A stretch of DNA of 64,000 nucleotides from Patescibacteria group bacterium. Lineage in GTDB: Bacteria > Patescibacteriota > Minisyncoccia > Phycocordibacterales > CAIZLB01. The notes under the pieces were generated by a model. That model was not told where the DNA came from, ran no database searches, and saw nothing but the letters and a program-made list of their open reading frames with translations. The position numbers were made by a program, and so were the translations under genes. The DNA is taken from contig JAZKJG010000001.1 of assembly GCA_040384445.1 (NCBI GenBank), forward strand, positions 71,650 through 135,649, written 5' to 3'. This document shows positions 1-64,000 of the stretch, piece after piece. Numbering within the stretch: the stretch's first letter is position 1; each line of letters starts with the position of its first letter.

Positions 1-1019
1 AAATTTTCATGAGTTGGGACTTCTGGAGAAAATGCTTCAAGTGAAAGCATATAAAGAAGAAGAATAACAATTGCTGTTATTAAATATCGAAATACTTTCG
101 CAGGATAAAAATTAAGAAAATGAACAACAAGAAGATAGAGTGAAGGAAGAATAATAATCAGATATCGAGAAAGGAACAAAGGTTTAAATGTTATACTCAC
201 AACGAACGCGAGTGTTGCCGGTACAAAAAAAGTAATGAGGAAATATTTAGTTTGAGGGAGTACTGTGTGTTTCTTTGTTAAAAACGTAAATCCAAACAAT
301 ACAACAATCGGCCACAGGGCAAGAAAAAATGTGTTCACTGTATCAGATTGGAATCCAATCATAAAATTCGAAAAGAGGTTAAAGATATCAATACTTGTTG
401 GTGCAGTAAGATTTGGTGCGGAGTTTGTGGATCCTACTATATGTCGCACCACAAACCAAAGTCCTAAAGTTGTAAGCGCTCCAGAGGCAGTGAATATAAA
501 TTTCTTAAATGAACCTTCAGGGAATAAATCTCTGTTCATCAAGAAAAATAAAGCTTGTGCAATAAGTAATAGTGCAAAGAAAAAGTGAGTATATACACCA
601 ATTATTACTGTAAGTGCATATAAGAACCAAGATCTTTTTTCTGAATTATTCCAAAGTCGAACAAAGAATAATTGGTTTAAAATTGTGATTAAAAATAACA
701 CTGTATACATTCGTGTTTCCGCACCAAACCATTGAAGAAAAGGTGATAGGGCACACAACATAACAGTAATCATCCCAACCTTCTTTCCATATGTTTCTTT
801 TCCAAGTAGATATATGAATGGAAGTGAACACAATAAAAATACGAGTGAAAGGGAACGAATAGCAAGAAGTGAATCACCAAATAGAGATTGCCATACTTGT
901 AGAGAAATGAAATACACAGGTAAGTGGATATCTCCCGCAATAATTCGAATTGTTCCTAGAAATGTTCCGTTGGTTTGAAAAAGACTTTGAGCCTCATCTA
1001 GTCTCAAACTTTTTCCCAT
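1..1019 (-). CDS. GT-C fold glycosyltransferase (PMT_2/ArnT-like, GT39/GT83-type), 5'-partial: the gene continues beyond the window start
   Basis: Not in the ORF track. I translated the minus strand by hand from the ATG at 1019-1017; it reads without a stop to position 1. The protein starts MGKSLRLDEAQSLFQTNGTFLG..., then has 8 or more hydrophobic helices and an N-terminal 'DE' loop motif typical of ArnT/PMT-type GT-C enzymes. It sits directly downstream of a polyprenol-P-sugar synthase (GT2+GtrA), the classic partner. Confidence 0.55.
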   Translation of the reverse strand, partial: MGKSLRLDEAQSLFQTNGTFLGTIRIIAGDIHLPVYFISLQVWQSLFGDSLLAIRSLSLVFLLCSLPFIYLLGKETYGKKVGMITVMLCALSPFLQWFGAETRMYTVLFLITILNQLFFVRLWNNSEKRSWFLYALTVIIGVYTHFFFALLLIAQALFFLMNRDLFPEGSFKKFIFTASGALTTLGLWFVVRHIVGSTNSAPNLTAPTSIDIFNLFSNFMIGFQSDTVNTFFLALWPIVVLFGFTFLTKKHTVLPQTKYFLITFFVPATLAFVVSITFKPLFLSRYLIIILPSLYLLVVHFLNFYPAKVFRYLITAIVILLLYMLSLEAFSPEVPTHEN

Positions 1020-1119
1020 GAAAAAAGAAATACTGACAACACACGCGAAAAGCATCGCAAGGGCGATTGCACATTGTGTCTGATATTTTTTTATAAATTG
1101 GGAAATAAACATACAAGTG

Positions 1120-2217
1120 TTATCGAGTTTTTTTTGCAATGAAAACCCATGTCTTCAAGAAGATAAATGTAAAGACGAAACAAAGCCCTGTTGCAAGAAT
1201 CACACTCGCGATATCATATATTCCAAATATTGATGTAAACACATATGTCAGTGATACGTTTACCAAAAGACTTGCAATCGTCACAGTGTAGAATTTTGCC
1301 ATTTCTTGTACCCCCACTTTTCTTTGCTTAAATGTAAACATAGAGTTTAAGATAAAGCCTGAAACCGTTCCAAGTAGATATGTAGAAGCTTTCACAAGTA
1401 CATAGTGTGAAGCGAATGTAGGATTAATTCGAGTGAGGAACACATAGGCAGCAACATCTACGATTGTATTGAATACTCCAATGAGTGCGAAAGTAAAAAA
1501 TTGTCGCTTTACTTGTTTTCCCAAATCTCCAACAAAAAGATTGAATACCTCCTTAAGCGCACGCATGATTACTTTGATATTTGCCCCTGTTGCATTTCCT
1601 TGTGTTCTAGGAAGGTGAGTAACTGGTACTTCCTTTATATCAACACCACGTTGTGTTAATGCAATAAGTACTTCCGCACTAATCATTGCCCCCTGACTTG
1701 TAATCTTTATATCTTTAATTGTATCTCGTTTAAAGAGCTTGAACGCACAGTCGATATCAATTACTCGTAAACCAAACAAAATTCTGTTTAGGATGTTCCA
1801 TCCTTTTGCATTTAACAATCTCATTTTTGAATCTTGTCTATCGTGTCTATATCCAATTACAACATCATGAGTTGCTGTGTGAGGTGTGAGGAGGGTGAGT
1901 TCTTGTAAATCAAACTGCAAATCAGCATCACTAAAAAAGATGTAATCGTGTTTTGCATTTGTAAATCCAGTAATCAATGCTCCACCGTATCCTTTATTTG
2001 CCTCATGAGAAATGAGAATAAGATTATCACCATATGTTGATTTCAAATTCTGTACTACTTCAGCAGTCTTGTCTTTACTTGCGTCATTTACGATAATAAT
2101 TTCGTATGTATCAGTAACGAGCTTTGCAGCTGTAACTGCTTGATGAATTGTTTCTTCGATATTTAATTCTTCGTTATATGCCGGAAAAAATATTGAGAGT
2201 GATGAAAGTGTAGTCAT
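1120..2217 (-). CDS. GT2 family polyprenol-phosphate glycosyltransferase (DPM1/ArnC-like) with a C-terminal GtrA-like membrane domain
   Basis: IIIVNDASKDKT and FFSDADLQ (DXD) motifs. The C-terminal 120 aa is hydrophobic and GtrA-like. Confidence 0.85.
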   Translation of the reverse strand: MTTLSSLSIFFPAYNEELNIEETIHQAVTAAKLVTDTYEIIIVNDASKDKTAEVVQNLKSTYGDNLILISHEANKGYGGALITGFTNAKHDYIFFSDADLQFDLQELTLLTPHTATHDVVIGYRHDRQDSKMRLLNAKGWNILNRILFGLRVIDIDCAFKLFKRDTIKDIKITSQGAMISAEVLIALTQRGVDIKEVPVTHLPRTQGNATGANIKVIMRALKEVFNLFVGDLGKQVKRQFFTFALIGVFNTIVDVAAYVFLTRINPTFASHYVLVKASTYLLGTVSGFILNSMFTFKQRKVGVQEMAKFYTVTIASLLVNVSLTYVFTSIFGIYDIASVILATGLCFVFTFIFLKTWVFIAKKTR

Positions 2218-2222
2218 AAATG

Positions 2223-3455
2223 TTAGTTAGTTTTTGGTAATGGATATAATTGAGGGAGCAAATCGTTGTATAGCGCTAATCCGAACCATGCCCAATTTTT
2301 ATCATAATATCCAAGTTCTCGTGTCCAGTTAAATGTATCTACGTTGTATAATGATTCTAGCTTTTTGTAATATACTTCTTTAGCGATCTCTGGATCAGTA
2401 ATCATGAAATATCCAATTAATCCTCCATACATTGCTGGAGTTTCTGACCATTCTGCAATTTGTCCATCATGTGTATAGTTTGCATACACTCGCTTTCGTG
2501 AATGCCATTCTTCAGTAAAGAACGCCATGTCTTGTAAAAGTTTTGTGGCTCTCGGTTCATTGAACCATTTTGCATCAAGAGCGAGTCTCCATGGAAGTCG
2601 AAGAGCGTCATAACTGAAGTTTGTTTTTAATGTCGTTGTTCCTGTGATCGCCGCGATTTTTCCTGTTTTTTTATCTACCGTAATCCAATCGGATGGAATT
2701 CCTGCACTCGTGTCTGTGTCGAGCGGAAGTACCATGTTGTCTTCAATTAGATCGTAACTTGAATCTACTAGCCCCATCCAATCATGTCTTGGATCTACCT
2801 CTTCAAAAATTCTGTATGCATATGGTGCGAGATAAGATGGATTTACAATAATAGTTTTTTTCTTTTTATCACTTTTCTCTAGATCGTTTGCCGCTAAGAA
2901 AGGTCTCCCATTAATAACAACAACTTCTTTATCCCAAATATCATTGATGATTGTCATGGCATCCCCAAAGTATGTGTCATCGTTCCATCGTTCTGAAGCA
3001 AATAGGAGAGCGAGTGCAATATCAACATCAGCATCTGTTGCTGAATTATTTCCACCTTCTTGAGTTAAGATTCCATATGTACCATTTTTTCTTTGCCCAA
3101 ATTTCCATGCAAATAGACTATCGTTCGAATGCTGTAAGTTATCTTTAGTCCATTGCCATGCTGTATCAAATGTTTCTCTGTCATTAACCCAAACTGCACG
3201 AAGGAGGGTATAACTCTGACCTTCTGATGTTGTAATAAAATTTTGCTCTTTATCAAGTGCTCGAAGTGACTCCGGTTCAAGATTCTCTCCTTTATATCGA
3301 TGCCACAAAGATTCGATCATATCTCGAGGTGAGAATACGGGCTGATTCGCTTCTGCTCGTCGTTTGATAATGATTGCGGTAGAGGCTGCGATCAGGATCA
3401 CAATCACAAGAATAAGCAGGTTTCGTAATGAGATTTTAGGTAGGGTTATTTGCAT
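2223..3455 (-). CDS. Glycoside hydrolase family 8 (endoglucanase/chitosanase-like), N-terminally membrane-anchored
   Basis: Exact match to the GH8 signature A-[ST]-D-[AG]-D-x2-[IM]-A-x-[SA]-...-[FW] in ATDADVDIALALLFASERW. A TSEGQSY motif is present. There is an N-terminal TM helix. Confidence 0.85.
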   Translation of the reverse strand: MQITLPKISLRNLLILVIVILIAASTAIIIKRRAEANQPVFSPRDMIESLWHRYKGENLEPESLRALDKEQNFITTSEGQSYTLLRAVWVNDRETFDTAWQWTKDNLQHSNDSLFAWKFGQRKNGTYGILTQEGGNNSATDADVDIALALLFASERWNDDTYFGDAMTIINDIWDKEVVVINGRPFLAANDLEKSDKKKKTIIVNPSYLAPYAYRIFEEVDPRHDWMGLVDSSYDLIEDNMVLPLDTDTSAGIPSDWITVDKKTGKIAAITGTTTLKTNFSYDALRLPWRLALDAKWFNEPRATKLLQDMAFFTEEWHSRKRVYANYTHDGQIAEWSETPAMYGGLIGYFMITDPEIAKEVYYKKLESLYNVDTFNWTRELGYYDKNWAWFGLALYNDLLPQLYPLPKTN

Positions 3456-3646
3456 TTGGTTAGGGAAGTAAATAGACTATCCGACTCTTTAATAATAAAG
3501 CAGGTAATACAATGTAAGGGTTAATGGATGTCGTTCAAGTGAGAAAATAGAATAGGTTGCCTTACAATTTTCAGAGTATCACACAAGATAGATTTGTCAA
3601 ATAATTCTACCGAGGTTCTGAAAGGGTTTTTTGGGGTTGTGGTACG

Positions 3647-3677
3647 AAAAACAGAGCAGGGTGAGTGCTCTGTTTTC
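3647..3677. terminator. Bidirectional rho-independent terminator hairpin (acagagca/tgctctgt stem)
   Basis: Perfect 8-bp stem with a 7-nt loop, flanked by A/T runs on both sides. It lies downstream of the minus-strand tRNA pair. Confidence 0.6.
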
Positions 3678-3682
3678 ATGTT

Positions 3683-3767
3683 TGGTGGGCAAGGAGGGAC
3701 TCGAACCCTCAATCCGTGAAGAACTAGTTCCTAAGACTAGCGCGTATACCAATTCCGCCACTTGCCC
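3683..3767 (-). tRNA. tRNA-Leu (anticodon TAG), type II with a long variable arm and encoded CCA
   Basis: Reverse complement is GGGCAAGTGGCGGAATTGGTA...CTTAGGA...GGGTTCGAGTCCCTCCTTGCCCACCA. It has a 7-bp acceptor stem and a TPsiC arm. Confidence 0.9.
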
Positions 3768-3791
3768 AAATATTTCTGTAACTTCTACAGG

Positions 3792-3864
3792 TGCGTCCAG
3801 TAGGATTCGAACCTACGACCAATTGCTTAAGAGGCAACTGCTCTACCAACTGAGCTATGGACGC
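3792..3864 (-). tRNA. tRNA-Lys (anticodon CTT)
   Basis: Reverse complement is GCGTCCATAGCTCAGTTGGTAGAGCAGTTGCCTCTTAAGCAATTGGTCGTAGGTTCGAATCCTACTGGACGCA. The cloverleaf is complete. Confidence 0.9.
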
Positions 3865-3972
3865 AGAATTTCTGCTCAATCAGCATCGACTTGTATTATA
3901 GTATATTACTTTTTGATATAAATCAATTGTAATAAAAAACACCGTGCAGATCTATAAAATCATACACGGCGG

Positions 3973-4347
3973 TTAAAGTTTAATTTTTTGCCCAAATGTC
4001 TCTCGAACTTTAGTGTACGTACTTCCATCAGGTCTTTGTAGTACATCAATAGTATTCATGACATGTACTTTATGGTTTAGCTTTACACTTAGGTAATCTT
4101 CGATTCGAATTACGTTGGGGTGGTACTTAAATGATCCATTGTCTGGTAATTCTTCTCTAACCCATGCAAGTTCTCCGTGCTTAGGGAGTGGATAAAATTG
4201 CCAGACAATCATAGGGTTTGGATATTCTTTTGACACTTCCGTTGAAGAGTGAATTATCCGATCGAGCACTTGTCCTTGTTCCTTCTTTTGAAAAAGGATG
4301 AGGATGGGTGAGAATGTGAGACATATAAAAAGAAACATGAGTTTCAT
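3973..4347 (-). CDS. Hypothetical secreted/membrane-anchored protein (signal peptide)
   Basis: ORF with a hydrophobic N-terminus, MKLMFLFICLTFSPILILF. No recognisable domain. Confidence 0.4.
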   Translation of the reverse strand: MKLMFLFICLTFSPILILFQKKEQGQVLDRIIHSSTEVSKEYPNPMIVWQFYPLPKHGELAWVREELPDNGSFKYHPNVIRIEDYLSVKLNHKVHVMNTIDVLQRPDGSTYTKVRETFGQKIKL

Positions 4348-4424
4348 CTTTAATTAATCATAGTACGTTTGGAAATAAAAAACACCCCACCGAGACGGGG
4401 GGTGTCTCGTGGGGTGGCTGAATA

Positions 4425-4895
4425 TTAGCCGAAGAGGATCTTTCTGAGTGCTTTCGGTACCTCAGCTCTCACTGACCCGTTTTTGATTACGGGGCATGTG
4501 ATGATTGCCTCCTTTTCGGTGATCTTGAGGACTGCACCAGACCCAACTATGGCCGCAGCTATGATTTGTTCATGGCTGATGGTTGTAAGTTCCCAGATTG
4601 AAACTGGAAGTACGAAGCCTGGATCCTTGTCTTTAAACGAAAGGAGTCCGTCAAAGATGATTTTGTACCAGGTCCTCCTAGACTTACTGAAAGGGTGAAA
4701 TCTGACAGTACATTCATAGGACTTACCTCTGCGATTGTCGGGTCCAAAGGGCTTGAGTTCGATTGTAGCCAAACCTTTAGTGCAATGCACGGGGATGTGG
4801 ACTTCTTGGGTGGTGATTGTTGGGATAAGGGGGATTTTCTTTAGTTTACTCATGATGGAAGTACGGTACGCTACCGTCAGAGTAATATATAACAT
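4425..4895 (-). CDS. Hypothetical protein. The true start is probably the internal MSKLKK, near 4853
   Basis: ORF followed by a strong GC-rich hairpin at 4386-4424. No recognisable domain. Confidence 0.4.
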   Translation of the reverse strand: MLYITLTVAYRTSIMSKLKKIPLIPTITTQEVHIPVHCTKGLATIELKPFGPDNRRGKSYECTVRFHPFSKSRRTWYKIIFDGLLSFKDKDPGFVLPVSIWELTTISHEQIIAAAIVGSGAVLKITEKEAIITCPVIKNGSVRAEVPKALRKILFG

Positions 4896-4973
4896 TTAAG
4901 CTAATGTGTCAAATATGAAAAGGGTAAATAAAAAACACGCAGAGGTCTCGGATGAGACATGCGTGGATGGTTT

Positions 4974-5183
4974 TTAGAGATTCCGAGGGTAACTAAACTC
5001 ACCTAAAGGAATTTTTAGTATTACTACTATATGGTCCATTGTTACCGCAAGAAGAGATAGGAGTAAGGTTATGAAAACCATAATGATATGTGCTGCAGCT
5101 TGAATCGTCCATCCCAAGAACTTAACGAGCACAGATAGGAAGGAGATGCACAGAACTAAAAGTTTTAAATAGTAGTATTTCAT
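4974..5183 (-). CDS. Small hypothetical membrane protein (2 TM)
   Basis: 69-aa hydrophobic ORF with a downstream hairpin at 4935-4970. Confidence 0.3.
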   Translation of the reverse strand: MKYYYLKLLVLCISFLSVLVKFLGWTIQAAAHIIMVFITLLLSLLAVTMDHIVVILKIPLGEFSYPRNL

Positions 5184-5374
5184 TTTTAAGTTTGGTTAGA
5201 AAAATTACAATCCCTCAGCTTATGCTGAAACTGAAATTGAGATCTTTCTTCCAAACTCAAATAATGTAAAAGTTCTTAAAATACTATATCACAGAACAGT
5301 AAATTGTCAATATTCAAAACCCACAATAGAAAAAAGCCTCCGAAGAGACTTATTTCTAAAATAATAAATTATTT

Positions 5375-5448
5375 GTGGACCCGAGGGGATTCGAACTCCT
5401 GACCTCCTCAGTGCAAATGAGGCGCTCTACCAACTAAGCTACGGGCCC
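5375..5448 (-). tRNA. tRNA-Ala (anticodon TGC)
   Basis: Reverse complement is GGGCCCGTAGCTTAGTTGGTAGAGCGCCTCATTTGCACTGAGGAGGTCAGGAGTTCGAATCCCCTCGGGTCCA. The G3:U70 alanine identity pair is present. Confidence 0.9.
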
Positions 5449-5533
5449 GTGCATCCAAGTATAGTACAAAACTTTAGGAAAAGCAAAGCATTTATTTATC
5501 AAATATACAGGCCTAAGATGTCACATTCTAGGT

Positions 5534-5878
5534 ATGACTATATATAACAGAGGGTTTGTAGCCCTATTTTTCACACTTGGGGTATCAAGCATTTTACTCA
5601 CATATGTAAGTTTAAGCTCTACAAATTTATTTAGGTTTATCCGTGCGCGAGAGGATTTTAAGGGTGTAAGAGCTACAATTCAAAATACTCTTCAATGCGC
5701 AGATCAGTACGTTAATGCTCTGGTCCGAACCTATTCAGTACCATCCCTATGTAATGCTACCAATAAACAATTAACCAGAACCGGGCCAGACACTCTCATA
5801 TTTTCATTCAAAATTAACACAATAACATTCACAGGAACCATACAAAACGGGCGTATTTCAGAACTTGGCTCCTATTAA
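5534..5878 (+). CDS. Hypothetical protein with an N-terminal hydrophobic, degenerate prepilin-like segment
   Basis: N-terminus reads NRGFVALFFTLGVSSILL. It is immediately upstream of a bona fide type IV pilin gene. Confidence 0.35.
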   Translation: MTIYNRGFVALFFTLGVSSILLTYVSLSSTNLFRFIRAREDFKGVRATIQNTLQCADQYVNALVRTYSVPSLCNATNKQLTRTGPDTLIFSFKINTITFTGTIQNGRISELGSY

Positions 5879-5959
5879 ATTTCTTTATATTTATTTTCAA
5901 ATTACATAACCACCCGGATGTCATCATATGTTCATTATCAATTAATTTAACAAATATAT

Positions 5960-6430
5960 ATGAAATACAAAAAACAACACAAAAAAGGATTCACACTCAT
6001 CGAGGTATTGGTAGTTATTGGAATTATCGCCATACTAGCAACCGTGGTTCTTGTGGCAGTAAGTCCTGGAAAACAGTTTAGACAAGCACGAGATACTCAA
6101 CGAGTTGCGAATGTGAACACAATTCTCAATGCAATCGGTCAAAACATTTCAGATCACCAGGGAGTATTCTTCTGTGCAGGCTCACCTGTTACTCTTCCTG
6201 CGGCTCTAACAAACATGACAAGTAATACAGCAAGTGGAGGAGTTGATATTGGAGAATGTCTCGTGCCTGAGTACGTTCCTAAGCTCCCGTATGATCCGCT
6301 TGCAGGAAAAGGGTATTATATTGATGAAGATGATTATGATCTTGGATACAAGGTTATGGCTGACTCATCAGGTAGAATCACGGTTGAAGCAGACGGTGAA
6401 CAACAGGCTTTAATCGCAGTAACTCGATGA
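5960..6430 (+). CDS. Type IV pilin / pseudopilin (prepilin-type N-terminal cleavage/methylation domain)
   Basis: KKGFTLIEVLVVIGIIAILATVV is the canonical G-F-T-L-I-E prepilin motif. Confidence 0.85.
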   Translation: MKYKKQHKKGFTLIEVLVVIGIIAILATVVLVAVSPGKQFRQARDTQRVANVNTILNAIGQNISDHQGVFFCAGSPVTLPAALTNMTSNTASGGVDIGECLVPEYVPKLPYDPLAGKGYYIDEDDYDLGYKVMADSSGRITVEADGEQQALIAVTR

Positions 6431-6468
6431 GGTTGATATTATTTTCTAATATGCTATAGTATTTCAAT

Positions 6469-6591
6469 ATGAAATTGCTATCATCATTAAAAAAGAAAGA
6501 CCTTCGTCAGGGAGAGTTTATTGTTCGAAGAGGAAAACACCTTTATCGAATCAACAAGAAGATTCGAAAACGAAACGCAAAACAAGGGTAA
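6469..6591 (+). CDS. rpmJ: Ribosomal protein bL36, zinc-independent (Cys-free, YkgO/RpmJ2-like) form
   Basis: 40-aa ORF, below the ORF-track cutoff: MKLLSSLKKKDLRQGEFIVRRGKHLYRINKKIRKRNAKQG. It aligns with E. coli YkgO [41 protein letters not shown] and lacks the Zn-ribbon cysteines. Confidence 0.7.
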   Translation: MKLLSSLKKKDLRQGEFIVRRGKHLYRINKKIRKRNAKQG

Positions 6592-6625
6592 AACCTTGTT
6601 TTTTGTTTAATGGTATTATTGAGTT

Positions 6626-8023
6626 ATGAAAAAGCTCACAATACTCTTGGCTTGCTGCTTAGCTCTAGTGCTCTATATATATGTAGAAGCGCCTACTAAA
6701 ATTACGCCCAAAAATGAGACGAAGACTATATCTCTAAACTTCGTAGGAGACATACTCGCTGCGAGAACCATAGAAACGGCAATGCGTAAGAATGGCTATG
6801 ATTATCCATTTGCAAAGATCTCGAAGGAACTAGCAGATGCTGATATTACGTTTGCTAACCTGGAAACACCGCTCATCGCAGGTAATACTACTCCAGGTGG
6901 GAATACTGTGTTCCGAGCCGATACTGCCTTTGCAGACGCATTAAAGAGAACTGGAATTGATATTGTATCTCTGGCCAATAACCACATGAAGGATCAAGGT
7001 GAGAAAGGTATTGTAAGTACTAAGGAAGCATTGGACAAAGCGGGAGTAGTATACGCAGGGGCTGGATTAAGTCTTGATGAAGCGAGATCTTTGAGGATAG
7101 TCGAAGCTAATGGAATTAAAGTTGGATATCTTGCATATAACGACACTGATGTGGTTCCACAAAGTACCTATGCAAATGACTCTCCTCAATCTGGTACGAA
7201 TACTATGGATACAAGACGACTTAAAGAGGATATTGAGAAAGCTCGTTCTCAAGTAAATGTTGTGATTATATCAATGCACTCTGGTACAGAGTATGTGACA
7301 GAAAAGCCTAATACACGTCAAACTACCTTTGCTCGAGCCGCGATCGACTATGGGGCAGACATGGTAATCGGGCATCATCCTCATGTATTACAGCCAATGG
7401 AAATATATAAAAATAAATACATTTTCTATAGTCTCGGAAACTTTGTATTTGATCAAATCATTGCCCCGACTAAAGAAAGTGCATTATTAAAAATGTGGAT
7501 AACTTTCTCAAAGACGGATTCTGGGGTGTGGAAAATTGATAATGCAAAACCTGAAATATTACCACTCGTAATTCAAAATTTTCAACCTCAAAAAACTACC
7601 GATATTTCAAAGAAAAAACTTATTATGAGTCGGTTTAATTCTAGTCCAGCTATTCTTACTTTAGGAGAAGAAATCATATTTGCAGAATTGGCAACAACTA
7701 CCGAAGCTCGGACCCTTGGTCTATCTGGAAGAAAAAAATTACCAGATCGGACAGGTTTGCTGTTTGTCTTTGAGGCTCAAGGGATGCATGGAATATGGAT
7801 GAAGGATATGTTGTTCCCAATTGATATCTATTGGTTCGACCAATCATTTAAGCTTATAGATAAAAGACTTTCTGTCAGTCCTGAAACATATCCAGATGTC
7901 TTTTATCCAAAGCTCAAGGCCACCTATGTCCTTGAGACAAAAGCAGGTCTCTTAGACCCTATGTCCTTGACACAGGACTTGACGGGGGAGTTGACGTTAC
8001 TCGAGTCATATGATAAAAGATAA
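6626..8023 (+). CDS. CapA/PGA_cap family metallophosphatase fused to a C-terminal DUF192 (COG1430) domain, signal-anchored
   Basis: N-terminal NFVGDILAART...GAGLSLDEARS matches CapA. C-terminal GLLFVFEAQGMHGIWMKDMLFPIDIYWFD...YVLETKAG is a strong DUF192 pattern. Confidence 0.75.
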   Translation: MKKLTILLACCLALVLYIYVEAPTKITPKNETKTISLNFVGDILAARTIETAMRKNGYDYPFAKISKELADADITFANLETPLIAGNTTPGGNTVFRADTAFADALKRTGIDIVSLANNHMKDQGEKGIVSTKEALDKAGVVYAGAGLSLDEARSLRIVEANGIKVGYLAYNDTDVVPQSTYANDSPQSGTNTMDTRRLKEDIEKARSQVNVVIISMHSGTEYVTEKPNTRQTTFARAAIDYGADMVIGHHPHVLQPMEIYKNKYIFYSLGNFVFDQIIAPTKESALLKMWITFSKTDSGVWKIDNAKPEILPLVIQNFQPQKTTDISKKKLIMSRFNSSPAILTLGEEIIFAELATTTEARTLGLSGRKKLPDRTGLLFVFEAQGMHGIWMKDMLFPIDIYWFDQSFKLIDKRLSVSPETYPDVFYPKLKATYVLETKAGLLDPMSLTQDLTGELTLLESYDKR

Positions 8024-9080
8024 TACATATATGGCAAATACAACACCAACATTTTCTTTCAAAGTTAAGGTTGTGACAAAAAAACTTTTGACAGCTATAC
8101 CAGAGAGATCAAGGATTATTATTGCACGACGTTTTGGACTTGATAAAGATACAGAGAAAATGACCCTAGAGGCTATTGGAGAGACATATGATATTACTCG
8201 AGAACGAGTACGACAGATTGAGGCAAACTCGATCGCGTCTATTCGAAAGTCGGACGTATTCAAGGAGGAAGCTGCTGTATTTGCTGAACTTGCATTATGC
8301 GTAAAAAGTATGGGAGGAGTTGTGAGCGAACATGATTTGCTTAACCACTTATCAAAAGATACTTCGACTCAAAACCACTTTCACTTCTTGCTTATTATTG
8401 GGGACCAATTTAAGAAAGAAAAAGAAACTGAAGATTTCCATCACCGATGGCATGTTGATGCAGAGCTTTCAAAGAAGATTCATGACGCTTTGAAGAAACT
8501 GTATGGAAACCTTGACGATGATGCCCTTATCCCTGAGACAGAGATGATTAAGTCATTTATGGACAATGTAAAGGATGTGTCTGAAGAACTTAAAAATGAA
8601 GAGGTGGCAAAACGATGGCTTCGTATTTCAAAGCATATCGATAAAAACCCACTAGGAGAATGGGGAAAGACTGGTTCAACAAACATTCGAGTTAAGGGTA
8701 TTCGAGACTATGCATATCTAGCAATGAGAAAGCACGGGTCGCCTGTTCACTTCAAGGAGATTGCAAAACTGATTCAGACAGTCTTCGGAAAGCGAGCTCA
8801 TGAAGCAACAACACACAACGAATTGATCAAAGATACTCGGTTTGTACTTGTAGGACGAGGTCTATACGCTCTTGCAGAGTGGGGGTATGTAAGTGGTGTT
8901 GTTAGAGACGTAATTCGAAAGGTGTTGAACAAGTACGGTCCAATGACTCGAGAGGAGATATTTAACAAGGTTATGAAGGAGAGATATGTGAAAGAAAACA
9001 CCATATTGGTGAACCTTCAGAACAGTATTCATTTCAAAAAAGATGCTCAAGGCAAGTATCATGTGACTGATGAAAAATAA
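8010..9080 (+). CDS. Sigma-70 region 4 domain protein with a C-terminal winged-helix (HARE-HTH-like) domain
   Basis: ARRFGLDKDTEKMTLEAIGETYDITRERVRQIEANSI is an RpoD region-4 HTH. The C-terminus GIRDYAYLAMRKHGSPVHFKEIAKL...LVGRGLYALAEW is HARE-HTH-like. It overlaps the upstream gene by 14 nt. Confidence 0.6.
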   Translation: MIKDNTYMANTTPTFSFKVKVVTKKLLTAIPERSRIIIARRFGLDKDTEKMTLEAIGETYDITRERVRQIEANSIASIRKSDVFKEEAAVFAELALCVKSMGGVVSEHDLLNHLSKDTSTQNHFHFLLIIGDQFKKEKETEDFHHRWHVDAELSKKIHDALKKLYGNLDDDALIPETEMIKSFMDNVKDVSEELKNEEVAKRWLRISKHIDKNPLGEWGKTGSTNIRVKGIRDYAYLAMRKHGSPVHFKEIAKLIQTVFGKRAHEATTHNELIKDTRFVLVGRGLYALAEWGYVSGVVRDVIRKVLNKYGPMTREEIFNKVMKERYVKENTILVNLQNSIHFKKDAQGKYHVTDEK

Positions 9081-9207
9081 AGTTGCATGTACGTTTTCTT
9101 CGTGCTATACTATTCAAAATATGCGCCCGCCGTCTTTTGACGACTCAGATGGCGCTTATGTGTTTTATCATCATTATATAAATAACCAATAATTCTAAGC
9201 AAACTTC

Positions 9208-9585
9208 ATGCGTATACTCGGTATAAATCTTAAAGACGATCAGAGAATAGAGATGGCCCTAACTGGTGTGTACGGTATCGGACGACCACGAGCTCACACA
9301 ATTTTAGATGAAGCAGGTGTTGAGTACGGTATCAAATCTAAAGATCTTTCAGCAGATCAAGAAAATAAAATTCGACTTGCAGTTGAAGTGTATAAACTTG
9401 AAGCTGATTTGAAACGAGAAATCGGAACTAACATTAAACGATTAAAAGATATTAAATCTTATCGTGGAGTGCGACATATAAAAAGACTTCCTGTACGAGG
9501 ACAGCGAACTAAGACAAACTCTCGAACATTGAAGGGTGTGAAGAAGACTATGGGTTCAGGAAAGAAAAAAGAAACAAAGAAGTAA
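9208..9585 (+). CDS. rpsM: 30S ribosomal protein S13
   Basis: MRILGINLKDDQRIEMALTGVYGIGRPRAHTIL is the S13 signature. It is in the rpsM-rpsK-rpsD-rpoA-rplQ synteny block. Confidence 0.95.
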   Translation: MRILGINLKDDQRIEMALTGVYGIGRPRAHTILDEAGVEYGIKSKDLSADQENKIRLAVEVYKLEADLKREIGTNIKRLKDIKSYRGVRHIKRLPVRGQRTKTNSRTLKGVKKTMGSGKKKETKK

Positions 9586-9614
9586 TTCTTTTTAATAACT
9601 ACTAATATATCCTT

Positions 9615-10034
9615 ATGGCAACAAAACCAGTTAAAAAAACAACAACTAAAACAGAAACGAAGACAGCAAAATCTGCATCTAAGCGAAAGCTTACATATGC
9701 AATGTTGCATATTCAATCTACATACAACAACACAAAGGTTGTACTTACAGATGAAAAAGGTAACTCAGTTGCTCTTTCTTCATCAGGAGCGCTTGGATTC
9801 CGAGGGGCTAAAAAAGGTACACCTTTTGCAGCTGCAAAGATTGGAGAGGTTCTTGCAGATAAGGCAATCCTTATGGGAGTTAAAGAAGTTGGTGTTGTTG
9901 TAAAAGGAACAGGTTCAGGACGAGAGTCTGTTGTACGTTCTTTTATTTCAAAAGGAATTAACATTGATTCTATTAAAGATCGAACTCCAGTTCCTCATAA
10001 CGGTCCAAAGCCTAAGAAGCCAAGAAGAATATAG
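9615..10034 (+). CDS. rpsK: 30S ribosomal protein S11
   Basis: LHIQSTYNNTKVVLTDEKGNSVALSSSGALGFRGAKKGTPFAA. Confidence 0.95.
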   Translation: MATKPVKKTTTKTETKTAKSASKRKLTYAMLHIQSTYNNTKVVLTDEKGNSVALSSSGALGFRGAKKGTPFAAAKIGEVLADKAILMGVKEVGVVVKGTGSGRESVVRSFISKGINIDSIKDRTPVPHNGPKPKKPRRI

Positions 10035-10077
10035 TCTTCATTTATTTACAATTACTTACTCTATATAAACACTACAT

Positions 10078-10683
10078 ATGATAATAGGTCCAAAATACAA
10101 GATTGCAAAAAGACTCGGAGCTCCAATTTTTGAAAAAACTCAAACTCAAAAGTTTCGACTAAAGCTTGAAAATGCTCCACGGGCAAAGCGAGGAAAAACT
10201 AAAAGTTCATACGGACTACAGCTTATTGAAAAACAAAAAGCTCGATTTACATACGGAATTACTGCAAAGCAATTTGGCCGATATATTAAAGAGGTGATTG
10301 ATTCAAAAACAATTCATGCTCCAGAAGAATTGTATAAGAAACTAGAAACTCGTCTTGATAACGTTGTGTATCGAATGGGTCTTGCAAGTACAAGACGATT
10401 TGCACGACAGCTTGTATCACACGGACATGTTCTGTTAAACGGAAAGAAAAATACTATTCCTTCAGCTCAGACATATGACGGAGATGTTGTTTCTATTCGA
10501 GAAGGAAGTAAAAACACTAAAGCGTTTGCAGAGGCTATCGAAAGAAGTAAGAACTATGCAATGCCTACATGGGTTACATTTGATATTGATAAGATGACAG
10601 GGAAGATTACAAAACTTCCAACTCTAGCCGGACAAGATGTTTTGTTTGATCTTGGACAGGTAATCGAATTCTCAAAACGATAG
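10078..10683 (+). CDS. rpsD: 30S ribosomal protein S4
   Basis: S4 N-terminal domain plus an S4 RNA-binding domain (RRFARQLVSHGHVLLNGKK). Confidence 0.93.
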   Translation: MIIGPKYKIAKRLGAPIFEKTQTQKFRLKLENAPRAKRGKTKSSYGLQLIEKQKARFTYGITAKQFGRYIKEVIDSKTIHAPEELYKKLETRLDNVVYRMGLASTRRFARQLVSHGHVLLNGKKNTIPSAQTYDGDVVSIREGSKNTKAFAEAIERSKNYAMPTWVTFDIDKMTGKITKLPTLAGQDVLFDLGQVIEFSKR

Positions 10684-10719
10684 ACACACTGATTTATTTA
10701 ATTAATTTAAAACAATATT

Positions 10720-11697
10720 ATGATACATACATCAATTGTACTTCCATCAAAACCAAAAGTTATCCGAGAAAAAGGAAACACAGGTAGTTATGAAGTAGAA
10801 GGACTATATCCTGGATATGGACATACTCTTGGAAACTCACTCCGAAGAATTATTCTCTCATCTCTTACAGGATTTGCAATCACTTCAGTGAAAATTGCTG
10901 GTATTCCACATGAATTTTCAACAATTAAGGGTATTAGTGAAGATGTTATTCAAATTATTTTAAATCTTAAGAAGATTAAGTTTTCTGTTGTAGGAAATGA
11001 AGAAATCGTTCTACACCTTAAATCAAAAGGAATTGGAGAAGTAAAAGCTAAAGATATTGAAGTAAGTGGACAGGTTGAAATACTAACTCCAGATGCACAT
11101 ATTGCAACTATTACAGAAAAAGATGCGATCCTAGATATGGAAATCACACTTACTCAAGGTGTAGGATATGTTGCGAAGGAAATGCTCCAGAAAGATCGAG
11201 TTGCAGTAGGAACTATCGCACTTGATGCTTCATTTTCACCAATCGTACACGTAAGTTACGAAGTTGAACAAATGCGAGTTGGAGAGAGAACAGATTTCAA
11301 TAAACTTATTGTTTCAATTGAGACTGATGGAGCAATTGCTCCAAAAGAAGCATTTGAGAAAGCGGTTGAGATCATGATCGTACAGCTTAAGGCTATTATC
11401 AACTTTGTTGATGTAGAGCCTGAGATTCATGCATCAGTTAAAGAGGTTGATGCAAAAAACACTTCTGAAAATGAAGTAGATAAAGATGTATTGGATGATG
11501 TTCTAAAGACTCGAATTGAATCTTTAGAGATTGGTCAACGAACAATTAACGCTCTTATTGAGGCAAACATCCGAACTATCGGAGGTCTGATTCGAAAAAA
11601 AGAACAAGATATCCTAGACATCGACGGAATCGGTTCAAAGGGTCTTGATGAGCTTAAAGAGGTTCTTGGAGGCTTTAATCTTTCAATGAAAGAATAA
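10720..11697 (+). CDS. rpoA: DNA-directed RNA polymerase subunit alpha
   Basis: NTD (GYGHTLGNSLRRILLSS) and a CTD with a helix-hairpin-helix (LEIGQRTINALIEANIRTIGGL). Confidence 0.95.
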   Translation: MIHTSIVLPSKPKVIREKGNTGSYEVEGLYPGYGHTLGNSLRRIILSSLTGFAITSVKIAGIPHEFSTIKGISEDVIQIILNLKKIKFSVVGNEEIVLHLKSKGIGEVKAKDIEVSGQVEILTPDAHIATITEKDAILDMEITLTQGVGYVAKEMLQKDRVAVGTIALDASFSPIVHVSYEVEQMRVGERTDFNKLIVSIETDGAIAPKEAFEKAVEIMIVQLKAIINFVDVEPEIHASVKEVDAKNTSENEVDKDVLDDVLKTRIESLEIGQRTINALIEANIRTIGGLIRKKEQDILDIDGIGSKGLDELKEVLGGFNLSMKE

Positions 11698-11738
11698 GTG
11701 TTGATTTATTCAGGAAAATAAGCTATATTTACACAACT

Positions 11739-12089
11739 ATGAGACACCACAACGGCAACAGAAAATTCGGAAGAGGAAGAGATCAGCGAAAAGCTCTCCT
11801 ACGTTCACTTATGCGTGAGCTTTTTGTACATGGAAAAATTACTACAACTCTAGCAAAAGCTAAAGAAGTTCGACCATATGCAGAAGATCTTATTACAAAA
11901 GCACGAGTTAACACTGTTGCCTCACGACGTGACGTTCTTAAGAGAATGGCAAACAATGACATCGTTGGAAAACTATTCAGTGAAATTGCTCCAAAGTATC
12001 TTGATCGAAACGGTGGATATACTCGAATCCTAAAAACTGGTCCTCGATACACTGACTCTGCAGAGATGGCAATTATCGAGCTGGTATAA
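11739..12089 (+). CDS. rplQ: 50S ribosomal protein L17
   Basis: MRHHNGNRKFGRGRDQRKALLRSL is the L17 N-terminus. Confidence 0.93.
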   Translation: MRHHNGNRKFGRGRDQRKALLRSLMRELFVHGKITTTLAKAKEVRPYAEDLITKARVNTVASRRDVLKRMANNDIVGKLFSEIAPKYLDRNGGYTRILKTGPRYTDSAEMAIIELV

Positions 12090-12100
12090 TAATTATTTAT

Positions 12101-12445
12101 ATGAAATACACAATAGACGCAAAAAATAAAAGATTAGGAACAGTTGCACAAGAAGCTGCGGCATTTCTAATGGGGAAAAATTCAGTTGATTTCGCACGAA
12201 ACGTAGTTCCAGAAGTTACAGTTGTTATTGCAAATGCATCACAAATGGATATTACTGACAAACGAAAAGCAGAAAAATACTATTTAACATACTCAGGATT
12301 TCCAGGAGGACAAACAAAAGAATTTTTGGGAGACCTAGAAAAAAGACGAGGTATTGCAGAAGTTCTAAAAAGAGCTGTTATCCGAATGCTTCCAAAAAAT
12401 AAGCTACAGTCACGAATGATTGCTAACCTACAAGTTACAGAATAA
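12101..12445 (+). CDS. rplM: 50S ribosomal protein L13 (short form)
   Basis: L13-like sequence in the canonical rplM-rpsI pair. Confidence 0.8.
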   Translation: MKYTIDAKNKRLGTVAQEAAAFLMGKNSVDFARNVVPEVTVVIANASQMDITDKRKAEKYYLTYSGFPGGQTKEFLGDLEKRRGIAEVLKRAVIRMLPKNKLQSRMIANLQVTE

Positions 12446-12468
12446 ATTTACATACATAATATATACAT

Positions 12469-12876
12469 ATGGCAACAAAATCAGACGCAAAATACTACGA
12501 AGCAGTAGGACGAAGAAAAACATCAGGTGCACGAGTTCGAATCACTCCATCAACTAAAACTACAGTTGTTGTAAATGGTATTCCTCACACTGAATATTTT
12601 AAAACTGTTGAACTACAGAATACTGCAATTGAATCTCTAACAAAAATCCTTCCTGAGAAATCATTTGAAATCACAGTTAAGGCTACTGGAGGGGGAATCA
12701 ACGGACAAGCTGAGTCAACTCGACTTGGTATTGCACGAGCGCTAGAGGTATTTGATGCAGATCTACGAGCCCCACTTAAGAAAGAAGGATTTCTAACTCG
12801 AGATGGACGAGCTAAAGAGCGAAGAAAGTTCGGATTGAAGAAAGCCCGAAAATCACCACAGTGGAGTAAACGATAA
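12469..12876 (+). CDS. rpsI: 30S ribosomal protein S9
   Basis: YEAVGRRKTSGARVRI...KKARKSPQWSKR is the S9 signature with its C-terminal basic tail. Confidence 0.95.
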   Translation: MATKSDAKYYEAVGRRKTSGARVRITPSTKTTVVVNGIPHTEYFKTVELQNTAIESLTKILPEKSFEITVKATGGGINGQAESTRLGIARALEVFDADLRAPLKKEGFLTRDGRAKERRKFGLKKARKSPQWSKR

Positions 12877-12884
12877 TACTTGCA

Positions 12885-12915
12885 AAAACTCACCTTATGG
12901 TGGGTTTTTGTTTTA
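12885..12915 (+). terminator. Rho-independent terminator after rpsI
   Basis: aaaactcacc-ttat-ggtgggttttt hairpin followed by a T-run. Confidence 0.55.
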
Positions 12916-12948
12916 TGTGGTAGTGTATGCGAAGGTAAGTGATCATAT

Positions 12949-13275
12949 TTGCCTGAACCTTCTAAAAATATGAATCAAAGAGTATATGACTGTACTATAA
13001 GATTTATTCGTAAAAAAACTCCAGAAAAATTACTGAATTTCCTTATGGAGATCCGAGATGGTTCTAATGCTGTAAGAAGCACCAAGATAGGGTCTATACT
13101 GTTAGGTGTTTCTGTTTCTCTCAGTGTTTCTGCTAAAAAAGATACTTTCCCTGAATCCTATTGTTCCTCGGTAGAAATAGAACATATTCTCGGCAGAATC
13201 CCTACAGAATTCGCTTCTGAAATGCTTCTGCTTCCTCATCCAATTCGAACAATGGATGATCTTATTCTCGCTTAA
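12949..13275 (+). CDS. Hypothetical protein (GC-elevated island between rpsI and grpE)
   Basis: ORF only, with no domain. It is followed by the hairpin ccctagccctacgg...ccgtttggttaggg plus a T-run. Confidence 0.3.
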   Translation: MPEPSKNMNQRVYDCTIRFIRKKTPEKLLNFLMEIRDGSNAVRSTKIGSILLGVSVSLSVSAKKDTFPESYCSSVEIEHILGRIPTEFASEMLLLPHPIRTMDDLILA

Positions 13276-13411
13276 ACTCATCCCTAGCCCTACGGTTTCA
13301 TTCCGTTTGGTTAGGGTTTTTCTTTTATCAAATATTTTACATTCCTACAATCATGTGGTAAGGTAAATTTGGGTGCATAATGAAATGTACCTAAACCCAC
13401 CTTGAAAAACC

Positions 13412-13837
13412 ATGAAAAGTTACATCTTGAATCTTTTTCGGTGTATCACTGGCTCAAAAACGCAAGAAAGAAACATTTGGGACGGAGGATTCTTCCTGTT
13501 TATCGTCCAAGGGATTGTTGATTATTACCCTGAAAAAGTGGAAAGTAAGGAAGAGGAAGATCCTGCTATACCATCAATGAACAGCTTCCTCCGGGAACTT
13601 CGTGATGAACCAGAGAGTTTGACGCAAACACTCATTCGTTCTGAGGCATTGTACGTTGAACTTGCCAGGTATATGTACCTGGAGAAGAAAAACAGAGATC
13701 ATCCTCTTGGAAAAGGGGAAATTGAAGTCTTTCTTATTTCGGATACATGTGAACTTGTTCGTCGTCTCAGAATTCACTTCACCAAGGAAATGGCAAACCT
13801 CCCCAAGGAAAAGAAGTTTGCTGATATTCCTGATTAA
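13412..13837 (+). CDS. Hypothetical protein
   Basis: ORF only. Codon composition differs from the flanking core genes. Confidence 0.35.
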   Translation: MKSYILNLFRCITGSKTQERNIWDGGFFLFIVQGIVDYYPEKVESKEEEDPAIPSMNSFLRELRDEPESLTQTLIRSEALYVELARYMYLEKKNRDHPLGKGEIEVFLISDTCELVRRLRIHFTKEMANLPKEKKFADIPD

Positions 13838-13856
13838 CCTCAACCAAACTTGAGCC

Positions 13857-14237
13857 ATGGAACCAAAATACGTTATTCTGTGTTCGGTCATTTATGTCCT
13901 TACAGGTCTCTACATTGCCCTTAAATCCATAGCGATTTGGTCAAAGGATCATAATTCCCGCCGATGGGCAGTAATTCTGTATCCATTTACCACCTTAGTA
14001 TGCCATCAGTTCGATAGGTATTGGGGCAGAATGTGGTTTCATAAAGGTCGTATTACCGCCATGGATAAAACTCCCATCTTCGATTTTTTTATCGATGAGG
14101 GATTCAAGCCATGCTGGACCGGAAAGATCTACGTGCTCTTGCATGTACTCTTCTGGCCAATCCGACTGCTCGTGAACTTGGGTGTATATCTCAAGTACTG
14201 CAAACCTCACCCCGCCCCACAAGTTGTCAGATCTTAA
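13857..14237 (+). CDS. Hypothetical membrane-anchored protein
   Basis: ORF with one N-terminal TM. It is followed by a strong terminator hairpin. Confidence 0.35.
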   Translation: MEPKYVILCSVIYVLTGLYIALKSIAIWSKDHNSRRWAVILYPFTTLVCHQFDRYWGRMWFHKGRITAMDKTPIFDFFIDEGFKPCWTGKIYVLLHVLFWPIRLLVNLGVYLKYCKPHPAPQVVRS

Positions 14238-14248
14238 ACTGAGCATAC

Positions 14249-14292
14249 GCCCGAACCCTACGTTCCATACGTTAGGTTCGGGCCTTTTTTTA
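14249..14292 (+). terminator. Rho-independent terminator (gcccgaaccctacg / cgttaggttcgggc stem plus T7)
   Basis: 14-bp stem, 7-nt loop and a T-run. It is related in sequence to the hairpin at 13280-13320. Confidence 0.7.
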
Positions 14293-14326
14293 TTTACAAT
14301 ACACCACAAAAAATCTTTAAAACCTC

Positions 14327-15025
14327 TTGAAATTGAAGCAGAGACCATTTACAATACTATCTATGAATGACGAAATAAAAGACCAGAATTTACAGGATAT
14401 TCCTGACAAAAAAGAACCTGTTCCAATAGATCTTGATCATGAGGAGATAGATGACCATATTATAGAGATGCTTGGTGGAAAGAAAAAGAAAGCGGAAGTT
14501 GTGGAAGATGAAGATGATGTGGTGAGCGAAGAAGAGGCTGAAAATCCAAAATCAGTTATAAAAAAACTGCGAGAAGAATTAAAGACTGCAAAGCAAGAAA
14601 AGATGGACGTGATGACATCTTGGCAAAGAGACAAGGCAGATTTTCTTAATGCTCGAAAACGAGATCAAGAGACTCAAGCAGATGTAATTAGATTTGCAAA
14701 TCAAAATGTTGTACTCGATATGTTGCCAACGCTTGATGGGTATGAGCAGGCAAAAGCACAACCAAGTTGGGTAGCGGTTGATGAAACGTGGAGAAAAGGA
14801 GTTGAAGCACTTATGGATAAGATATATGCATCACTTCAAAAAATTGGTGTTGAAAAATTTGGAAAGATTGGAGATGTGTTTGATCCTAATCTTCATCAGG
14901 CTATTGGAAATGAAGAAACTACAGATAAAAGTAAAGATCACACTATTTCATCAGTAATGCAAACAGGGTATACGCTTCACGATAAAGTGATTCGGCCAGC
15001 TATGGTAAAAGTATTTCAGGCATAG
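14327..15025 (+). CDS. grpE: Nucleotide exchange factor GrpE. The start is possibly at 14364 (MNDEIK)
   Basis: Coiled-coil N-terminus and a GrpE core (DFLNARKRDQETQAD...LDMLPTLDGYEQA...TGYTLHDKVIRPAMVKV). It lies upstream of dnaK. Confidence 0.85.
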   Translation: MKLKQRPFTILSMNDEIKDQNLQDIPDKKEPVPIDLDHEEIDDHIIEMLGGKKKKAEVVEDEDDVVSEEEAENPKSVIKKLREELKTAKQEKMDVMTSWQRDKADFLNARKRDQETQADVIRFANQNVVLDMLPTLDGYEQAKAQPSWVAVDETWRKGVEALMDKIYASLQKIGVEKFGKIGDVFDPNLHQAIGNEETTDKSKDHTISSVMQTGYTLHDKVIRPAMVKVFQA

Positions 15026-15110
15026 TGAAAGAAAACTTGACAAGCACTGTATAATGGGTATATGGGCTGACAAATAATATCAGTTAATTAATTTAAAATA
15101 CACAATCATT

Positions 15111-17018
15111 ATGACAAAAATCATCGGAATCGATCTTGGAACAACAAACTCAGCTGTAGCTGTGATGGAGGTTGGTGAGCCAAAAATATTAGACAACGCA
15201 GAAGGTGCACGAACTACACCGTCTATTGTTGCTATTTCAAAAACAAATGAGAGACTTGTTGGTCTTCTTGCAAAGCGACAAGGGGTAACAAATCCTAAGA
15301 ACACTGTGTTTGGTGTGAAGCGATTTATTGGTCACTCATACGACGAATCAGATGTACAGAAAGATAAAGGAACTGTGCCTTTTGATATTTCAAAAACTGC
15401 TACAGGAGGTATTGCGATCAGGATTGGAGATAAAGACTATACTCCGGAGGAAGTTTCTGCGATGATTCTAACTAAGCTTAAAAATGACGCAGAAGCAAGA
15501 ATTGGAGAGAAGATAACAGAAGCGGTGATCACAGTGCCTGCGTATTTTAACGATGCACAGCGACAAGCTACAAAAGATGCAGGACGAATTGCAGGTCTTG
15601 ATGTAAAGCGAATTATCAACGAGCCTACTGCTGCTGCACTTGCATATGGATTTAATAAAAAGAAAGATGAGAAAGTGGCAGTGTTCGACTTCGGAGGGGG
15701 AACATTTGATATCTCTATTCTAGAGGTTGGAGCAGAAATCGTTGAAGTAAAATCAACTGATGGAGATGCTCACCTTGGAGGAAAAGATATTGACCAGAAA
15801 ATTATCCACTGGATTGCAGATGAATTTAAAAAAGAATCTGGAATCGATGTGCGAAATGATGCACTTGCTCTACAGCGACTAGATGAGGCTGCAGAAAAAG
15901 CAAAAATCGAATTGTCATCAGCTGTCGATACAGAAATCAACATTCCATTTATTACATCAGATGCAAATGGACCACGTCACCTTGTGCTCAAGATGACTCG
16001 AGCAAAACTGGAGGAACTTGCAGATGAGTTTATTACTCGAGCAATTCAGATTTCAAAACGAGCGATCGAAGCATCAGGATTTCCAATTGGAGATATTCAC
16101 GAAGTTATTCTTGTTGGAGGACAAACTCGAATGCCAAAGATTAAAGAAGCAGTAAAAGCACTTTTTGGAAAAGAACCAAATCAGTCTATTAACCCAGATG
16201 AAGTGGTTGCACTTGGAGCTGCGATTCAAGGAGGAATTCTTTCAGGAGATTCTTCTGTAAAAGATATTCTTCTTCTTGATGTAATTCCGCTTTCGCTTGG
16301 TATTGAAACTATGGGAGGAGTTGCAACACATCTTGTAGAAAAAAATACAACAATTCCAACATCACGATCACAAGTGTTTTCAACTGCAGCAGACAATCAG
16401 ACTTCGACAGAAATTCATATTGTACAAGGAGAACGAGCAATGGCGGCAGATAACAAATCACTTGGACGATTTATTCTTGATGGAATTCCACCAGCACCAC
16501 GAGGGGTTCCACAAGTTGAAGTTACATTTGATGTTGATGCGAACGGTATTCTAAATGTGAAAGCAAAAGATAAAGCTTCAGGAAAAGAAAATACAATTCG
16601 AATCGAAGCATCTTCTGGACTTTCAAAAGATGATATTGAAAGAATGAAACAAGAAGCTGAAATGCATGATGGGGAAGATAAGAAAAAGAAAGAACTTATT
16701 GAAATTCGAAACACTGCAGATCAGGCTATTTATACAGCAGAGAAAGCTCTCCGAGAGGAGAAAGAAAAGTTATCAGCTGAGCTTGTAACAGCAGTTGAAG
16801 CGAAAGTAACAACACTTCGATCTTCTAAAGATAAAGACGATATGGCGGCTATAAAGGCTGATACAGAGGCGTTATCTATGGAACTTGCAAAGGTTCATGA
16901 TGAGGTTGCGAAAGCGACTGCAGGCGCTCAGGCGGCTCCAGGAGCTGATGCTGGAACTCCTCCAACAGGTGAGAATCCTGCAGGAGAAGGGGAAGTGAGA
17001 GATGCAGAGGTTAAGTAA
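15111..17018 (+). CDS. dnaK: Chaperone DnaK (Hsp70)
   Basis: [18 protein letters not shown] and [11 protein letters not shown] signatures. 635 aa. Confidence 0.98.
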
Positions 17019-17046
17019 ATAAATGAAAAAACCGATACTGTATATC
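17016..17046 (+). terminator. dnaK terminator hairpin (aaaaccgata...tatcggtttttt)
   Basis: Inverted repeat followed by a T-run, immediately after the dnaK stop. Confidence 0.65.
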
Positions 17047-17085
17047 GGTTTTTTCATTTATATAATCGTGCTATAATCAGTAAAT

Positions 17086-18990
17086 ATGTGTGGCATCGCA
17101 GGATTCATCAACTACAGCAATCAACAAGACCCAACACTTCTCAACAAGGCGTTAAACTGCATCGTACACCGAGGACCGGATGATGATGGAATGTTTCGCC
17201 AAGATGCATTTCAAATGGGAATGCGACGACTCTCAATCATCGATATTGCACACGGAAAGCAACCCATAGCAAATGAAGACGGAACAGTAACAGTTGTGTT
17301 CAATGGGGAGATATATAACTACTTAGAACTTAAAATAAAACTTGTAACGCTCGGTCATGTATTTAAAACAGAAAGTGATACAGAATGCCTTGTGCATGGA
17401 TTTGAAGAATGGGGGAAAGATTTGCCAAAACATTTACGGGGAATGTTTGCCTTTTCAATTCATGACAGTAAAACAAATACACTTTTGATAGCGAGAGATC
17501 AATTTGGAATTAAACCTTTGTATTATCGATTAGAAAATAATTCTATTGTAAGTTATGCATCAGAAATAAAATCTCTGCTCGTAGATGCATCATACAAAAA
17601 ACAGATTAACATTCCCGCAGTTCATGCATATGCAACATTTCAGTACAATCCATTTCCAGAAACATTCTTTAAAGATATCTCTAAGTTATCTCCAGGACAC
17701 TCACTCACCATTAACCTAACCGATGGAATATTTAAAATAGAAAAATACTGGCAATTTTCGCTCGCTCCAAAAGAAGGTGATTTTGAGCAAAAAAAGAAAG
17801 ATATAGAGAAAACTATTATCGATTCTGTAAACCACCACATGATTGCAGATGTTCCTGTTGCTTCATTCCTTTCAAGTGGAGTTGATAGTTCTATTATTGC
17901 ATCGCTTGCACATAAGCATATTCAATCTAAAAATCCTGATCAAAAACTGACAACATATACGATAGGATTTGGAACTGATAGATCTGAGATTGATGATGCG
18001 CGAGAATTTGCAAAATATCTTGGAACTGACCACAAAGAAATTCAAGTATCTTTCGATGACTATTTTTCAGTACTTAAGAAATGTGCTTGGCATTTTGATG
18101 AACCTGTAGCTGACCCTTCTGCAATCTCTATGTATCTTATGGCACGAGAGGTAGCGAAGCATCATAAAGTAGTTCTTTCAGGAGAAGGAGCAGACGAACT
18201 TTTTGGAGGATACGGAATATATGCAGAGCCTCACAATCCATGGATTCAACTCATATCATTACAACCTGCGTGGTTTAAAAAATACGTGTTAAAACCTGCT
18301 GATTTTGTTACTCAAGAGATTGTAGATATGTTTCCTGTTCTTGCAAAAACTCCTGGGGTAAGTTTCTTGCATCGTGCATTGCAGCCTGTCCGAGAGCGAT
18401 ATATTGGGAATGCAAAATTATTTTCTGAACAAGAGAAGGATGTGTTATTTAAAAAATATACAGCAGTGAATCCTGTAACGCTACTTGATACTCAAAAAGA
18501 GAATATTGATGGATATACAGAATCTGAATATATGCAGTATATCGACGTGTTGAACTGGATGAGAGGGGATATATTGGCGAAGGCAGACAAGATGACGATG
18601 GCACACTCGTTAGAGCTCCGGGTGCCGTTTCTTGATATGGAAGTATACAACGTGAGTCGAGATATTCCAGATGCATGGAAATATAAAAACAATACTACAA
18701 AATTTGCTCTTCGAGATGCATTTGCATCATACATGCCTGCGAAAACTAATCATCGACCAAAGCTCGGATTTCCAACACCGTGGCATACATGGTTACAGAG
18801 AGATTGCGGTACTGTGAAGAAAACTATTTTGAGTTCTCCAATCATTCAGGAGCTTTGTCATGAGCATGCAGTAGAAAAATTATTTACAAAAAAAGCATTA
18901 GCAGATAAATTTATCGGACGAAGAATTTTTGTTCTCCTCCAGTTATCATTATGGTATGATGTATATATAGATGAAAATAAACCAGCATAA
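17086..18990 (+). CDS. asnB: Asparagine synthetase (glutamine-hydrolysing)
   Basis: The N-terminal MCGIAGF class-II glutamine amidotransferase nucleophile and an AsnB synthetase domain (SGGVDSS). Confidence 0.92.
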   Translation: MCGIAGFINYSNQQDPTLLNKALNCIVHRGPDDDGMFRQDAFQMGMRRLSIIDIAHGKQPIANEDGTVTVVFNGEIYNYLELKIKLVTLGHVFKTESDTECLVHGFEEWGKDLPKHLRGMFAFSIHDSKTNTLLIARDQFGIKPLYYRLENNSIVSYASEIKSLLVDASYKKQINIPAVHAYATFQYNPFPETFFKDISKLSPGHSLTINLTDGIFKIEKYWQFSLAPKEGDFEQKKKDIEKTIIDSVNHHMIADVPVASFLSSGVDSSIIASLAHKHIQSKNPDQKLTTYTIGFGTDRSEIDDAREFAKYLGTDHKEIQVSFDDYFSVLKKCAWHFDEPVADPSAISMYLMAREVAKHHKVVLSGEGADELFGGYGIYAEPHNPWIQLISLQPAWFKKYVLKPADFVTQEIVDMFPVLAKTPGVSFLHRALQPVRERYIGNAKLFSEQEKDVLFKKYTAVNPVTLLDTQKENIDGYTESEYMQYIDVLNWMRGDILAKADKMTMAHSLELRVPFLDMEVYNVSRDIPDAWKYKNNTTKFALRDAFASYMPAKTNHRPKLGFPTPWHTWLQRDCGTVKKTILSSPIIQELCHEHAVEKLFTKKALADKFIGRRIFVLLQLSLWYDVYIDENKPA

Positions 18991-19180
18991 ATCAAATCAA
19001 AAAGGTTTTCTCGAGGTGCTTGTAATTATTTTGATTGCACTCATCCTCCTTCGATTTTTAGGGATAGATATTGATGCAATTTTAGCGAAAGAGGGAGTAC
19101 AGAGTTTTTTTGCATATGTGAAAGACATGCTGGTTCTTGTATGGGGTGATTTTATGAAAATTATTAACGCGTTTAAGTAG
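18971..19180 (+). CDS. Small hypothetical membrane protein with a degenerate prepilin-like N-terminus
   Basis: QKGFLEVLVIILIALILL resembles KGFTLIEVLV with a 2-3 residue deletion. It is followed by a hairpin terminator at 19199-19245. Confidence 0.35.
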   Translation: MKINQHKSNQKGFLEVLVIILIALILLRFLGIDIDAILAKEGVQSFFAYVKDMLVLVWGDFMKIINAFK

Positions 19181-19249
19181 GGAAGTATAAATAGAAAAGA
19201 AAACCCCTTAGCCTACGGGGGGATAGGCTGGGGTTTATTTTTGTGGTTG

Positions 19250-19465
19250 TTAGTCCCACTGTCCTTTTCCGGACGACGCACAGAGTTGATTGAGCTGCTG
19301 TGTTGTCATTGGAGGTGAACCTTTCAGTACTCGAGGAGCAGAAGGTTGTGAAGATGTTTGCCGAGTAAGATTTCGGGCAGTTTCTCCATTAACGGTTATA
19401 ACCCCAAAGCGGGATTGGCCGTCTGCATTGATCCATTGGGCTACACGGGCACGACTCTTTGACAT
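19250..19465 (-). CDS. Small GC-rich ORF with a cold-shock-domain-like N-terminal half (possibly degenerate or acquired)
   Basis: RVAQWINADGQSRFGVITVNGETA resembles the CspA region [22 protein letters not shown]. The C-terminal half does not fit a CSD. Local GC is about 50% against about 36% background. Confidence 0.3.
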   Translation of the reverse strand: MSKSRARVAQWINADGQSRFGVITVNGETARNLTRQTSSQPSAPRVLKGSPPMTTQQLNQLCASSGKGQWD

Positions 19466-19566
19466 GATATTAAAGATGTGTGGCGGGTTATGGAATCACA
19501 AAATGTTCTTCCTAGTTCTGTATTATACTATTACTCTACAGAAAAAGCAAGTTTACACCACAGGTA

Positions 19567-20298
19567 CTACAGAGCGTCAATATATCGCTCAAAGTATTCA
19601 AACGGAACTCCGCCAGTAATCAGAGTGGAGTTGTTGATAATAAATGAAGGTGTGGCTCGTACATTTAAATCAAGCGCAGCAGCCTTATCTGCATCAATCT
19701 GTGCTGCATATTTATTTTTTCCATCTGCTACGAGTTTGTCATAATCCAACCCAAGATCTTTTGTCAGATTTCTAAAGAATCCAACTCGTTCTTGAGTTCC
19801 GTATCGAGACCATGTACTTTGAGTCTCGAGAACTTTAGTATGTAAATTTTGATATGCCTCGTTACTTGTTTCTTGTGCAGCAAGAACCATTCGTGCCACT
19901 TCAATAGCAGGTGCACCATGAACTGGGAAAACTCTTCGTGTTACCGTGATTCTATTTCCATATGTTTCTATGAGCATCTTAACAAGAGCTTCACCTTGTA
20001 CGGCACAAGCTGGACATTCATAATCCATAAATTCAGTTACAACAATAGGAGTTGTAGAAGTACTTACTTTTGTAGCCGTTGTGCCTGTGATTTTAGGATT
20101 TACAGCTGGAGCAACAACGTTTGGGTCGAGTGTTAATCCTGTACTGATATTTTTCATAACAGTATCTTCAGAAAGAGTTCCTCCTGTTGATACTCCTTTA
20201 AACATGGTAAGTCCTATGGTGATAATAATAGCCGTCACAGCTAGTATTCCTAAAGCGACCTTAGTTTCTGTTGTAATGGGTGTTGATGTATTTTGCAT
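19567..20298 (-). CDS. DsbA-like thiol:disulfide oxidoreductase (thioredoxin fold, CPAC active site), membrane-anchored
   Basis: EFMDYECPACAVQGEALV and one N-terminal TM. The ORF could start at 20367, but then it overlaps dsbB. Confidence 0.8.
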   Translation of the reverse strand: MQNTSTPITTETKVALGILAVTAIIITIGLTMFKGVSTGGTLSEDTVMKNISTGLTLDPNVVAPAVNPKITGTTATKVSTSTTPIVVTEFMDYECPACAVQGEALVKMLIETYGNRITVTRRVFPVHGAPAIEVARMVLAAQETSNEAYQNLHTKVLETQSTWSRYGTQERVGFFRNLTKDLGLDYDKLVADGKNKYAAQIDADKAAALDLNVRATPSFIINNSTLITGGVPFEYFERYIDAL

Positions 20299-20323
20299 AC
20301 TCCCCAGTATATCAAATATCGAC

Positions 20324-20764
20324 CTATTTTGCAGAGTTCTTTTGAAGCCATTCTCGATATACCACACATCCTAAAAGAACGATAGAAAAGGCTGTAAATG
20401 ACATAAGTGGGATCGTAATAAATCCAAAGTATTCTACGTATTTAGTTGTACATGAGATACCATAACTACATGATTCACCCGGGTCGATAATGCCACTATA
20501 CAGTAGGTTGTGATATAGGGCGAATAGCCAGCCGATAATGGCAAGAGGAAACACGTAGTGATACACCTTTTTGTCACCTCTAAACATTCCAACAAAAAGA
20601 ATAGGAATAAGAGAATACATACAGATTCGCTGATACCAACATAGTACACACGGAGCATATCCTTTAATATCACTGAGATACAAACTGCCGAGCGTGGCCA
20701 CGATTGCCTGGATAAGAACTAGAATAAGGGCGTTTTTCTGGAGCCATTGGGTTGCTGTTTTCAT
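20324..20764 (-). CDS. Disulfide bond formation protein B (DsbB/BdbC family)
   Basis: A 4-TM protein with the CVLCWYQR motif and a second Cys pair (CSYGISC) in the periplasmic loop. It is paired with the DsbA-like gene. Confidence 0.8.
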   Translation of the reverse strand: MKTATQWLQKNALILVLIQAIVATLGSLYLSDIKGYAPCVLCWYQRICMYSLIPILFVGMFRGDKKVYHYVFPLAIIGWLFALYHNLLYSGIIDPGESCSYGISCTTKYVEYFGFITIPLMSFTAFSIVLLGCVVYREWLQKNSAK

Positions 20765-20812
20765 ATATAGTAGTATACCCACAAGTCTATATATCTATGC
20801 TAGTATACAATT

Positions 20813-21529
20813 ATGACATTATATTTTATTATGCTGGCCACAGTAGTTTCAACACTTTTGGGTGGTTTAGTGGCGTTTCGATATAAAAAGTTTGCCCATA
20901 TCTTTACAGGACTTACTGCCGGAACACTTCTAGCAGTTATCTTCCTTGAGATTCTTCCAGAAATCATAGAAATGCAAGAAGGATCCTCAATGCCTCTTTT
21001 GTTTGTTCTTTTTGGATTTATTTTGTTCCATGTAGTTGAGAAAATATTTTCACTACATCATTCGCACGAAGACGGACATCATGGACATCATCATGTTGCC
21101 TCAAAAAAAGTTGGAGCCATCGCACTGATTATTCACTCATTTTTTGATGGATTAAGTATTGCAGTTGCGTATAAAGTATCTCCTGAGTTTGGGTTTTTAC
21201 TCGCACTCGCTGTGATTGCACATGATTTTAGTGATGGGTTTAATACAGTATCTTTGACTGACCGAAGTTCAAAATCAAAGTTTTATTTAGCTATTGATGC
21301 AATTGCACCAGTGCTCGGAGTACTAATCGGAACATTGATATTTATTCCAGATGCATTTCTTGCACCTATACTAGGTATCTGCGCCGGAATTCTGTTGTAC
21401 GTATGTACAGGAGACGTGTTGCCTGAAGCGCATTGTGATAAGCCAAGACATACTGTAGAACACTTATTCGCATTGTGTGCCGGTGTTGCATATATCGTGT
21501 TGATTATTACGCTACTTCCAGTATTATAG
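20813..21529 (+). CDS. ZIP family divalent metal (zinc) transporter (ZupT-like)
   Basis: His-rich loop HHSHEDGHHGHHH and the conserved ZIP TM signature HSFFDGLSIAVAY...HDFSDG. Confidence 0.85.
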   Translation: MTLYFIMLATVVSTLLGGLVAFRYKKFAHIFTGLTAGTLLAVIFLEILPEIIEMQEGSSMPLLFVLFGFILFHVVEKIFSLHHSHEDGHHGHHHVASKKVGAIALIIHSFFDGLSIAVAYKVSPEFGFLLALAVIAHDFSDGFNTVSLTDRSSKSKFYLAIDAIAPVLGVLIGTLIFIPDAFLAPILGICAGILLYVCTGDVLPEAHCDKPRHTVEHLFALCAGVAYIVLIITLLPVL

Positions 21530-21533
21530 AGGT

Positions 21534-21875
21534 ATGAAAGTGTCAGTATACAAAGATAAAATAATTCAGGTGCTGAAAAAGAACCATCTTCTTTCTATTG
21601 CTGATATCCACGCTAAGATTCCAGAATCAAATTTTTCAACTATTTTTAGAAATATTGAAATTCTCAAAACAGAAGGGTTGGTAAAACAGGTTGTTGCAAA
21701 TAAAGATACTATTTTATATGAATTAATTCAGGCAGGGCACGAGCATGATCATTTTATTTGTACTGATTGTGGTGATGTGCAGAGTATACAAATTGACAAA
21801 AAAGCCTTACATCTAAAGGGTAAAACAAAGGTGACAGACACTGTGGTTCATGGATTTTGTACAAAGTGTTGTTAG
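21534..21875 (+). CDS. Fur family transcriptional regulator (Zur-like)
   Basis: EHDHFICTDCGDV...HGFCTKCC metal-site motifs and a winged-helix N-terminus. It lies 5 nt after the ZIP gene. Confidence 0.85.
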   Translation: MKVSVYKDKIIQVLKKNHLLSIADIHAKIPESNFSTIFRNIEILKTEGLVKQVVANKDTILYELIQAGHEHDHFICTDCGDVQSIQIDKKALHLKGKTKVTDTVVHGFCTKCC

Positions 21876-21884
21876 TGTTTTCTA

Positions 21885-21924
21885 AATGCAAACGACTTGC
21901 ATTATAATTTGTATTATGTATAAT
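21885..21924 (+). promoter_or_regulatory. Candidate sigma70-like promoter (TTGCAT-16-TATAAT) overlapped by a 7-5-7 inverted repeat, aatgcaa-acgac-ttgcatt. This is a candidate metalloregulator operator.
   Basis: Inverted repeat at 21885-21903. The -35 element is at 21897-21902 and the -10 at 21919-21924. It sits directly between the zur stop and a Cys-rich micro-ORF. Confidence 0.3.
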
Positions 21925-21974
21925 AGAGGATAACCAACGATGATGTTGGGGATAGGAAGGAACATAATCACAAT

Positions 21975-22034
21975 ATGAAAATTTGTTTCGGAGAAGATGA
22001 TGGCTGCTGTGGCGGTGGTTGTGGATGTGGTTAG
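21975..22034 (+). CDS. Cys/Gly-rich 19-aa peptide (MKICFGEDDGCCGGGCGCG), a putative metal-binding or RiPP-like peptide
   Basis: I translated this by hand. There is an aggaagga RBS-like sequence 13 nt upstream and 7 Cys in the last 9 residues. It lies between zur and yibE/F. Confidence 0.35.
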   Translation: MKICFGEDDGCCGGGCGCG

Positions 22035-22136
22035 CCCCCCCACCTTAATTCCTCCAAGGGGAATATTAAATAATCTTGGCTCGAGAGTCTGGCACATCTG
22101 TGTCGGACTCTTTTTTAACAATGGTATAATACATAT

Positions 22137-23252
22137 ATGAAATTCATCAAATTATTTTTACTTACGTTTGCGGTACTTACCGTCACATCATTATCTGCAC
22201 AAGAGATTGTTCCTGACACGCTTGAATATCTTAAAGCAGAAGTTGTGTCAGTAGAGTTTTTGGAAGAGCGATTGCTTGTAGGTACAACAACGCGAAATGT
22301 ATACACTGTTTCAGCCCGTCTTGAAAATGGAAATATAGAAGAATTTGAAAGTGACCACTATGAAGTGGAACCTGGAGATAAAATGTATGTGCTCAAACGA
22401 ACTGACTTAGATGGAAATGTGACATACAGACTCGATGAACCAGTGAGACTTCCTATACTGTTAATCCTTACGTTTGTTTTTGTTGTTTTAAGTATTTGGA
22501 TTGGAGGAAAACAAGGTGTGAAAGGATTACTTACATTAATTGGAAGTATGTTTTTATTATTTCTATTTCTTGTTCCAAGTATCATCAAAGGGTATTCGCC
22601 AGTACTTATAAGTTTACTGGTCGCTTCATTTATAATCATCTTAGGATCATATGTTACGCATGGGTTCAATAGAACAACAAGTACAGCCATAGCAGGAATG
22701 ATCACAACAGTACTAGGGGCTGGATTGGCAACATTTGTAAGTATGTACTTGATGAAGCTGACTGGATTGTATAGTGAAGACGTTGTGTATCTTATGTTTA
22801 ATACTTCAGGGACACTCGATGTGAAAGGTTTATTGTTTGCAGGAATTATGATTGGATTACTTGGAATTTTATATGATGTGGCAATTGGACAAGCTATTGC
22901 AGTTGAGGAGTTGATACGTGCAGATGGAACGATGACGCCACGAAAACTTATTGAGCGAGGGCTTCGTATTGGACGTGAACATATTGGTGCGCTCGTTGAT
23001 ACATTGGCATTAGCATACGTTGGAGCATCACTTCCACTTCTTCTTTTATTTGCAACATCTGATGCGCCTATCTTATATATTTTAAATAGAGAAGACATCT
23101 CAACTGAACTTGTTCGAATTTTGGTAGGTAGTGCAAGTATTATAATTGCTGTTCCTATTACGACATATATTGCGGTATATGTACTTAAAAAATACGGAAT
23201 TCCGTCTCATAAAACTGAAGGTGGTTGCGGACATGTCCATCACGAGCATTAG
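22137..23252 (+). CDS. YibE/F family membrane protein with a His/Cys-rich C-terminus (GGCGHVHHEH)
   Basis: Signal peptide, soluble N-terminal domain and a multi-TM YibE/F-like core. The C-terminal metal-binding-like tail fits the zinc locus. Confidence 0.6.
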   Translation: MKFIKLFLLTFAVLTVTSLSAQEIVPDTLEYLKAEVVSVEFLEERLLVGTTTRNVYTVSARLENGNIEEFESDHYEVEPGDKMYVLKRTDLDGNVTYRLDEPVRLPILLILTFVFVVLSIWIGGKQGVKGLLTLIGSMFLLFLFLVPSIIKGYSPVLISLLVASFIIILGSYVTHGFNRTTSTAIAGMITTVLGAGLATFVSMYLMKLTGLYSEDVVYLMFNTSGTLDVKGLLFAGIMIGLLGILYDVAIGQAIAVEELIRADGTMTPRKLIERGLRIGREHIGALVDTLALAYVGASLPLLLLFATSDAPILYILNREDISTELVRILVGSASIIIAVPITTYIAVYVLKKYGIPSHKTEGGCGHVHHEH

Positions 23253-23277
23253 TATAAAAACATGATATGATATACGC

Positions 23278-24258
23278 ATGTCAGAATACTATAGCGACTC
23301 TATCTTCTGGATAGATGTAGATAAAATAAATCCAAACCCATATCAACCACGACGAGAATTTGATCCTGTCGCACTTCAGGACTTGTCGGACTCTATTCGT
23401 ATGTATGGTCTGCTGCAGCCGATAACGGTGACTCGAAAAGAGCACATGAAAGAAGATGGCGGTCTTGCTGTACAATATGAACTTATTTCTGGAGAGCGAC
23501 GAACACGAGCGGCAAAGCTTGCAGGTCTCGCACAAATCCCTGCAATCATCCGAGCCAAAGAAGAAGACGCACGAACAAAACTAGAACTTGCGATTATTGA
23601 AAATATTCAACGAGAAGATTTAAACGTGATTGATCGAGCGCGAGCTTTTCAACAGCTTGTACAAGAGTTCGGATTTAAGCATATCCAAGTTGCAGAGAAA
23701 ATGGGTAAGAGTCGAGAGTATGTTACAAACAGTATGCGACTTTTGAATCTTCCATCGCACATGCTTGATGCACTCGGGCAGAAAAAAATTATGGAAGGTC
23801 ATACTCGACCACTTCTGATGCTTACAGATCGGCCAGAAGAACAGGAAGCTTTGTTTCAAGATATAATTCTTCGAAAATTAAACGTTCGAGAATCTGAGAT
23901 GATTGCACGAAAGATTGCGAAAGATAGAGCGCGAAAGAAAGAAAAAGATTTAAATCCTGAGATTATTGAGTTTGAACAAAGATTAAACGAAGCACTTGGA
24001 ACTAGAGTTCATATTGAATCAAAAGAACAAGGAGGAAAAATTGTGATTGACTATTATGACCTTGTAGATCTTAAAAAGTTACTTGAGAAGTTGCATAACG
24101 AAGGTCCAGTGTCGATTGGTGAGGTGATGGATGAAAATATTTTGGTAAATGATAATGGTGATACGATTGTGCTTGAACCGATTTCAAATGATACATCGAG
24201 TGTGACGGATGTAGATGAGGATCCAGATATATATAGTGTGATGAAGTTTAGTGTGTAG
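23278..24258 (+). CDS. parB: ParB/Spo0J chromosome partitioning protein
   Basis: ParB box LISGERRTRAAKLAGL, an HTH, and a C-terminal dimerisation region. Confidence 0.88.
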   Translation: MSEYYSDSIFWIDVDKINPNPYQPRREFDPVALQDLSDSIRMYGLLQPITVTRKEHMKEDGGLAVQYELISGERRTRAAKLAGLAQIPAIIRAKEEDARTKLELAIIENIQREDLNVIDRARAFQQLVQEFGFKHIQVAEKMGKSREYVTNSMRLLNLPSHMLDALGQKKIMEGHTRPLLMLTDRPEEQEALFQDIILRKLNVRESEMIARKIAKDRARKKEKDLNPEIIEFEQRLNEALGTRVHIESKEQGGKIVIDYYDLVDLKKLLEKLHNEGPVSIGEVMDENILVNDNGDTIVLEPISNDTSSVTDVDEDPDIYSVMKFSV

Positions 24259-24309
24259 TAAGAAAAAGCCCCAAGACCTGTGAAGGTCGAGGGGTTTTTG
24301 GGTGGGGGT

Positions 24310-24735
24310 TTAGGGTACTGGTACATGTACAGGAATGTATTTTTTTATCATTTCCTCAACTTCTTTTTGACCGTTCAGTAACGCCAGAATTTTTTGATTT
24401 CTACTTGTGAGAATCAGACTGCAGACTTTTGGGGGTGTGAGTCCGGCTTTTAGGAATTGTGTGAACCACTCGAAGTCTTCGTCGTCAACCAAAGCAAAGT
24501 TCAATGTATCCGAGACAGAAATTCTGACTACGAATGGGAGTGATACACATCCTTCAGGTTGGTCGGGAATTAATTCGCAATCAAATTTCCACGCTAAACT
24601 AAACTTTAAAGATGATTGTCGGTCAGCTAAAACTCTGTAGCCAGATTTCAAAAGTGCATCAATGAGTGTGATGCAGGAATCAGTAAGTCTTTTTCTGTTT
24701 TCAGTATCGTTGCTTGTTAAAACTACTTTCTTCAT
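24310..24735 (-). CDS. Hypothetical protein. The ORF extends to 24834, but the start is probably MKKVVL.
   Basis: ORF only. It is downstream of topA on the same strand. Confidence 0.4.
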   Translation of the reverse strand: MKKVVLTSNDTENRKRLTDSCITLIDALLKSGYRVLADRQSSLKFSLAWKFDCELIPDQPEGCVSLPFVVRISVSDTLNFALVDDEDFEWFTQFLKAGLTPPKVCSLILTSRNQKILALLNGQKEVEEMIKKYIPVHVPVP

Positions 24736-24852
24736 AAAGATCGTGGGTGAAGGTTTGAATGACGCTACGTTGCGTGACCATAGTAGAATACCTTTGGAGT
24801 ATGAGATTGTCAAACTAAAACCCCGCACCAACAAGTGGTGCGAGGAGTTTGC

Positions 24853-25167
24853 TCAGAGGTCTTCTGTGAAGACAATGTGATGATATCCGAGGTTTGCTGC
24901 CAACTCATTGAATTGATCATTTTTGAAAGCAGAGCCACGATACCCGGCGTTCGCCAACACGAGCTCGAGTTGGTTCACCGTTTCCTCGTCAGGTTTTTCG
25001 TTTGTAATTGAGGTGAAGTAGATCACATGAATCTTTGCAAGGGGTAAAAATAATTTTTTCCTTTTAAAGCCATGTTCCTCCAAATTACCAACTCTCATAC
25101 GAGCTGCAAAATAGAGGAGAACAAAGAGAATGGTGATAATGAAAATGAAATATTTGGACTCAAACAT
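24853..25167 (-). CDS. Hypothetical membrane-anchored protein
   Basis: N-terminal TM followed by a soluble domain. No known motif. Confidence 0.4.
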   Translation of the reverse strand: MFESKYFIFIITILFVLLYFAARMRVGNLEEHGFKRKKLFLPLAKIHVIYFTSITNEKPDEETVNQLELVLANAGYRGSAFKNDQFNELAANLGYHHIVFTEDL

Positions 25168-25248
25168 AAGTTATAAAGTGCTAAGGGTGAATTGCTACGA
25201 AAAAGTAGCTTGTACACAACATAACACAAATACAGTACACATCAAACC

Positions 25249-27453
25249 CTACTCCGCCTTTTTCTTCTTCGCGAAACCTCTCGGTTTCTTTGGGGTATTA
25301 AGTAACTCCATCGCCTCATCAAACGTTACCTTGAACACATCCACATTTTTAAGTGATCTGAAATCACCATCACATCCAACATATGGACCAAATCGTCCTT
25401 TATTTGCAATCACATCTTTATCATTCGCTGGATTTTTTCCAAGAACTCGAGGAAGTGATAAATAGAGTAATGCTTGCTCAACAGTAACTTCTGAAGGGTT
25501 TACTTCTTTTGGGATACTTGCCATACGAGGTTTCTTTACCTTTGGAGTTTTTTCACCAAGCTGTACAAAAGGACCAAAACGCCCATTCTTTACATAAATA
25601 GACATGCCTGTTTCTGGATCTGTACCAATTGGTTCATCAGCTTTAATTTCAACACCATCAATCGTGAGCGAACCAAGGCATTCTGGAAACTTTGAACAAG
25701 ATAGAAATTTACCACCACGTGAAAGTTTAATATCCATGGCTGATCCACAGAGTGGGCATACGAATTCAGTTGATTGCCCCATGTTTGTAATTTTCGCATC
25801 CGTACTTTTCAGCTTAACTTCTTTGAGAAATGGTTTATAGAAATCTCCAAGTACTTTTTCGTACGTAGTTTTTCCTTCAGCAATAAGGTCGAGCTTGTCT
25901 TCCATCTCAGCGGTAAAAGAATCACTAATATAGTGTTCAAAGTTTTCTTCTAGAAATGTACTTACCACATCTCCAACATCAGTAGGCTTCAATGCTCGTC
26001 CAAGTTTTTCTACATACTCTCGTTCCTCAAGGGTTCTCATAATACTTGCATATGTTGACGGACGTCCGATACCTCGTTTCTCGAGTTCTTTCACTAGTCC
26101 TGCCTCTGTATATCTACCCGGCGGTTCTGTGAACTTTTCTGTTGATTCAATTCCAAGAAAATCAAATGCATTTCCAACTGTGAGTGCAGGAACTTCAACA
26201 TCTTCACCTCGTGCAACCGGATCTGCTTTTAGCCAGCCATCAAAAAGAATTCGTGATCCATTAATTGTAAAGTCTGGAAATGAAATTTTTTCTCCACCCT
26301 TAACATTCGCAACAATCTTTGTTCGCAAAGTTTTTGCATCACTCATTTGTGAAGAAATTGTTCGTGCTAAAATCAAATCATACAAACGCTTTTCATCATC
26401 TGTATTTCCAGCTGAAGCTTTTGCGATATTAGTTGGTCGTATTGCTTCGTGGGCCTCTTGTGCGTTTTTTACTTTTGAACTAAAAGATCTTGCTTCAACA
26501 TATTCTGCACCATATACTTTTTTAATATATCCAAGAATACTTTCTTGGGCAGCTTTTCCTAAGTTTGTACTATCAGTTCGCATGTATGTAATATGTCCAT
26601 GCTCGTACAGCTTTTGTGCAGCTCGCATCGTTCGTGAAGGGGAGAATCCAAGTCGAGTTGAGGCAACTTGTTGAATTGTTGATGTGATAAATGGTGCTTT
26701 AGGAGATCGTTTTACTTCACCTGATTCAATATCTTTTACATACCAATTTTTTGCATTGTCGTGAGCTTGTTTTACAATCTCTTCTGCTCTCTCAACTTTT
26801 CTAACATCTTCTACACATGTGTATCCTAATGCCGTTGTTTTCGTTCCAGACGGAGTTAAAGATGCAATAAGGGTATAATATGCTTCCGGTACAAACGCAC
26901 GAATCTCACGCTCACGTTCCATAATAATTCGGAGCGCTGGTGACTGAACTCGACCTGCTGAAAGCCCGTATCGAACTTTTTTCCAGATCAATCCTGACAA
27001 ATCATATCCTACGAGTCTATCAAGTACACGTCGCGCCTCCTGAGCATGTCGAAGTTCCTGATCAATTTTTCTGGGATGTGCAATTGCTTCTAGAATTGCT
27101 TCTTTTGTAATCTCAGTATATGTAATTCGTTTCGCATCTTTCAACTTTAATGTTTGCTGAACATGCCACGCAATAGCTTCTCCTTCTCGGTCGTGGTCGG
27201 CTGCAAGATATACTGAATCAACTTTTTTTACTGCCGCTTCAAGCTCTCGAACAACTTTTTCTTTTCCGGCTGAGATTTCATAGTTCGGCTTAAAATCATT
27301 TTCAATATCAATAGCTTTTTTGTTATTTTTAGGAAGATCTCTGATGTGTCCAACAGATGACATTACAATATATTCATCGCCAAGATACTTGCCGATAGTT
27401 TTAGCTTTTGAAGGAGACTCAACAATAATTAAATGTTTTAAAGCTTTAGTCAT
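25249..27453 (-). CDS. topA: DNA topoisomerase I with C-terminal zinc-ribbon domains
   Basis: TOPRIM (LIIVESPSKAKTI), the active-site Tyr region and C4 zinc fingers (CPLCGS...CSKFPEC). Confidence 0.95.
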   Translation of the reverse strand: MTKALKHLIIVESPSKAKTIGKYLGDEYIVMSSVGHIRDLPKNNKKAIDIENDFKPNYEISAGKEKVVRELEAAVKKVDSVYLAADHDREGEAIAWHVQQTLKLKDAKRITYTEITKEAILEAIAHPRKIDQELRHAQEARRVLDRLVGYDLSGLIWKKVRYGLSAGRVQSPALRIIMEREREIRAFVPEAYYTLIASLTPSGTKTTALGYTCVEDVRKVERAEEIVKQAHDNAKNWYVKDIESGEVKRSPKAPFITSTIQQVASTRLGFSPSRTMRAAQKLYEHGHITYMRTDSTNLGKAAQESILGYIKKVYGAEYVEARSFSSKVKNAQEAHEAIRPTNIAKASAGNTDDEKRLYDLILARTISSQMSDAKTLRTKIVANVKGGEKISFPDFTINGSRILFDGWLKADPVARGEDVEVPALTVGNAFDFLGIESTEKFTEPPGRYTEAGLVKELEKRGIGRPSTYASIMRTLEEREYVEKLGRALKPTDVGDVVSTFLEENFEHYISDSFTAEMEDKLDLIAEGKTTYEKVLGDFYKPFLKEVKLKSTDAKITNMGQSTEFVCPLCGSAMDIKLSRGGKFLSCSKFPECLGSLTIDGVEIKADEPIGTDPETGMSIYVKNGRFGPFVQLGEKTPKVKKPRMASIPKEVNPSEVTVEQALLYLSLPRVLGKNPANDKDVIANKGRFGPYVGCDGDFRSLKNVDVFKVTFDEAMELLNTPKKPRGFAKKKKAE

Positions 27454-27491
27454 TGTAGTAGTAATACCATATATATATAGAGTGTGGCAAA

Positions 27492-28400
27492 TTAACGCTT
27501 TATACACACCCTCCCTAAACTCATCTTCACTAACCCGTGAAGTTCCAAAATTGTCACATAAATTGACACATCCATACTACTCATAGAAAGAAGTTCGGAA
27601 ATATATTCTTTTGTTACTCCATCCGCAAAACTTTTCACACATTCGAGAATTTGTTTTTCTTTTTCACCAAGAGTTGGTGCAAATTCGTGAGTACTTAGTG
27701 TTTCCTCCGGAATCTCCACCCCATCTTTCCAAAGTTCTACACCATGTATCAAAGCCAAGTTCGTCAATACCTCTGTCAATGTTTCGAGAGATATAAAAAT
27801 TCTTGCTCCTTTATTGATAAGTTCATGTGTACCACGGGATGTTGCTGAATATATGGATCCAGGAATTGCAATAACTTCACGACCATAGTCAGTTGCTAAA
27901 TGCGCGGTGATGAGAGTTCCAGAACTTTGCTCAGCCTCGATCACAATAGTGAGATGTGACATACCAGCCATCAAACGATTGCGAATAGGAAAAGTCCACG
28001 GAGCGGCACGAACAAGAGGTTTGAATTCATTTACAATAAGCCCACCATTTTCAATAATCTTTTGTTTCAAATCAAGATGTGCTCGCGGATAAAAAACTTC
28101 GTCATCAATTCCTGATCCAGGGATAGCAATAGTTGGAATGCCATGCCCGATCGATAATTCGTGTACAATTCCATCAATACCATATGCTGCACCTGAGACT
28201 GTGATGATATTCATCCGTTTTAAATGCTCCATAATATGTCGAACACAATCTTGACCGTACGAACTGGCTTTTCGAGGCCCTACAATACACACATACAGAT
28301 GCGTTTTTGACTGCAGAAGTTGAACATTACCCTCACTATAAAGCTCCTTGGGTGGATCGGGGATATGGGCAAGTAAACCATGTATGGAAGTGTGATGCAT
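27492..28400 (-). CDS. dprA: DNA processing protein DprA (Smf)
   Basis: Rossmann-like DprA core GAAYGIDGIVHELSI plus a C-terminal winged-helix domain. Confidence 0.85.
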   Translation of the reverse strand: MHHTSIHGLLAHIPDPPKELYSEGNVQLLQSKTHLYVCIVGPRKASSYGQDCVRHIMEHLKRMNIITVSGAAYGIDGIVHELSIGHGIPTIAIPGSGIDDEVFYPRAHLDLKQKIIENGGLIVNEFKPLVRAAPWTFPIRNRLMAGMSHLTIVIEAEQSSGTLITAHLATDYGREVIAIPGSIYSATSRGTHELINKGARIFISLETLTEVLTNLALIHGVELWKDGVEIPEETLSTHEFAPTLGEKEKQILECVKSFADGVTKEYISELLSMSSMDVSIYVTILELHGLVKMSLGRVCIKR

Positions 28401-28465
28401 GGAAATAGTGTGACTTTTCTGATATCATGTTTTTATAAAGGATTTATCCATAAAATATAAATAAT

Positions 28466-29740
28466 ATGCTCGATATCAAATTCATCCGGGAACACAAAGA
28501 CATAATTAAAGAAGCTTCACGAAAGAAAAGAATACCATTTGATGTAGATGCGCTTATTTCCTTAGATGATACACGACGGACTCTTTTGACAAATATGGAA
28601 AACAAAAAGGCTGAGCAAAACAAGCTAGGTCTTTTTATTGCCAATCCACAACACCTTGGATCAAACTATCAGAAAGAAGAAGTGATGGAGAAACTGAAAG
28701 GATTAAAAGAGGAGATGAAAAAAGAGGAAGAAGAATTAAACACTGTCATGAAATCATGGCAAGAAATGATGCTTGGAGTTCCGAACGTTCCAGACATGTC
28801 AGTGCCAGAAGGGGCGAGCGAGGATGATAACCAGGAACTACGAGTATGGGGGGATGTTCCTAAATTCGACTTCGAAGTTAAGAATCATATTGAACTATGT
28901 GAATCTCTGGGGATGGCAGATTTTGAACGAGGAGCAAAGATCTCAGGATTTAGAGGATATGTATTAAAAGGAGCAGGGGCTCGACTTGAATTTGCGATCT
29001 GGCAATACGTGATGGATTTTCTAATCAAGCGTGGATACGATCCTATGATCGTTCCATCACTCGTTCGACGTGAATCACTTCTTGGAACTGGATACATTCC
29101 ACAAGGTGAAGATGATTTATATAAAACACAGGACGGAGATTATCTTGCAGGAACTGCAGAAGTTGCAACAATGAGTTTTCATGCAGGAGAAGTGTTAGAC
29201 CAAAAAGAATTACCAAAAAAGATTATTGCATTCTCACCATGTTTTAGACGAGAGGCAGGAAGCCACAGTAAAGATACAAAAGGACTTATTCGAGTACACG
29301 AATTTTTCAAACTGGAGCAAGTGATTTTGTGTGAAGCAAGTCATGAGCAATCTGTGAATTTCCATGAAGAACTTTTGAAAAATACAGAAGACATTATGCA
29401 AGAGCTTGAGATTCCATATCGAGTACTCCTTATGTGTACAGCAGATATTGGACTTGGACATGTGAAAAAATATGACGTAGAAGCCTGGGTACCAAGTCAG
29501 AACACATATAGAGAAACACACAGCGCATCGTATTTCCACGATTTCCAAGCACGACGACTAAACATCCGATACCGAGATGCTGAAGGTAAAATGAAATTCG
29601 TTCACTCTTTGAACAACACTGCAATCGCAACTCCTCGAATTCTTGTAAGTATTATTGAAAATAATCAGCAAGCTGACGGAAGTATAAAGATTCCAAAAGC
29701 TCTGCTTCCATACATGCATGGTAGTGAAATCATTAACTAG
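28466..29740 (+). CDS. serS: Seryl-tRNA synthetase
   Basis: N-terminal coiled coil plus class II motifs (FRRE, GLIRVHEF, YNTAIATPR). Confidence 0.95.
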   Translation: MLDIKFIREHKDIIKEASRKKRIPFDVDALISLDDTRRTLLTNMENKKAEQNKLGLFIANPQHLGSNYQKEEVMEKLKGLKEEMKKEEEELNTVMKSWQEMMLGVPNVPDMSVPEGASEDDNQELRVWGDVPKFDFEVKNHIELCESLGMADFERGAKISGFRGYVLKGAGARLEFAIWQYVMDFLIKRGYDPMIVPSLVRRESLLGTGYIPQGEDDLYKTQDGDYLAGTAEVATMSFHAGEVLDQKELPKKIIAFSPCFRREAGSHSKDTKGLIRVHEFFKLEQVILCEASHEQSVNFHEELLKNTEDIMQELEIPYRVLLMCTADIGLGHVKKYDVEAWVPSQNTYRETHSASYFHDFQARRLNIRYRDAEGKMKFVHSLNNTAIATPRILVSIIENNQQADGSIKIPKALLPYMHGSEIIN

Positions 29741-30470
29741 GCGAGAGAGACGAAGAAAAAAACTGCTCTTGTATGTTGCGGTGGTTTTTTGCATTGCGAT
29801 ATTTTTCTATCTTATATATTCATCACTATTTAAAATTGCTGATGTAGAGGTAACGGGTGCAAAGCATACAGATATTGTAGCTTTGAAAAATGATGTACAA
29901 GGCATACTTCAAGGAAATAGATTTTTGATCATCCCAAACTGGCACACCTTTTTATATCCAAAAGGAAATATCGAAGAATACATTTTAAAAACATACCCAA
30001 GTGTTGAGACTGTTGATGTGGGGGTTAGTGTAAAGAAAGTTGTGAAGATTGAGATTAAAGATAGATTACCACTTGGAGTGTGGTGTGGAGATGAATGTTA
30101 CTTCTATGATGACGAGGGAATTATTTTCAAGAAAAGTTTTAAATACACTGGACCTATCTTTACTGCGTGGGAAAGAAATCCAAAAACATCAGTGAGTTTT
30201 TTGGAGAAGGTGTCTTGTGAAGATTTGTGTACTAATCTCGTGTTTTCAAAATTTTTGGGAGATAACCAGATTGAACGAGCGGTGATTTCTGAAGAGATGG
30301 TTGAGTTTTATAGTGCAAATGGATACATGATTAAGGCTGGGTTTAATGCAAGTACGACGATGAGTCATATTAGGACAATAGGTGAGCAGAAGCCTGATTT
30401 TTTGAATGGGTTGGAATATGTGGATGTGCGGTTTCCAACGAAGATTTTTTATAAGGAAAAAGCTATATAG
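29718..30470 (+). CDS. FtsQ/DivIB-like cell division protein (POTRA domain), single-pass membrane
   Basis: Basic N-terminus, then a TM, then IADVEVTGAKHTDIVALKNDVQ...PNWHTFLYP, which is POTRA-like. Confidence 0.55.
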   Translation: MVVKSLTRRERRRKKLLLYVAVVFCIAIFFYLIYSSLFKIADVEVTGAKHTDIVALKNDVQGILQGNRFLIIPNWHTFLYPKGNIEEYILKTYPSVETVDVGVSVKKVVKIEIKDRLPLGVWCGDECYFYDDEGIIFKKSFKYTGPIFTAWERNPKTSVSFLEKVSCEDLCTNLVFSKFLGDNQIERAVISEEMVEFYSANGYMIKAGFNASTTMSHIRTIGEQKPDFLNGLEYVDVRFPTKIFYKEKAI

Positions 30471-30814
30471 GAAAAAGCCACCATACCTGAGTAGGTGGCT
30501 TAAGAGATTCTCAGGCAACTGAGTTTCTCCGTTTGAATATTGTGTGCAGATTATAAACACATATCGTGTGAGAGCTTGCTGTGCCGTCAGACCAAGTGGT
30601 TGTAATCTGAAGAAGGACACCGCCAGAAAGCATGCGGTTTCCTGGCTGAGGTTCAACAATTTTTGATGTTGTGGAAAGTGCCTTCTTCTTCGGTTTTCTC
30701 TGGAAGAATTTGAACATGGTATTTGGTGTAACTGAGTTAAGAGATCCTTTACGGATTATAGCATGTAAACATCTTCTTGATTTAGAGAGGAATTTTGTGG
30801 TATATATGTTGCAT

Positions 30815-30886
30815 GGCCCTATCGTCTAACGGTTAGGACGGAGCGTTCTCAATGCTCAAATCAGAGTTCGATTCTCTGTAGGGTCA
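30815..30886 (+). tRNA. tRNA-Glu (anticodon CTC)
   Basis: GGCCCTATCGTCTAACGGTTAGGACGGAGCGTTCTCAATGCTCAAATCAGAGTTCGATTCTCTGTAGGGTCA. The anticodon loop is TTCTCAA. Confidence 0.8.
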
Positions 30887-30890
30887 CAAA

Positions 30891-31304
30891 ATGAAAATAT
30901 TATTTCTATGTCGCGGAAATGTTGGAAGAAGTCAAATGGCAGAATTTTTAATGAAGAAAAATTTTGGAGATACATATGATGTTATATCTGCTGGGACAAA
31001 ATTAAGTGGTCCAGAAGAAGAGATCGGGAATTTAACTCCTGCAATAAATGAAGTGCTTGAAGTTATGAATGAAGAGGGGATTGATGTTTCTAAAGCTATT
31101 AGAAATCAGGTTACAGAAGAAATGGTAAATAGTTCTGATAAGGTTATTGCTTTGCTTGAAGATGAAGAACTTCCTGAATATTTGGTAGATTCTCCAAAAG
31201 TTATAAGGTGGTATGTTGTTGATCCAAAGGGTAAGGACTTAGATGAGACAAGAAAGATTAAGGATGAGATTAAGGAATTGATTTTAAATATGGATTTTAA
31301 GTAA
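30891..31304 (+). CDS. Low-molecular-weight phosphotyrosine phosphatase / ArsC-type arsenate reductase family protein
   Basis: CX5R P-loop in LFLCRGNVGRSQMAEF, close to the ArsC-type CTGNSCRSQMAE motif. Confidence 0.8.
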   Translation: MKILFLCRGNVGRSQMAEFLMKKNFGDTYDVISAGTKLSGPEEEIGNLTPAINEVLEVMNEEGIDVSKAIRNQVTEEMVNSSDKVIALLEDEELPEYLVDSPKVIRWYVVDPKGKDLDETRKIKDEIKELILNMDFK

Positions 31305-31309
31305 TCAAT

Positions 31310-31837
31310 ATGTTTCTATTTATCATGGAAAAAATTTTTGATTTAGTAGCAAAACTACTTTGGATAATTTCTAAAAAAACTTTTAACTTTTTGTCTCCAT
31401 TAATAATTTACCCAAAAAAAACCTTAGTAGGAGATTTTACAAGTATCCAAACGCTGCAAATCATCAATAGAAGCGGGCAAAATTTATATGATATTTATGT
31501 TGCAGGAATGTCTCGTGAAATAAAAGGTGGGTTCGATATAAAAATTGTTTCGAGTAATATCCCTAATGCAAAAACAGTTGAATATACAAAAATAAATACA
31601 AATGCTTTTGTTGTAATAGCTCAAGACCCTAAAACAAAAATACAACTATGGATCTATAGAATTCATCATATGGAACCGAGAGCTAAAATTGAGATTAAAC
31701 TAAAGATAAAAAGTAGTAAACCAGTATATTTTAAAAATCTAGGTTTTTCTTATAAAGAAATTTTTATTAAAGAATGGAGTAATGGGTCGCTAAATATTCC
31801 ATTTACAATAAAAAAACTACCTAATATAAAAGAATAA
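31310..31837 (+). CDS. Hypothetical protein (N-terminal hydrophobic, very AT-rich)
   Basis: ORF only. Confidence 0.35.
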   Translation: MFLFIMEKIFDLVAKLLWIISKKTFNFLSPLIIYPKKTLVGDFTSIQTLQIINRSGQNLYDIYVAGMSREIKGGFDIKIVSSNIPNAKTVEYTKINTNAFVVIAQDPKTKIQLWIYRIHHMEPRAKIEIKLKIKSSKPVYFKNLGFSYKEIFIKEWSNGSLNIPFTIKKLPNIKE

Positions 31838-31841
31838 ATTT

Positions 31842-32216
31842 TTAATTTGAAATTTTTCTCCCCTCCGGTCTAAACTTCCACGACACGACCGTCAACACTG
31901 TTAACAATATCGCAGGCAACATCGTCGTAAACGCATCTCCATTTCCAAAGTGAGAAAACACAGCGCCTGACATACAAAAGAAAAATCCTGCATACGCCCA
32001 CTCCTTAACCAACGGATATTTCGGAACAAGAATCGCAATCGTTCCTAAAATTTTCCATACACCAATTATCATAAGAAAATAAACAGGATACCCAAGTTGT
32101 GTAATAAATTCTACTTCTGTAGGAGTTTGCATTATTTGTATGATTCCACTTGAGACCATTCCAAGTGCAAGCCATACTGTTGAGATCCAATAGATGATTT
32201 TGTTTCGTTTTGACAT
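31842..32216 (-). CDS. DoxX family membrane protein
   Basis: 124 aa with a 4-TM DoxX-like topology (WKILGTIAILVPKYP...AYAGFFF). Confidence 0.55.
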   Translation of the reverse strand: MSKRNKIIYWISTVWLALGMVSSGIIQIMQTPTEVEFITQLGYPVYFLMIIGVWKILGTIAILVPKYPLVKEWAYAGFFFCMSGAVFSHFGNGDAFTTMLPAILLTVLTVVSWKFRPEGRKISN

Positions 32217-32337
32217 GGTTTAATTGTATACCAGAACTATATTTGACCCTAACCCTCTAATCCTGTACTCTAACCCCAGAGTCGAATCATCGACAACGCC
32301 TCGTTTACGGCTCTGTAAACACTTCCTAAACATTCCC

Positions 32338-33021
32338 ATGTCCTTTCCTCCGTATAAAACAAAAACTTCAGAACAGTGGATCAAAGAATACGAAAAAAGA
32401 GATGCACTTTGGATCCATGATGGTAACCCGCGTCGCCCACACGTTAAGCTTCGCAGTGGTGAGCACTCAAACGGATTCTTCAACAGTGAACTTGTGTTAC
32501 AAGACCCGATGTTGATGGATGAAGTCTGTTGCGCAATTTTAACTTCAATTATGGCCATGGGCCAGCATCTTTCAAATATTAAAAGAATCGTTGGTCCTGC
32601 AATGGGTGCAATTACGATTGCACACGATGTTGCCCGTCACGTTACTCTTCGAACGGGTGGTGTTTGTTTTAGGGCTTACACCCAGAAAGCACCGGATGGA
32701 ACTATGATGTTTGAGAGGACTGAAATTGATCCTAAGGATCGCATCATTCTTGTTGAAGATGTGATCACAAAAGGAGGATCGGTTATGAGTACGGCCGCTG
32801 CTGTAGAAAAAGCAGGCGGGATAATTCTTCCTTATGTCGGTGCGATCGTGAACAGGTCAGGGCTTCATGCAGTCGGTGGAAAAGCTATTGTTGCCCTTAT
32901 TACTCATCATATGCCAAAGTGGAGTGCGGAAGAATGCCCACTTTGTGCAGTGGGTTCAGGAGTTGTATCTGATCCCAAGAAAAATGAAAACTGGGCACGA
33001 CTCAATATGCCTTACGATTGA
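32338..33021 (+). CDS. pyrE: Orotate phosphoribosyltransferase-like PRTase. The ORF extends to 32224, but the start is probably MSFPPYK.
   Basis: PRPP-binding motif ILVEDVITKGGSV. The N-terminal LRSGEHSNGFFNSELV resembles OPRT. It is clustered with pyrD and pyrC. Confidence 0.65.
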   Translation: MSFPPYKTKTSEQWIKEYEKRDALWIHDGNPRRPHVKLRSGEHSNGFFNSELVLQDPMLMDEVCCAILTSIMAMGQHLSNIKRIVGPAMGAITIAHDVARHVTLRTGGVCFRAYTQKAPDGTMMFERTEIDPKDRIILVEDVITKGGSVMSTAAAVEKAGGIILPYVGAIVNRSGLHAVGGKAIVALITHHMPKWSAEECPLCAVGSGVVSDPKKNENWARLNMPYD

Positions 33022-33034
33022 TCAATCTCGAATT

Positions 33035-33068
33035 CCCGGCACCTCACAGAGGTGACCGGGTTTTTTAT
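33035..33068 (+). terminator. Terminator hairpin cccggcacctc-aca-gaggtgaccggg plus T6, copy 1 of a near-identical 38-bp repeat
   Basis: Strong GC stem followed by ttttttattt. Essentially the same sequence recurs at 35065-35099. Confidence 0.7.
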
Positions 33069-33147
33069 TTGATTTACCGCCCAAATTCCTGTACTCTTCT
33101 CTCAGGATCTCAGACTTTAACATTCAACAAGAAAGGAAAAAACCAAC

Positions 33148-34014
33148 ATGATATTACTTTCAAACGGTCACGTACTTAAGTATGTAGTAGCAAGCGGTGC
33201 TCTCGCATTTGATGCGAAAGGATGGTGGTGGGAACAACCACTTCGGTGGCGTAGACGCATTAAACCTGAACTCTTCTCAGTAGTGATTAAAACACTTACC
33301 TACGAAGAGACAAAGGGAAATTTGAAAATGTGGAAGCCGTGGGATTGTGTTCGTCTATTAAAAAATGGAGGAGTGCTTAATAAAATCGGTCTGACAAATA
33401 AAGGGATCGAATGGTGGCTCAAAAAAATTGCTCCGAAGATTAATTTCCACGAGCAAGCCGTTATTGTTTCGATCTCTGGATCCCGGGAGCATATCCTCAT
33501 CATGATTAAACAACTGAACCATCTCCCGATCAAAGCAATCGAAATCAATGGATCATGCCCCAATACTGTTAGTGGGGTTACTGATTCTGGTTACGTAATT
33601 GAAACATTCAAGCAAGCTAAAGTTGTCTCAAAGCATCCACTCATTGTAAAAGTGGGAGTTACTCAAGATTACATGGCAATTGCAGAAGGGGTCAGAGGGT
33701 ATGCCGAAGCTATTGCATTAAACAGTGTGCCTTGGCACGTTGTCAATCCAGATAAAAAATCACCATTGGCAAAACTCAAAGGAGCTGGCGGAGGAGGTGT
33801 GTCAGGGAAACCTGCACAAGAATTTAATTGGCCGGCAGCAAAAGAGCTTGCTGAAAAAAATTATCTCCCCGTCATCTGCCCAAGCATCATGGAATACGAA
33901 GATTTGGAAAAAGTCGATGAGCTGGGTGCGAAAGCATACAGCTTCGGAGCTGTCCATGTTCGTACACCATCAAAACCAACCTCAATCGTAGAAAGACACC
34001 AAAATGGAAACTAA
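33148..34014 (+). CDS. pyrD: Dihydroorotate dehydrogenase family protein (class 1-like TIM barrel, catalytic Cys)
   Basis: IEINGSCPNT, GGGGVSGKP and LNKIGLTNKG match DHOD/PF01180 motifs. The N-terminus is atypical and Trp-rich. Confidence 0.65.
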   Translation: MILLSNGHVLKYVVASGALAFDAKGWWWEQPLRWRRRIKPELFSVVIKTLTYEETKGNLKMWKPWDCVRLLKNGGVLNKIGLTNKGIEWWLKKIAPKINFHEQAVIVSISGSREHILIMIKQLNHLPIKAIEINGSCPNTVSGVTDSGYVIETFKQAKVVSKHPLIVKVGVTQDYMAIAEGVRGYAEAIALNSVPWHVVNPDKKSPLAKLKGAGGGGVSGKPAQEFNWPAAKELAEKNYLPVICPSIMEYEDLEKVDELGAKAYSFGAVHVRTPSKPTSIVERHQNGN

Positions 34015-35050
34015 TAGGATTCAAATTAATCGCTGGTTCGATCGACATCTTCATCTTCGTGATGGAGAAATGCTCAAAACAGTGCTTCCTTGTACACTTG
34101 CTCAGCGCCCGACTGGAGCACTTATCATGCCAAACTTGGTTCCTCCGATTACCACCATCGAAAGAGCGGTGGCATACAAGAAGAGAATTCAAGCTCTCAT
34201 TCCAGATGGTTGTGATTTCAACCCTTGTATGTCAGTGTACCTTACCGATAATACAGATCCTGAAGAAGTGAAACGAGGATATGAAGAAGGTGTATGGGTT
34301 GCCGCAAAGCTCTACATGGCAGATATAAATGGTAAGGGTGGGACAACAAATTCAGAAGGTGCAGTAAGAAATTTGCGAAATCTGAATAAGGTTTTTGCAA
34401 CCATGGAAAAAATTGGCATGCCATTACTTGGCCATTTCGAAGTTGCGGAGAAAAACGTCGATCCGTACGATCGTGAAGTAAGGTCATTAAAGCGAGATCT
34501 AAAGCCACTACTGAAATCATTCCCTGAATTACAAGTGGTTGCAGAACATGTGACTGATGGTCGGATGGCAGATTTCGTTGCTGAAGCGAACTATAAAATA
34601 TTCGCAACAGTGACTGCTCATCACTTGCTGTTCAGTCGAAATGCACTTTACGATGGTGGCATGAATCCGATCAATTACTGCAGACCGATCCTTAAGAGGG
34701 AAAAGCATCAGTTAAAACTTCGTAAGTATGTTACCTCAGGCAACCCTCGATTCGGAGCAGGTACAGATTCAGCGCCTCATCCCCGAGAGGAAAAAGAAAA
34801 GTGTTGCGGTTGTGCTGCTGGTGTATTTCCAGTAAATTCAGCCGCACTATATGCAATAGTATTTGATGAAGAGAATAAACATGAGCACATGAATGGCTTC
34901 ATGTCTCAAAATTTTCTCCATCTATATGGCATTCGTCCATCTAAGGAATTCATGACGATTAAGCGCCAACCCTCGATTATTCCAAAAATGGTTGGATCAG
35001 TCCACGTATTCAAGGGTGGAGAAACTCTTGAATGGACAGTAGAAGATTGA
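34004..35050 (+). CDS. pyrC: Dihydroorotase, class II (PyrC-like)
   Basis: DRHLHLRDG (compare E. coli DWHVHLRDG) and GTDSAPH (E. coli FLGTDSAPH). Length is about 348 aa. Confidence 0.75.
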   Translation: METNRIQINRWFDRHLHLRDGEMLKTVLPCTLAQRPTGALIMPNLVPPITTIERAVAYKKRIQALIPDGCDFNPCMSVYLTDNTDPEEVKRGYEEGVWVAAKLYMADINGKGGTTNSEGAVRNLRNLNKVFATMEKIGMPLLGHFEVAEKNVDPYDREVRSLKRDLKPLLKSFPELQVVAEHVTDGRMADFVAEANYKIFATVTAHHLLFSRNALYDGGMNPINYCRPILKREKHQLKLRKYVTSGNPRFGAGTDSAPHPREEKEKCCGCAAGVFPVNSAALYAIVFDEENKHEHMNGFMSQNFLHLYGIRPSKEFMTIKRQPSIIPKMVGSVHVFKGGETLEWTVED

Positions 35051-35064
35051 TATCAAAATTACTC

Positions 35065-35099
35065 CCCGGCACCTCACAGAGGTGACCGGGGTTTTTTAT
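35065..35099. terminator. Terminator hairpin, copy 2 of the 38-bp repeat. It is bidirectional between pyrC and the minus-strand Nudix gene.
   Basis: ccccggcacctcacagaggtgaccgggg plus T6. Nearly identical to 33035-33068. Confidence 0.7.
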
Positions 35100-35611
35100 T
35101 TAAACCCTATCATCTCAAGTGCTTTTCGAACTGGCTCAACCCAACTCGGATCAATTGATGTAAACCATTCAATCTTTGCATTTTCTGCATTAGGTGTAAT
35201 TAGTGTATCCATATCTACTGGAACCTCATACAAATTCCAAATTGAATTCCATGTCGGTCGTTCATTGTGACCAGGATTTATGACACTTAGATTTCCTATA
35301 AAATTAATTGCAACATTTTCAATACTAAGTTCACGTTTCAAATGTCGTTTACAAGCATCTACTGGTAACTCTCCCCAATTTAATCTACCACCTGGAACAA
35401 ACCATTTATGTTGAAATGAGGGTTCAAAACGATATCCTAGTAAAAATTCTTTTGTACCATTATTAATCCGTGTGAGTACGAAATCTGCAGTGGGTACTGG
35501 GAGCCATTTTAAAACTTCATAAAAAATCTCGTCGGGAATTCTTTTTCGATTTGCAACAAATTCAGCAATCTCAGCTTCTGATACAAGATCTGTGTCTGTG
35601 TAAATATTCAT
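35096..35611 (-). CDS. Nudix hydrolase, GDP-mannose mannosyl hydrolase-like (paralog B). The ORF extends to 35752, but the start is probably MNIYTD.
   Basis: WFVPGGRLNWGELPVDACKRHLKRELSI matches the GDPMH/NudD motif (WFVPGGR...E...R...EELG). It is about 55% identical to the adjacent paralog. Confidence 0.7.
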   Translation of the reverse strand: MNIYTDTDLVSEAEIAEFVANRKRIPDEIFYEVLKWLPVPTADFVLTRINNGTKEFLLGYRFEPSFQHKWFVPGGRLNWGELPVDACKRHLKRELSIENVAINFIGNLSVINPGHNERPTWNSIWNLYEVPVDMDTLITPNAENAKIEWFTSIDPSWVEPVRKALEMIGFK

Positions 35612-35673
35612 GATGGGATTATAACATAAAACCTCTGGAGCAATTGCTTGCTCCAGAGGAGTGGGGAGGAGGG

Positions 35674-36183
35674 TTATTCCCAGAGGAATCCAAGACTGCG
35701 CAGTGCGTTTTGTACTGGTTCTGGCCACGATGAATCGATGTGGGTGAACCATTCAACCTTCGCATTCTCCTTGTTGGGAGTCACAATGGTATCGAATGGT
35801 ACTGGAACCTCGTAAAGGTGCCAAATCGAGTGCCAAAGAGGACGGTCGTCACTTTCGGGATTAATGACACTAAAGTGACCTTGAAACTCGATGGCAGGAT
35901 ATTGAATCCCAAGCTCCCGTTGGAGGTGCCTGTAGCATGCTTCATCAGGAGTCTCTCCCCAATTGAGTCGTCCACCTGGCACAAACCAAGTGTCTTTGAA
36001 TGGTGCCTCGGTACGGTACCCGAGGAGGAATTCCTTTTTGCCACCCTCATTCTTCCGAGTGAGGATAAAATCGGAGGTCGAAATCGGAACCCATTTGAGT
36101 ACTTCACGAAATACGTCATCGGGGATCCTTTTTCTGTCAAACATCAATTTCTCGATCTCTTCTTTTGTAGGGAAATAATCCAT
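35674..36183 (-). CDS. Nudix hydrolase, GDP-mannose mannosyl hydrolase-like (paralog A)
   Basis: WFVPGGRLNWGETPDEACYRHLQRELGI. It is a tandem duplicate of the downstream gene. Confidence 0.7.
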   Translation of the reverse strand: MDYFPTKEEIEKLMFDRKRIPDDVFREVLKWVPISTSDFILTRKNEGGKKEFLLGYRTEAPFKDTWFVPGGRLNWGETPDEACYRHLQRELGIQYPAIEFQGHFSVINPESDDRPLWHSIWHLYEVPVPFDTIVTPNKENAKVEWFTHIDSSWPEPVQNALRSLGFLWE

Positions 36184-36250
36184 TTTTTATCAGTCTTTCT
36201 ATCAGTTAAGGTGCTTACGTATTATAGCACAATCCACCCTTAAAGTCAAA

Positions 36251-37579
36251 CTACATCACCACACTCACCGTCGTACCCACACCCTCTTCACTCTCAACCA
36301 ACAACTTTCCGCCAAGATACTGCTCAACTGCATACTTAGAAGACGACAATCCGATTCCGCAGTTTGTTCCATTTTTCTTCGTACTATAAAATGTATCAAA
36401 AATCTTTTCTAAATCACTTTCTGCAATTCCTTGTCCAGTATCAACAACAGAAATACATGTCTTGCCTCCAGTTGGTACAACATGAATATAAATACTATTA
36501 TCTTTTCCTTCACACGCTTCGCATGCATTTGAAATCAAATTCAGGAGCACATGATTCAAAATAACTTTTTTTGTTTCAAGTCCGTATGATATGGGTCCAT
36601 GCACTTCAACGATGATTCCTTTTTGCATGTATAAATGTTTTGTAATCAAAAGTATATCTTGGATTTCTTGTATCACATCAAAACTTTCTGTCTCAAGATT
36701 AAATCGAATTTGTTTTCGCATCGTTTCAAGCATATGCTCAATTTTGTTTGAAACGTTTTGCATGTTTTTTAGTTGAAGCAGCGGTTCAGATCCAAGTGTC
36801 TCATCTGGAAATGATTCAAGGTAGAGCTTCAGTGTTTGAATAGGTGACATGAGATCGTGAAAAAGTCCGCTGGATAATCTACCAAACTCCACAAATCTAT
36901 ACACGGTTGCTAAATGTTCTGCTTGTAATGCTTTTGCCTCATCAATCTTTTCTTTTACTCGCACCTCAAGAGCGTCACGTTCATTTTTTAAAATCTTCTC
37001 TGTACGCTTTGCACGATCAAGTAATGTATCCTTAGATCTTTCTGAAAACATTAAAAGCGCAGTAATGATTCCAAACACGATCGATATCTCGACAATATCG
37101 TTTAAAGCAAATACGTCCCCGTGCCACGTTTCTGTTATTTCAAAAAATCCTCTATACCAATAGCCAACACACATCATACTGATCACTGCGAGTAGGTGAG
37201 TCTTGTTTCGTGATTCATCTCCAACGATTGCAACGATGAGAATTGAAAGAATGTATCCAAGGAGAACAGAAGGTAAATCAAAACCCCACCAAATTCCAGC
37301 TAGGGTACAAATGGTAATTATGGTTGTACTTAAAATAGTCAGGGAGAGCTCTGTGTGTTTACGATAATTTGCAATATATGCGCCGAAAAATAATACAACC
37401 GCAACAATACCAGTCCACAGAGAGAATCCGACATACGTTTCTTGTTGCTGTATTTGACTCCATACAAGTAAGCTCAAATACAAAAGAGAAAACCCAAAAG
37501 CAAAGATACTACAGCACGATAAGATATATTCTGTACGGGATGTTTCCACAATCAGTACTATAGCATATACTATATGCAT
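36251..37579 (-). CDS. Sensor histidine kinase (multi-TM N-terminal sensor, HisKA and HATPase_c). There is no cognate response regulator in the window.
   Basis: H-box SSGLFHDLMSPIQTL and G2 box GIGLSSSKYAVEQYLGGKL. The N-terminal 170 aa has about 5 TM helices. Confidence 0.88.
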   Translation of the reverse strand: MHIVYAIVLIVETSRTEYILSCCSIFAFGFSLLYLSLLVWSQIQQQETYVGFSLWTGIVAVVLFFGAYIANYRKHTELSLTILSTTIITICTLAGIWWGFDLPSVLLGYILSILIVAIVGDESRNKTHLLAVISMMCVGYWYRGFFEITETWHGDVFALNDIVEISIVFGIITALLMFSERSKDTLLDRAKRTEKILKNERDALEVRVKEKIDEAKALQAEHLATVYRFVEFGRLSSGLFHDLMSPIQTLKLYLESFPDETLGSEPLLQLKNMQNVSNKIEHMLETMRKQIRFNLETESFDVIQEIQDILLITKHLYMQKGIIVEVHGPISYGLETKKVILNHVLLNLISNACEACEGKDNSIYIHVVPTGGKTCISVVDTGQGIAESDLEKIFDTFYSTKKNGTNCGIGLSSSKYAVEQYLGGKLLVESEEGVGTTVSVVM

Positions 37580-38042
37580 GGCTCACACGCATCAACCAAC
37601 CGTCGAAGAGATGGATAGGGATATTATTCATTTCTTTAGAAAGATTTCAGACCCTCTGGCTCGATTCGGATTATTCATAGTCTTTTTCTGGTTTGGAGCC
37701 TTAAAGGTGTTTGGATTAAGTCCAGCAAGTGAAATGGTTCATGAACTGTTTAATAAAACTATACCAATCATGTCGTTTTCGACTTTCATTATCTTATTTG
37801 GATTATTTGAAATGTTGATTGGATTGATGTTTGTTAAAAAAGGATTTGAGAGAGAGGTGATTCCACTGCTTTTCTTTCATATGGTGACCACTGGTCTTCC
37901 TCTTTTGCTTATGACACATGCGACATGGTCTTCGATTCTGATTCCGACTCTCGAGGGTCAGTATATTATTAAAAATATTGTGATCGTTGCAACAGCAATA
38001 GCGGTTGCGGCACACATTCACCCATTACCAAGAAAACGATGA
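37578..38042 (+). CDS. Small 4-TM membrane protein (DUF417/YkgB-like)
   Basis: 154 aa, hydrophobic profile. It is divergent from the HK gene. Confidence 0.4.
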   Translation: MAHTHQPTVEEMDRDIIHFFRKISDPLARFGLFIVFFWFGALKVFGLSPASEMVHELFNKTIPIMSFSTFIILFGLFEMLIGLMFVKKGFEREVIPLLFFHMVTTGLPLLLMTHATWSSILIPTLEGQYIIKNIVIVATAIAVAAHIHPLPRKR

Positions 38043-38515
38043 TTACAACACAAAAAATATTAACAATATGTATTATATTCGCAACAATTTTTGTTGTGTA
38101 TATGCTGCAAGAAAAAAAACCAGTTGAGAATAATGTTCCTATTCCTGTTTCTACATCTACGAATGCAACAAGTACAGAAACAATGGTACTTACTGTATAT
38201 CTACAAGATAAGGAGGTGGCACGAGTGTCGGATTGTAGAGTTACAAAAAAAGCTACATTTGAAATTCCAAAAACAACTGGAGTGGCAGATGCATCTCTAA
38301 AATATCTATTTGGAGAAGAGCTTAAAAAGTTCGGTGTTTATAAATCAGTATCTATTGAAAATGGAGTGGCAAAAGTGCTTTTGGCAGATGAAATTGGATC
38401 GCTCAGTAGTTGTGAATCAGGTCATATCATGGGTGTTCTTACTGATACACTTACCCAATATCCAACAATTCAAAAAGTTGAACTATATGGACCACTTGGA
38501 AAAATTGAATTTTAG
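38039..38515 (+). CDS. GerMN domain-containing lipoprotein-like protein
   Basis: The TM/signal and the MVLTVYLQDKEVARV...GVAKVLLADEIGSL...TLTQYPTIQKVELYG pattern fit a GerMN domain. Confidence 0.45.
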   Translation: MITTQKILTICIIFATIFVVYMLQEKKPVENNVPIPVSTSTNATSTETMVLTVYLQDKEVARVSDCRVTKKATFEIPKTTGVADASLKYLFGEELKKFGVYKSVSIENGVAKVLLADEIGSLSSCESGHIMGVLTDTLTQYPTIQKVELYGPLGKIEF

Positions 38516-38532
38516 TATGGTATAATTGGTGT

Positions 38533-38961
38533 ATGAATAATACACCAATGGCACGAGCGTCAATACTTATACATGCAACCATCGAAGAAGTATGGGATGC
38601 AGTTACTAAGCCTGAAATTGTAAAACAATACTTTTTTGGGACTGATTTAGATACAACATGGGAAGTTGGATCTCCGATATATTTTAGAGGATCGTGGGAA
38701 GGAAAAGAATATGAAGATAAAGGAGTTGTGCAATCATTTGTACCATTGAAAACACTGTCATATACATACAGAAGTAGTACAGAAGAAGGACCAGATGTTC
38801 CTGAAAATTATAAATTGATTACGTATGAAGTGACTCCGAAAGATGTTGGGGTTGAGTTATCTATTTTTCAAACAGCTGATACTGAGGAGAAAGCAAAACA
38901 TTCAGAGGACAATTGGTGCACTGTGCTTGTAGGGATGAAAAAACTTTTGGAGGATAAGTAA
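38533..38961 (+). CDS. SRPBCC superfamily protein (AHSA1/activator of Hsp90 ATPase homolog-like)
   Basis: ARASILIHATIEEVWDAVTKPEIVKQYFFG fits the AHSA1 domain. Confidence 0.6.
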   Translation: MNNTPMARASILIHATIEEVWDAVTKPEIVKQYFFGTDLDTTWEVGSPIYFRGSWEGKEYEDKGVVQSFVPLKTLSYTYRSSTEEGPDVPENYKLITYEVTPKDVGVELSIFQTADTEEKAKHSEDNWCTVLVGMKKLLEDK

Positions 38962-38975
38962 AAAACCGACCCTTT

Positions 38976-39233
38976 TTACGGGGTGCGGTTTGAGAGATAC
39001 AGTTTTCCTTTGGGATAGGAGGATGTGAGTTCTCCGTATCGATCGACTGTTTTTAGGGTGATAAAGATTGAATAATTGGGTTTCAGGATAATGTTGTCTA
39101 CTGTTCCAATAATGTGACCTCCGTTATGTTCAAGAATAAGAATTTCTTGCGTATTCAATCTTCCTTCCAATTCGTGTAAAGAAAGAAAAATTTCGACTTT
39201 AAATTTACGTTTTGCAGCTTCATGAAAGAGCAT
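38976..39233 (-). CDS. Hypothetical protein
   Basis: ORF only. Confidence 0.3.
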   Translation of the reverse strand: MLFHEAAKRKFKVEIFLSLHELEGRLNTQEILILEHNGGHIIGTVDNIILKPNYSIFITLKTVDRYGELTSSYPKGKLYLSNRTP

Positions 39234-39334
39234 TGTACCTCCTTTGGTTACGGACCACTATACAGTATAATAAGAATATTACCAATAATCATTCAAAAAC
39301 ATATATGCTCAACAAAAGAATAAAAACAACTGGA

Positions 39335-39670
39335 ATGGAAATAACTCCTGCAATATCTGAGTATGTGCATAAAAAAATTGATGTGCTTGAAAAGTTTATT
39401 GAAGCAGATCGTGTAGCTCTTGCAGAAGTTGAGATCGGAAGAACAACAAACCATCACCATAAAGGGGATGTGTATAAAGCAGAAATCAATTTCACACTAG
39501 AGAAGGATACATTTCGAGCAGTTGCAATACAGTCTGACCTGTATGTTGCAATAGATGTGATGAAAGATAATGTGGTTCAAGAAGTGACAAAAGCTAAAAA
39601 GAAGAGATTTGTGCTCTTCCGAAAAGGACAGCAAAAGATCAAGGATGCTCTGAAGAAAATTCGGGGGTAG
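39335..39670 (+). CDS. hpf: Ribosome hibernation promoting factor / RaiA (short form). The ORF extends upstream to 39212.
   Basis: MEITPAISEYVHKKIDVLEKF...EVEIGRTTNHHHKGDVYKAEINFTL...RAVAIQSDLYVAIDVMKDNVVQEV is the sigma-54 modulation/HPF fold. Confidence 0.8.
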   Translation: MEITPAISEYVHKKIDVLEKFIEADRVALAEVEIGRTTNHHHKGDVYKAEINFTLEKDTFRAVAIQSDLYVAIDVMKDNVVQEVTKAKKKRFVLFRKGQQKIKDALKKIRG

Positions 39671-39772
39671 TCTTTTAGTTGACATCCTCTAGGTGATATG
39701 GCTATGATATAGGAAGCACCTTTACATAAGCCTAGATGATTCTTCGAGAAGGGGTTTCTCGAGCATTTAGAA

Positions 39773-40321
39773 ATGCGGAGGTGTGTTTTATATATACAGA
39801 AAGAAATACCTACCATGTGCCTCATAACCGTTCCAAAGGCCGCTGATATTGAACAACAAGCACGTTACCGGCATGACTATCAATTCGGTCGCCCGACTGG
39901 TGGTCATCGCCTTGACGTGGATAAAGTCGCAGCTTGTTCACAACCTGTGCCCAGTGTTGGTCTCGAGTTCCTCTCTCGACCCACAATGGCAGCACTTGTG
40001 AAAGCAGAAGAGAAGGATATCAAGGAGCACCTGTGCCACTTTGATCTCCTTGCCCTTCGGGATCAGTTTGATGATTTGCCGATGTCGTTCAGGCAGCGGT
40101 TACATACCTGTGAGCTCTATGCGGCTCGTGGTATCGCTCTTGTTGGTTCAACTTTGGTCATTCCGTACATTACCGCGACCAACCTCAAACCGTTTGTTGG
40201 TTTTGCCAGCGTTCTGCAGATTCTCGAAAATCGGCACATCCTTGGTAGAATCAGTCCTCGCCGTGAGGGGACACGCATGCAGAGTTCACATCTCCATCTT
40301 GTGAACAGCAGTCGAAATTAA
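39773..40321 (+). CDS. Hypothetical protein (GC-rich islet)
   Basis: ORF with about 50% GC and no known motif. Confidence 0.35.
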   Translation: MRRCVLYIQKEIPTMCLITVPKAADIEQQARYRHDYQFGRPTGGHRLDVDKVAACSQPVPSVGLEFLSRPTMAALVKAEEKDIKEHLCHFDLLALRDQFDDLPMSFRQRLHTCELYAARGIALVGSTLVIPYITATNLKPFVGFASVLQILENRHILGRISPRREGTRMQSSHLHLVNSSRN

Positions 40322-40383
40322 ACTCCATCAACCCATCGAAATTTCGCCCGTCCCTCGAGTCCAACTCGGGTGGCGGGCATTTC

Positions 40384-40617
40384 TTATTGAATCTCAAGCG
40401 CCTTTGCAATGTCCTCAACCCCTGCATCACACACCCATTTCCCATCTATATTTAGTGTAGGGCTTTTATTTTGACCAGTTGCTTCTTCAACTTCTTTTTT
40501 AAACTCAGGATTTTTCAAAATATCTCGTTCCTCGAAAGCTATGTTGTGTTTTTTTAGGTATAACATTGCTTCTACGGCCCAAGGACAGAGTGTTTTTGTA
40601 TACATAATTATTTTCAT
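40384..40617 (-). CDS. Glutaredoxin-like protein (NrdH/Grx fold, monothiol CPWA variant)
   Basis: MKIIMYTKTLCPWAVEAMLYLKKHNIAFEERDI...TLNIDGKWV is the Grx fold, but the second active-site Cys is replaced by Ala. Confidence 0.6.
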   Translation of the reverse strand: MKIIMYTKTLCPWAVEAMLYLKKHNIAFEERDILKNPEFKKEVEEATGQNKSPTLNIDGKWVCDAGVEDIAKALEIQ

Positions 40618-40763
40618 AATACATAGATTATACCATAGGTTTGACTATATGTTGTAAACCGTGGTATATATTACTCTGGATGTACCTTGTCAAATACCTC
40701 TGTTTTCTCGTTCGCGGGTGCGGGCGAGAATTCTTTCATTATGACTATTTATCAATACTTGTT

Positions 40764-41429
40764 ATGGGGAAACAAAATAAAATGTTAGTGCTGAAAATCG
40801 GACCTCCATGTTCCGGTAAAGGCGCATTAGGAAAAGCCATTGCCCATCTGCATGGCAAAACCACAACCGTAGTCACGATGCGTGATCTGATCCTGGAAGA
40901 AAAGAAACGTAATTCCGAGTTCATGAGGGTTTCAACTGAATTCCAGGCGGCTGGAAACTTGCTGCCCTCACTATACATCAAGCAGATTCTGAAACGACTT
41001 GCTTCCACGACCTGCAATGCTCCAGTTTTATTCTTGGACGGCGCTCCTCGGAACGCCGATCAGATCATTATGCTGAAGCACCTCTTCAATCAACGTGAGA
41101 TCTGTATCTTCGAAAGTTTGGCTACTGATGAGCACCTGCTCTCAGTTTTCAAGCAAACATTGGAGGCTACCGATCGTACGGGCCGTGAAGATGCAAAAGA
41201 TTCTGTTCACAATGAACGAGTCCAAATCTACCGACACAATTTGCCAGCTATTCATGCTGCATGCAAAACTGTAGGATGGTATCGCTACCATACACAAGCT
41301 GCTGCAACACTGAAGGCAAAAGTTCGGAGATTCGAAGACATTGCGAACAGGAAACCTGTCAAACCGGGTTCTTTTGAAAACCTCGAAGAAATTCTTGGTC
41401 TTCCTAAGCTCAACCTGGCCGCAGCCTAA
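40764..41429 (+). CDS. Adenylate kinase-family nucleoside monophosphate kinase. The ORF extends to 40641, but the start is probably MGKQNK.
   Basis: P-loop GPPCSGKGA (AK consensus GPPGSGKGT), the LDGAPRNADQ (LDGFPR) motif and a lid-like R..R..D region. Confidence 0.65.
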   Translation: MGKQNKMLVLKIGPPCSGKGALGKAIAHLHGKTTTVVTMRDLILEEKKRNSEFMRVSTEFQAAGNLLPSLYIKQILKRLASTTCNAPVLFLDGAPRNADQIIMLKHLFNQREICIFESLATDEHLLSVFKQTLEATDRTGREDAKDSVHNERVQIYRHNLPAIHAACKTVGWYRYHTQAAATLKAKVRRFEDIANRKPVKPGSFENLEEILGLPKLNLAAA

Positions 41430-41515
41430 ACACCCCACGCATCAACCCTCTCTCAGGTTCTAATCCGAAAGAGAGCGGTTGGTGTTTTTTAATATATGCT
41501 ACAATATCACTACCT

Positions 41516-42142
41516 ATGTTCAGTCACTATTTTAATATTATCCTGAATTACGCAGAATCAGGATCTTCAGTTCTCGTTGATTATTTATATCCAATTGTTT
41601 TTTTGTCCGCTCTTTCAGAATCCACCCCGATACTTGGTACCTTTACACCGGGAACTCTATTTTTACTTTTCTTTGGATATACCGCTTCTGTAAATGCTAT
41701 TAATCTCGCTCTAGTAGTACTTGTTGCAACACTTGGAGCAATAGTTGGGGATGTGCTTGGATATTTACTTGGTCGTCATGCTACGGGTTGGATGTTACGA
41801 CATAAAAAGATTTTAAAAGAAGCGCATATTGAACAAGGACGTGCATTTTTCAGTAAACATGGAGGGAAGAGTATTTTGATTGGAAGATTCGTTGGTCCGA
41901 TTCGACCTATTGTGCCACTGATTGCTGGAAGTATTGGAATGAGTATGAGAAAGTTTTTGTTCTGGAATATTCTTGGAGCGTTTTTGTGGGCGACATTGTA
42001 TGTCACAATTGGATTTTTCTTTGGCGCGTATGCGAGAGATATTGAAAAAGTTGTGTCTGATACTGGATTAGTGATTTCTGTAATTATTTTTATTGGTGCG
42101 GTTGTGTATTATTTTAAATATATGAAAAACCAGACGAAGTAG
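41516..42142 (+). CDS. DedA family membrane protein
   Basis: DedA/SNARE-associated signature GAIVGDVLGYLLGRH...GRFVGPIRPIVPLIAG. Confidence 0.85.
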   Translation: MFSHYFNIILNYAESGSSVLVDYLYPIVFLSALSESTPILGTFTPGTLFLLFFGYTASVNAINLALVVLVATLGAIVGDVLGYLLGRHATGWMLRHKKILKEAHIEQGRAFFSKHGGKSILIGRFVGPIRPIVPLIAGSIGMSMRKFLFWNILGAFLWATLYVTIGFFFGAYARDIEKVVSDTGLVISVIIFIGAVVYYFKYMKNQTK

Positions 42143-42143
42143 G
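42122..42143 (+). repeat. 22-bp direct repeat, copy 1 (atgaaaaaccagacgaagtagg). It covers the last 6 codons and stop of DedA.
   Basis: An exact second copy lies at 46651-46672, immediately after the stop of the 4.4-kb giant gene. Confidence 0.9.
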
Positions 42144-42211
42144 TGATACCACTTATGCCTTGTTATTGTCAAACAAGAATTTTGTAGATACGTGATAGAA
42201 TTGGTGTTAAT

Positions 42212-45200
42212 ATGTCTATAAAAAATTTAAAGAAATGCGCATTTATTTTTGTTGGAATAGTGCTTGTGTTTTACGGAGAAAAAACTTTTGCCGCATACCC
42301 ACTTGGTAACGAAGCTGTATTTTATCATTTTGAAGAAGCTGCAACTGCAACATCAACAAACAGTGGAAGTGGTGGTTCTGCATATGATGGAACTTTTGCT
42401 GGAGCAGCAAGTACAACTGCACTTGTTAAGCGTTTTGGTGCGCAAAGTGCATCATTTGGAGAAACAGGTGATTACATGAAAACGTATTTTGCAAGTGGTA
42501 CAAATCCTACTGCACAATCATTATCAGTAAGTATGTGGGTATATAAAAAAGAGGCATCAAATGGCTGTCCTGCTGGTGGTGATGATCATTTTTTCGGATC
42601 TAGTGGACAACCGTCAGGATCACGGTTTTATTTACGATGTACTGGAGGATTTTGGGGTAGTCGTTTTGGAGCAGCTGCAGCTGCAAACTCAACAGTGACT
42701 GGTGTGACACACCAGGGGTGGGACCATATTGTGCTCGTGTTTGATGCAACAAATGACACACCAAAATTATATGTAAACAATGTTCTCAGGGCAACATCAC
42801 CGCTCGTGAGCTCATACACAATCACAAATGCATTTTTTGTCGGAGGTGTGAATGATACCATTACAACTCCAGGTGTCCTCAGTTCATCTGAAAATGCGGG
42901 TGCAAATATTGATGAAGTTGCAATATATACAACAGCACTTTCTTTAAGTGATATTACAACTTTATATAAAGCAGGTGATCTCGTTGCTCCTGTAATTTCG
43001 TCTATTGCAACATCAACCGTTTCTGCAACATCAACAACGATTTCGTGGACTACAGATGAATCTGGATCAACACAGGTTGAATATGGATTAACAGGATCAT
43101 ACGGAAGTCTAACGACAGAAACTGATACAACAACATTTGTGACAAGTCACTCAGCAACATTGTCAGGGTTAGCTGAAAATACGTTATATTATTATCGTGT
43201 TATTTCACGAGACCCAACAGGTGCAACTGCAACTTCATCACAAGGAACATTTACTTCCGGATCAATGACTGCCCCTGGTCAACCTTCTGCATTGAGTGTG
43301 ATTCCTTATGAAGGTAGAGCACATCTTACCTGGACAGCAGCGACCGGTGATCTGACTGACTACTTGGTAGAATACAAATTATCAAGTGATGGTGGATGGA
43401 CCACTTTTACAGATGGTGTATCTATCGCAACTACTACCATGGTTACAGGTTTGGTAAATAATTTCGCATATGATTTTAGAGTCACAGCAAGTAATCAATC
43501 TACTCCAGGCCCAGTATCAAGTACAGTGTCAACAACTCCTGTATATAGAGTGACTTTTGCAGGTTCTACTCCCGCTCACTTGTCTGTGATCACGGGATCA
43601 TCTGTAACAGTATCTGCATCTACTACACTCCCTTCGTTTTCATTTGCTTCAAGTACTCAAACTCTTCGACTAGAAACAGCCGGAGGATCTTTGGTGAGTC
43701 AAGTTTCTACAACTACGCGGTACGGAGATTATAATCTTACGCATCTTATAAATACGCTGGCCGATTCTGATCTTTCACTGGCAGGCAACTCTTCGGGTAT
43801 GGCATACGTTGGAACAACTGATACATTGTTTATAGTGCATAATGCAGCGGTTGGCTCAAATTCAACAATTGATGAAGTTGATAAAAATGGAACGCTCATT
43901 CGATCAATTACATGTACACTGTGTGGGGACATTGAAAGTATCGTATTGCTATCATCTGTTGCTTCAACAACCGCTGGTGGGTTTGATCATACGTTCATGA
44001 TTGGAACTGAAAATAATACATCGAGCGCTGAAATATTTAGAGTAGTTATTTATTCAACAGGAACAACTGCAGTTAATCGTTTAGATTATTTTAATATAGG
44101 AGTCTCGCACGCTGCAAACGGAGGACTTGAGGGTATTGCATATAATTCAACATCAGGAGTGTTCTATGTTGCTCGAGAACTTACGACACCTGCGTTATAT
44201 GAAGTAACACTGGGTGCAGGGCATGCTGCATCTGCGGTTCAAATATGTTCAAACTTGACACTCGGAGCTACAATTAGTGATTTCTCTGACCTTTCATTTA
44301 AAAATAATATTTTGTATGCCTTAAGTGAGAATACAAATCCAAGTAAGCTGGTGCCGATAAATATTACGAGCACAAGTACATGTACACTTGTTGACAGTAA
44401 TGAAAATGGGACTGCAAGTAGTAGTGATACAGGAGACTGGTTAACTTCAGTTCCTGTAGGAGTTACTGATCAAGCAGAGGGTGTGGTATGGGATGCTACA
44501 GGAGATGTTTTGTATGTTTTAGGTGAAGCTGATTTTTTAGCAAAATATAGAACTACTGCATTTAATGCTCAACACACATTTACAGGATTAGCAGACGGAA
44601 ACTATGTTTTAAAAGCATCCTTTACTGATACGAATGGAATCACATCATCATCAACAGATAGATTATTTACAATTAGTAATGATAGTATTTCACCTGTAAT
44701 TTCATCTATTGCGTCATCATCTATCACATCAACATCAGCTACTCTAACTTGGGGGACAAATGAATCAACCGTTTCTTCTGTGTCTTATGGAACAACAACT
44801 GGTTACGGTATGACGGCTACGTCATCTGCAACATCCACGCATCAAGTCTTGTTAACAGGTTTGGTACCGGAAACAGCATATCATTTTAGAGTATTTGCTG
44901 CAGATCAATCTTCAAACACTTCGCTCTCAGCTGATTATACGTTTACAACATCTGTAGCTCCAGATGTAACTGCTCCAAGTATTTCTAATATTGCATCAAG
45001 CACGACCGATACAAGCGTAACAATTGCATGGACAACTGATGAAAACTCAGACAGTCAGGTTGAGTACGGATTAACATCTTCATATACTTCGTCTTCAACT
45101 CTTGATACCAATGCAACAACTTCACACTCAGTTGTAATCACGAGTTTAGCACCAGCTACCGTGTACCATTTTAGAATCATATCAAAGGATACAGCACTTA

Positions 45201-46648
45201 ACCTTGCAACAACATCTGATTATAACGTGACAACATCTGCTGACAGTGTTGCTCCTGTTATTTCTTTACCTTCTGCTTCAATCAATTCTGGAACATCTGC
45301 AATTATTTCTTGGAATACAAATGAGAATGCAACAAGCTTGGTAAGATATGGTTTGACGGCAACATACACAGCAACAACAAGTTTAGGCGTTGCAACAACG
45401 GCAACACATAGTGTAAGTTTGTCTGATTTGAAAGCGTGTACACAATATCATTATCAGATTTTAACAACCGACGCCGTGGGAAATAGTTCGACTACAACGG
45501 ACTCTCTGTTTACAACATCTGGCTGTGCAGGAGGTACTTCGGTTCAGGAGGTCAATACTGTTGCAATAAGTAATTCAACTGGAGATATAGCAACGACTAC
45601 ATCAGCGTCGACAGGTAATACTGTTGTCTTGGATATTCCTGCAGGATACTCAACTTCATCAAGTGTTATTTTTCAGATCAAACAAGTTGAGGATCTTGCT
45701 GTGATTTCTGGAACAGGCGGGGTGAGTGGTAAGAGTATTGTAGGAGATCAGATGTATGATCTACAGGCGTATCTGAATGCCTCAACAAGTATGACTGCAT
45801 TTAATGCAACTCTTACAATCAATATGAGTTACCGAACTATTGATGCGTCTGGATATGACGAGTCATCATTTAAGATATATAGATATGATGGGGTATCGTG
45901 GACTGAATTGCCAAGCTGTGTAGTTGATGTAACACAGAACACGGTAACATGTGAGACTACTTATTTTTCAACTTTTGGATTGTTTGGAATACCAAACTCT
46001 GTAGTGGCCCCGACGGTAATCAACTCTTCAACAGGGGGTAGTGGTGTAATGTATTCGCATGTTGCTCAAAATTTGCCAACATTAACAAGTACAACCTCAA
46101 CAAGATATGTTTTCATAAGAGATTTAAAGGTGGGAAGTGTAGGAGATGATGTTCGGTTGTTGCAACAATTTCTAAACAATAGCGGATATATCGTTGCAAA
46201 AGTTGGGGTACCAGGATCATCAGGAAAAGAAACAAATGTATTTGGAAGTGCAACAAAAGCTGCCCTTATGCGATTTCAATTTTCACAGATAGGGATTAAT
46301 AGAAATGGTGTGGTTGATGTTAAAACAAGAGCCATATTGAACACTGGAGTGTTTGCATGGACTCCTATAAGTACGTCTGGAACATCTCAATTTGTGAAAA
46401 CATTATCTTTTGGTAATGTATCGTCTGATGTAAAAAGATTGCAACAATTCCTAAACTCAAGTGGGTATACAGTTTCTGCTTTTGGAGCAGGATCTGTTGG
46501 CAAAGAGACTACGTTGTTTGGATCTGCAACTCGAGCTGCTGTTATTAAATTTCAGTTAACTAATGGACTTGTGCAGACCGCTAAAGATAAGGAGTATGGA
46601 AAATTTGGTCCTCAAACAATATTGAAAATAAATGAATTGATAAAGTAG
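42212..46648 (+). CDS. Giant secreted, cell-wall-associated protein: signal peptide, LamG/ConA-like lectin domain, 2x FN3, a beta-propeller-like central region, 3x FN3, then 2x peptidoglycan-binding (PG_binding_1) domains
   Basis: Signal peptide MSIKNLKKCAFIFVGIVLVFYGEKTFA. A LamG-like block is at aa 30-240. The FN3 repeats follow the pattern PVISSIA...ISWTT.E...QVEYGLT..Y.......T.HS..L..L...T.Y.YR. The C-terminal pair of LQQFLN..GY......G..GKET..FGSAT.AA...FQ PG-binding motifs is clear. Confidence 0.85.
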   Translation: MSIKNLKKCAFIFVGIVLVFYGEKTFAAYPLGNEAVFYHFEEAATATSTNSGSGGSAYDGTFAGAASTTALVKRFGAQSASFGETGDYMKTYFASGTNPTAQSLSVSMWVYKKEASNGCPAGGDDHFFGSSGQPSGSRFYLRCTGGFWGSRFGAAAAANSTVTGVTHQGWDHIVLVFDATNDTPKLYVNNVLRATSPLVSSYTITNAFFVGGVNDTITTPGVLSSSENAGANIDEVAIYTTALSLSDITTLYKAGDLVAPVISSIATSTVSATSTTISWTTDESGSTQVEYGLTGSYGSLTTETDTTTFVTSHSATLSGLAENTLYYYRVISRDPTGATATSSQGTFTSGSMTAPGQPSALSVIPYEGRAHLTWTAATGDLTDYLVEYKLSSDGGWTTFTDGVSIATTTMVTGLVNNFAYDFRVTASNQSTPGPVSSTVSTTPVYRVTFAGSTPAHLSVITGSSVTVSASTTLPSFSFASSTQTLRLETAGGSLVSQVSTTTRYGDYNLTHLINTLADSDLSLAGNSSGMAYVGTTDTLFIVHNAAVGSNSTIDEVDKNGTLIRSITCTLCGDIESIVLLSSVASTTAGGFDHTFMIGTENNTSSAEIFRVVIYSTGTTAVNRLDYFNIGVSHAANGGLEGIAYNSTSGVFYVARELTTPALYEVTLGAGHAASAVQICSNLTLGATISDFSDLSFKNNILYALSENTNPSKLVPINITSTSTCTLVDSNENGTASSSDTGDWLTSVPVGVTDQAEGVVWDATGDVLYVLGEADFLAKYRTTAFNAQHTFTGLADGNYVLKASFTDTNGITSSSTDRLFTISNDSISPVISSIASSSITSTSATLTWGTNESTVSSVSYGTTTGYGMTATSSATSTHQVLLTGLVPETAYHFRVFAADQSSNTSLSADYTFTTSVAPDVTAPSISNIASSTTDTSVTIAWTTDENSDSQVEYGLTSSYTSSSTLDTNATTSHSVVITSLAPATVYHFRIISKDTALNLATTSDYNVTTSADSVAPVISLPSASINSGTSAIISWNTNENATSLVRYGLTATYTATTSLGVATTATHSVSLSDLKACTQYHYQILTTDAVGNSSTTTDSLFTTSGCAGGTSVQEVNTVAISNSTGDIATTTSASTGNTVVLDIPAGYSTSSSVIFQIKQVEDLAVISGTGGVSGKSIVGDQMYDLQAYLNASTSMTAFNATLTINMSYRTIDASGYDESSFKIYRYDGVSWTELPSCVVDVTQNTVTCETTYFSTFGLFGIPNSVVAPTVINSSTGGSGVMYSHVAQNLPTLTSTTSTRYVFIRDLKVGSVGDDVRLLQQFLNNSGYIVAKVGVPGSSGKETNVFGSATKAALMRFQFSQIGINRNGVVDVKTRAILNTGVFAWTPISTSGTSQFVKTLSFGNVSSDVKRLQQFLNSSGYTVSAFGAGSVGKETTLFGSATRAAVIKFQLTNGLVQTAKDKEYGKFGPQTILKINELIK

Positions 46649-46650
46649 TT

Positions 46651-46672
46651 ATGAAAAACCAGACGAAGTAGG
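46651..46672 (+). repeat. 22-bp direct repeat, copy 2. It is embedded in a hairpin, ccagacgaagtag-ggtcgaa-ctacttgtctgg.
   Basis: Identical to 42122-42143, and forms a stem-loop across 46659-46690. Confidence 0.9.
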
Positions 46673-46696
46673 GTCGAACTACTTGTCTGGTCGGGG

Positions 46697-47494
46697 TTAG
46701 GGACGATATAACTGTCGATACTCGACAGAATCAATTGAGAAAATATTAAAGAATGCTTCCAAAGCACGTCTTTGTGTACTCAGGTCTTTGATTAAATCTT
46801 CAATTGAGTTGAAACTAAAATCTGGATCCTTAAACAGTTGAGGCAAAATTTCCTGTCGAACACCTGCTTTGATTTGCATAATCCTGCAATACGAATCTAA
46901 CTCCTCCCATTTGTGATGCAAAATTAACTCTTCAAATGCTGAGGCGTTTCGATATGAGACATTTAGATTATCAAACGTTGTCAGAATCATCTTATTACGA
47001 ATTAATGCTCTGAATGCTTTATCGATGCCAAAATGTGTAATTCCTAAGAGTTCAGAAATATTTCGTTTCCACCTTTTATCTTTCATCCAGCCTAAGGCCA
47101 TGAAAATATGGATAGCTTCAATAGGTGGAGTTATTTTAGCTGTCCCTTCTAGAGCATCGACAATAAACAAATGACTTACTTTCTCAGCATAATTGAAAAG
47201 AGTGTGAACCAGTTTTGTTGCTGGGAGTCGTGTCCCACAGAGTAGTTTATCAGTTTCGGTCGGCTCATCTTCTCGATAATAACTCTGCATTAAAAACCGT
47301 TGTACGTACTCACCTGGATCAGATCTCAGAAAGGAACAGGCAGTTCTTTCTGAACCCGCTTCTTTTGTAGCGAGTGCTCTAAGGATTGAAATGAACAAGT
47401 TGATTAACGTAATCGACTTAAAATTTGGTCCTACGTTGAGAGGTATAATTGTGAGAGCAGAACCAATCACAGGGCTAAAGTGAAATTTTTTCAT
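46697..47494 (-). CDS. Hypothetical protein
   Basis: 265-aa ORF with no recognised domain. Confidence 0.4.
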   Translation of the reverse strand: MKKFHFSPVIGSALTIIPLNVGPNFKSITLINLFISILRALATKEAGSERTACSFLRSDPGEYVQRFLMQSYYREDEPTETDKLLCGTRLPATKLVHTLFNYAEKVSHLFIVDALEGTAKITPPIEAIHIFMALGWMKDKRWKRNISELLGITHFGIDKAFRALIRNKMILTTFDNLNVSYRNASAFEELILHHKWEELDSYCRIMQIKAGVRQEILPQLFKDPDFSFNSIEDLIKDLSTQRRALEAFFNIFSIDSVEYRQLYRP

Positions 47495-47598
47495 AAGCTA
47501 AAAATTGTAAAGAACAAACTCTTGCAAACCCCAGAAGTGGGGTACGAAAGACTGTGGTATTGATACCACTCGTATGCTATAATTGTCAAATTAACAAT

Positions 47599-49848
47599 AT
47601 GCGTTCATCCAAACCATTCATCATTAAACATACGCACAAGCCAGCAGGGGACCAACCAGCAGCTATTAAGAAGATTATTGAAGGTCTTAGGTCTGGCATG
47701 CAAAAACAAACTCTTCTTGGAGCGACAGGAACGGGTAAGACTTTTACGATGGCAAATGTGATCGCAGATGTACAAAGACCAACATTGGTTGTAGCACATA
47801 ACAAAACGCTTGCAGCTCAGCTCGCACAAGAGTTTAAGGAATTTTTTCCAGACAATGCAGTACATTATTTTGTATCGTATTATGACTACTATCAGCCTGA
47901 AGCATATATTTCAACGAGTGATACATACATTGAAAAAGAAGCGCAGATAAACGAAGAGATTGATCGCCTAAGACATGCAACAACACAGGCTCTATTAACG
48001 CGAAATGATGTGATTATTGTTGCATCTGTTTCTTGTATTTATGGTTTAGGATCTCCTGTTGAATATGAGAAGGTAAACTTTCTACTTCGACGAGATGAAA
48101 AAATGGACAGAGGAGAAGTTGTACGAAAACTCGTGCACATGTATTTTACACGGACAATTGCGGATGTAACACCTGCAACGTTTCGTGCACTTGGGAATAC
48201 TCTTGAAGTGATGCCAACACATGAGCGAATGATTTGGAGATTAATTTTTACAGGAGATAGATTAACGCGTATTGAAGAGATAGATCATATTACTCGACAA
48301 ATTATAAATCCAGATGTTGAGTCAATTCTTATTTTCCCAGCAAAACACTTTGTGACTCCAGAAGACGAAAGGGTTCGAGCAATTGAAGATATTAAAGCAG
48401 AGTTAACCGATCGTTTGAAAGTTTTAGAAGAAGGTGGAAAAGTAATTGAACATGAGAGATTAAAAAGACGAACAAATTACGACTTAGCTCTTTTACGAGA
48501 AGTTGGGTATTGTAATGGAATCGAAAACTACTCACGACATTTTTCAGGAAAAAAACCAGGTGAACCTGCTGATACACTTTTGTCATATTTTCCAGAGGGA
48601 TTTTTAACAATGATTGATGAGTCCCATGTGACGGTCCCTCAGTTAAATGGAATGTATGCCGGAGATGCTTCACGAAAAAAGAATCTTATTGATTTCGGAT
48701 TTCGACTTCCATCTGCTGCAGATAACCGACCGTTGCGATTTGCTGAGTTTGAAGAACGTACAGGACAGACAGTATATGTGTCTGCAACCCCAGGACCATA
48801 CGAATTAGAACAATCAAAAACAACACAAGTAGTACAACAAATTATTCGACCAACAGGTCTTGTTGATCCCGAACTGATTATTCGTCCAGTAGTGGGGACT
48901 GATACGTATGTCGGACAGATTTATGATTTTATTGCAGAAGTGGAAAAGAATACTGCAGCAGGAGAGCGAACACTTGCAACTACTTTGACCAAAAAGATGG
49001 CTGAAGATCTGTCTGAATTTTTAATTGCAAAAGGGATAAAGACTCGATACTTGCATAGTGATGTAGAAACCATGGAACGAATTCAAATACTTACAGAATT
49101 ACGTAAGGGTGCTTTTGATGTGCTTGTTGGAGTAAACCTGCTTCGAGAAGGACTGGATCTTCCTGAGGTATCTCTCATTGGAATTTTGGATGCAGATAAA
49201 GAAGGATTTCTTCGATCAAAAACTGCACTTATTCAAACCATTGGTCGTGCAGCTCGAAACGTAAACGGTAGAGTTATTTTGTACGCTGATAAAGTTACAA
49301 ACTCATTGACTGGTGCAATAGAGGAAACATTGCGTAGAAGAAATATTCAGCTTGCGTATAACAAAGAACATGGAATTACTCCACAGACTATTAAGAAAAC
49401 AATTCATGATATTACTGAAGCTATAGAAAATGAACATGAGAAAAGTGTGCGAGAAATGTTGACACTTGACCTCGGTATTGACAGTTTAGATGATATTGAA
49501 AAACAAACAGGGGCAGATAGTAAAAAAACCCTCAAGAAAATTTCTGTTTTAATTAAACAAAAGGAAAAAGAAATGAATGCTGCAGTTAAGGAGTTGGATT
49601 TTGAAACTGCTGCACTTCTACGAGATGAGATGCTTGCACTTGCAAAGATTCAAGAAACTGCAGGACAACCGAAGAAAGAGAAGAAAACAGCTTTTAAAGA
49701 TATGGAGAAGAAGGGTGATAAACGAGCACTCAATTTTTTACCCGAAGTTGAAAGTAAACATGTGGTAAATGTGAAATTTGGGAAGAAAGGTGCTGTGAAG
49801 AAAATCAAAGAACAGGATAAAAGACTAGGAAAAAAGAAAGCAGAGTAG
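47599..49848 (+). CDS. uvrB: Excinuclease ABC subunit B with a lysine-rich C-terminal extension
   Basis: Walker A GATGTGKT, helicase motifs and the UVR domain (LDFETAALLRDEMLAL). About 80 extra K-rich residues follow the UVR domain. Confidence 0.93.
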   Translation: MRSSKPFIIKHTHKPAGDQPAAIKKIIEGLRSGMQKQTLLGATGTGKTFTMANVIADVQRPTLVVAHNKTLAAQLAQEFKEFFPDNAVHYFVSYYDYYQPEAYISTSDTYIEKEAQINEEIDRLRHATTQALLTRNDVIIVASVSCIYGLGSPVEYEKVNFLLRRDEKMDRGEVVRKLVHMYFTRTIADVTPATFRALGNTLEVMPTHERMIWRLIFTGDRLTRIEEIDHITRQIINPDVESILIFPAKHFVTPEDERVRAIEDIKAELTDRLKVLEEGGKVIEHERLKRRTNYDLALLREVGYCNGIENYSRHFSGKKPGEPADTLLSYFPEGFLTMIDESHVTVPQLNGMYAGDASRKKNLIDFGFRLPSAADNRPLRFAEFEERTGQTVYVSATPGPYELEQSKTTQVVQQIIRPTGLVDPELIIRPVVGTDTYVGQIYDFIAEVEKNTAAGERTLATTLTKKMAEDLSEFLIAKGIKTRYLHSDVETMERIQILTELRKGAFDVLVGVNLLREGLDLPEVSLIGILDADKEGFLRSKTALIQTIGRAARNVNGRVILYADKVTNSLTGAIEETLRRRNIQLAYNKEHGITPQTIKKTIHDITEAIENEHEKSVREMLTLDLGIDSLDDIEKQTGADSKKTLKKISVLIKQKEKEMNAAVKELDFETAALLRDEMLALAKIQETAGQPKKEKKTAFKDMEKKGDKRALNFLPEVESKHVVNVKFGKKGAVKKIKEQDKRLGKKKAE

Positions 49849-49930
49849 GGTTGTAAAAGATTTGGAAAAAGAGTATGTTTTAAAGTATGGAGACTGTGTA
49901 GTTTCCTAGAACCTTCAACCCCTTGACTAT

Positions 49931-50473
49931 ATGATAGTGATACTCAGTTTTGGTCCCAGGTATTTGCCGGACACACTTAGCGAAAAACTAGTTCCTCAAC
50001 TAGAAGAAACATTCCACGGTTTGGACATCCTTGTGTTTAATCCAGATTATGTGATCAAACATCTGGATGCAACATACAAGGATCTCAGACAAAGAGTCCA
50101 GGTAATGAGAGACGGAGGAAAAGCTTTGTTCCGAAGAGATTTTGTCCAAATTAGAAAAATATTTAGGCTCGCTCTTCATTCTGAAAGGGATATGCTCATT
50201 GTGGAAGGGTTCATAGTGGGAATACGAACTCTTCGTGAGTGGGAGGGAATTCGCTGGCGACGAGCTACACAATTCTCCTTCTTTGATTACATCGATAACC
50301 CTCCGAAAGCAACTCCTCAAAAGGAAAGATATCACAAGAAGATGACAAGTTACCTTAAGAACAGGAGGACAGACAGAATACAGGGCATTGTCTCATTTCG
50401 TAATCTACACAGCAACGTAGTTAGTATCTTACGAGCAAAAGGCGCTCGTGAGCTGACCGCTGTGTATGCATGA
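49931..50473 (+). CDS. Hypothetical protein (GC-elevated)
   Basis: ORF only. A hairpin at about 50480-50515 follows. Confidence 0.35.
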   Translation: MIVILSFGPRYLPDTLSEKLVPQLEETFHGLDILVFNPDYVIKHLDATYKDLRQRVQVMRDGGKALFRRDFVQIRKIFRLALHSERDMLIVEGFIVGIRTLREWEGIRWRRATQFSFFDYIDNPPKATPQKERYHKKMTSYLKNRRTDRIQGIVSFRNLHSNVVSILRAKGARELTAVYA

Positions 50474-50544
50474 TCAATTTGGCCACCATCTCCACCTGGA
50501 GCTCTGGTGGTTTTATTATTCTTTAAAAATGCTACAATCCCACA

Positions 50545-52332
50545 ATGACTACAATCAAAACTGAATGGGACCATTCTGATTTATATAAAGGAATTACTGA
50601 TCCTAAACTGGATAAGGATATAAAAGCTATAGAGAAACTATATGCTGATTTCGCGAAGAAATATTCTGATCGGAAGTTTGTGCAGAATGCGAAAAGTTTG
50701 AAGAAGGCTTTGGATGATTGGAATGTGCTCACTGAAAAAGGGAGTGCTGTTCCAATATGGTATTTAGGATTACAGAAGACAGTGATGAGTAGTCCAGAGC
50801 TTGAAGCGGCTTCTCGAAGATTTACAGACAGAATTGTATTAGCATACAAAAAAGCAATTTTCTTTACATTAACTTTAGCTAAGATTCCTGAAGCAAAACA
50901 AAAAGCATACTTAAAAGATAAATCTTTGTGTCAGTACACATATTTACTTCAAACCATCTTTAATGATGCGAAATTTATGTTGAGTGAACCAGAAGAAAAA
51001 ATTCTTGCGGAAAAATATGCTGTTGCTCACACAGCATGGAAACAAATGCAATCAACATACAAGGATTCTCAAAAAGTGAAATTTGGAAAGAAAACTATTT
51101 CTATCGGTGAAGCAATGAGTATTAAGACTGACTTACCTCGAAAAGAAAGAAGAATTTTGCATAAAGATGTAATGGAGTTATATAAAACAATCAGTTTTGT
51201 AGCAGAAGGAGAATTAAACGCTGTAATTAAAAACAAAGCAATTGATGACACCCTTCGAGGATATAAAACTCCATACGAAAGTACTGTGAGAGGATATCAA
51301 AATGATATGAAAAGTATTGAGGGTTTAGTTGATGCTGTAACAAAAACAAATTCTATTTCACACAGATTTTTTAAAGTAAAAGCAAAAGTATTAAATGAGA
51401 TAGAGCAAAGCACAGATACAAGACTCACGATAGCTGATCTTGCGACTGGTATCAACCGGACAGATGATCTTAAGAAAAAAATTCCTTTCGAGGATGTGGT
51501 TAAAATAGTGCGAAAATCATTCGAAGAAGTTGGTCCCGAGTTTGCAGAGATTTTAGATAATTATCTTGCAAATGGTCAAATTGATGTGTATCCAAGGCAA
51601 GGAAAAAGAACAGGTGCTTTTTGTTCGACAATGATTGGAAGTGATAAAACGTACGTGTTGTTGAACTATTCTGGAAAACTTCCAGACAGTAGCACATTTG
51701 CACACGAAATGGGTCACGCAATCCATAGTGATTATGCAAAAACACAGTCTCCTATTTATCAAGACTATACGATCTCAGTTGCAGAGGTTGCGAGTACATT
51801 TTTCGAACATGTACTTCTTGATTCATTAATGAAAGATGCAACACCAACAGAAAAGAAAGATTTATTATTCACTCAGGTTCAAGATCGAATATTTACAATC
51901 CACGCTCAAATCGCTTATTTTCAATTTGAGAAAAAACTCCATGCAAAAGTGAAAGAACAAGGATTTGTTGGAAAAGCAGAAATCGCAAAAATGTTTGCAG
52001 ACTGCAGACGATCATATGTAGGTGACGCAATTGAAGTAACAGAAGAAGATGGATATGCATATGTTTATATCAGCCACTTCAGATCATTCTTCTATGTATA
52101 TGCATACGCATACGGACAACTCATCGCTGACGCACTCTACGCAGAATACAAAAAAGACAAAACATTCATAGAAAAAATAAAAGTATTTCTCAAAGCGGGA
52201 GGAAGTATGTCACCTGAAGATATTTGGAAATCAATTGGAATTGATACAACAAAACCAGATTTCTTTAAAAAAGGATTAAAAGCTTTGGAAAAAGATTTGA
52301 TCGAGCTCGAAAAAATGGAAAACATGCGATAG
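50545..52332 (+). CDS. pepF: Oligoendopeptidase F (peptidase M3B)
   Basis: HEMGHAIH zinc motif in a PepF-length protein of 595 aa. Confidence 0.88.
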   Translation: MTTIKTEWDHSDLYKGITDPKLDKDIKAIEKLYADFAKKYSDRKFVQNAKSLKKALDDWNVLTEKGSAVPIWYLGLQKTVMSSPELEAASRRFTDRIVLAYKKAIFFTLTLAKIPEAKQKAYLKDKSLCQYTYLLQTIFNDAKFMLSEPEEKILAEKYAVAHTAWKQMQSTYKDSQKVKFGKKTISIGEAMSIKTDLPRKERRILHKDVMELYKTISFVAEGELNAVIKNKAIDDTLRGYKTPYESTVRGYQNDMKSIEGLVDAVTKTNSISHRFFKVKAKVLNEIEQSTDTRLTIADLATGINRTDDLKKKIPFEDVVKIVRKSFEEVGPEFAEILDNYLANGQIDVYPRQGKRTGAFCSTMIGSDKTYVLLNYSGKLPDSSTFAHEMGHAIHSDYAKTQSPIYQDYTISVAEVASTFFEHVLLDSLMKDATPTEKKDLLFTQVQDRIFTIHAQIAYFQFEKKLHAKVKEQGFVGKAEIAKMFADCRRSYVGDAIEVTEEDGYAYVYISHFRSFFYVYAYAYGQLIADALYAEYKKDKTFIEKIKVFLKAGGSMSPEDIWKSIGIDTTKPDFFKKGLKALEKDLIELEKMENMR

Positions 52333-52350
52333 TACTGGTATACTTTCTGT

Positions 52351-52827
52351 ATGAAATATCTTTTTGGAATTGTATTATTAGCAGCAGTTGGATACATGAC
52401 ATATAGTTATATGACTGCCGAAAATCCGAAGACAGATACAACTGAAGTTAAGCCTGATTTTAACGGTATGTGGAGTGTGAATCTGCTGCCACGAAGTGGT
52501 GCTTCATGTTCTCCTGCAACCGCACAGATTCGGATTATTCAAAATATTGGAAAAACAAATCTTGTCACAAAAGATGGAGTTTCTTCAGCATTTAGTATTA
52601 CAGTGACAAAAGATGGGATTATTAGAAATATTGGTTCTGCCAATATCCTTACATTTGAAGGTGAGGTGCTTGGTGGTATTGGTGAAGGTAAGTGGTCCGA
52701 TAAGTATGGTTGCGCCGGTTCATTTACAATGAAAAAATCTGAAGCTGATGAATCAAGCGCCCCATACGGTGCACCAAAAACACCTTCAAATGGTCAGGAA
52801 AATATCCAGATACGAGACATGGAATAA
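52351..52827 (+). CDS. Hypothetical secreted/membrane-anchored protein
   Basis: N-terminal TM/signal. No known motif. Confidence 0.4.
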   Translation: MKYLFGIVLLAAVGYMTYSYMTAENPKTDTTEVKPDFNGMWSVNLLPRSGASCSPATAQIRIIQNIGKTNLVTKDGVSSAFSITVTKDGIIRNIGSANILTFEGEVLGGIGEGKWSDKYGCAGSFTMKKSEADESSAPYGAPKTPSNGQENIQIRDME

Positions 52828-52856
52828 TAGTTACTTTCGTGTTACTGTATATAGAT

Positions 52857-54704
52857 ATGACTCTGACGAAACAATTGACATCAGCAGAAGTACGTGACAG
52901 GTTTCTTGCATTCTTTAAAGAACGAAAACATGCCATCCTTCCATCGAGCTCGCTTGTACCAGAAAATGACCCCTCAGTGCTTTTTAATACTGCTGGAATG
53001 CAACCGATTGTTCCATATTTACTAGGAGAAAAACATCCAGAAGGAACTCGACTTGCAAACATTCAAAAGTGTGTACGAACGGTTGATATTGAAGAGGTTG
53101 GAGATAGTCGACATCTTACGTTTTTTGAAATGATGGGAAATTGGTCCCTGGGTGACTATTTTAAAAAAGAAGCTATTGAATGGAGTTATGATTTACTTAC
53201 AAATGCAGAGTACGGATTTGGATTAGATCCAGAGCGGCTGTACGTGACGTGTTTTGAAGGAGATGAAAACGCACCAAAAGATACAGAGAGTGCAGAAATT
53301 TGGAAAGATATATTTACAAAAGCGGGTGTACACAAAAATGATGCTACAGGTAAAGAAAGGATTTTCTTTTTACCTGCAAAAAATAACTGGTGGAGTCCTG
53401 GAGAAAATGGGCCATGTGGACCTGATACAGAAATGTTTTATGATATTACAGGAACACTCACAACTGGTTTAACACATGATGAATATGTGAAAGCTGATGA
53501 TGAGGGGAAACTCGTAGAGATCTGGAATGATGTATTCATGGAGTATAAAAAGAAAGATGGAGTGGTAGTTGGAAAACTTGAAACGCAAAACGTAGATACA
53601 GGATCTGGATTTGAAAGAATTGTCATGATGGTGCAGGGAAAATCTTCAGTATATGAGACAGATGTTTTTACTCCTATTCTTGAAAAGATAGAGAGTTTAC
53701 GAACAACAGATGTGGAAAATCCAGAACAATCAAAGCGAGTGATTGCTGATCACTTAAGAACATCCGTAATGCTTTTCTCAGACGGAGTGCTTCCATCAAA
53801 CACCGATCAGGGATATATTCTCAGACGACTTCTTCGACGAGCCCTACGTCATGCTGATATTCTAGGATTACCAGAAAATTCTCTTTTCTTGATTGCAGAT
53901 ACTGTGACGGATTATTTTAAAGATGTATATGAACAAGTTTCTAAACAAAAAGAAACTATTAAAGTTGCTATTAGTGCAGAAGAAAAAAAGTTTAGAAAAG
54001 CACTTACATCTGGTTTAAAGGAGTTTAATAAAATTTCTGAAAAAACTATTGAGCAAAATAAAACAGAAATGGAAACAGAAGATGTGTTTATGCTTTTTGA
54101 GTCATATGGTTTCCCAATAGAACTTGTAGTTGAGCTTGCGCATGAAAAGAAACTCACACTCAATATGGATGAGTTTAAAAGAATGTATACTGAACACCAA
54201 GAAAAATCACGGGCAGGATCTGAGAAAAAATTTAAAGGAGGACTTGCGGGAGATGGAGTAATGGAAACTCGATATCATACAGCCACACACTTGCTTCACC
54301 AGGCCCTGCGTGAGGTTCTGGGCACAGATGTGTCTCAGAAAGGAAGTAATATCACAGAGGAAAGACTTCGATTTGATTTCGCACATACAACAAAAATGAC
54401 TGATGAAGAAAAGAAGTTGGTGGAAGAGAAGGTAAATACATGGATTTCACAAGATCTACCGGTGCAGCTTGTTGTTATGTCAAAAAAAGAAGCCGAACAA
54501 ACCGGAGCGTTGCATTTCTTTGGAGAAAAATATGCAGACCATGTACAAGTGTATTTCATTGGAAAAAATATGGACGATGCAATCTCAAAAGAATTTTGTG
54601 GAGGACCGCATGTGACGCGCACTGGAGAGCTTGGAACATTTAAAATACAAAAAGAAGAAGCGGTTTCGCAAGGAGTTCGAAGAATCAAAGCAGTTCTTTC
54701 ATAG
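52857..54704 (+). CDS. alaS: Alanyl-tRNA synthetase, short form lacking the C-terminal C-Ala domain
   Basis: Catalytic core (FLAFFKERKHAILPSSSLVP...GPCGPDTEMFYD) plus the editing-domain HTATHLLHQALREVLG...CGGPHV motif. It ends at about 615 aa, against about 870 aa for the canonical enzyme. Confidence 0.9.
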   Translation: MTLTKQLTSAEVRDRFLAFFKERKHAILPSSSLVPENDPSVLFNTAGMQPIVPYLLGEKHPEGTRLANIQKCVRTVDIEEVGDSRHLTFFEMMGNWSLGDYFKKEAIEWSYDLLTNAEYGFGLDPERLYVTCFEGDENAPKDTESAEIWKDIFTKAGVHKNDATGKERIFFLPAKNNWWSPGENGPCGPDTEMFYDITGTLTTGLTHDEYVKADDEGKLVEIWNDVFMEYKKKDGVVVGKLETQNVDTGSGFERIVMMVQGKSSVYETDVFTPILEKIESLRTTDVENPEQSKRVIADHLRTSVMLFSDGVLPSNTDQGYILRRLLRRALRHADILGLPENSLFLIADTVTDYFKDVYEQVSKQKETIKVAISAEEKKFRKALTSGLKEFNKISEKTIEQNKTEMETEDVFMLFESYGFPIELVVELAHEKKLTLNMDEFKRMYTEHQEKSRAGSEKKFKGGLAGDGVMETRYHTATHLLHQALREVLGTDVSQKGSNITEERLRFDFAHTTKMTDEEKKLVEEKVNTWISQDLPVQLVVMSKKEAEQTGALHFFGEKYADHVQVYFIGKNMDDAISKEFCGGPHVTRTGELGTFKIQKEEAVSQGVRRIKAVLS

Positions 54705-54735
54705 AAAATATTTTTCGTGATACAATAATAACCAC

Positions 54736-55821
54736 ATGAGAATTGTTCTTGTTCTAAAACCGTATGCAATTGAAGTGTATTCAGAAGAAAATTCTGTGTA
54801 CATGCTTGTTGGTATTGAACACAGTACTCGTATAGAAAATGAAAGTCTGACAGATTACGAGAAGCGTATGATTTTTATTGCAAAAGATTTATGTAGTGAT
54901 ATGCGTGCAAGTCCTTTTTTTAAAGCTGTTGCAAAAAAAGTAGAGAGTATACAAATTATCCTCTGCGCACCATGGTGTACGTATGATGTTGTACAAGTAG
55001 AAAAGGATTTTGGAAAGCCTGTAAAAATTGATGAAAAATTACTCGCTTCAATGAAAATAAAGAAAAGTGAGGACGAAGTGTTTGTTGTGGAGTCATATAC
55101 GTCGAATATGATGTTAAACGGATATACTGTAAAACATATGGCAGGTCATATGGCTCAGCATGTACATTTTCAGTATGTACATATTTATGCAAATGCATCT
55201 TTCGCCACATCTTTGATTAAATCCATGGAAAGTATTTTTCATACACATAAAGTTGTAGTTAAATCAGTGTACGGATTAGTTGAGGGAATGGCCTCAGCGG
55301 GCGATAAGGCATACACACATGAAATGAGAATTATTCTCGAAGAGGAAAGTGTAGATATTGCATATATCTCAGAAGGTTTGCATATTGTAAATACATTTGT
55401 ACCGCATAGTTATATGCATGTTGAAGATGATATTGCGATGAAATTATCTTCAAACCACGAAGTTGTAGGTAAAATACTACAATCACGATATGAATCATTT
55501 CTGACAAATACAGGAGTAAACGGAGTAGTTGATAAAAATGCTAAGAAACTTTGGCCTGATTTGGATGTTCAAACTCAAGCAATGATTAATGCATCAATAG
55601 AAGAAAGTATTGAAAAAGTTCTTGTATCTATTCGGAATTGTATTGATGGCATGGGTGCTGAATACACAAAAGATTTTATTTCTGTACGAATATTCTGCCT
55701 GCATAAGCGTCTGCTTGAGACATATGGGTTTGAACTAAGCCAGAAAATTCATAATGACCCTTATATTGCAATGAAAATTCATGTAACAGCGGAGACTATT
55801 ACAGTTAACAACATATTCTAG
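54736..55821 (+). CDS. Hypothetical protein, possibly a divergent actin/FtsA-like ATPase fold
   Basis: ORF only. The N-terminal beta-hairpin-like RIVLVLKPYAIEVY...YMLVG is a weak hint. Confidence 0.35.
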   Translation: MRIVLVLKPYAIEVYSEENSVYMLVGIEHSTRIENESLTDYEKRMIFIAKDLCSDMRASPFFKAVAKKVESIQIILCAPWCTYDVVQVEKDFGKPVKIDEKLLASMKIKKSEDEVFVVESYTSNMMLNGYTVKHMAGHMAQHVHFQYVHIYANASFATSLIKSMESIFHTHKVVVKSVYGLVEGMASAGDKAYTHEMRIILEEESVDIAYISEGLHIVNTFVPHSYMHVEDDIAMKLSSNHEVVGKILQSRYESFLTNTGVNGVVDKNAKKLWPDLDVQTQAMINASIEESIEKVLVSIRNCIDGMGAEYTKDFISVRIFCLHKRLLETYGFELSQKIHNDPYIAMKIHVTAETITVNNIF

Positions 55822-55836
55822 TATACTAATAGCTAT

Positions 55837-56979
55837 ATGTACGGAGACATAATTCCACCAAAAAAGAAATATTCTGAACCATCGGAGGCTTTGCTTCAAC
55901 ACGAAAGAGAGGAGATTCATTTTACGCCTATTAAAAGAGGAGCATATCAAGAACAAAAAAATAAAAAAATTCCTGCAATACTAACTGCTCTTGCGATTCT
56001 TGTTGTTGCGCTCGGTGTGTACCATAAGATTTTTAATGGAACTACAATTAGCTTAACTCCAGTTACGACTCGATTTGAAATTCAACAGAAAATTCCTTTG
56101 ATTCTACAAAATAGAGAAAAGGACTCTCTCACATATAGTTTGGTGTATGTTCCCTCAAGTACCTCAACACGTAATCCGTTTGCGGCGGAAGCAACTTCAT
56201 CAGCGCCTGTGATTACACAAGATGCTGGAGTATACACATTAACTTCGACTTCAACAGGTTTGACGAAGCGTGTTCGTCTTGTAAATAAAACAAGTGGCGC
56301 CGTAGCACTTCGTGCAACAACTCGATTTGATGTTGATGAAGTTGTGTATACACTTGATGCGGCAGCAAGTAATCCTCCTACACCAAAAGCAGAACTGGAT
56401 TTGATCACATCTTCAACAACATATAAAGTTGTAGGTTTTAAAGATACAGCATCATACAATTTAATTTACGCTATCCCAGATACAACAAACGCACCTACTG
56501 TTGCAGAAAACGCAGCTGTCTCAACAATGCCACCAGCAGATGTCTTGGCTTTGATGCCTGATGATGCAATTGCACTTCAGAAGAGTACTATATATGACAA
56601 ATTACTTGATCAGTCTGCAATTGTTGTGTTTGATGAAAGAACATTGGAAGAATTTTTAAATACTGCAAATATACAAGTGCAAGAATATTTCAAAGTTCTT
56701 AAACCTTTTGGCACAAGTATTTCGTATAATATTACTATTGTTGATTATACTCTTGTTACATCTCCAGAGTCAGGTAAACCAACTGCACTTACTGGTTTAA
56801 CACTTGAGATAACTCCAATAATTGAAAATAGTTTAGTCTCAGGACAGTTTGCTGGATTTAAAAAAGAAACAATGGAGAAGATTCAGAAACAGGTTGCAGA
56901 GTATATAGTGTCTGATGTGTCGTATACTCCATTCTGGTCTAAGTCTGTTGCGGTGGAGGAGAAGATCACAGTTAAGTAA
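55837..56979 (+). CDS. Hypothetical single-pass membrane protein with a Thr/Ser-rich extracytoplasmic domain
   Basis: TM at about aa 45-65 (IPAILTALAILVVALGVY). Confidence 0.4.
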   Translation: MYGDIIPPKKKYSEPSEALLQHEREEIHFTPIKRGAYQEQKNKKIPAILTALAILVVALGVYHKIFNGTTISLTPVTTRFEIQQKIPLILQNREKDSLTYSLVYVPSSTSTRNPFAAEATSSAPVITQDAGVYTLTSTSTGLTKRVRLVNKTSGAVALRATTRFDVDEVVYTLDAAASNPPTPKAELDLITSSTTYKVVGFKDTASYNLIYAIPDTTNAPTVAENAAVSTMPPADVLALMPDDAIALQKSTIYDKLLDQSAIVVFDERTLEEFLNTANIQVQEYFKVLKPFGTSISYNITIVDYTLVTSPESGKPTALTGLTLEITPIIENSLVSGQFAGFKKETMEKIQKQVAEYIVSDVSYTPFWSKSVAVEEKITVK

Positions 56980-57033
56980 TACATATGAACACATGTGTTC
57001 ATTTTCGTCTATCTATGATACACTCGATATATC

Positions 57034-58047
57034 ATGGCATTTATAGACGAAATGGAGGTACATATTAAGGCAGGTAAAGGAGGCAACGGAGTTGTTCGGT
57101 GGCTGCACGAATATGCTAAAGAATTTGGAGGACCATCAGGAGGTGATGGTGGACGTGGTGCGGACGTATACGTGAGAGCAATCGCGGATACATTTTATTT
57201 ACGGAAATATATGCATACAAAAGAGTTTTTTGCTGACGAAGGTGCATATGGAAGTGGAAATAGTAGTAAAGGGAAACAAGGTGAAGATTTTATTATTGAT
57301 ATCCCGGTAGGATCTATTATTACGCGTATTCAAGATATTAATGTTCACGACAACTTTACGATTTCAAATCCAGTAATTACACTTGATGAAGTTGGTCAGA
57401 TGGTTCGGATTCTGAAGGGAGGTATGGGAGGATATGGTAACGAACACTTTAAAGGACCAGCAAACCAAAAGCCTGAAGAGTGGACAGCTGGAAAACCAGG
57501 TGAAGAAGGACAGTTTCATATTGAAGTACGCATGATTGCAGATATTGGTCTTATTGGATTGCCTAATGCAGGTAAGTCTTCTCTTTTAAATGCGCTCACA
57601 AAAGCTGACGTTAAAGTTGGAAATTATGAATTTACAACTCTGGAACCAAACTTAGGGTCAATGTTTGGAACTATTATCGCTGATATCCCAGGATTGATTG
57701 AAGGAGCATCAGAAGGAAAGGGATTGGGTCATACATTTCTTCGACATATTCAACGAACAAAAGTTCTTGCCCACTGTGTTTCTTTGGACCAAACCCTCGC
57801 ACAGATGATCGATGTATATCATGTGATCCGAAAAGAATTAGAGCAATATTCGTTAGAGCTTTCTCAAAAGAAAGAAGTGATTATTCTTACAAAAAGTGAT
57901 ACATGTACTCCAGAAGAAGTGGAAGAAAAGAGAAAAGCATTTGCACAAAAACTAAAACTTGATCTGGAATCAATTCGAACAATTTCTGTATATGATCTAG
58001 ACGCGACAAAAATGTTACGAGAATGGTTGACAACTATAGTTAAGTAG
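57034..58047 (+). CDS. obg: GTPase Obg/CgtA
   Basis: Obg fold N-terminus (glycine-rich GGxGG repeats) and G-domain motifs G1 GLPNAGKS, DIPG and TKSD. Confidence 0.93.
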   Translation: MAFIDEMEVHIKAGKGGNGVVRWLHEYAKEFGGPSGGDGGRGADVYVRAIADTFYLRKYMHTKEFFADEGAYGSGNSSKGKQGEDFIIDIPVGSIITRIQDINVHDNFTISNPVITLDEVGQMVRILKGGMGGYGNEHFKGPANQKPEEWTAGKPGEEGQFHIEVRMIADIGLIGLPNAGKSSLLNALTKADVKVGNYEFTTLEPNLGSMFGTIIADIPGLIEGASEGKGLGHTFLRHIQRTKVLAHCVSLDQTLAQMIDVYHVIRKELEQYSLELSQKKEVIILTKSDTCTPEEVEEKRKAFAQKLKLDLESIRTISVYDLDATKMLREWLTTIVK

Positions 58048-58122
58048 TTTAATAATATATGTATAGGTACTTGGTGTTAAGTACTTCTTCTTGCTCTTTA
58101 ACCTTTAACAACCCAACAAAAA

Positions 58123-58698
58123 ATGAACCTCTACACTATTGTGGTGTCTAATGACCGAGCTGAAACTTGGCCTGGATTCTCGTTTTCTGTACTCAGGTCT
58201 CTCAAAACTTTTCTAGATGATGAGTTGCTTGCTCTTGAACTTGATCGAAAAGTACTTGAGGGAAGGCAGCTCGTTGTTGGAGAAGAATTTAATGTTCTTG
58301 ATGGATTTGTTGATGTGCACAAAAAAATCGTCAAGGAAGACAGTTATCCTCCAAACCGAATACAGTCTATAATCGTGCTCTTCAAAGTTCGAATTTCTCA
58401 TCCATACACCTGCGAAATTGAAACTGAGTCAAAGTCACATAAACCACTCCTCAGTGACGTTCTTGGTACACATAAATCTTTGATTTTTGAGATTCGCGAA
58501 GGAAGTCGGATAGTTGTGCAATGGAATGGGATCGAGTATTGCATTGCATGCAAAGATGGTTGTCTAGTATGGTGTCAGCTTGACTGGACCAAACCAGGGG
58601 AGGTTAATCATAATAAGCCCTCACGACTTACAACTCTTTTCCGAGGCCTTTTTAAGAGGAAACCAAAAAAAAGAGACACACAACCTAAAAACATTTAA
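58123..58698 (+). CDS. Hypothetical protein
   Basis: ORF only. Confidence 0.35.
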   Translation: MNLYTIVVSNDRAETWPGFSFSVLRSLKTFLDDELLALELDRKVLEGRQLVVGEEFNVLDGFVDVHKKIVKEDSYPPNRIQSIIVLFKVRISHPYTCEIETESKSHKPLLSDVLGTHKSLIFEIREGSRIVVQWNGIEYCIACKDGCLVWCQLDWTKPGEVNHNKPSRLTTLFRGLFKRKPKKRDTQPKNI

Positions 58699-58775
58699 CC
58701 ACGCCCCAACCTGCACATCACAGGGAGGGGTTATTTTATTTTCCCATTTACATAAAATATGCTACATATATATGC

Positions 58776-60242
58776 ATGAGTGCCTCTACATATCAGCCGG
58801 TGATTGGTCTTGAAATTCACGCAGAACTTCACACTAAAAGTAAGATGTTTTGTAGTTGTGCAAATGCACCTCTTGAACGAACTCCAAATATTCATATTTG
58901 TCCTATTTGCATGGCTCATCCAGGAACACTTCCTGCACTCAACAAAACCGCAATTGAGCATGTGTTAAAAGTTGGAACAGCATTAAAATCAGAAATTGCT
59001 GATTTTACAGAATGGGATAGAAAAAACTATTTTTACCCAGATATTCCAAAAGGGTATCAGATTAGTCAGTACGCATATCCACTAGTTCAGAAAGGAACAC
59101 TTACTGTAAAAAATGAAAAAGGTATTGATGTTGAAGTAGGTATTACTCGAATTCACCTAGAAGAAGATACGGCGAGATCGAGTCACGATAAAGGTGACTT
59201 TAGTCTTGTTGATTACAATCGTGCGGGTGTGCCGCTTATGGAGCTTGTGACGGAGCCTGTGATTCATGATGCGAAAACAGCAGGAAATTTTGGAAAAGAA
59301 TTGCAGCTTCTTTTGCAAACTCTTGGAGTATCAGAAGCAAACATGGAACTTGGACAAATGCGAGTTGAGGTAAATATTTCAATACATAAAGAAGGAGAAC
59401 CTTGGGGAACAAAAGTTGAGATTAAAAACTTGAACTCATTTAGATCAGCTGAGCGATCTATTGCGTATGAGATTGAGCGACAGGCAGCACTTCTTGATGC
59501 TGGTGAAAAGGTTGTACAGGAAACGAGAGGATTTGAAGATGCGACTGGAAAAACATTTTCACAAAGAAAAAAAGAAAACGCGAACGACTACAGATATTTT
59601 CCAGACCCAGATCTGCCAAAACTGTATATTTCAAAAGTTCCTGAATGGTCACATGAAAATTTGCTTGCCACTCTACCAAAACTTCCTTGGGTTCGAAGAG
59701 GAGAGTACCTTGCTGAAGGAATGAAAGCGGAAGATGCAGAGATGTTTATTTCTGATAAGTTTTATGGTGATTTCTACGAAGCAACCATTACATCACTATC
59801 AAAACCAGATCTTAAGAAACTAGCAATTAACTACATTGCAACTGATATTGCTGGTTTAGTTAAAAAGGAAAATGAACGAGCTGAAACGCTTGATGTATAT
59901 ATTGAGAAAAATCAGTTTGTTGAAATTATTGAAATGATTGATGCAGGGGAGTTGTCTTCTAGAGGGGCTAAAGATTTAATTGCGTTACTGTGGAAAAATG
60001 AAGAACTAAAAAACAAATCTGCTAAAAGTATTGCTGAAGAAAAAGGAATGATTCAGAAAAATGATCCTGAAGCTCTGAAACTTATGATTCAGGGTGTTAT
60101 AGATGCAAATCCAGCACAGGTTGAAGGATTTAAGGCAGGTAAGGAACCTCTTCTTATGTATCTTGTGGGTCAAGTAATGAAAGAGGGAAAGGGTGCTGTG
60201 AATCCTGCAAAAGCACAAGAGATGTTACGAGAGATGTTGTAA
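58776..60242 (+). CDS. gatB: Asp/Glu-tRNA(Asn/Gln) amidotransferase subunit B
   Basis: N-terminal YQPVIGLEIHAELHTKSKMFC signature and a C-terminal YqeY-like domain. Confidence 0.93.
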   Translation: MSASTYQPVIGLEIHAELHTKSKMFCSCANAPLERTPNIHICPICMAHPGTLPALNKTAIEHVLKVGTALKSEIADFTEWDRKNYFYPDIPKGYQISQYAYPLVQKGTLTVKNEKGIDVEVGITRIHLEEDTARSSHDKGDFSLVDYNRAGVPLMELVTEPVIHDAKTAGNFGKELQLLLQTLGVSEANMELGQMRVEVNISIHKEGEPWGTKVEIKNLNSFRSAERSIAYEIERQAALLDAGEKVVQETRGFEDATGKTFSQRKKENANDYRYFPDPDLPKLYISKVPEWSHENLLATLPKLPWVRRGEYLAEGMKAEDAEMFISDKFYGDFYEATITSLSKPDLKKLAINYIATDIAGLVKKENERAETLDVYIEKNQFVEIIEMIDAGELSSRGAKDLIALLWKNEELKNKSAKSIAEEKGMIQKNDPEALKLMIQGVIDANPAQVEGFKAGKEPLLMYLVGQVMKEGKGAVNPAKAQEMLREML

Positions 60243-60265
60243 TAGTATATGATATACTTTCTGTC

Positions 60266-61159
60266 ATGGAAGATCCTCTCGTAGTAATGCCACAAAGGTC
60301 AAAAAAATTCACCCAAATGGTGATGACATTTGTTTGTCTCTTTATTGCATATGTTGCCTGGTCTGAGTATCGTGCTTTTATGTTTCAAAGAACTATCAAT
60401 GCATTAGAAGAAGAGAGTCAAAAAAATATTAATAATTTAAAGGCAAGCTCAACCGAATCAACTGAGTCTTTAAATAGTTTATTTACTACTTTAGCACGTG
60501 TTATTGATCAAGAACGGATGAAAAGTAAAAGTCTAGAAGAAAAAGTTGGATCACTCGATAAGTTAAGTAAAAGTGACCCTCAACTTTTGAAAAAATATTC
60601 TAAAGTATATTTTCTAAATGAGAATTATGCTCCTTTAAGTTTGTCTACTATTCCAATAGAAAATGTGTTTAATAAGAAGCAAGAATATCAAGTACATAGT
60701 GATATATTATATTTCTTACAAAACATGTTTAATGCAGCACGAGTTGATGGGATAGATTTGCTTGTAACTTCAGCATATAGATCATTTACAAAACAAGTAG
60801 ACGTAAAAGCAATACACCGAGTGATTTATGGTGTAGGAACTGCAAATCAATTCTCAGCAGAGCAAGGGTTTTCTGAGCATCAACTTGGGACCACTATTGA
60901 TTTTACCACGCAAGAAACAGGCATAAACTTTTCAAAGTTTGAATCAACGAAAGAATTTGAGTGGCTCAAGCAAAATGCTCACAAGTTTGGATTTGTACTC
61001 TCATACCCAAAAGGTAATACATTTTATGCATACGAACCATGGCACTGGAGATTTGTTGGGGTCAATCTCGCAACTGAATTATACGCAAATGAGATGTATT
61101 TTTTTGCGTTAGATCAAAAAGCGATTGATGGATACCTAATCAACATGTTTGATAGATAA
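60266..61159 (+). CDS. D-alanyl-D-alanine carboxypeptidase (peptidase M15B, VanY-like), membrane-anchored
   Basis: SAYRSF...SEHQLGTTIDF...EPWHWRFVG metal-binding motifs and an N-terminal TM. Confidence 0.8.
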   Translation: MEDPLVVMPQRSKKFTQMVMTFVCLFIAYVAWSEYRAFMFQRTINALEEESQKNINNLKASSTESTESLNSLFTTLARVIDQERMKSKSLEEKVGSLDKLSKSDPQLLKKYSKVYFLNENYAPLSLSTIPIENVFNKKQEYQVHSDILYFLQNMFNAARVDGIDLLVTSAYRSFTKQVDVKAIHRVIYGVGTANQFSAEQGFSEHQLGTTIDFTTQETGINFSKFESTKEFEWLKQNAHKFGFVLSYPKGNTFYAYEPWHWRFVGVNLATELYANEMYFFALDQKAIDGYLINMFDR

Positions 61160-61215
61160 AGACTGTTTATGTCAATGTGTCTTCGAAGTAGTTGTGTGTG
61201 CTACAATCTGTACAT

Positions 61216-62247
61216 ATGACAAACATCGCAATCAACGGAGCCGGCCGAATCGGTCGAGCTTTTCTTAAATTAGCAGTACAAAATCCAAATCTTAAAGTTG
61301 TAGCGATCAACGATCTTGCAGATATTGAAAATATCGCATACTTGATGAAATATGACTCAGCATACGGACGAAGTAATCTTGACATCAAGGTTGACAAAGT
61401 GGCTTCTACATTTACAATCAACGGTCAAACAGTAAAATACGTTTCAGAAAAAGATCCACTAAACCTCCCTTGGAAAGAGCATAATGTTGATATCGTACTT
61501 GAGTCAACTGGTTTATTTACAAGTTACGAAAAAGCCGCAGCACACATCACAGCAGGAGCAAAGAGAGTTGTGCTTTCAGCACCTGCAAAAGATGATGGAA
61601 CACCAGAATTTCCTGGGGCAACTGTACTTATGGGTGCAAACGAGCAGGTATTTGGAGATAAGACTATTTGCATAACTTCAAATGCATCGTGCACAACGAA
61701 TGCAGCTTCACCTTTAATCCACATTCTTCATGAAGCAATTGGAATCGAGAAAGCTCTTTTAAATACTACTCACGCATACACTGCAAGTCAGTCGCTTGTT
61801 GATGGTCCAAATAAAAAAGATTGGCGAGAAGGACGAGCTGCGGCTATGAACATGGCTCCATCTTCAACAGGGGCTGCGATTGCAACAACAAAAGTTGTAA
61901 CAGATCTTGCTGGAAAGTTTGATGGTATTGCAGTTCGAGTACCGGTGATTGCTGGATCTATTGTTGATGTGACATTTATTTCAAAAAGACCTACAACAAA
62001 AGAAGAGGTGAACATGTTACTACGAGAAGCCGCAAAAGATGCACGATGGAAAAATGTGTTTGATGCATCAGATGAAAGTTTGGTGTCACGAGATATTATT
62101 GGAAATTCGCATGCTTCAATTGCTGATCTTCAGATGACGAGAGTGGTTGATGGAAACCTTGTGAAAGTACTTGCGTGGTATGACAACGAGGCTGGGTATA
62201 CAAATGCGTTGTTGCAGCATGTGGTGAAGGTGAGTGAGAATTTGTAA
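61216..62247 (+). CDS. gap: Glyceraldehyde-3-phosphate dehydrogenase
   Basis: INGAGRIGR NAD-binding motif and the active site SNASCTTN. Confidence 0.95.
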   Translation: MTNIAINGAGRIGRAFLKLAVQNPNLKVVAINDLADIENIAYLMKYDSAYGRSNLDIKVDKVASTFTINGQTVKYVSEKDPLNLPWKEHNVDIVLESTGLFTSYEKAAAHITAGAKRVVLSAPAKDDGTPEFPGATVLMGANEQVFGDKTICITSNASCTTNAASPLIHILHEAIGIEKALLNTTHAYTASQSLVDGPNKKDWREGRAAAMNMAPSSTGAAIATTKVVTDLAGKFDGIAVRVPVIAGSIVDVTFISKRPTTKEEVNMLLREAAKDARWKNVFDASDESLVSRDIIGNSHASIADLQMTRVVDGNLVKVLAWYDNEAGYTNALLQHVVKVSENL

Positions 62248-62394
62248 AAAATATGTCAGAACACTACCACAAACTAGTACGAGATAAAATTCCTGAAATA
62301 CTTGATGGTAAAGGTGTGGTGAGAAGGATTAATAAAACCTAGTTTGTGTGCTATATTACCCATAATGATACAACCACAACAAACAACCATCCAC

Positions 62395-62835
62395 ATGGCA
62401 ACAGACCATGCAGGTTACACTCTCAAAGAATGTATTAAAACTCACTTAGAAGCAGGGGGATATAAAGTAATTGATCACGGAGCATTTGAATTTGATCCAG
62501 CAGATGACTATCCAGTATTTGTGCAAAAAGCTGCTGAAGAGGTATCAAAAGCAAATGATGACGAAGTCCTTGGGATCGTACTCGGTGGATCAGGGCAAGG
62601 TGAAGCTATAGCTGCATCTCGATTTCCAAACATCAGAACAACAGTGTGTTATGGAACAGGAGACATTGTAAAAGAAGTTCTTGTTGCAGGACGAGCACAT
62701 AACAATGCAAATGTATTATCTATTGGAGCTCGATTCGTAGACAAATCTGAAGTAATTTCATTTGTTGATTTGTGGCTTACGACACCATTTACAAGAGAAG
62801 AGAGACATTTACGACGACTGTCGCAACTTAAATAA
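62395..62835 (+). CDS. rpiB: Ribose-5-phosphate isomerase B (RpiB/LacAB family)
   Basis: MATDHAGYTLKE...GIVLGGSGQGEAIAASRFPNIRTTVCY. Confidence 0.85.
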   Translation: MATDHAGYTLKECIKTHLEAGGYKVIDHGAFEFDPADDYPVFVQKAAEEVSKANDDEVLGIVLGGSGQGEAIAASRFPNIRTTVCYGTGDIVKEVLVAGRAHNNANVLSIGARFVDKSEVISFVDLWLTTPFTREERHLRRLSQLK

Positions 62836-62836
62836 T

Positions 62837-63553
62837 ATGGCAACAATACTCCCAGGAATTCTTGAATCATCTTTTGATGATATACAATCTGCAGTTGAAT
62901 CTGTTGCAAGTAGTGTAAAAAAAGTTCACGTTGATATATGTGACGGAGTTTTTGTGCAATCTAAAACATGGCCGTATAGTCATATTAAAACTGGAAGGGT
63001 TGAAGAAAATTATCATATTCAAAAGCTACAAACTGAAGATATGGGATTACCACTTTGGGAAAGGATTGAGTATCAGTTCGATCTCATGATTAAAGATCCT
63101 TGGAGAACTCTTCAACTATGGGCACAGGCAGGAGCAACTTCTGTTGTAATCCATCCAAGTTCAATAGACGGTACAGATAAAGTACAACAGTCTATTTCAA
63201 TTGCTCAAAGCTTACTTATGGATGTATATATTTCATATACATATGATGAATGGAAAGCGGCAGAAAATGTATCAGAAATTCTGACCACATCTGGAGTTGT
63301 CGGAATCCAATGCATGACAATTAAACACATTGGTGTTCAGGGTCAAGATTTTGATGAAAGATGGGACGGGGAACTTGCATCGATTAAAGAAACATACCCA
63401 AATCTTCTTATCCAACTTGATGGGGGAATAGATGAAGATGTTACAAAAAACATAAATATTACTCCAGTGGACAGCTTTGTGATTGGTTCAGCTATATTTA
63501 AAGAGGGGAATGCCGACGAGAATGTAAATTTCTTCAAGCAAATGCTATACTAG
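62837..63553 (+). CDS. rpe: Ribulose-phosphate 3-epimerase family protein
   Basis: ILPGILESSF...VHVDICDGVFV, DLMIKDP, GATSVVIHP and QLDGGI fit the Rpe TIM-barrel pattern, but the sequence is divergent. Confidence 0.6.
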   Translation: MATILPGILESSFDDIQSAVESVASSVKKVHVDICDGVFVQSKTWPYSHIKTGRVEENYHIQKLQTEDMGLPLWERIEYQFDLMIKDPWRTLQLWAQAGATSVVIHPSSIDGTDKVQQSISIAQSLLMDVYISYTYDEWKAAENVSEILTTSGVVGIQCMTIKHIGVQGQDFDERWDGELASIKETYPNLLIQLDGGIDEDVTKNINITPVDSFVIGSAIFKEGNADENVNFFKQMLY

Positions 63554-63557
63554 GAGT

Positions 63558-64000
63558 ATGAATGTTTTAGGAAAAATTATTGCAGTAATTGCATTTGTAT
63601 TAATTATCCTCATATTGGTCAACTACAGATCAATATTACCCCTTTTCGATAATCTTGCATTTGGAGGCGGGTCAAAGACTCCATTCCAGATAAGTGCCTC
63701 ATATATAGAACAAGCAAATCAACTTTCTCCATATAGTAATATGACTGGGACGAGTTCAACAGCTGTTACATATGGAGATTTCTTGGAACAACAACGATCA
63801 GCTAAAAATCCTGCAAAAACTACTATTGTAAAAAGAGGATCTATCACAGTGATCAAACAAGATGCGCTTCTAACGCTTACAACGGAAAATCTGAAACTCC
63901 CAAATTCAAATCCTAAAGTTCACATCTGGTTAACAAACACTCCGACGATTACAGATGACACACGATATATTGATTTTGGTTTAATGCGATCAGGATCACC
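63558..64000 (+). CDS. Hypothetical membrane-anchored protein, 3'-partial (runs off the window end)
   Basis: An ORF with an N-terminal TM, MNVLGKIIAVIAFVLIILILV, that stays open to position 64000. Confidence 0.4.
   Translation, partial: MNVLGKIIAVIAFVLIILILVNYRSILPLFDNLAFGGGSKTPFQISASYIEQANQLSPYSNMTGTSSTAVTYGDFLEQQRSAKNPAKTTIVKRGSITVIKQDALLTLTTENLKLPNSNPKVHIWLTNTPTITDDTRYIDFGLMRSGS

Follow-up and report, generated by a model that had tools for sequence, protein, structure and literature searches.

A Cys/Gly-rich micro-gene under a predicted Zur-type operator in Patescibacteria and its proposed role in metal handling

A 19-codon open reading frame (ORF) located between a Fur-family regulator gene and a yibE/F gene in a Patescibacteria genome appears, from sequence comparison, to be a real gene that has never been annotated, and to be one of a small family with members in about 18 genomes of related, uncultured Patescibacteria. 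The reading that we favour, with a probability of roughly 55%, is that it encodes a Zur-repressed, translated micro-protein which binds metal through thiolates and acts together with YibE/F and, in relatives, with a CooC-like chaperone. The window referred to throughout is the whole stretch of DNA that was analysed, 64,000 nucleotides in length, and all positions are given within it. The locus comprises the following features.

20813 to 21529, plus strand: ZIP (ZupT-like) metal transporter gene, first of the ZIP-zur pair (Pfam PF02535, E 7e-24; NCBIfam ZupT weak)
21534 to 21875, plus strand: Fur-family regulator of 113 aa, presumed Zur (Pfam PF01475, E 4e-15)
21885 to 21903, no strand assigned: putative Fur/Zur-type operator AATGCAAACGACTTGCATT, 7-1-7 core TGCAAAC-g-ACTTGCA (exact match, PWM, related loci)
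21897 to 21924, plus strand: sigma-70-type promoter, -35 TTGCAT at 21897-21902, 16-nt spacer, -10 TATAAT at 21919-21924 (read from the sequence)
21934 to 21949, plus strand: 5'-UTR stem-loop CCAAC-gatgat-GTTGG (in both the MFE and the centroid fold)
21955 to 21962, plus strand: Shine-Dalgarno-like tract GGAAGGAA, 12 nt before the ATG
21975 to 22034, plus strand: micro-ORF of 19 codons plus stop, peptide MKICFGEDDGCCGGGCGCG (ATG at 21975, stop TAG at 22032-22034)
22048 to 22064, plus strand: 3'-UTR stem-loop ATTCCTC-caa-GGGGAAT (fold)
22083 to 22116, plus strand: intrinsic terminator with a 13-bp stem GAGAGTCTGGCAC/GTGTCGGACTCTT, loop ATCT and T-run (hairpin 22083-22112; dG -19.7 kcal/mol)
22122 to 22139, plus strand: extended -10 promoter TGGTATAAT, 6 nt, then the YibE/F ATG (leaderless type; TGnTAnnnT count)
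22137 to 23252, plus strand: YibE/F-family membrane protein with Cys/His tail ...KTEGGCGHVHHEH (Pfam PF07907, E 1.5e-64)

The frame had been proposed in a first-pass annotation of the same DNA, and reading of the sequence located it exactly where that annotation had placed it. The neighbours named there were likewise recovered by Pfam, with the ZIP and FUR families upstream and a YibE_F protein ending in GGCGHVHHEH downstream. The cysteine count, on the other hand, was wrong: 7 Cys had been claimed for the last nine residues, CCGGGCGCG, where 4 Cys and 5 Gly are present; over its full length the peptide has 5 Cys and 7 Gly. The peptide begins with a short segment, MKICFG, which an acidic linker, EDDG, joins to the Cys/Gly cluster at the C-terminus, and its 26% Cys content in 19 aa, spaced CC-x3-C-x-C, gives the combination of low mass and high Cys looked for in metallothioneins. 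Among the 562 small ATG-ORFs in the window it ranked first both in Cys fraction (0.26) and in Cys plus Gly fraction (0.63, the runner-up reaching 0.33). That gene callers would miss a frame of this size was borne out by the called-gene tables, in every one of which the corresponding gaps were empty.

The purine tract previously taken for a ribosome-binding site corresponds to GGAAGGAA, and it aligns with AGGAAGGA(A/G) in related loci L001 and L084 and with AAGGAGG in L085-L087 and L138. In these relatives (L001, L084-L087 and L138) the tract stands 7-10 nt before the start codon. The 12-nt spacing in the window is long and counts against the favoured reading. The micro-ORF is Shine-Dalgarno-led in the window's clade, and any Shine-Dalgarno-like motif was found in just 3 of the 48 long ORFs of the window.

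Comparison with related loci indicates that the palindrome ahead of the micro-ORF is a Fur/Zur-type 7-1-7 operator of Paceibacteria which recurs at zinc-uptake genes. The perfect 7-5-7 inverted repeat reported earlier, AATGCAA-acgac-TTGCATT, was confirmed at 21885-21903, 10 nt beyond the end of the regulator gene, and its 14 specified bases occurred once in the window as against 0 occurrences in 100 shuffles. AATGCAAACGACTTGCATT conforms to the palindromic 7-1-7 form of the family box, TGCAAaT-n-AtTTGCA; its core was exact in 14 of 80 related loci, and 81 distinct sites in related loci yielded the consensus tAAaTGCAAaTnAtTTGCAtTTa. A PWM made from the 81 sites scored the operator at 27.5 and the second-best site in the window at 7.1. 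In related loci the same box was found upstream of zur, ZIP, ZnuA, ABC-3 permease, CooC-like ATPase and YibE/F genes, standing directly upstream of YibE/F in L011, L012, L017, L041, L063 and L079. The first-pass annotation had advised looking for the palindrome upstream of the ZIP and yibE/F genes as well; it stands there in related loci, but in the window the site is single and none was found upstream of ZIP.

The -35 hexamer lies inside the right half-site of the operator, and the TTGCAT-16-TATAAT promoter described in the first-pass annotation was confirmed in that arrangement, with a predicted transcription start near 21931. A TTGCAT-16/17-TAnnnT layout is common to L001, L002, L003 and L084-L087, and the overlap of operator and -35 element is kept in at least eight relatives. 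Fur-family regulator orthologues occupy the same place in L001, L083-L087 and L138-L140. Zur boxes are described in PMC6103462 as typically 7-1-7 palindromes overlapping the -35 element, and the same source gives ZIP, ZnuA, ABC-3 and the regulator itself as the usual make-up of a Zur regulon. The locus resembles such regulons in its palindromic, AT-rich 7-1-7 operator over the -35 element, adjoining a Fur-family gene, and in the recurrence of the box before ZIP/ZupT, ZnuA and ABC-3 genes and before a P-loop metallochaperone-type NTPase. It differs in the letters of the box, which depart from the published Bacillus, enterobacterial and actinobacterial versions, and in the linked chaperone-type NTPase, which is CooC-like and not COG0523; nor does a Cys-rich micro-protein appear among the regulon members named in the keyword-matched passages of PMC6103462.

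Promoter and terminator were established from sequence reading, folding and comparison; a promoter/terminator scanner detected neither. The terminator hairpin, which is absent from the first-pass annotation, showed compensatory changes in 6 of 12 stem pairs in an alignment with five relatives and in 3 of 9 pairs in a second clade. With this terminator, the micro-ORF would form a separate transcription unit of roughly 185 nt. The 5'-UTR stem-loop is kept in L141 as CCAAC-cgagat-GTTGG and has analogues in L001 and L002, while the 3'-UTR stem-loop is identical in L083 and L141 and has a counterpart, ATTCCT-gcatg-AGGAAT, in L001. As the UTRs are no less conserved than the ORF between the window and L141, the transcript may also act at the RNA level, a point against the favoured reading.

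The pattern of substitution points to a coding ORF under purifying selection. The peptide is identical in a 99% strain (L083), and an 85% relative (L141) keeps the frame and encodes the 16-mer MKIMFGEGDGCGCGGC, the two ORFs differing by 7 synonymous and 6 non-synonymous changes (pS 0.79, pN 0.17). Between L086 and L087, dN was 0.17 and dS 0.54, and a 3-nt indel stays in frame; across four loci, the motif CGCSGACTCG had a pN of 0.04-0.2 as against a pS of 0.6-1.0. Loss of the frame in relatives, named in the first-pass annotation as grounds for giving up the gene, was not what we found, the ORF being kept in frame with an excess of synonymous change. Start codons in relatives are ATG, GTG or TTG behind conserved Shine-Dalgarno tracts.

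When peptide and inverted repeat were searched for in related genomes, as that annotation had advised, both recurred. Cys-rich ORFs of 16-46 aa were found at the same position in some 17 further loci; about 18 loci carry an ORF of this size whose Cys residues number 3-6 and are spaced CxC or CxxC. The usual arrangement begins with a Zur box and a 5' hairpin, followed by the ORF and a covarying terminator, with a CooC-like ATPase and/or YibE/F beyond. Across the family, non-signal sequence is not conserved; the open frame with its Cys codons is always kept. The signals on either side of the window's micro-ORF can be aligned with those of L001, L084-L087, L138 and L141. Against the family profile the window peptide scored 10.6 bits (E 1.1 among 34,000 segments), and its probable membership is argued from synteny, shared signals and the intermediates L141 (MKIMFGEGDGCGCGGC), L084 (MKIIFGF...) and L085 (...EEDSGCGCGGSGSCCGG).

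Composition served poorly for finding members. A strict composition filter on the loci picked L015 alone, and a Cys filter without composition limits gave 81 matches as against 31-45 in shuffled sequence, about twice background; position relative to the box was therefore used instead. A family HMM match in L061 proved to be a false positive, lying inside a ZIP gene in another frame. A peptide-alignment search of a database of 5.8 billion proteins returned one relative only, an N-terminally extended form of the L013 ORF. Searches of Pfam and NCBIfam at E up to 10 with the peptides of 16 relatives gave nothing significant.

Most relatives have a gene for a CooC-like P-loop ATPase with a Cys-x-His metal motif after this promoter, micro-ORF and terminator, and YibE/F after that. 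The best match of this ATPase is CooC1 (PDB 3kje), and its invariant C-S-H aligns with the C-x-C metal site of CooC. Since the micro-ORF stands before both genes, the peptide is probably a small metal-carrying partner of the metallochaperone/transporter module. The window itself lacks the ATPase, and we propose that its lineage lost this gene and shortened the peptide. Among YibE/F homologues, 111 of 117 have a tail with at least 2 His, which in the micro-ORF clade takes the form GGC(G/A/V)H. An AlphaFold2 model of the window's YibE/F (pLDDT 80) shows an N-terminal beta domain and a helical membrane domain; no solved structure matching it was found, and a search of the literature on YibE/F or on Zur in Patescibacteria found nothing relevant.

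The favoured mechanism would then run as follows. When zinc is sufficient, the presumed Zur would bind the 7-1-7 operator and, because this overlaps the -35 hexamer, would block transcription. When zinc is scarce, the promoter would become active and give an mRNA of roughly 185 nt consisting of the 5' stem-loop, Shine-Dalgarno-like tract, 19-codon ORF, 3' stem-loop and strong terminator. Composition and context suggest that the C-terminal Cys/Gly cluster of the translated peptide binds Zn(II) or another thiophilic metal via thiolates. With a Cys number of 3-6 in the family, and only 3 in L141, one peptide may not form a Cys4 site, and binding may require a dimer or ligands shared with the GGCGHVHH tail of YibE/F. 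For metal that comes in via YibE/F or ZIP, the peptide might be a cytosolic acceptor, a relay or a modulator.

Such a protein has several partial parallels. Like metallothioneins (bacterial SmtA/BmtA and the short fungal Cu-metallothioneins), the family members are very small, contain 20-26% Cys in CxC/CxxC spacing, are rich in Gly/Ser and have a Cys region with few aromatics; CGCSGA is a stretch shared with the Neurospora crassa Cu-metallothionein. Unlike them, they have an N-terminal non-Cys segment and only 3-6 Cys, which would suffice for roughly one site but not for a cluster, and the 16 relatives' peptides matched no metallothionein model in Pfam or NCBIfam. Classical metallothioneins are induced by metal excess, and the position of the box over the -35 element predicts the opposite, induction under scarcity. 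The first option of the first-pass annotation, a Zur-controlled metallothionein-like or metallochaperone micro-protein, is the one that comparison of operator and frame favours. MntS of E. coli is a small protein repressed by its cognate metalloregulator, made in metal scarcity and acting on metal availability or transport, and the micro-protein is predicted to share this control; there is no sequence relation, MntS is not Cys-rich, and metal and partner differ. Zur regulons also derepress ribosomal-protein paralogues, but these are Cys-less and no ribosomal family matched, and that identity was rejected, as was a lipoprotein or signal-peptide identity on the basis of the N-terminal sequences.

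A further parallel is the PF12669-type system, a roughly 40-aa ORF of unproven translation with a C-terminal Cys cluster beside a metal transporter (PMC8749426). The micro-gene shares the small Cys-cluster ORF and the transporter, but its product has no transmembrane N-terminus (the N-termini being short, basic/amphipathic or acidic), its neighbours are Zur, the CooC-like ATPase and YibE/F instead of FeoB, and it lies upstream of its partner with its own terminator and Zur box. The best PF12669 profile match was at E 4.2 and 8 bits, below the cut-off of 27, and in L135 only. In relatives, the peptide gene directly before a CooC-like ATPase also recalls the partners of SIMIBI NTPases (CooT/CooJ-CooC, UreE-UreG, HypA-HypB). 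The micro-protein differs in being much smaller, without homology to these and under Zur-type control, and the window differs in having no such ATPase.

The order of promoter, short ORF, strong terminator and structural gene 20-50 nt further on is also that of an attenuator. The ORF could accordingly be read as a cis-acting leader in which read-through into the ATPase and YibE/F depends on translation of the Cys/Gly-rich codons or on the nascent peptide binding zinc, the peptide in itself being functionless. We consider this unlikely. It would fit the finding that other Paceibacteria have the Zur box directly before YibE/F or the ATPase without a micro-ORF, so that ORF and terminator look inserted between promoter and targets; in several relatives no separate promoter is evident for the ATPase, and the stop codon of some loci is 6-19 nt away from the stem, which a terminating ribosome could then mask. 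Like trpL and hisL, the locus has a short ORF rich in one amino acid and an intrinsic terminator ahead of structural genes. Unlike them, it has no alternative antiterminator, a search of 13 loci having found nothing conserved that could pair with the terminator's 5' arm; the leader-peptide option of the first-pass annotation has little support. The distance from stop codon to stem varies from 6 to 48 nt, there is no obvious tie between Cys codons and a zinc regulon, and selection extends beyond the Cys codons (motifs IVRLP, CPxCGKPKK and CGCSGAC, with pN well below pS). A leaderless-type promoter, moreover, belongs to the downstream gene alone in the window and in L141, where TGATATAGT-6-ATG stands at the same place; a TGnTAnnnT motif ends 6-10 nt before the ATG in 17 of the 48 long ORFs of the window, as against about 1.7 expected.

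The metal assigned to the favoured micro-protein might instead be nickel, cobalt, iron or manganese, with regulator and module responding to that metal. The metal specificity of Fur-family proteins is unreadable from sequence, the NCBIfam Fur, PerR and Zur scores fell far below cut-off, and the regulator is called Zur by presumption. Among solved structures the linked ATPase is closest to a nickel chaperone, CooC, and His-rich tails are typical of nickel proteins, so that both would fit nickel too. Nickel enzyme genes were not seen in the loci examined, however, and the box recurs before ZIP, ZnuA, ABC-3 and the ZIP-paired regulator, the usual make-up of a Zur regulon (PMC6103462); we consider another metal improbable.

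An exported or modified precursor, a metallophore or thiol peptide of RiPP-like kind that YibE/F would export, is very doubtful. The peptides do resemble a leader plus core, in that a C-terminus rich in Cys follows an N-terminus that is variable or recognisable (IVRLP, amphipathic MKKLFASL), the succession of small gene, terminator and larger genes resembles bacteriocin/RiPP operons, and DsbA and DsbB genes are conserved nearby. Radical-SAM, YcaO, lanthipeptide, MbnB/C-like and peptidase genes were nevertheless absent from the gene tables of nine relatives, which held only DsbA/B, ZIP, FUR, CbiA-type ATPase, YibE_F, ParB and unrelated genes, and the RiPP-like option raised earlier gained little from a locus with no modifying enzymes. 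The 16-19-aa forms are almost leaderless, no signal peptide is present, and the His/Cys tail of YibE/F, with the Zur box directly upstream of its gene in other genomes, suggests metal uptake.

Least credible is a Zur-regulated small RNA acting via base-pairing or structure around a fortuitous ORF: the short transcript has its own promoter and terminator, and between the window and L141 its 5' and 3' UTRs with their hairpins are about as conserved as the ORF, but only the signals and the Cys-codon frame are conserved across the family, synonymous changes per site exceed non-synonymous ones, the fold is unremarkable (z -1.1) with nothing besides the hairpins, and Rfam, which found four tRNAs in the whole window, gave only chance snoRNA-like matches at a permissive threshold over 21000-23000 and so no family of the structured-RNA kind that the first-pass annotation had envisaged.

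Returning to the metal-binding micro-protein, a bolder extension, which we offer as a long shot, is that a gene-encoded thiol micropeptide replaces a small-molecule thiol in Paceibacteria, whose metabolism is minimal, docking as a zinc buffer or relay on the YibE/F Cys/His tail and passing metal on to the CooC-type Cys-x-His ATPase; in a variant, the nascent Cys-rich peptide would sense zinc on the ribosome and set terminator read-through. If true, peptide, YibE/F and CooC-type ATPase would form a new three-part pathway of zinc acquisition and insertion, and the ribosomal variant would be a metal-sensing leader peptide. What appears to be an unannotated micro-gene, conserved and under selection, is added to the zinc regulon of a major group of uncultured bacteria, and the locus defines a candidate Patescibacterial Zur operator usable for mapping zinc regulons in Patescibacteria genomes. 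It also ties two poorly understood families, the His-tailed YibE/F proteins and the CooC-like Cys-x-His ATPases, to metal handling. If the micro-protein does bind zinc, few gene-encoded metal carriers would be smaller, and it is short enough for testing as a synthetic peptide.

The 19-codon micro-ORF of the window was found between zur, the gene of a Fur-family regulator presumed to be Zur, and a YibE/F gene.

Features of the micro-ORF locus in the window
20813-21529, + strand: ZIP metal transporter gene (Pfam)
21534-21875, + strand: zur, Fur-family protein of 113 aa (Pfam)
21885-21903: perfect 7-5-7 inverted repeat AATGCAA-acgac-TTGCATT (sequence)
21919-21924, + strand: TATAAT, separated by a 16-nt spacer from a -35-like TTGCAT in the right palindrome arm (sequence)
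21955-21962, + strand: purine tract GGAAGGAA (sequence)
21975-22034, + strand: micro-ORF, ATG at 21975, 19 codons, TAG at 22032-22034, peptide MKICFGEDDGCCGGGCGCG
22083-22116, + strand: terminator, 13-bp hairpin and T-run, dG -19.7 kcal/mol
22122-22139, + strand: YibE/F extended -10 to ATG
22137-23252, + strand: YibE/F (Pfam)
23211-23249, + strand: YibE/F tail KTEGGCGHVHH

The ORF, its purine tract, the palindrome and the promoter were all present as the first-pass annotation had described them, and the neighbours it had named were borne out by Pfam, which also placed ParB downstream and DsbA and DsbB upstream on the opposite strand. Its count of seven Cys in the last nine residues was mistaken, as these comprise 4 Cys and 5 Gly, the peptide as a whole containing 5 Cys and 7 Gly. 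Of the 562 small ATG-ORFs in the window, the micro-ORF had the highest Cys fraction and by far the highest Cys+Gly fraction; the palindrome occurred once in the window and in none of 100 shuffles. Together with the hairpin and T-run, which the first-pass annotation had not mentioned, the micro-ORF forms a unit of its own, about 185 nt long. A 12-codon upstream ORF (MMLGIGRNIITI, window 21940-21978) was also noted, which begins inside the 5' hairpin and whose TGA overlaps the micro-ORF start codon as ATGA; the arrangement recurs in the related locus L141 (26-58, MLGIERKLQK), with the frame preserved over a 3-nt indel, and is not present in L001, another related locus. Either termination-reinitiation coupling or coincidence among close relatives may account for it.

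Relatives of the YibE/F protein were confined to Patescibacteria (Paceibacterota/Parcubacteria) metagenome-assembled genomes, and no called-gene table of these relatives contained a gene at the micro-ORF gap. In the 99% strain L083 the micro-ORF was identical, with three substitutions directly past the stop (C-to-T/A changes in a C-run, window 22035-22044 versus L083 2899-2908); one more difference lay near the YibE/F start, and these four, all the differences of the region, are too few to interpret. Of the relatives that are not identical, L141 is the closest (85% identity in YibE/F). It encodes MKIMFGEGDGCGCGGC at the corresponding position and in frame with the window ORF, its stop falling three codons before that of the window, and retains both hairpins (5' and 3'), the purine tract and the terminator, the last with compensatory changes. 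Loss of the frame in relatives, which the first-pass annotation had named as refuting its proposal, was thus not seen in either locus. The window and L141 micro-ORFs differed by 7 changes over 8.8 synonymous sites and by 6 over 36.2 non-synonymous sites (pS 0.79, pN 0.17). At the corresponding position, between box promoter and terminator, more distant relatives likewise had 16-46-aa ORFs whose Cys residues cluster at the C-terminus.

Micro-ORF peptides of the more distant related loci
L084: MKIIFGFLMKVACRKTGLRRPTPGCTCGSCRACGCE, TTG start
L085: MRSTKSHLQEEDSGCGCGGSGSCCGG
L086: MWKLFASLRAALCPSCGKPKKGSAKPCDGDTCTCGR
L087, L138: resembling L086, GTG starts
L001: MNKMMQGLRTLMRAVFCPVCGKPKKSAHTHGCGGPDCSCS
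L002, L139: CSKC...C...CxxC/CxC forms
L003, L140: Cys-rich forms
L013, L015, L089, L090, L133, L135: ...IVRLP...SCGCSGACTCG(Q/G)G type, second clade

The L086 and L087 micro-ORFs differed with dN 0.17 and dS 0.54 and one in-frame 3-nt indel, and the CGCSGACTCG motif gave pN 0.04-0.2 against pS 0.6-1.0. Sequence and comparison thus establish frame conservation and purifying selection on the micro-ORF protein. Within the window's clade, AGGAAGGA or AAGGAGG stood 7-12 nt ahead of the start codon, which is noteworthy because just 3 of the window's 48 long ORFs had an SD-like motif of any kind. A family profile searched against 34,000 stop-to-stop segments recovered the expected positions only, plus one false match. 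The very short window peptide scored just 10.6 bits, and its family membership therefore rests on the aligned flanking signals and the intermediates L141, L084 and L085. Family peptides had no significant match in Pfam or NCBIfam, and the sole match in a database of 5.8 billion proteins was the peptide of one relative in a form with an extended N-terminus.

The core ATGCAA-N5-TTGCAT was matched exactly in 14 of 80 related loci and, with at most one mismatch, lay upstream of Fur-family, ZIP, ZnuA, ABC-3 permease, P-loop ATPase and YibE/F genes; many of these sites were in divergent promoter regions, and some were doubled. The box was thus present upstream of both the ZIP and YibE/F genes of relatives, where the first-pass annotation had proposed to look. 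The consensus tAAaTGCAAaTnAtTTGCAtTTa, derived from 81 distinct sites, follows a 7-1-7 pattern around AAT-n-ATT, the core known from Fur-family boxes. According to a review of Zur regulons, Zur boxes are typically palindromic (7-1-7, for example) and overlap with the -35, and usual regulon members are ZupT, ZnuABC and P-loop chaperones (PMC6103462). Sequence and comparison establish the palindrome as a Fur/Zur-type operator, and the promoter layout with it. Scored with the matrix from the 81 sites, the window box reached 27.5 and the runner-up position in the 64 kb 7.1, so the micro-gene promoter is the sole box target within the window; the scan found no box at the ZIP-zur pair. The regulator's metal specificity is not readable from sequence; zinc is put forward as the most likely signal because ZIP, ZnuA and ABC-3 are among the box targets. 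At micro-ORF promoters of relatives an exact DnaA-box consensus, TGTGGATAA, was observed 14-34 nt, mostly 24 nt, upstream of the Zur-type box (L001 2859, L003 3628, L084 2658, L085 1875, L086 1840, L087 1179, L138 1281, L139 1378 on the minus strand, L140 2108). The loci, 860 kb in all, contained it 19 times, 11 of these within 60 nt of a box; it was absent beside the window box, the single window copy being at 7494. It may be the site of a second regulator, or of DnaA.

The terminator is equally well established: compensatory changes affect 6 of 12 pairs within the window's clade, and 3 of 9 within the second one. Downstream of micro-ORF and terminator, most relatives had the gene of a P-loop ATPase of 270 aa, ahead of YibE/F. 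This ATPase gene starts 20-50 nt past the T-run, mostly without a recognisable promoter, and the larger genes are there likely expressed through partial read-through. Translation of the micro-ORF may affect this read-through in some relatives. As to a classical leader-peptide attenuator, folding of transcripts truncated ahead of the terminator 3' arm revealed no shared antiterminator, the 5' arm pairing with a different, non-homologous partner at each locus; the stop-to-stem distance varied from 6 to 48 nt; selection acts on the peptide sequence; and in the window and L141 YibE/F has its own extended -10, TGGTATAAT or TGATATAGT, ending 6 nt ahead of the ATG. Together these argue against a classical attenuator, and the separate YibE/F promoter makes the micro-gene a stand-alone unit in the window. 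Of the window's 48 long ORFs, 17 had an extended -10 (TGnTAnnnT) whose end lay 6-10 nt upstream of the ATG (about 1.7 expected), and with the rarity of SD motifs this suggests that leaderless or near-leaderless mRNAs seem to be the norm in the host genome; further examples lie at 20797-20815 (ZIP) and 17066-17088. The structured RNA that the first-pass annotation had named as a refuting outcome finds little favour, as the transcript region had no Rfam match and its fold was unremarkable apart from the hairpins (z -1.1).

The ATPase (L001 3181-3993, L085 2192-3004, L086 2189-3004, L087 1503-2315; also L013, L015 and L002) matched best, over its whole length, the nickel chaperone CooC1 (PDB 3kje), its invariant Cys-Ser-His aligning with the metal-bridging Cys-x-Cys of CooC. 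Wherever upstream sequence sufficed, ATPases with 49% or more identity to the L001 protein were preceded by the micro-ORF; more distant ones had the box directly upstream, without a micro-ORF. No CooC-like ATPase was found in the window, L084, L140, L141 or L003. Lying under a Zur-type box in relatives, this ATPase is put forward as a zinc-chaperone candidate that does not belong to the usual COG0523 family. A His-rich C-terminal tail (at least 2 His) was present in 111 of 117 YibE/F homologues, many with HHHH or HxHxH, and took the form KTEGGC(G/A/V)H.H in the micro-ORF clade. As several other Paceibacteria have a Zur-type box directly upstream of YibE/F, this uncharacterised family is probably a metal transporter. 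An AlphaFold2 model of YibE/F (pLDDT 80) combined a beta domain at the N-terminus with a helical membrane domain and had no counterpart among solved structures. DsbA-like and DsbB genes (window 19567-20782, minus strand) adjoin ZIP-zur or zur divergently, a position beside the thiol-rich peptide locus kept in L083, L084, L086, L139 and L140. Between micro-ORF and YibE/F, L003 (3863-3975) and L140 (2311-2480), both without the ATPase, carry a GC-richer, strongly folding RNA of 110-170 nt (z about -3 versus shuffles), that of L003 having no Rfam match.

As a micro-gene the feature is, on this comparative evidence, real and conserved. We infer zinc as the signal, translation of the peptide, its metal binding and its partners. 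With sufficient zinc, metal-bound Zur would occupy the operator over the -35 and block the promoter; under zinc scarcity, transcription would yield a short, probably abundant mRNA, which would be translated. The C-terminal thiols would then bind zinc; with only 3-6 Cys per peptide, this may require a dimer or a sharing of ligands with the YibE/F tail GGCGH. The peptide would act as acceptor, relay or modulator for metal arriving through YibE/F or ZIP, and in relatives would additionally serve the CooC-like chaperone.

The leading interpretation of the first-pass annotation, a Zur-controlled metallothionein-like or metallochaperone micro-protein, holds in outline, without a match by sequence to known families: Pfam and NCBIfam searches gave no membership in the MntS, PF12669 or metallothionein families. 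Like MntS (PMC4361602), the micro-gene product would be a small protein turned on by a metalloregulator in scarcity. The peptide is similar to the Cys-rich oligopeptides (PF12669) beside FeoB, whose translation and role have yet to be settled (PMC8749426), and looks like a minimal metallothionein, although the regulation predicted for it runs counter to that of classical metallothioneins. As the peptide is short enough to synthesise, its predicted metal binding and regulation are directly testable.

Follow-up and report, generated by a model that had tools for sequence, protein, structure and literature searches.

Does a block of three pyrimidine genes framed by repeated hairpins in a Patescibacteria genome mark a foreign acquisition, or does it belong to its host? 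The 64-kb stretch of DNA analysed here (the window) encodes on one strand an OPRT-like phosphoribosyltransferase (PRT-A), a DHOD-family protein and a class II dihydroorotase. The earlier note had assigned these identities, which family profiles and PDB matches confirm, and had inferred a CPR-like host; the host does belong to the Patescibacteria (CPR). It had also considered the genes unexpected in such a host and proposed that they were acquired horizontally. We conclude instead, with good confidence, that they form a native pyrimidine module typical of the lineage (Paceibacteria-like Patescibacteria), arranged in two predicted units with the probable terminators H1 and H2 and a probable regulatory leader RNA. 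The features are the following:

32243–32271, plus strand: putative sigma-70-type promoter of PRT-A, read from the sequence
32276–32340, plus strand: conserved pyr-leader RNA motif, hairpin and H-type pseudoknot, located with a covariance model
32338–33021, plus strand: PRT-A, putative PyrE, a divergent OPRT-like type I phosphoribosyltransferase (227 aa)
33035–33070, plus strand: H1, predicted intrinsic terminator of PRT-A (−22.8 kcal/mol, z −5.7)
33069–33097, plus strand: putative DHOD-PyrC promoter (TTGATT, 17-nt spacer, TACTCT)
33098–33147, plus strand: DHOD leader, unstructured (fold −0.5 kcal/mol)
33148–34014, plus strand: DHOD-like flavoenzyme of Patescibacteria type, putative PyrD (288 aa)
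34004–35050, plus strand: PyrC, class II (E. coli-type, homodimeric) dihydroorotase (348 aa)
35064–35101, plus strand: H2, predicted intrinsic terminator of DHOD-PyrC (12-bp stem with the H1 core)

PRT-A had been given a start at 32224, which is an over-extended TTG reading frame; NCBI and Logan both start the gene at ATG 32338. The best-matching family is the Thermus-type OPRT (TIGR01367; PDB 4PAW): the top PDB match is the OPRT 4paw_A (E 6e-14), and the PRPP-binding loop is kept (motif VEDVITKGGS). Unlike members of that family, PRT-A stays below the cut-off of NCBIfam TIGR01367 pyrE_Therm (95 versus 150 bits), and it scores 26.1 bits against Pfam PF00156, for which the cut-off is 26.3. Its homologues are 45–61% identical and every named one comes from Patescibacteria; in relatives its gene stands beside pyrF. 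In other genomes its position in the cluster is occupied by PRT-B, a second, distantly related OPRT-like type (23% identity to PRT-A).

The DHOD-like protein passes Pfam PF01180 (51 bits, cut-off 27) and lies far under all NCBIfam DHOD cut-offs (79 versus 269). Its AlphaFold2 model (pLDDT 85.5) matches class 1B and 1A DHODs best, with a TM-score of about 0.75 and 20–23% identity. With the class 1 enzymes (L. lactis DHODB PyrD subunit, 1EP1/5UE9; class 1A trypanosomatid enzymes and L. lactis DHODA) it shares the TIM-barrel, the SCPN catalytic Cys, the motif of the orotate loop and the Lys residues for FMN, and K48, N78, G81, L82, N84, N134, S136, C137, P138, K168, N192 and GGxSG are invariant. 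It differs from them in the low identity, in GPSIM replacing the canonical GGI FMN-phosphate motif and in a Trp-rich N-terminal region, and no gene for PyrK or another electron-acceptor partner was seen nearby. The family is compact (144 clusters at E<=1e-30, about 150–300 clusters) and almost confined to Patescibacteria, plus one alphaproteobacterial clade (Lichenihabitans).

PyrC, the start of which overlaps the DHOD stop by 11 nt, exceeds the TIGR00856 cut-off (330 versus 293 bits) and aligns over its full length to E. coli PyrC (1xge, E 1e-86, about 50% identity). The metal-ligand and carbamyl-lysine motifs of the E. coli enzyme (TIGR00856; PDB 1XGE/1J79) are present as HLHLRDG, AAKLY, the His motifs and GTDSAPH; nothing else of note sets the two apart except the Patescibacterium host and the translational coupling to a divergent DHOD. 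Its best matches are patescibacterial (57–68% identity). PyrC would act as a dihydroorotase; the DHOD-like and PRT proteins belong to divergent subfamilies that are typical of the lineage and fall short of curated annotation cut-offs, so that conserved motifs and neighbouring genes are the basis for their putative activities.

The predicted first unit would consist of a promoter, a structured 5′ leader, PRT-A (orotate to OMP) and terminator H1. Its putative promoter (TTGACC, 32243–32248; 17-nt spacer; TACTCT, 32266–32271) is absent from the list of a generic promoter scan; the layout is kept at the nucleotide level in the orthologous leaders of the relatives L091 and L215, as it is in the majority of the remaining leaders. 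The second unit would comprise a promoter, a short unstructured leader, the DHOD-like gene translationally coupled to pyrC, and terminator H2, and would lead from carbamoyl-aspartate via dihydroorotate to orotate. Both putative promoters have the 11-mer TCCTGTACTCT in common. The DHOD leader gave no covariance-model match and lacks the pseudoknot motif; it keeps an AACATT box (33119–33124) and the Shine-Dalgarno sequence GAAAGGA (33131–33137).

The repeats described earlier are real: two exact 26-nt hairpins with T-runs start at 33035 and 35065 and bracket DHOD-PyrC exactly. The sequence CCCGGCACCTCACAGAGGTGACCGGG occurs exactly twice in the 64 kb (33035–33060 and 35065–35090; 0 of 100 shuffles matched), and the collection of species-representative genomes contains no exact copy of this 26-mer. 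H1 lies 13 nt past the PRT-A stop and H2 14 nt past the PyrC stop; the folding energy of each is about −22.7 kcal/mol (z −5.5 to −5.7), and T6ATTT directly follows each copy. H1 has an 11-bp stem with one bulged A and an ACA loop, and its T-tail overlaps the −35 element of the following promoter. H2 has one more C-G pair and is located between convergent genes, where it folds on both strands (−22.6 kcal/mol plus, −23.0 minus). With a GC-rich stem-loop and a U-run shortly after the stop codons, H1 and H2 have the form of canonical Rho-independent (intrinsic) terminators and probably function as such. The TTTTTTATT tail recurs in about 15 further terminators of the window, each with a stem of its own, whereas H1 and H2 carry an identical stem 2 kb apart; from REP-like repeated palindromes they differ in having only two copies in 64 kb. 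Three relatives with about 70% identity have homologous hairpins at corresponding places: L091 and L215 behind PRT-A, L090 behind PyrC.

How did the two copies become identical? The locus is plastic within the lineage. Compared with the close relative L006, the identity profile is a recombination mosaic (96–100%, then 70–80%, then 98–100%): 33065–33237 is 96–100% identical, and pyrC is 98–100% identical within sequence otherwise 70–80% identical. At the H1 site L006 carries a PRT-B-pyrF cassette with another hairpin, and the breakpoint coincides with the T-tail. In L215, PRT-A and its hairpin are followed directly by HisK, without DHOD-PyrC; in L090, DHOD-PyrC and its hairpin are on the opposite side of the DoxX gene from the arrangement in the window. 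The idea of acquisition finds partial support in a narrower form, as plasticity inside the lineage, and no support as a claim of foreign origin. The duplicated hairpin may mark such an intra-lineage rearrangement.

H1 and H2 would derive from homologous terminators that already stood behind PRT-A and PyrC in the ancestor of the clade, and their 100% identity would reflect recent local recombination: gene conversion may have acted between the copies, which lie 2 kb from each other, or a promoter-DHOD-PyrC-hairpin block may have been relocated to just behind the PRT-A hairpin. Local recombination or such a relocation most likely accounts for the twin copies. That the block changed place or came in from a related strain, and recombined at the PRT-A hairpin, leaving a copy on both sides, has in our estimate somewhat less than an even chance. 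The arrangements in L215 and L090, the different cassette with its own hairpin at the same junction in L006, the nearly identical pyrC and the exact identity of the hairpins inside this genome, compared with their divergence between genomes, all fit such a move. However, the comparison rests on short contigs of the relatives, the stretches between stop codon and hairpin differ, which limits the sequence shared by H1 and H2 to about 36 nt, and gene conversion of pre-existing copies explains the identity equally well.

The PRT-A leader opens with CCAGAG, followed by helix P1 (GTCGA/TCGAC, 32281–32285 with 32290–32294) and P2 (GTTTAC/GTAAAC, 32303–32308 with 32315–32320); GCC (32298–32300) pairs with GGC (32309–32311) in the P2 loop and forms the pseudoknot. 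The box AACATTCCC (32329–32337) abuts the PRT-A ATG. The consensus of the leaders is YAGAG-P1-AAGCC-P2(GGCUU loop)-AACAUUGAAA, with YAGAG and AACAUUGAAA as its conserved single-stranded boxes. The leader is the sole covariance-model match in the window (32.3 bits, E 3.7e-5; runner-up 13.8 bits) and ranks among the weakest matches of the motif (27.6–32.3 bits), with a pseudoknot of only 3 bp. In 1.4 Mb the model found 36 matches (E<=1; 13 outside its training set), every one on the sense strand and directly upstream of a pyrD-like or pyrE-like start, while nothing in 0.58 Mb of negative control exceeded 14.5 bits. Ahead of DHOD itself, the motif was detected at only about a third of the DHOD loci.

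Compensatory changes occur in all three leader helices. In P1 all six pairs covary; in P2 and the pseudoknot, 7 of 11 pairs show double changes and pairing reaches 93%, a percentage inflated because the structural alignments were made manually or with a script that enforced pairing. Covariation of P2 and the pseudoknot is 0.518, compared with 0.201 in shuffled alignments (0/500), and 0.247 versus 0.128 (0/500) in the alignment made by the model. Thermodynamic folding of the leaders, computed without pseudoknots, was not significantly better than that of shuffled sequences (z −2.1, −0.4, −1.0). None of the 4227 models of Rfam 15 matched the motif.

The leader would fold into hairpin P1 and a compact H-type pseudoknot, with the AACAUU box at the start codon, an element that both pyrD-like and pyrE-like genes have in common throughout Patescibacteria. 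Its most likely role is to control the initiation of translation in response to a signal from the pyrimidine pathway, which might be a small ligand, as for a riboswitch, or a protein. The RNA-binding protein PyrR controls pyrimidine genes in many bacteria, and its attenuator RNA (RF00515) is likewise a cis-acting structured 5′ leader in front of pyrimidine biosynthesis genes; in contrast to it, the PRT-A leader has no downstream terminator or antiterminator. The validated riboswitch classes preQ1-I and SAM-II are typified by compact H-type pseudoknots and, like the PRT-A leader, place a small one beside the ribosome-binding region. The leader differs from all three in its consensus and in matching none of their Rfam models.

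It is possible, though we lean against it, that the leader is an operator for a PyrR-like or autoregulatory protein, or acts on RNA stability alone, and does not bind a metabolite. The precedent of PyrR, the small aptamer-like core (about 30 nt for pseudoknot and P1) and the conserved single-stranded boxes fit a protein target. Yet the PyrR RNA model found nothing at thresholds up to E<=10, the genes adjoining the clusters included no conserved regulator, and compact H-type pseudoknots are typical of several validated riboswitch classes.

The hairpins could in principle be more than terminators. All five H-type hairpins from four genomes follow PRT-A or PyrC, none of about 85 other genes on those sequences has one, and variation affects the inner stem and the loop but spares the outer stem (CCCGGCA/TGACCGGG) and the bulged A. 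That they serve pyr transcripts as a sequence-specific 3′ element, such as a regulator binding site or a stability element whose copies selection keeps identical, is nevertheless unlikely: the conservation is about that expected of orthologous DNA at roughly 70% identity, more than 120 unrelated metagenome contigs have a stem of this shape and in none of them does it adjoin pyr genes, and no Rfam family matches.

The earlier note had also offered a repurposing of the enzymes. That the DHOD-family protein and the PRT serve pyrimidine degradation (DPD-like) or salvage agrees with their scores under curated equivalog cut-offs, with DPD appearing among the fold matches and with the lack of pyrF, pyrB and carAB within the 64-kb window, as well as with the literature, in which Patescibacteria are usually described as being without de novo nucleotide synthesis (PMC9530719, PMC11809585, PMC11665869). 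We regard it as very doubtful. The DPD-like role is disfavoured by the conserved catalytic Cys (invariant SCPN) and orotate-loop motif (class 1 DHOD signature N-x-x-G-L-x-N-x-G) and by linkage to pyrC, pyrE, pyrF and pyrB; moreover, the top fold matches are DHODs. In relatives DHOD-PyrC often adjoins pyrF and sometimes pyrB: PRT genes form PRT-pyrF pairs, about 15 loci have PRT-A or PRT-B with a bona fide pyrF (TIGR01740 above cut-off) adjoining DHOD-PyrC, and L037 has a pyrB that is likewise bona fide (above the TIGR00670 cut-off).

The elevated GC content is real and modest (0.43–0.45 for the genes, gene mean 0.385 ± 0.037, z 1.1–1.7). Four further genes in the window are equally or more GC-rich, GC3 of the three pyr genes is unremarkable (z 0.6–1.0) and their codon distance average; the visual contrast is partly due to the very AT-rich neighbour at 31310–31837 (GC 0.26). 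Most homologue matches carry no source name; among the named ones, the best for all three proteins are from Patescibacteria/Parcubacteria, and those among the 866 homologues of the DHOD-like protein are all Patescibacteria (about 55% identity). The three genes are ordinary for this group: PyrC lies directly 3′ of DHOD in 49 of 70 Patescibacteria loci, and L090 keeps DHOD-PyrC with its hairpin and the downstream HisK/AHSA1/S30AE block. A metabolic island of non-CPR origin, horizontally acquired and bounded by the 38-bp hairpins at its points of insertion, which the GC elevation, the flanking exact repeats, the similarity of PyrC to the E. coli enzyme (the class II enzyme may have come from another phylum in the distant past) and the crossing of phyla by the DHOD-like family, seen from its presence in Lichenihabitans, might suggest, is highly improbable and already largely refuted by these same-lineage matches for all three proteins, by the conserved synteny of DHOD-PyrC, by the neighbourhood and hairpin kept in L090, by composition inside the window's range and by terminator-type repeats with homologues behind the same genes in relatives.

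The pyrimidine genes are therefore best read as a native module of this lineage. Its pyrD/pyrE leader motif, a candidate pyrimidine-pathway riboswitch without a match in Rfam, may represent a new metabolite sensor.

The pyrimidine module consists of three genes, listed here with their window positions.

32338-33021, + strand, PRT-A, the OPRT-like gene (putative PyrE), 227 aa, ATG start in the NCBI and Logan gene calls
33148-34014, + strand, DHOD-family gene (DHOD-like, putative PyrD), 288 aa
34004-35050, + strand, PyrC, class II dihydroorotase, 348 aa

An earlier note had started PRT-A at 32224; this is an over-extended TTG open reading frame running through the 5′ leader, and the NCBI and Logan start is 32338. 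The gene identities given there hold, firmly for PyrC and as divergent family members for the other two. PyrC is unambiguously predicted to be a class II dihydroorotase, both by the curated model TIGR00856 (329.8 bits, cut-off 292.95; model positions 2-340 of 341 covered) and by end-to-end alignment with E. coli PyrC (1xge, E 1e-86). The motifs HLHLRDG, AAKLY, LLGHFE, AEHVT and GTDSAPH align with 1xge, so that the binuclear-Zn ligands and the carbamylated Lys are present. The PyrC start overlaps the DHOD stop by 11 nt, which is typical of translational coupling.

The DHOD-like protein passes the Pfam TIM-barrel model DHO_dh (PF01180, 51.2 bits, cut-off 27) and stays under the cut-off of all NCBIfam DHOD models, the best being NF005574 (79.4 versus 269 bits), followed by TIGR01037 (55.9 versus 270). 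We therefore file it as a divergent DHOD-family subfamily and not as a class 1A or 1B member. Its AlphaFold2 model (pLDDT 85.5, pTM 0.88) is closest to class 1B and then to class 1A DHODs, with TM 0.70-0.78 (approximately 0.75) and 20-23% identity to the DHODB and DHODA structures; dihydropyrimidine dehydrogenase ranks below the DHODs among the fold matches. The signatures of class 1 DHODs are kept in an alignment of 31 family members (orotate loop NxxGLxNxG, SCPN with its catalytic Cys, FMN lysines, GGxSG), with S136, C137, P138, N78, G81, L82, N84, N134, N192, K48 and K168 invariant, and the catalytic and orotate-loop residues also align to 1ep1_A. Unlike canonical DHODs, which carry the motif GGI, the family has GPSIM at this position. 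No PyrK-like gene (FAD + 2Fe-2S) adjoins the DHOD-like gene, neither in the window nor in the loci of 70 relatives. The family is compact, with 144 clusters (50% identity) at E<=1e-30 and 932 matches at E<=1e-3 among 1.84 billion representatives.

PRT-A also falls below the curated OPRT models, with 95.4 versus 150.25 bits for TIGR01367 (Thermus-type) and 56.6 versus 106.8 bits for TIGR00336, and is borderline for Pfam PF00156 (26.1 bits, cut-off 26.3). Its sole convincing PDB relative is the OPRT 4paw (4paw_A, E 6e-14), and the PRPP-binding loop VEDVITKGGS aligns with the loop of 4paw_A, as in the type I PRT fold. PRT-A adjoins pyrF and/or DHOD-PyrC in five further loci (L056, L065, L070, L077, L212). 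A second OPRT-like family of approximately 250 aa, PRT-B, is 23% identical to PRT-A and reaches 30 bits with pyrE_Therm. In other Patescibacteria it occupies the cluster position of PRT-A, with pyrF always next in order and with the leader motif of PRT-A in front (e.g., contigs L006, 1-1000; L002, 8137-8898; L030, from 2835; L074, from 2422). PRT-A and PRT-B look like alternative, exchangeable pyrE cassettes.

The earlier note had read the module as horizontally acquired, with best matches expected outside the host lineage. Although most homologue matches of the three proteins come without a source name, all that are named belong to Patescibacteria (Taylor-, Kaiser-, Vogel-, Staskawicz- and Zambryskibacteria, Paceibacterota, Parcubacteria), with identities of approximately 55% for DHOD, 57-68% for PyrC and 45-61% for PRT-A. 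Synteny is conserved: PyrC lies directly 3′ of the DHOD-like gene in 49 of the 70 Patescibacteria loci, an OPRT-like gene (PRT-A or PRT-B) and a bona fide pyrF adjoin it in approximately 15 loci, and a bona fide pyrB adjoins the cluster in L037. The elevated GC content is real, with 0.43-0.45 for the three genes versus a gene mean of 0.385 +/- 0.037, but it is not anomalous (z 1.1-1.7) and several other genes of the window are richer in GC. Codon usage does not set the genes apart either (GC3 z 0.6-1.0; synonymous-codon distance 0.18-0.21, which is average against a mean of 0.183). Near the module, composition deviates most in an AT-rich ORF of 175 aa at 31310-31837 (GC 0.26, z −3.3), for which no family match was found, and much of the GC step visible at 32.2 kb is due to it. 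No integrase or transposase gene is located between 31.3 and 36.2 kb, and three unrelated genes lie between the module and the tRNA-Glu at 30815, which is thus not an adjacent attachment site. The module is native to the lineage, and a foreign origin is not supported.

Two other observations concern transfer. Downstream of PyrC are tandem NUDIX paralogues (GDP-mannose mannosyl hydrolase-like; 35096-35611 and 35674-36183, both − strand) of contrasting composition, one with GC 0.35 and GC3 0.20, the other with GC 0.475 and GC3 0.49. Both are absent from the corresponding position in L090 and L215, two loci of relatives with approximately 70% identity, and one paralogue may be a recent arrival, given the contrasting composition. 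The DHOD-like family is also present, with 47-55% identity, in approximately 19 loci labelled Lichenihabitans, Lichenibacterium and other Alphaproteobacteria (genome_contigs loci L014-L016, L021, L029, L031, L035, L039, L041, L043, L045-L047, L049, L050, L057, L059, L075, L076), including cultured L. minor and L. ramalinae, and in one labelled Janthinobacterium. Its cluster-mates in the Alphaproteobacteria are pyrF (subtype 2), a PRT-B-like gene, pyrB and an NDH2-like flavoprotein. In a midpoint-rooted NJ tree, the sequences from Alphaproteobacteria group as a single clade inside the Patescibacteria diversity, a placement that suggests a single inter-phylum transfer in either direction.

The repeat pair reported to bracket DHOD-PyrC was recovered: the exact 26-mer CCCGGCACCTCACAGAGGTGACCGGG occurs at 33035 and 35065, these being its only two copies in the 64-kb window, and 0 of 100 shuffles gave a match. 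The two hairpins, H1 and H2, start 13 nt past the PRT-A stop and 14 nt past the PyrC stop, respectively, and fold into a stem of 11-12 bp with one bulged A and an ACA loop, H2 having one additional closing C-G pair; T6ATTT (a U6-7 run in the RNA) follows each copy directly. Folding energies are −22.8 (H1) and −22.6 kcal/mol (H2), with z of −5.7 and −5.5. A stable GC-rich hairpin with a U-run downstream of a stop codon is the structure of an intrinsic terminator, and approximately 15 further hairpin and T-run terminators are found in the window, many with the tail TTTTTTATT, each with its own stem. H1 and H2 are thus predicted terminators of the ordinary type; only the sequence identity of the pair is unusual. 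They had been taken as marks of acquisition, which is not how they read in relatives, where homologous hairpins follow the same genes: ttttactCCCCGGCATCCCTAAAAAGGTGACCGGGTTTTT after pyrC in L090 (PyrC 68% identical, DNA approximately 70%), and aaaattactCCCCCCGGCACCTTAAAAATGTGACCGGGGTTTT and aatactCCCCGGCACCTCTAGCAAAGGTGACCGGGTATTTTTATTT after PRT-A in L091 and L215 (PRT-A 61% and 55% identical). The ancestor of the clade therefore already had homologous terminators on both genes. The exact 26-mer had 0 matches in the species-representative genome_contigs, a collection that excludes the source genome. A relaxed pattern scan of metagenome contigs gave more than 120 unrelated matches in all GC backgrounds, none of them adjoining pyr genes; the stem shape is therefore generic, and the scan is silent on any specific repeat family.

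Between genomes the inner stem and loop of this hairpin type (H) have drifted, whereas the two copies within the window genome are identical, which calls for recent recombination. The gene orders of the window and two relatives are as follows.

Window: DoxX(-)-PRT-A-H1-DHOD-PyrC-H2-NUDIX(-)-NUDIX(-)-HisK(-)
L090: DHOD-PyrC-H-APH-DoxX(-)...HisK(-)
L215: DoxX(-)-PrgI-AAA(-)-PRT-A-H-HisK(-)

The simplest reading is that the block promoter-DHOD-PyrC-H reached its position behind PRT-A-H by recombination involving the homologous H sequences. Alternatively, gene conversion homogenised the two neighbouring copies. Tandem duplication with microhomology deletion at the shared GATTGA stop context was rejected, as the stop-to-hairpin spacers of H1 and H2 differ. 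Rearrangement or gene conversion, the event lies within the lineage. The locus L006 from a sister sample, an N-gapped scaffold with which a second assembly (L007) is concordant over its span, is 96-100% identical to the window at 33065-33237, 70-80% at 33238-33777 and, for most of pyrC, 98-100%. Its DHOD promoter is the same as in the window but is preceded by PRT-B-pyrF and a different terminator stem, ACCCACGCACCAATTGGTGCGTGGGT, with the breakpoint at the T-tail. The locus illustrates recombination-driven cassette exchange (PRT-A versus PRT-B-pyrF) at terminator boundaries in natural Patescibacteria populations.

Repeats were also seen elsewhere. Low-GC metagenome contigs (approximately 0.40) contain paired near-identical terminators, CCCCGGCAyTCTTTyAAGAGTGACCGGGGTTTT, 370-470 nt apart (L142, 1595 and 2062; L196, 522 and 896; L131, 1134 and 1524), and such terminator pairs around short genes may recur. 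In the window, the exact 23-nt direct repeat TATGAAAAACCAGACGAAGTAGG at 42121-42143 and 46650-46672 brackets a gene for a 1478-aa surface protein (42212-46648). Copy 1 is the 3′ end of a VTT-domain gene and copy 2 the 5′ half of a hairpin of the terminator type, CCAGACGAAGTAGGgtcgaaCTACTTGTCTGG. This arrangement looks like an insertion of the giant gene behind the VTT gene, in front of the terminator of the latter, with a duplication of 23 nt.

L091 and L215 share the 5′ leader of PRT-A (32276-32340), which is conserved in nucleotide sequence and shows compensatory changes, and further copies of the motif precede PRT-A, PRT-B and DHOD-like genes. Its elements, from 5′ to 3′, are: the promoter, YAGAG, P1 (a hairpin of 5-6 bp), the 5′ pseudoknot strand with the consensus AAGCC, the 5′ arm of P2, a loop opening with GGCUU (the AAGCC complement), the 3′ arm of P2, CAUUUG, the box AACAUUGAAA, and a Shine-Dalgarno sequence with the ATG. 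The fold is a hairpin followed by a classical compact H-type pseudoknot. The window copy has a pseudoknot of only 3 bp (GCC/GGC), a P2 of 6 bp and a box, AACAUUCCC, that abuts the AUG; in L091 the pseudoknot is GCT/AGC, a compensatory change. The box of PRT-type leaders in other genomes runs into a GAAAGG Shine-Dalgarno sequence, and DHOD-type leaders have GGAGG 12-15 nt beyond it. Pairing of the P1 loop with the AACAUUGAAA box is present in some sequences and was rejected as inconsistent across the set.

A loose structural descriptor proved non-specific, with 1022 and then 186 matches versus 1416 and 230 on control strands; its matches were informative only where they preceded pyr genes, and therefore a covariance model was built from 23 motif copies and searched against both strands of 1.4 Mb. 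It gave 36 matches at E<=1, all on the gene strand and 13 of them outside the training set, and every one precedes a pyrD-like or pyrE-like start by approximately 20-110 nt. After a second round the set was unchanged. The alphaproteobacterial DHOD-like loci gave no match, and the top score in 0.58 Mb of unrelated control contigs was 14.5 bits. In the window, scanned with filters off, the sole match is at 32292-32340 (32.3 bits, E 3.7e-5), the next best reaching 13.8 bits.

Base pairing was evaluated in hand alignments padded with N (A4, A7), since the MAFFT alignments A2, A3 and A5 misregistered several stems, and in the model-made alignment A6.

Covariation in the leader motif (observed versus shuffles, with the count among 500 shuffles in brackets)
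A4, hand-aligned, N-padded (pair counts biased towards pairing), P2 and pseudoknot: 93% paired; double changes in 7/11 pairs; covariation 0.518 versus 0.201 +/- 0.036 (0/500); slid controls <=0.11
A6, model-made, some rows out of register, P2 and pseudoknot: 76% paired; double changes in 6/10 pairs; covariation 0.247 versus 0.128 +/- 0.016 (0/500); slid controls <=0.134
A7, script-picked hairpins, N-padded (same bias), P1: 100% paired by construction; double changes in 6/6 pairs; covariation 0.592 versus 0.315 +/- 0.027 (0/500); slid controls <=0.108

The percentage paired in A7 carries no weight because the script required full pairing. Nearest-neighbour folding did not convincingly beat shuffles and gives no independent support, as expected for a pseudoknot. 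Identity as a PyrR site or another known RNA was rejected: the motif has no match in Rfam 15 even at E<=10, and for the PyrR-binding RNA (RF00515) neither window 31800-35400 nor L024 9850-10030 gave one at this threshold. No description of such a leader, nor of the DHOD-like family in CPR, was found in the full-text literature.

In the window, the leader of the DHOD-like gene is unstructured and without the motif; P1 and the pseudoknot are lost and the AACATT box is kept. The promoter region of this gene (33083-33100) is alike in 14 of 18 nt to that of PRT-A (32257-32274), including the 11-mer TCCTGTACTCT. These features hint at a remodelled regulation of DHOD-PyrC in the clade of the window. 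TCCTGTACTCT as a shared operator was discarded; its two matches with <=1 mismatch are not significant alone (22/100 shuffles), and a −10 region present in each of two similar promoters is the better reading.

We propose that separate promoters of one style (TTGAyy, 17-nt spacer, TACTCT, sharing this 11-mer) would drive PRT-A and DHOD-PyrC, and that H1 and H2 would terminate the two transcription units, H2 probably serving the convergent NUDIX gene too. The most likely role of the leader RNA is to modulate how ribosomes reach the start of PRT-A upon a pyrimidine-pathway signal, be it a small ligand or a protein. A structured 5′ UTR, covariation in P1, P2 and the pseudoknot, and association with one functional gene set are features of riboswitches, and to our knowledge none of the validated riboswitch classes recognises pyrimidine nucleotides or precursors of these. 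Tentatively, and with the odds rather against it, the leader could represent a new class that senses a pyrimidine-pathway metabolite (UMP, UTP, CTP, orotate, dihydroorotate or PRPP) and gates translation initiation. As a candidate pyrimidine-responsive RNA it is testable, being short, with approximately 35 natural variants carrying compensatory changes and an unambiguous gene association.

The enzymes are predicted to convert carbamoyl-aspartate to OMP; pyrF, pyrB and carAB are absent from the 64-kb window, and the genome may either encode the whole route or depend on an intermediate taken up from outside. The literature generally describes Patescibacteria as lacking de novo nucleotide synthesis (PMC9530719, PMC11809585, PMC11665869, PMC12455944), and purine and pyrimidine biosynthesis genes have been noted in two species (PMC12239599). 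The DHOD-like and PRT proteins score below curated cut-offs, and NCBI labels the DHOD-like and some PRT proteins 'hypothetical' or 'phosphoribosyltransferase family protein'; from this we infer that automated reconstructions would tend to call the pathway incomplete. Judged from sequence, many Paceibacteria-like Patescibacteria are predicted to share, as a conserved and vertically maintained trait, no less than the middle steps of UMP synthesis. This removes the idea that the CPR genome acquired a foreign metabolic island, and it is of note since descriptions of the group routinely deny it the ability to make nucleotides. The lasting interest of the locus is the uncatalogued pyr-leader pseudoknot RNA together with the divergent DHOD and OPRT-like families. 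If the leader is indeed a riboswitch of this kind, reduced CPR genomes would have a functional UMP pathway under regulation, in part non-canonical, with a divergent DHOD and two OPRT-like families as its basis, all missed by standard annotation.

Follow-up and report, generated by a model that had tools for sequence, protein, structure and literature searches.

Several described systems place a new gene in a bacterial chromosome and leave short repeated sequences at its borders. Islands integrated at the 3' ends of tRNA or protein genes leave repeats that restore the gene they have entered; in these islands, and in integrase-less cis-mobilisable elements, a direct repeat of about 20 bp holds the 3' end of the target gene, which stays intact. 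Transposons and insertion sequences have defined ends and a transposase, and their target-site duplications are usually 2–14 bp long. Integron cassettes are single-gene units bounded by attC, an imperfect hairpin with an extrahelical base and R''/R' core sites (RYYYAAC/GTTRRRY), and belong with an integrase and its attI. Finally, homology-facilitated illegitimate recombination and Campbell-type insertion, as in natural transformation, add a gene beside a homologous anchor with no dedicated recombinase and duplicate short stretches of the recipient at the junction.

Here we analyse a locus from a Patescibacteria group bacterium, in a stretch of 64,000 nucleotides (assembly GCA_040384445.1; hereafter the window), that shares something with each of the last two systems and with the islands. 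A giant gene lies between two exact copies of a short repeat, the first of which is the end of the neighbouring dedA gene. Our preferred explanation, to which we give a probability of roughly 0.6, is that the locus is a scar: the giant gene would have been inserted once, fairly long ago, into the convergent terminator that separates dedA from an orphan gene, ORF265, in the common ancestor of the window and one related lineage (L045), and would have entered by a homology-assisted route.

Architecture of the locus

The repeat and the two genes it touches are arranged as follows.

41516–42142, plus strand: dedA, encoding a DedA/VTT-domain membrane protein of 208 aa (Pfam VTT_dom, E = 4e-19)
42121–42143, plus strand: R1, copy 1 of the repeat, TATGAAAAACCAGACGAAGTAGG, encoding Y-M-K-N-Q-T-K-stop of DedA and lacking a hairpin partner
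42193–42201, plus strand: extended -10-like motif, TGATAGAAT, 10 nt upstream of the ATG of the giant gene
42212–46648, plus strand: giant surface-protein gene (1478 aa), characterised by its Pfam domains and homologues
46650–46672, plus strand: R2, copy 2 of the 23-bp repeat, holding the U-run and the 5' arm of a terminator hairpin

An earlier note, made from this DNA by reading alone, had reported an exact 22-bp direct repeat, which does occur exactly twice in the window (42122–42143 and 46651–46672) and in fact extends one base further, to a true length of 23 bp. The note had also read the first copy correctly as the last codons and stop of DedA (the TAG falls inside R1) and the second as following the stop of the giant gene, from which it is separated by a gap such that R2 starts 2 nt past the stop codon, and as forming half of a hairpin, namely its 5' arm. 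Both copies adjoin the inserted DNA exactly and are identical at 23/23 positions, as the repeats at the two ends of an element with an att core would be. A chance match is ruled out by 100 dinucleotide-preserving shuffles, in which the 22-mer found no second match even with three mismatches tolerated, giving a chance expectation of none. The note had allowed that the 22-mer might prove to be a common, generic terminator motif, and this too is ruled out: there are two copies in the window, where the 13-mer of the stem otherwise has only chance-level near matches; a 19-mer scan of the JGI metagenomes returned two contigs, both unrelated chance matches; and a 16-mer scan of IMG/VR returned 16 matches, all attributable to chance and without similarity in their flanks.

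The product of the giant gene has a hydrophobic signal or anchor at its N-terminus, repeated FN3/Pur_ac_phosph_N domains, an SdiA-regulated-like propeller and two C-terminal PG_binding_1 domains, and is a putative adhesin-like cell-surface protein. Its best homologues, nearly all of which come from Patescibacteria, share about 50% identity with it, and several have a Laminin_G_3 (LamG-like) domain, for which the window's own protein gave no Pfam match. Large FN3-rich surface proteins of Patescibacteria have been put forward as candidate host-interaction factors (PMC13059738, PMC11809585). The giant protein resembles these proposed host adhesins in its signal or anchor, repeated FN3-type domains, cell-wall binding domains, fast evolution and patchy distribution, and differs from them in joining an SdiA-regulated-like propeller to two PG_binding_1 domains. 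A phage origin was considered and rejected, as no viral relative was found and PHROG matches were limited to the PG-binding and FN3 domains. Set against its surroundings the gene looks native, with a GC content of 0.394 (genome mean 0.387), GC3 and codon usage typical of the genome and a codon distance among the lowest in the window, which rules out a foreign composition. The motif TGATAGAAT is a possible promoter for this gene, in which case its mRNA would be near-leaderless; the assignment reflects resemblance to the consensus as read from the sequence, the motif not being among the promoter-scan listings.

The terminator hairpin and ORF265

Downstream of the giant gene the second copy of the repeat runs into a hairpin and a gene on the opposite strand.

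46659–46690, minus strand: intrinsic terminator hairpin of ORF265, characterised by fold energy and conservation
46697–47494, minus strand: ORF265, a convergent orphan gene with no family detected

On the plus strand the hairpin consists of a 5' arm, CCAGACGAAGTAG (46659–46671), the loop GGTCGAA and a 3' arm, CTACTTGTCTGG (46679–46690), with one bulged G; on the minus strand it reads CCAGACAAGTAG-loop-CTACTTCGTCTGG, followed by UUUUUCAUA. It has a predicted energy of -17.6 kcal/mol (z = -4.2) and begins 6 nt past the stop of ORF265, so that the minus strand carries a stable stem-loop and a U-run downstream of a stop codon, as expected of an intrinsic terminator. Because the U-run is on the minus strand, the hairpin is predicted to be mainly the intrinsic terminator of the convergent ORF265; a simple scanner missed it, probably owing to the bulge. 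It is kept in five genomes (the version in L035 has UUUUUAUUUUU), where one of its 15 pairs shows a compensatory switch from A-U to G-C (two versus three genomes) and the others are invariant or changed on one side only in this small sample of five sequences.

ORF265 is the fast-evolving positional counterpart of ORF203 in L034 and ORF254 in L036, and L035 keeps a remnant of 76 aa at the same position. It has no Pfam or PHROG match and no homologue in searches of 5.8 billion and 1.8 billion proteins, and these searches lend no support to the idea that it might be a hidden recombinase; a single-sequence AlphaFold model had a pLDDT of 36 and was unusable.

Empty and filled sites in related genomes

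Orthologues of dedA, 77–99% identical, are present in L034–L037, L045 and L046. Four of these genomes (L034, L035, L036 and L046), together with L037 as far as its truncated contig reaches, have an empty site, in which dedA runs directly into the intact hairpin and is followed by the convergent minus-strand gene and then uvrB. In these genomes the same hairpin also ends dedA, its 5' arm encoding the last codons and stop of DedA. The earlier note had predicted just such a site, dedA followed by the hairpin, and had named as a refutation the opposite outcome, in which all relatives would carry the giant gene with its duplicated flank; five related genomes are empty. They bear out its proposal that the dedA terminator region had been split by a single giant gene, since in the light of the empty sites the gene divided a terminator overlapping dedA and the 23 bp are a duplication from that event. 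The site is filled in a second lineage, L045, which is about 90% identical to the window in nucleotide sequence overall, has an identical R1 and carries an orthologue of the giant protein with 91.7% protein identity. The present order is dedA-R1-S1-giant gene-R2-hairpin-ORF265-S2-uvrB, where S1 and S2 are the sequences described in the next section. In the outgroups L003–L005, dedA overlaps uvrB and the giant gene is absent.

In a tree of dedA, the window and L045 form a clade with 94–100% support, around which the empty-site genomes branch as a ladder; the direction of change is thus read from the tree of one short gene, with moderate support of 50–72% at its inner nodes. The ancestral order in the clade was, on this comparison of sequences, dedA-hairpin-ORF265 (minus strand)-S promoter-uvrB. 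Because the two filled genomes group together within the empty ones, the tree implies a single gain of the giant gene, and because the insertion is common to two lineages that have diverged by about 10% in their DNA, that gain would be fairly old.

Scans of contigs and collections for alternative cargo between the same repeats returned only empty sites or the same gene, and the suggestion of a variable cassette exchanged on conserved flanks is therefore without support. In the distant genomes L007, L041 and L042 a homologue of the giant gene lies upstream of a DedA gene, at a distance of 3–5 kb and in a different context, and in L047 a homologue lies in an unrelated one; a conserved dedA-giant gene neighbourhood was rejected, as none of these four loci matches the present one. 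No bracketing repeats of at least 10 bp were found around the homologues in L041, L042 and L047.

A copy of the uvrB promoter region beside R1

The spacer between R1 and the giant gene contains a second duplication, derived from the far side of ORF265.

42144–42173, plus strand: S1, a diverged copy of S2, TGATACCACTTATGCCTTGTTATTGTCAAA, its first base directly after R1 and its -10 box degenerate
47554–47569, no strand assigned: palindrome GTGGTAT-TG-ATACCAC, on the left border of S2; its centre is where S1 starts
47561–47590, plus strand: S2, the ancestral uvrB promoter region, TGATACCACTCGTATGCTATAATTGTCAAA, containing TGcTATAAT at 47575–47583
47599–49848, plus strand: uvrB, with a conserved start ATG at 47599, MRSSKPFIIKHTH

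Aligned locally against the whole window, the 68-nt spacer matches best at S2, to which S1 is now about 80% identical, and the exact 10-mer TGATACCACT occurs in the window only at S1 and S2. The alignment score alone stands about 1.8 sd above the best chance match in the whole window, and the weight of the argument comes from the position of S1 and from its version in L045, which has an exact start of 13 nt and matches ungapped at 24/30 positions. All 30 bp of S2 are identical in L035 and nearly identical upstream of uvrB in L034, and the palindrome is kept in L035 and, as GGTATTGATACC, in L034. A generic promoter element was considered and rejected, the 10-mer being confined to S1 and S2 and loose matches to the -10 half being at chance level in the window; a hybrid hairpin at the R1/S1 junction is weak and not conserved in L045.

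In the empty site the uvrB promoter region lies 900 bp downstream of R. The giant gene thus has copies of the two ends of the ancestral interval, R and then S, in front of it and R again behind it. Because S1 copies the uvrB promoter from the other end of this interval, it would not have been produced by a simple target-site duplication or att core, as the earlier note had proposed: the 23 bp are not a clean example of either, having a copy of about 30 bp of the uvrB promoter region directly after R1. S1 points instead to an event of recombination or repair in which sequence already present at the locus was used again.

Probable route of insertion

The locus has what a recombination scar should have, namely a derived insertion, duplicated recipient sequence and no hallmarks of a mobile element. 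The most likely route of entry, as we infer it, would be a homology-assisted recombination that was independent of any recombinase and reused local sequence, and this may have happened in either of two ways. In the first (a), the interval from R to S would have been duplicated around the incoming gene, for example by a Campbell-type single crossover with a circular fragment bearing the gene and a copy of the R...S interval, and the redundant first copy of ORF265 would later have been deleted, from the loop of hairpin 1 to the centre of the S palindrome. In the second (b), a single event of homology-facilitated illegitimate recombination or template switching would have drawn on a donor molecule that already had the dedA end and R joined to S and the gene. 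S1, being functionless, would have drifted afterwards to its present identity. R1 would have been retained because it encodes the C-terminus of DedA, and R2 because it is the terminator stem and U-run, and the retention of each for its own function would explain why the two are still identical.

This resembles homology-facilitated illegitimate recombination and Campbell-type insertion in that a gene is added beside a homologous anchor with no dedicated recombinase and short recipient stretches are duplicated at the junction. The window also contains DprA and a type IV pilin-like gene, which are consistent with DNA uptake. Unlike in those systems, no donor locus was found here (the best homologues, only about 50% identical, lie in other contexts), nor any intermediate allele, either dedA-R-S-uvrB or a duplicated R-ORF265-S interval; the junctions show at most 1 nt of microhomology by inspection; and the double duplication of R and S calls for two steps or for a donor that had been rearranged beforehand. 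It also counts against the explanation we prefer that site-specific integration, too, leaves behind a repeat, such as these 23 bp, that rebuilds the 3' end of a gene.

Alternative explanations

The locus might be the remnant of a site-specific integration, in which the 23 bp are the att core of an integrative element or cis-mobilisable cassette that targets and restores the 3' end of dedA and whose integrase has been lost or acts in trans. The exact repeat holds the gene's 3' end and stop, the gene is kept intact, 23 bp is a plausible length for a core, a hairpin overlaps the repeat, and an insert without an integrase has its counterpart in the integrase-less cis-mobilisable elements. The arm beside R1 should nevertheless be element DNA, and it is S1, a copy of the local chromosomal uvrB promoter, so that the sequence beside attL would be local DNA. 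Moreover, as had been noted for the immediate surroundings, there is no recombinase inside or adjacent to the insert: none of the approximately 45 ORFs of the 64-kb window has a Phage_integrase, resolvase or transposase Pfam match. The cargo consists of a single gene of native appearance, the searches for R (window, JGI, IMG/VR) revealed neither a different cargo nor a further locus, homologues elsewhere lack bracketing repeats, and the insertion is an old one that has become fixed in two lineages. We regard this origin as unlikely.

It is more doubtful still that the giant gene is ancestral at this site and was lost repeatedly, each time deleted precisely by recombination between R1 and R2, to give the empty sites. 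Such recombination would restore the exact empty-site sequence, so that sites never filled and sites emptied look alike in sequence alone; yet the dedA tree would require at least four independent precise losses against one gain, the outgroups are without the gene, and the origin of the R1-S1 junction would be left unexplained.

Insertion might also have been of a cassette type and guided by the hairpin, in Patescibacteria generally, through an unrecognised trans-acting enzyme encoded elsewhere in the genome, which would cleave terminator hairpins and palindromes at their tips and insert individual surface-protein genes. This we consider a long shot. Were it true, R would be a genuine core for recombination, and the enzyme would have left its signature in the two breakpoints, one in the loop of hairpin 1 and the other at the centre of GTGGTAT-TG-ATACCAC. 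Integron cassettes, too, are single-gene units whose boundary is an imperfect hairpin that has an extrahelical base. Unlike in integrons, inspection around 46650–46700 revealed no RYYYAAC/GTTRRRY core sites, and no IntI-like gene and no cassette array were found; copy 1 lacks a second arm, and the hairpin is a terminator that is present in gene-free genomes as well.

A target-site duplication made by a transposon is highly improbable: the direct repeats do abut the inserted DNA exactly, but 23 bp is well above the usual length of such duplications, neither terminal inverted repeats nor a transposase were found (the two ends of the insert, TGATACCACTT... and ...GATAAAGTAGT, are unrelated), and the S1 copy is unexplained. 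It is barely credible that assembly created the structure or that the repeat is a coincidence, for although the sequence comes from a MAG, and assembly at small k can produce misjoins at short exact repeats, an independent Logan contig assembled at k=31, longer than the repeat, contains window positions 41000–48000 exactly with both junctions, the L045 contig from another assembly has the same dedA-repeat-giant gene left junction, and the shuffles gave no second match.

Significance for surface-protein turnover

The locus is a genuine insertion scar and reveals no new system; it looks like the product of an ordinary recombination event rather than of a new kind of mobile element. It cautions that an exact direct repeat around a gene is not proof of an att site or a target-site duplication. 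The target of the insertion was a bidirectional terminator, in the stem of which the C-terminus of the neighbouring protein is also encoded, and both 23-bp copies would then have been preserved by selection for different reasons. With empty, filled and pre-module states of one locus all open to comparison, this is a clean and datable case of an episymbiotic bacterium with a reduced genome gaining a giant adhesin-like surface protein, and can serve work on the turnover of surface proteins in Patescibacteria as an example of how such genes can be gained without any mobile-element machinery.

The repeat and the locus

The 22-bp direct repeat that an earlier note placed around a 1478-aa surface-protein gene (the giant gene) has two exact copies in the window, where chance predicts none, and can be extended to 23 bp (TATGAAAAACCAGACGAAGTAGG).

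Features of the locus
41516-42142, dedA (DedA/VTT-domain gene), 3' end within R1
42121-42143, R1, first repeat copy, containing the last codons of DedA and its TAG stop
42144-42173, S1, 30 bp, TGATACCACTTATGCCTTGTTATTGTCAAA, directly after R1
42212-46648, giant gene, 1478-aa ORF between R1 and R2
46650-46672, R2, second repeat copy, beginning 2 bases past the giant gene stop and giving the 5' arm of a hairpin
46697-47494, minus strand, ORF265, convergent gene
47554-47569, palindrome GTGGTAT-TG-ATACCAC, also at L035 8664-8680 and L034 about 7630-7645
47561-47590, S2, 30 bp, TGATACCACTCGTATGCTATAATTGTCAAA, shortly before the start codon of uvrB (47599)

An assembly artefact is ruled out by the exact presence of positions 41000-48000 in one k=31 Logan contig and by L045, an independent contig from another assembly with an identical dedA-R1-giant gene junction. 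A chance match as the origin of the repeat is likewise rejected, since a second copy is not expected by chance. The 19-mer AAAAACCAGACGAAGTAGG is also found in one unrelated metagenome, on two contigs that are AT-rich (L043 784-802, L044 2738-2756), where similar genes for small membrane proteins (MNxRKKEIKFFF...) follow closely, and is judged to be a chance match to the repeat, though a repeated element inside that organism.

Upstream of dedA, an adenylate-kinase-like gene (40641-41429; GC 0.45, GC3 0.45) and an ORF at 39773-40321 (GC 0.49) make up a region (39773-41429) of atypical composition for the window. The adenylate-kinase-like protein is hypervariable, with 59% identity to L045 (where DedA has 99%), 42% to L034 and 28% to L037, and there may be a second variable spot here.

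Empty and filled sites in relatives

Relatives gathered by a genome-collection scan and a DedA protein search form a graded series. In L003, L004 and L005 (UvrB 91%, 79% and 77% identical to that of the window) dedA overlaps or abuts uvrB, and the hairpin, minus-strand gene and giant gene are all absent; dedA overlaps the uvrB start at L003 2383-2450 and L004 10590-10640, to be compared with window 42121-42143. L035, L034, L036 and L046 (DedA 77-90% identical) have the empty site that the earlier note had predicted, with dedA leading directly into an intact hairpin, after which come an ORF on the minus strand and, if the contig is long enough, uvrB. The L035 empty site is AACCAGACGAAGTAGGGTAGAACTACTTGTCTGG, and its arms are identical to those of the window R2 hairpin. 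The L037 contig (DedA 88%) ends within the hairpin loop, and its site also looks empty. The site in L045 (DNA about 90% identical across 2.5 kb) is filled and contains the giant gene as well as R1 and S1.

Neighbour-joining dedA trees group the window with L045 in a clade (94-100% support) nested in a ladder of empty sites (L046, L037, (L034, L036), L035), and genomes without the ORF265 module fall outside that ladder. The giant gene could in principle be ancestral and have been lost repeatedly and precisely, which is unparsimonious on these trees; a single gain is far more parsimonious than four or more such losses. The insertion is common to two lineages about 10% diverged and is therefore not recent. 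It is derived and bracketed by duplicated recipient sequence, and the terminator is conserved.

The hairpin and ORF265

The bulged 12/13-bp hairpin at 46659-46690 (-17.6 kcal/mol, z = -4.2) starts, on the minus strand, 6 nt beyond the ORF265 stop and is followed by UUUUUCAUA, and is therefore the intrinsic terminator of ORF265. It is kept in four related genomes, with one compensatory pair (A-U to G-C), and in the window and those four its outer arm encodes the last DedA residues, (Q/R)-T-K-stop.

ORF265 is an orphan: a search of 1.8 billion representative proteins gave no homologue at E <= 0.001, and its positional counterpart in each close relative has just 24-36% identity. The minus-strand ORFs of the relatives show weak yet detectable homology to it (E about 1e-7 for L034 or L036, which share 36% identity over 206 aa), with a 76-aa remnant in L035; ORF265 is thus a fast-evolving ancestral gene of the clade, and reflects either extremely fast evolution or decay. 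Insertion of the hairpin-ORF265-promoter module between dedA and uvrB was an earlier event and replaced the DedA C-terminus, so that the terminator stem of the inserted gene now encodes the last residues of DedA, and the junction is one of nested insertions.

A second duplication

S1 resembles S2, which holds an extended -10 box (TGcTATAAT) and lies upstream of uvrB in relatives (30 bp identical in L035, nearly identical in L034). An exact shared 10-mer is limited to S1 and S2 within the window, and S2 is the best window-wide local match of the 68-nt dedA-giant gene spacer; the score alone exceeds that of the best chance hit by only ~1.8 sd. S1 of L045 (TGATACCACTCGT...) has an exact 13-nt match to S2 and agrees at 24/30 positions ungapped; we estimate the chance of such a 13-mer in the 950-bp interval to be of the order of 1e-5. 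Given that S1 starts at the first base after R1, a chance likeness is very unlikely. The -10 box is lost in S1, which is therefore a relic rather than a regulatory motif common to both sites.

The locus now reads dedA-R1-S1-gene-R2-hairpin-ORF265-S2-uvrB. The R1/S1 joint equals the ancestral interval minus the part from the hairpin 1 loop to the palindrome centre, and the giant gene sits at the expected novel joint of an R...S tandem duplication. The palindrome is conserved in relatives and overlaps the uvrB promoter at its -35 region; a dimeric repressor might use it as an operator, for instance in damage-inducible uvrB control.

The giant gene and its product

The protein begins with a hydrophobic signal or anchor at its N-terminus. 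It also has several FN3/Pur_ac_phosph_N domains, an SdiA-regulated-like propeller and, at the C-terminal end, two PG_binding_1 domains. Large Patescibacteria proteins with FN3 domains, in the membrane or secreted, are regarded in the literature as candidate, rapidly evolving host-adhesion factors (PMC13059738, PMC11809585). Homologues reach about 50% identity at best, and are nearly all from Patescibacteria, in varied genomic contexts. Composition is native-like (GC 0.394 vs 0.387 +/- 0.037; codon distance 0.076, one of the smallest values in the window).

In the comparison of the window with L045, the giant gene is more diverged than dedA (88% vs 96.5% nucleotide identity; third-position divergence 25.7% vs 9.6%). 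It is under purifying selection, and its differences fall mostly at third codon positions. Identity is mosaic, from 73% to 99% per 120 nt in the giant gene and 94-98% in dedA and the spacer (window 41491-44010 vs L045 842-3361); inter-lineage recombination or uneven constraint may be the reason.

In three distant Patescibacteria genomes a homologue of the giant protein is located 3-5 kb upstream of a gene for DedA (45-54% identity); their gene context (PAP2, DNA_alkylation, DAO) differs from that of the window, and the proximity is loose but recurrent.

Homologue and DedA gene
L007, 1168-2793 and 6465-7067
L041, 1210-4149 and 7463-8119
L042, 2214-5957 and 8887-9522

Mechanism of insertion

Neither integrase nor transposase, nor any terminal inverted repeat, was found at the insert or in the window, where the earlier remark that no integrase or transposase is nearby holds. 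The giant gene would have entered by recombinase-independent, homology-assisted recombination reusing local sequence. In one route the incoming gene would end up between two copies of the ~950-bp R...S interval, for instance through a Campbell-type single crossover with a circular fragment carrying the gene and that interval, and the redundant first ORF265 copy later deleted between the two palindrome centres. The other would be a single event of homology-facilitated illegitimate recombination or template switching, with an incoming molecule already carrying the dedA end and R joined to S and the gene, and an illegitimate right-hand join 23 bp upstream of the homology end. S1 would have drifted after the event, and constraint would have persisted on R1 as coding sequence and on R2 as the stem and U-run of the terminator, which would explain why so old an insertion still shows 23/23 identity. 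Genes for DprA (DNA_processg_A, 27492-28400) and a type IV pilin-like protein (N_methyl, 5960-6430) would fit natural uptake of DNA by this organism.

A decayed or trans-mobilised integrative element would also leave a gene-restoring direct repeat, but S1 is of local origin, no recombinase was found in the window, and neither the site nor the cargo was found elsewhere. A transposon target-site duplication is rejected, as terminal inverted repeats and a transposase are absent. The earlier proposal of an insertion that split a terminator is upheld, and its att, target-site-duplication and exchangeable-cassette readings are unsupported. The event is of a well-documented but ordinary evolutionary kind.
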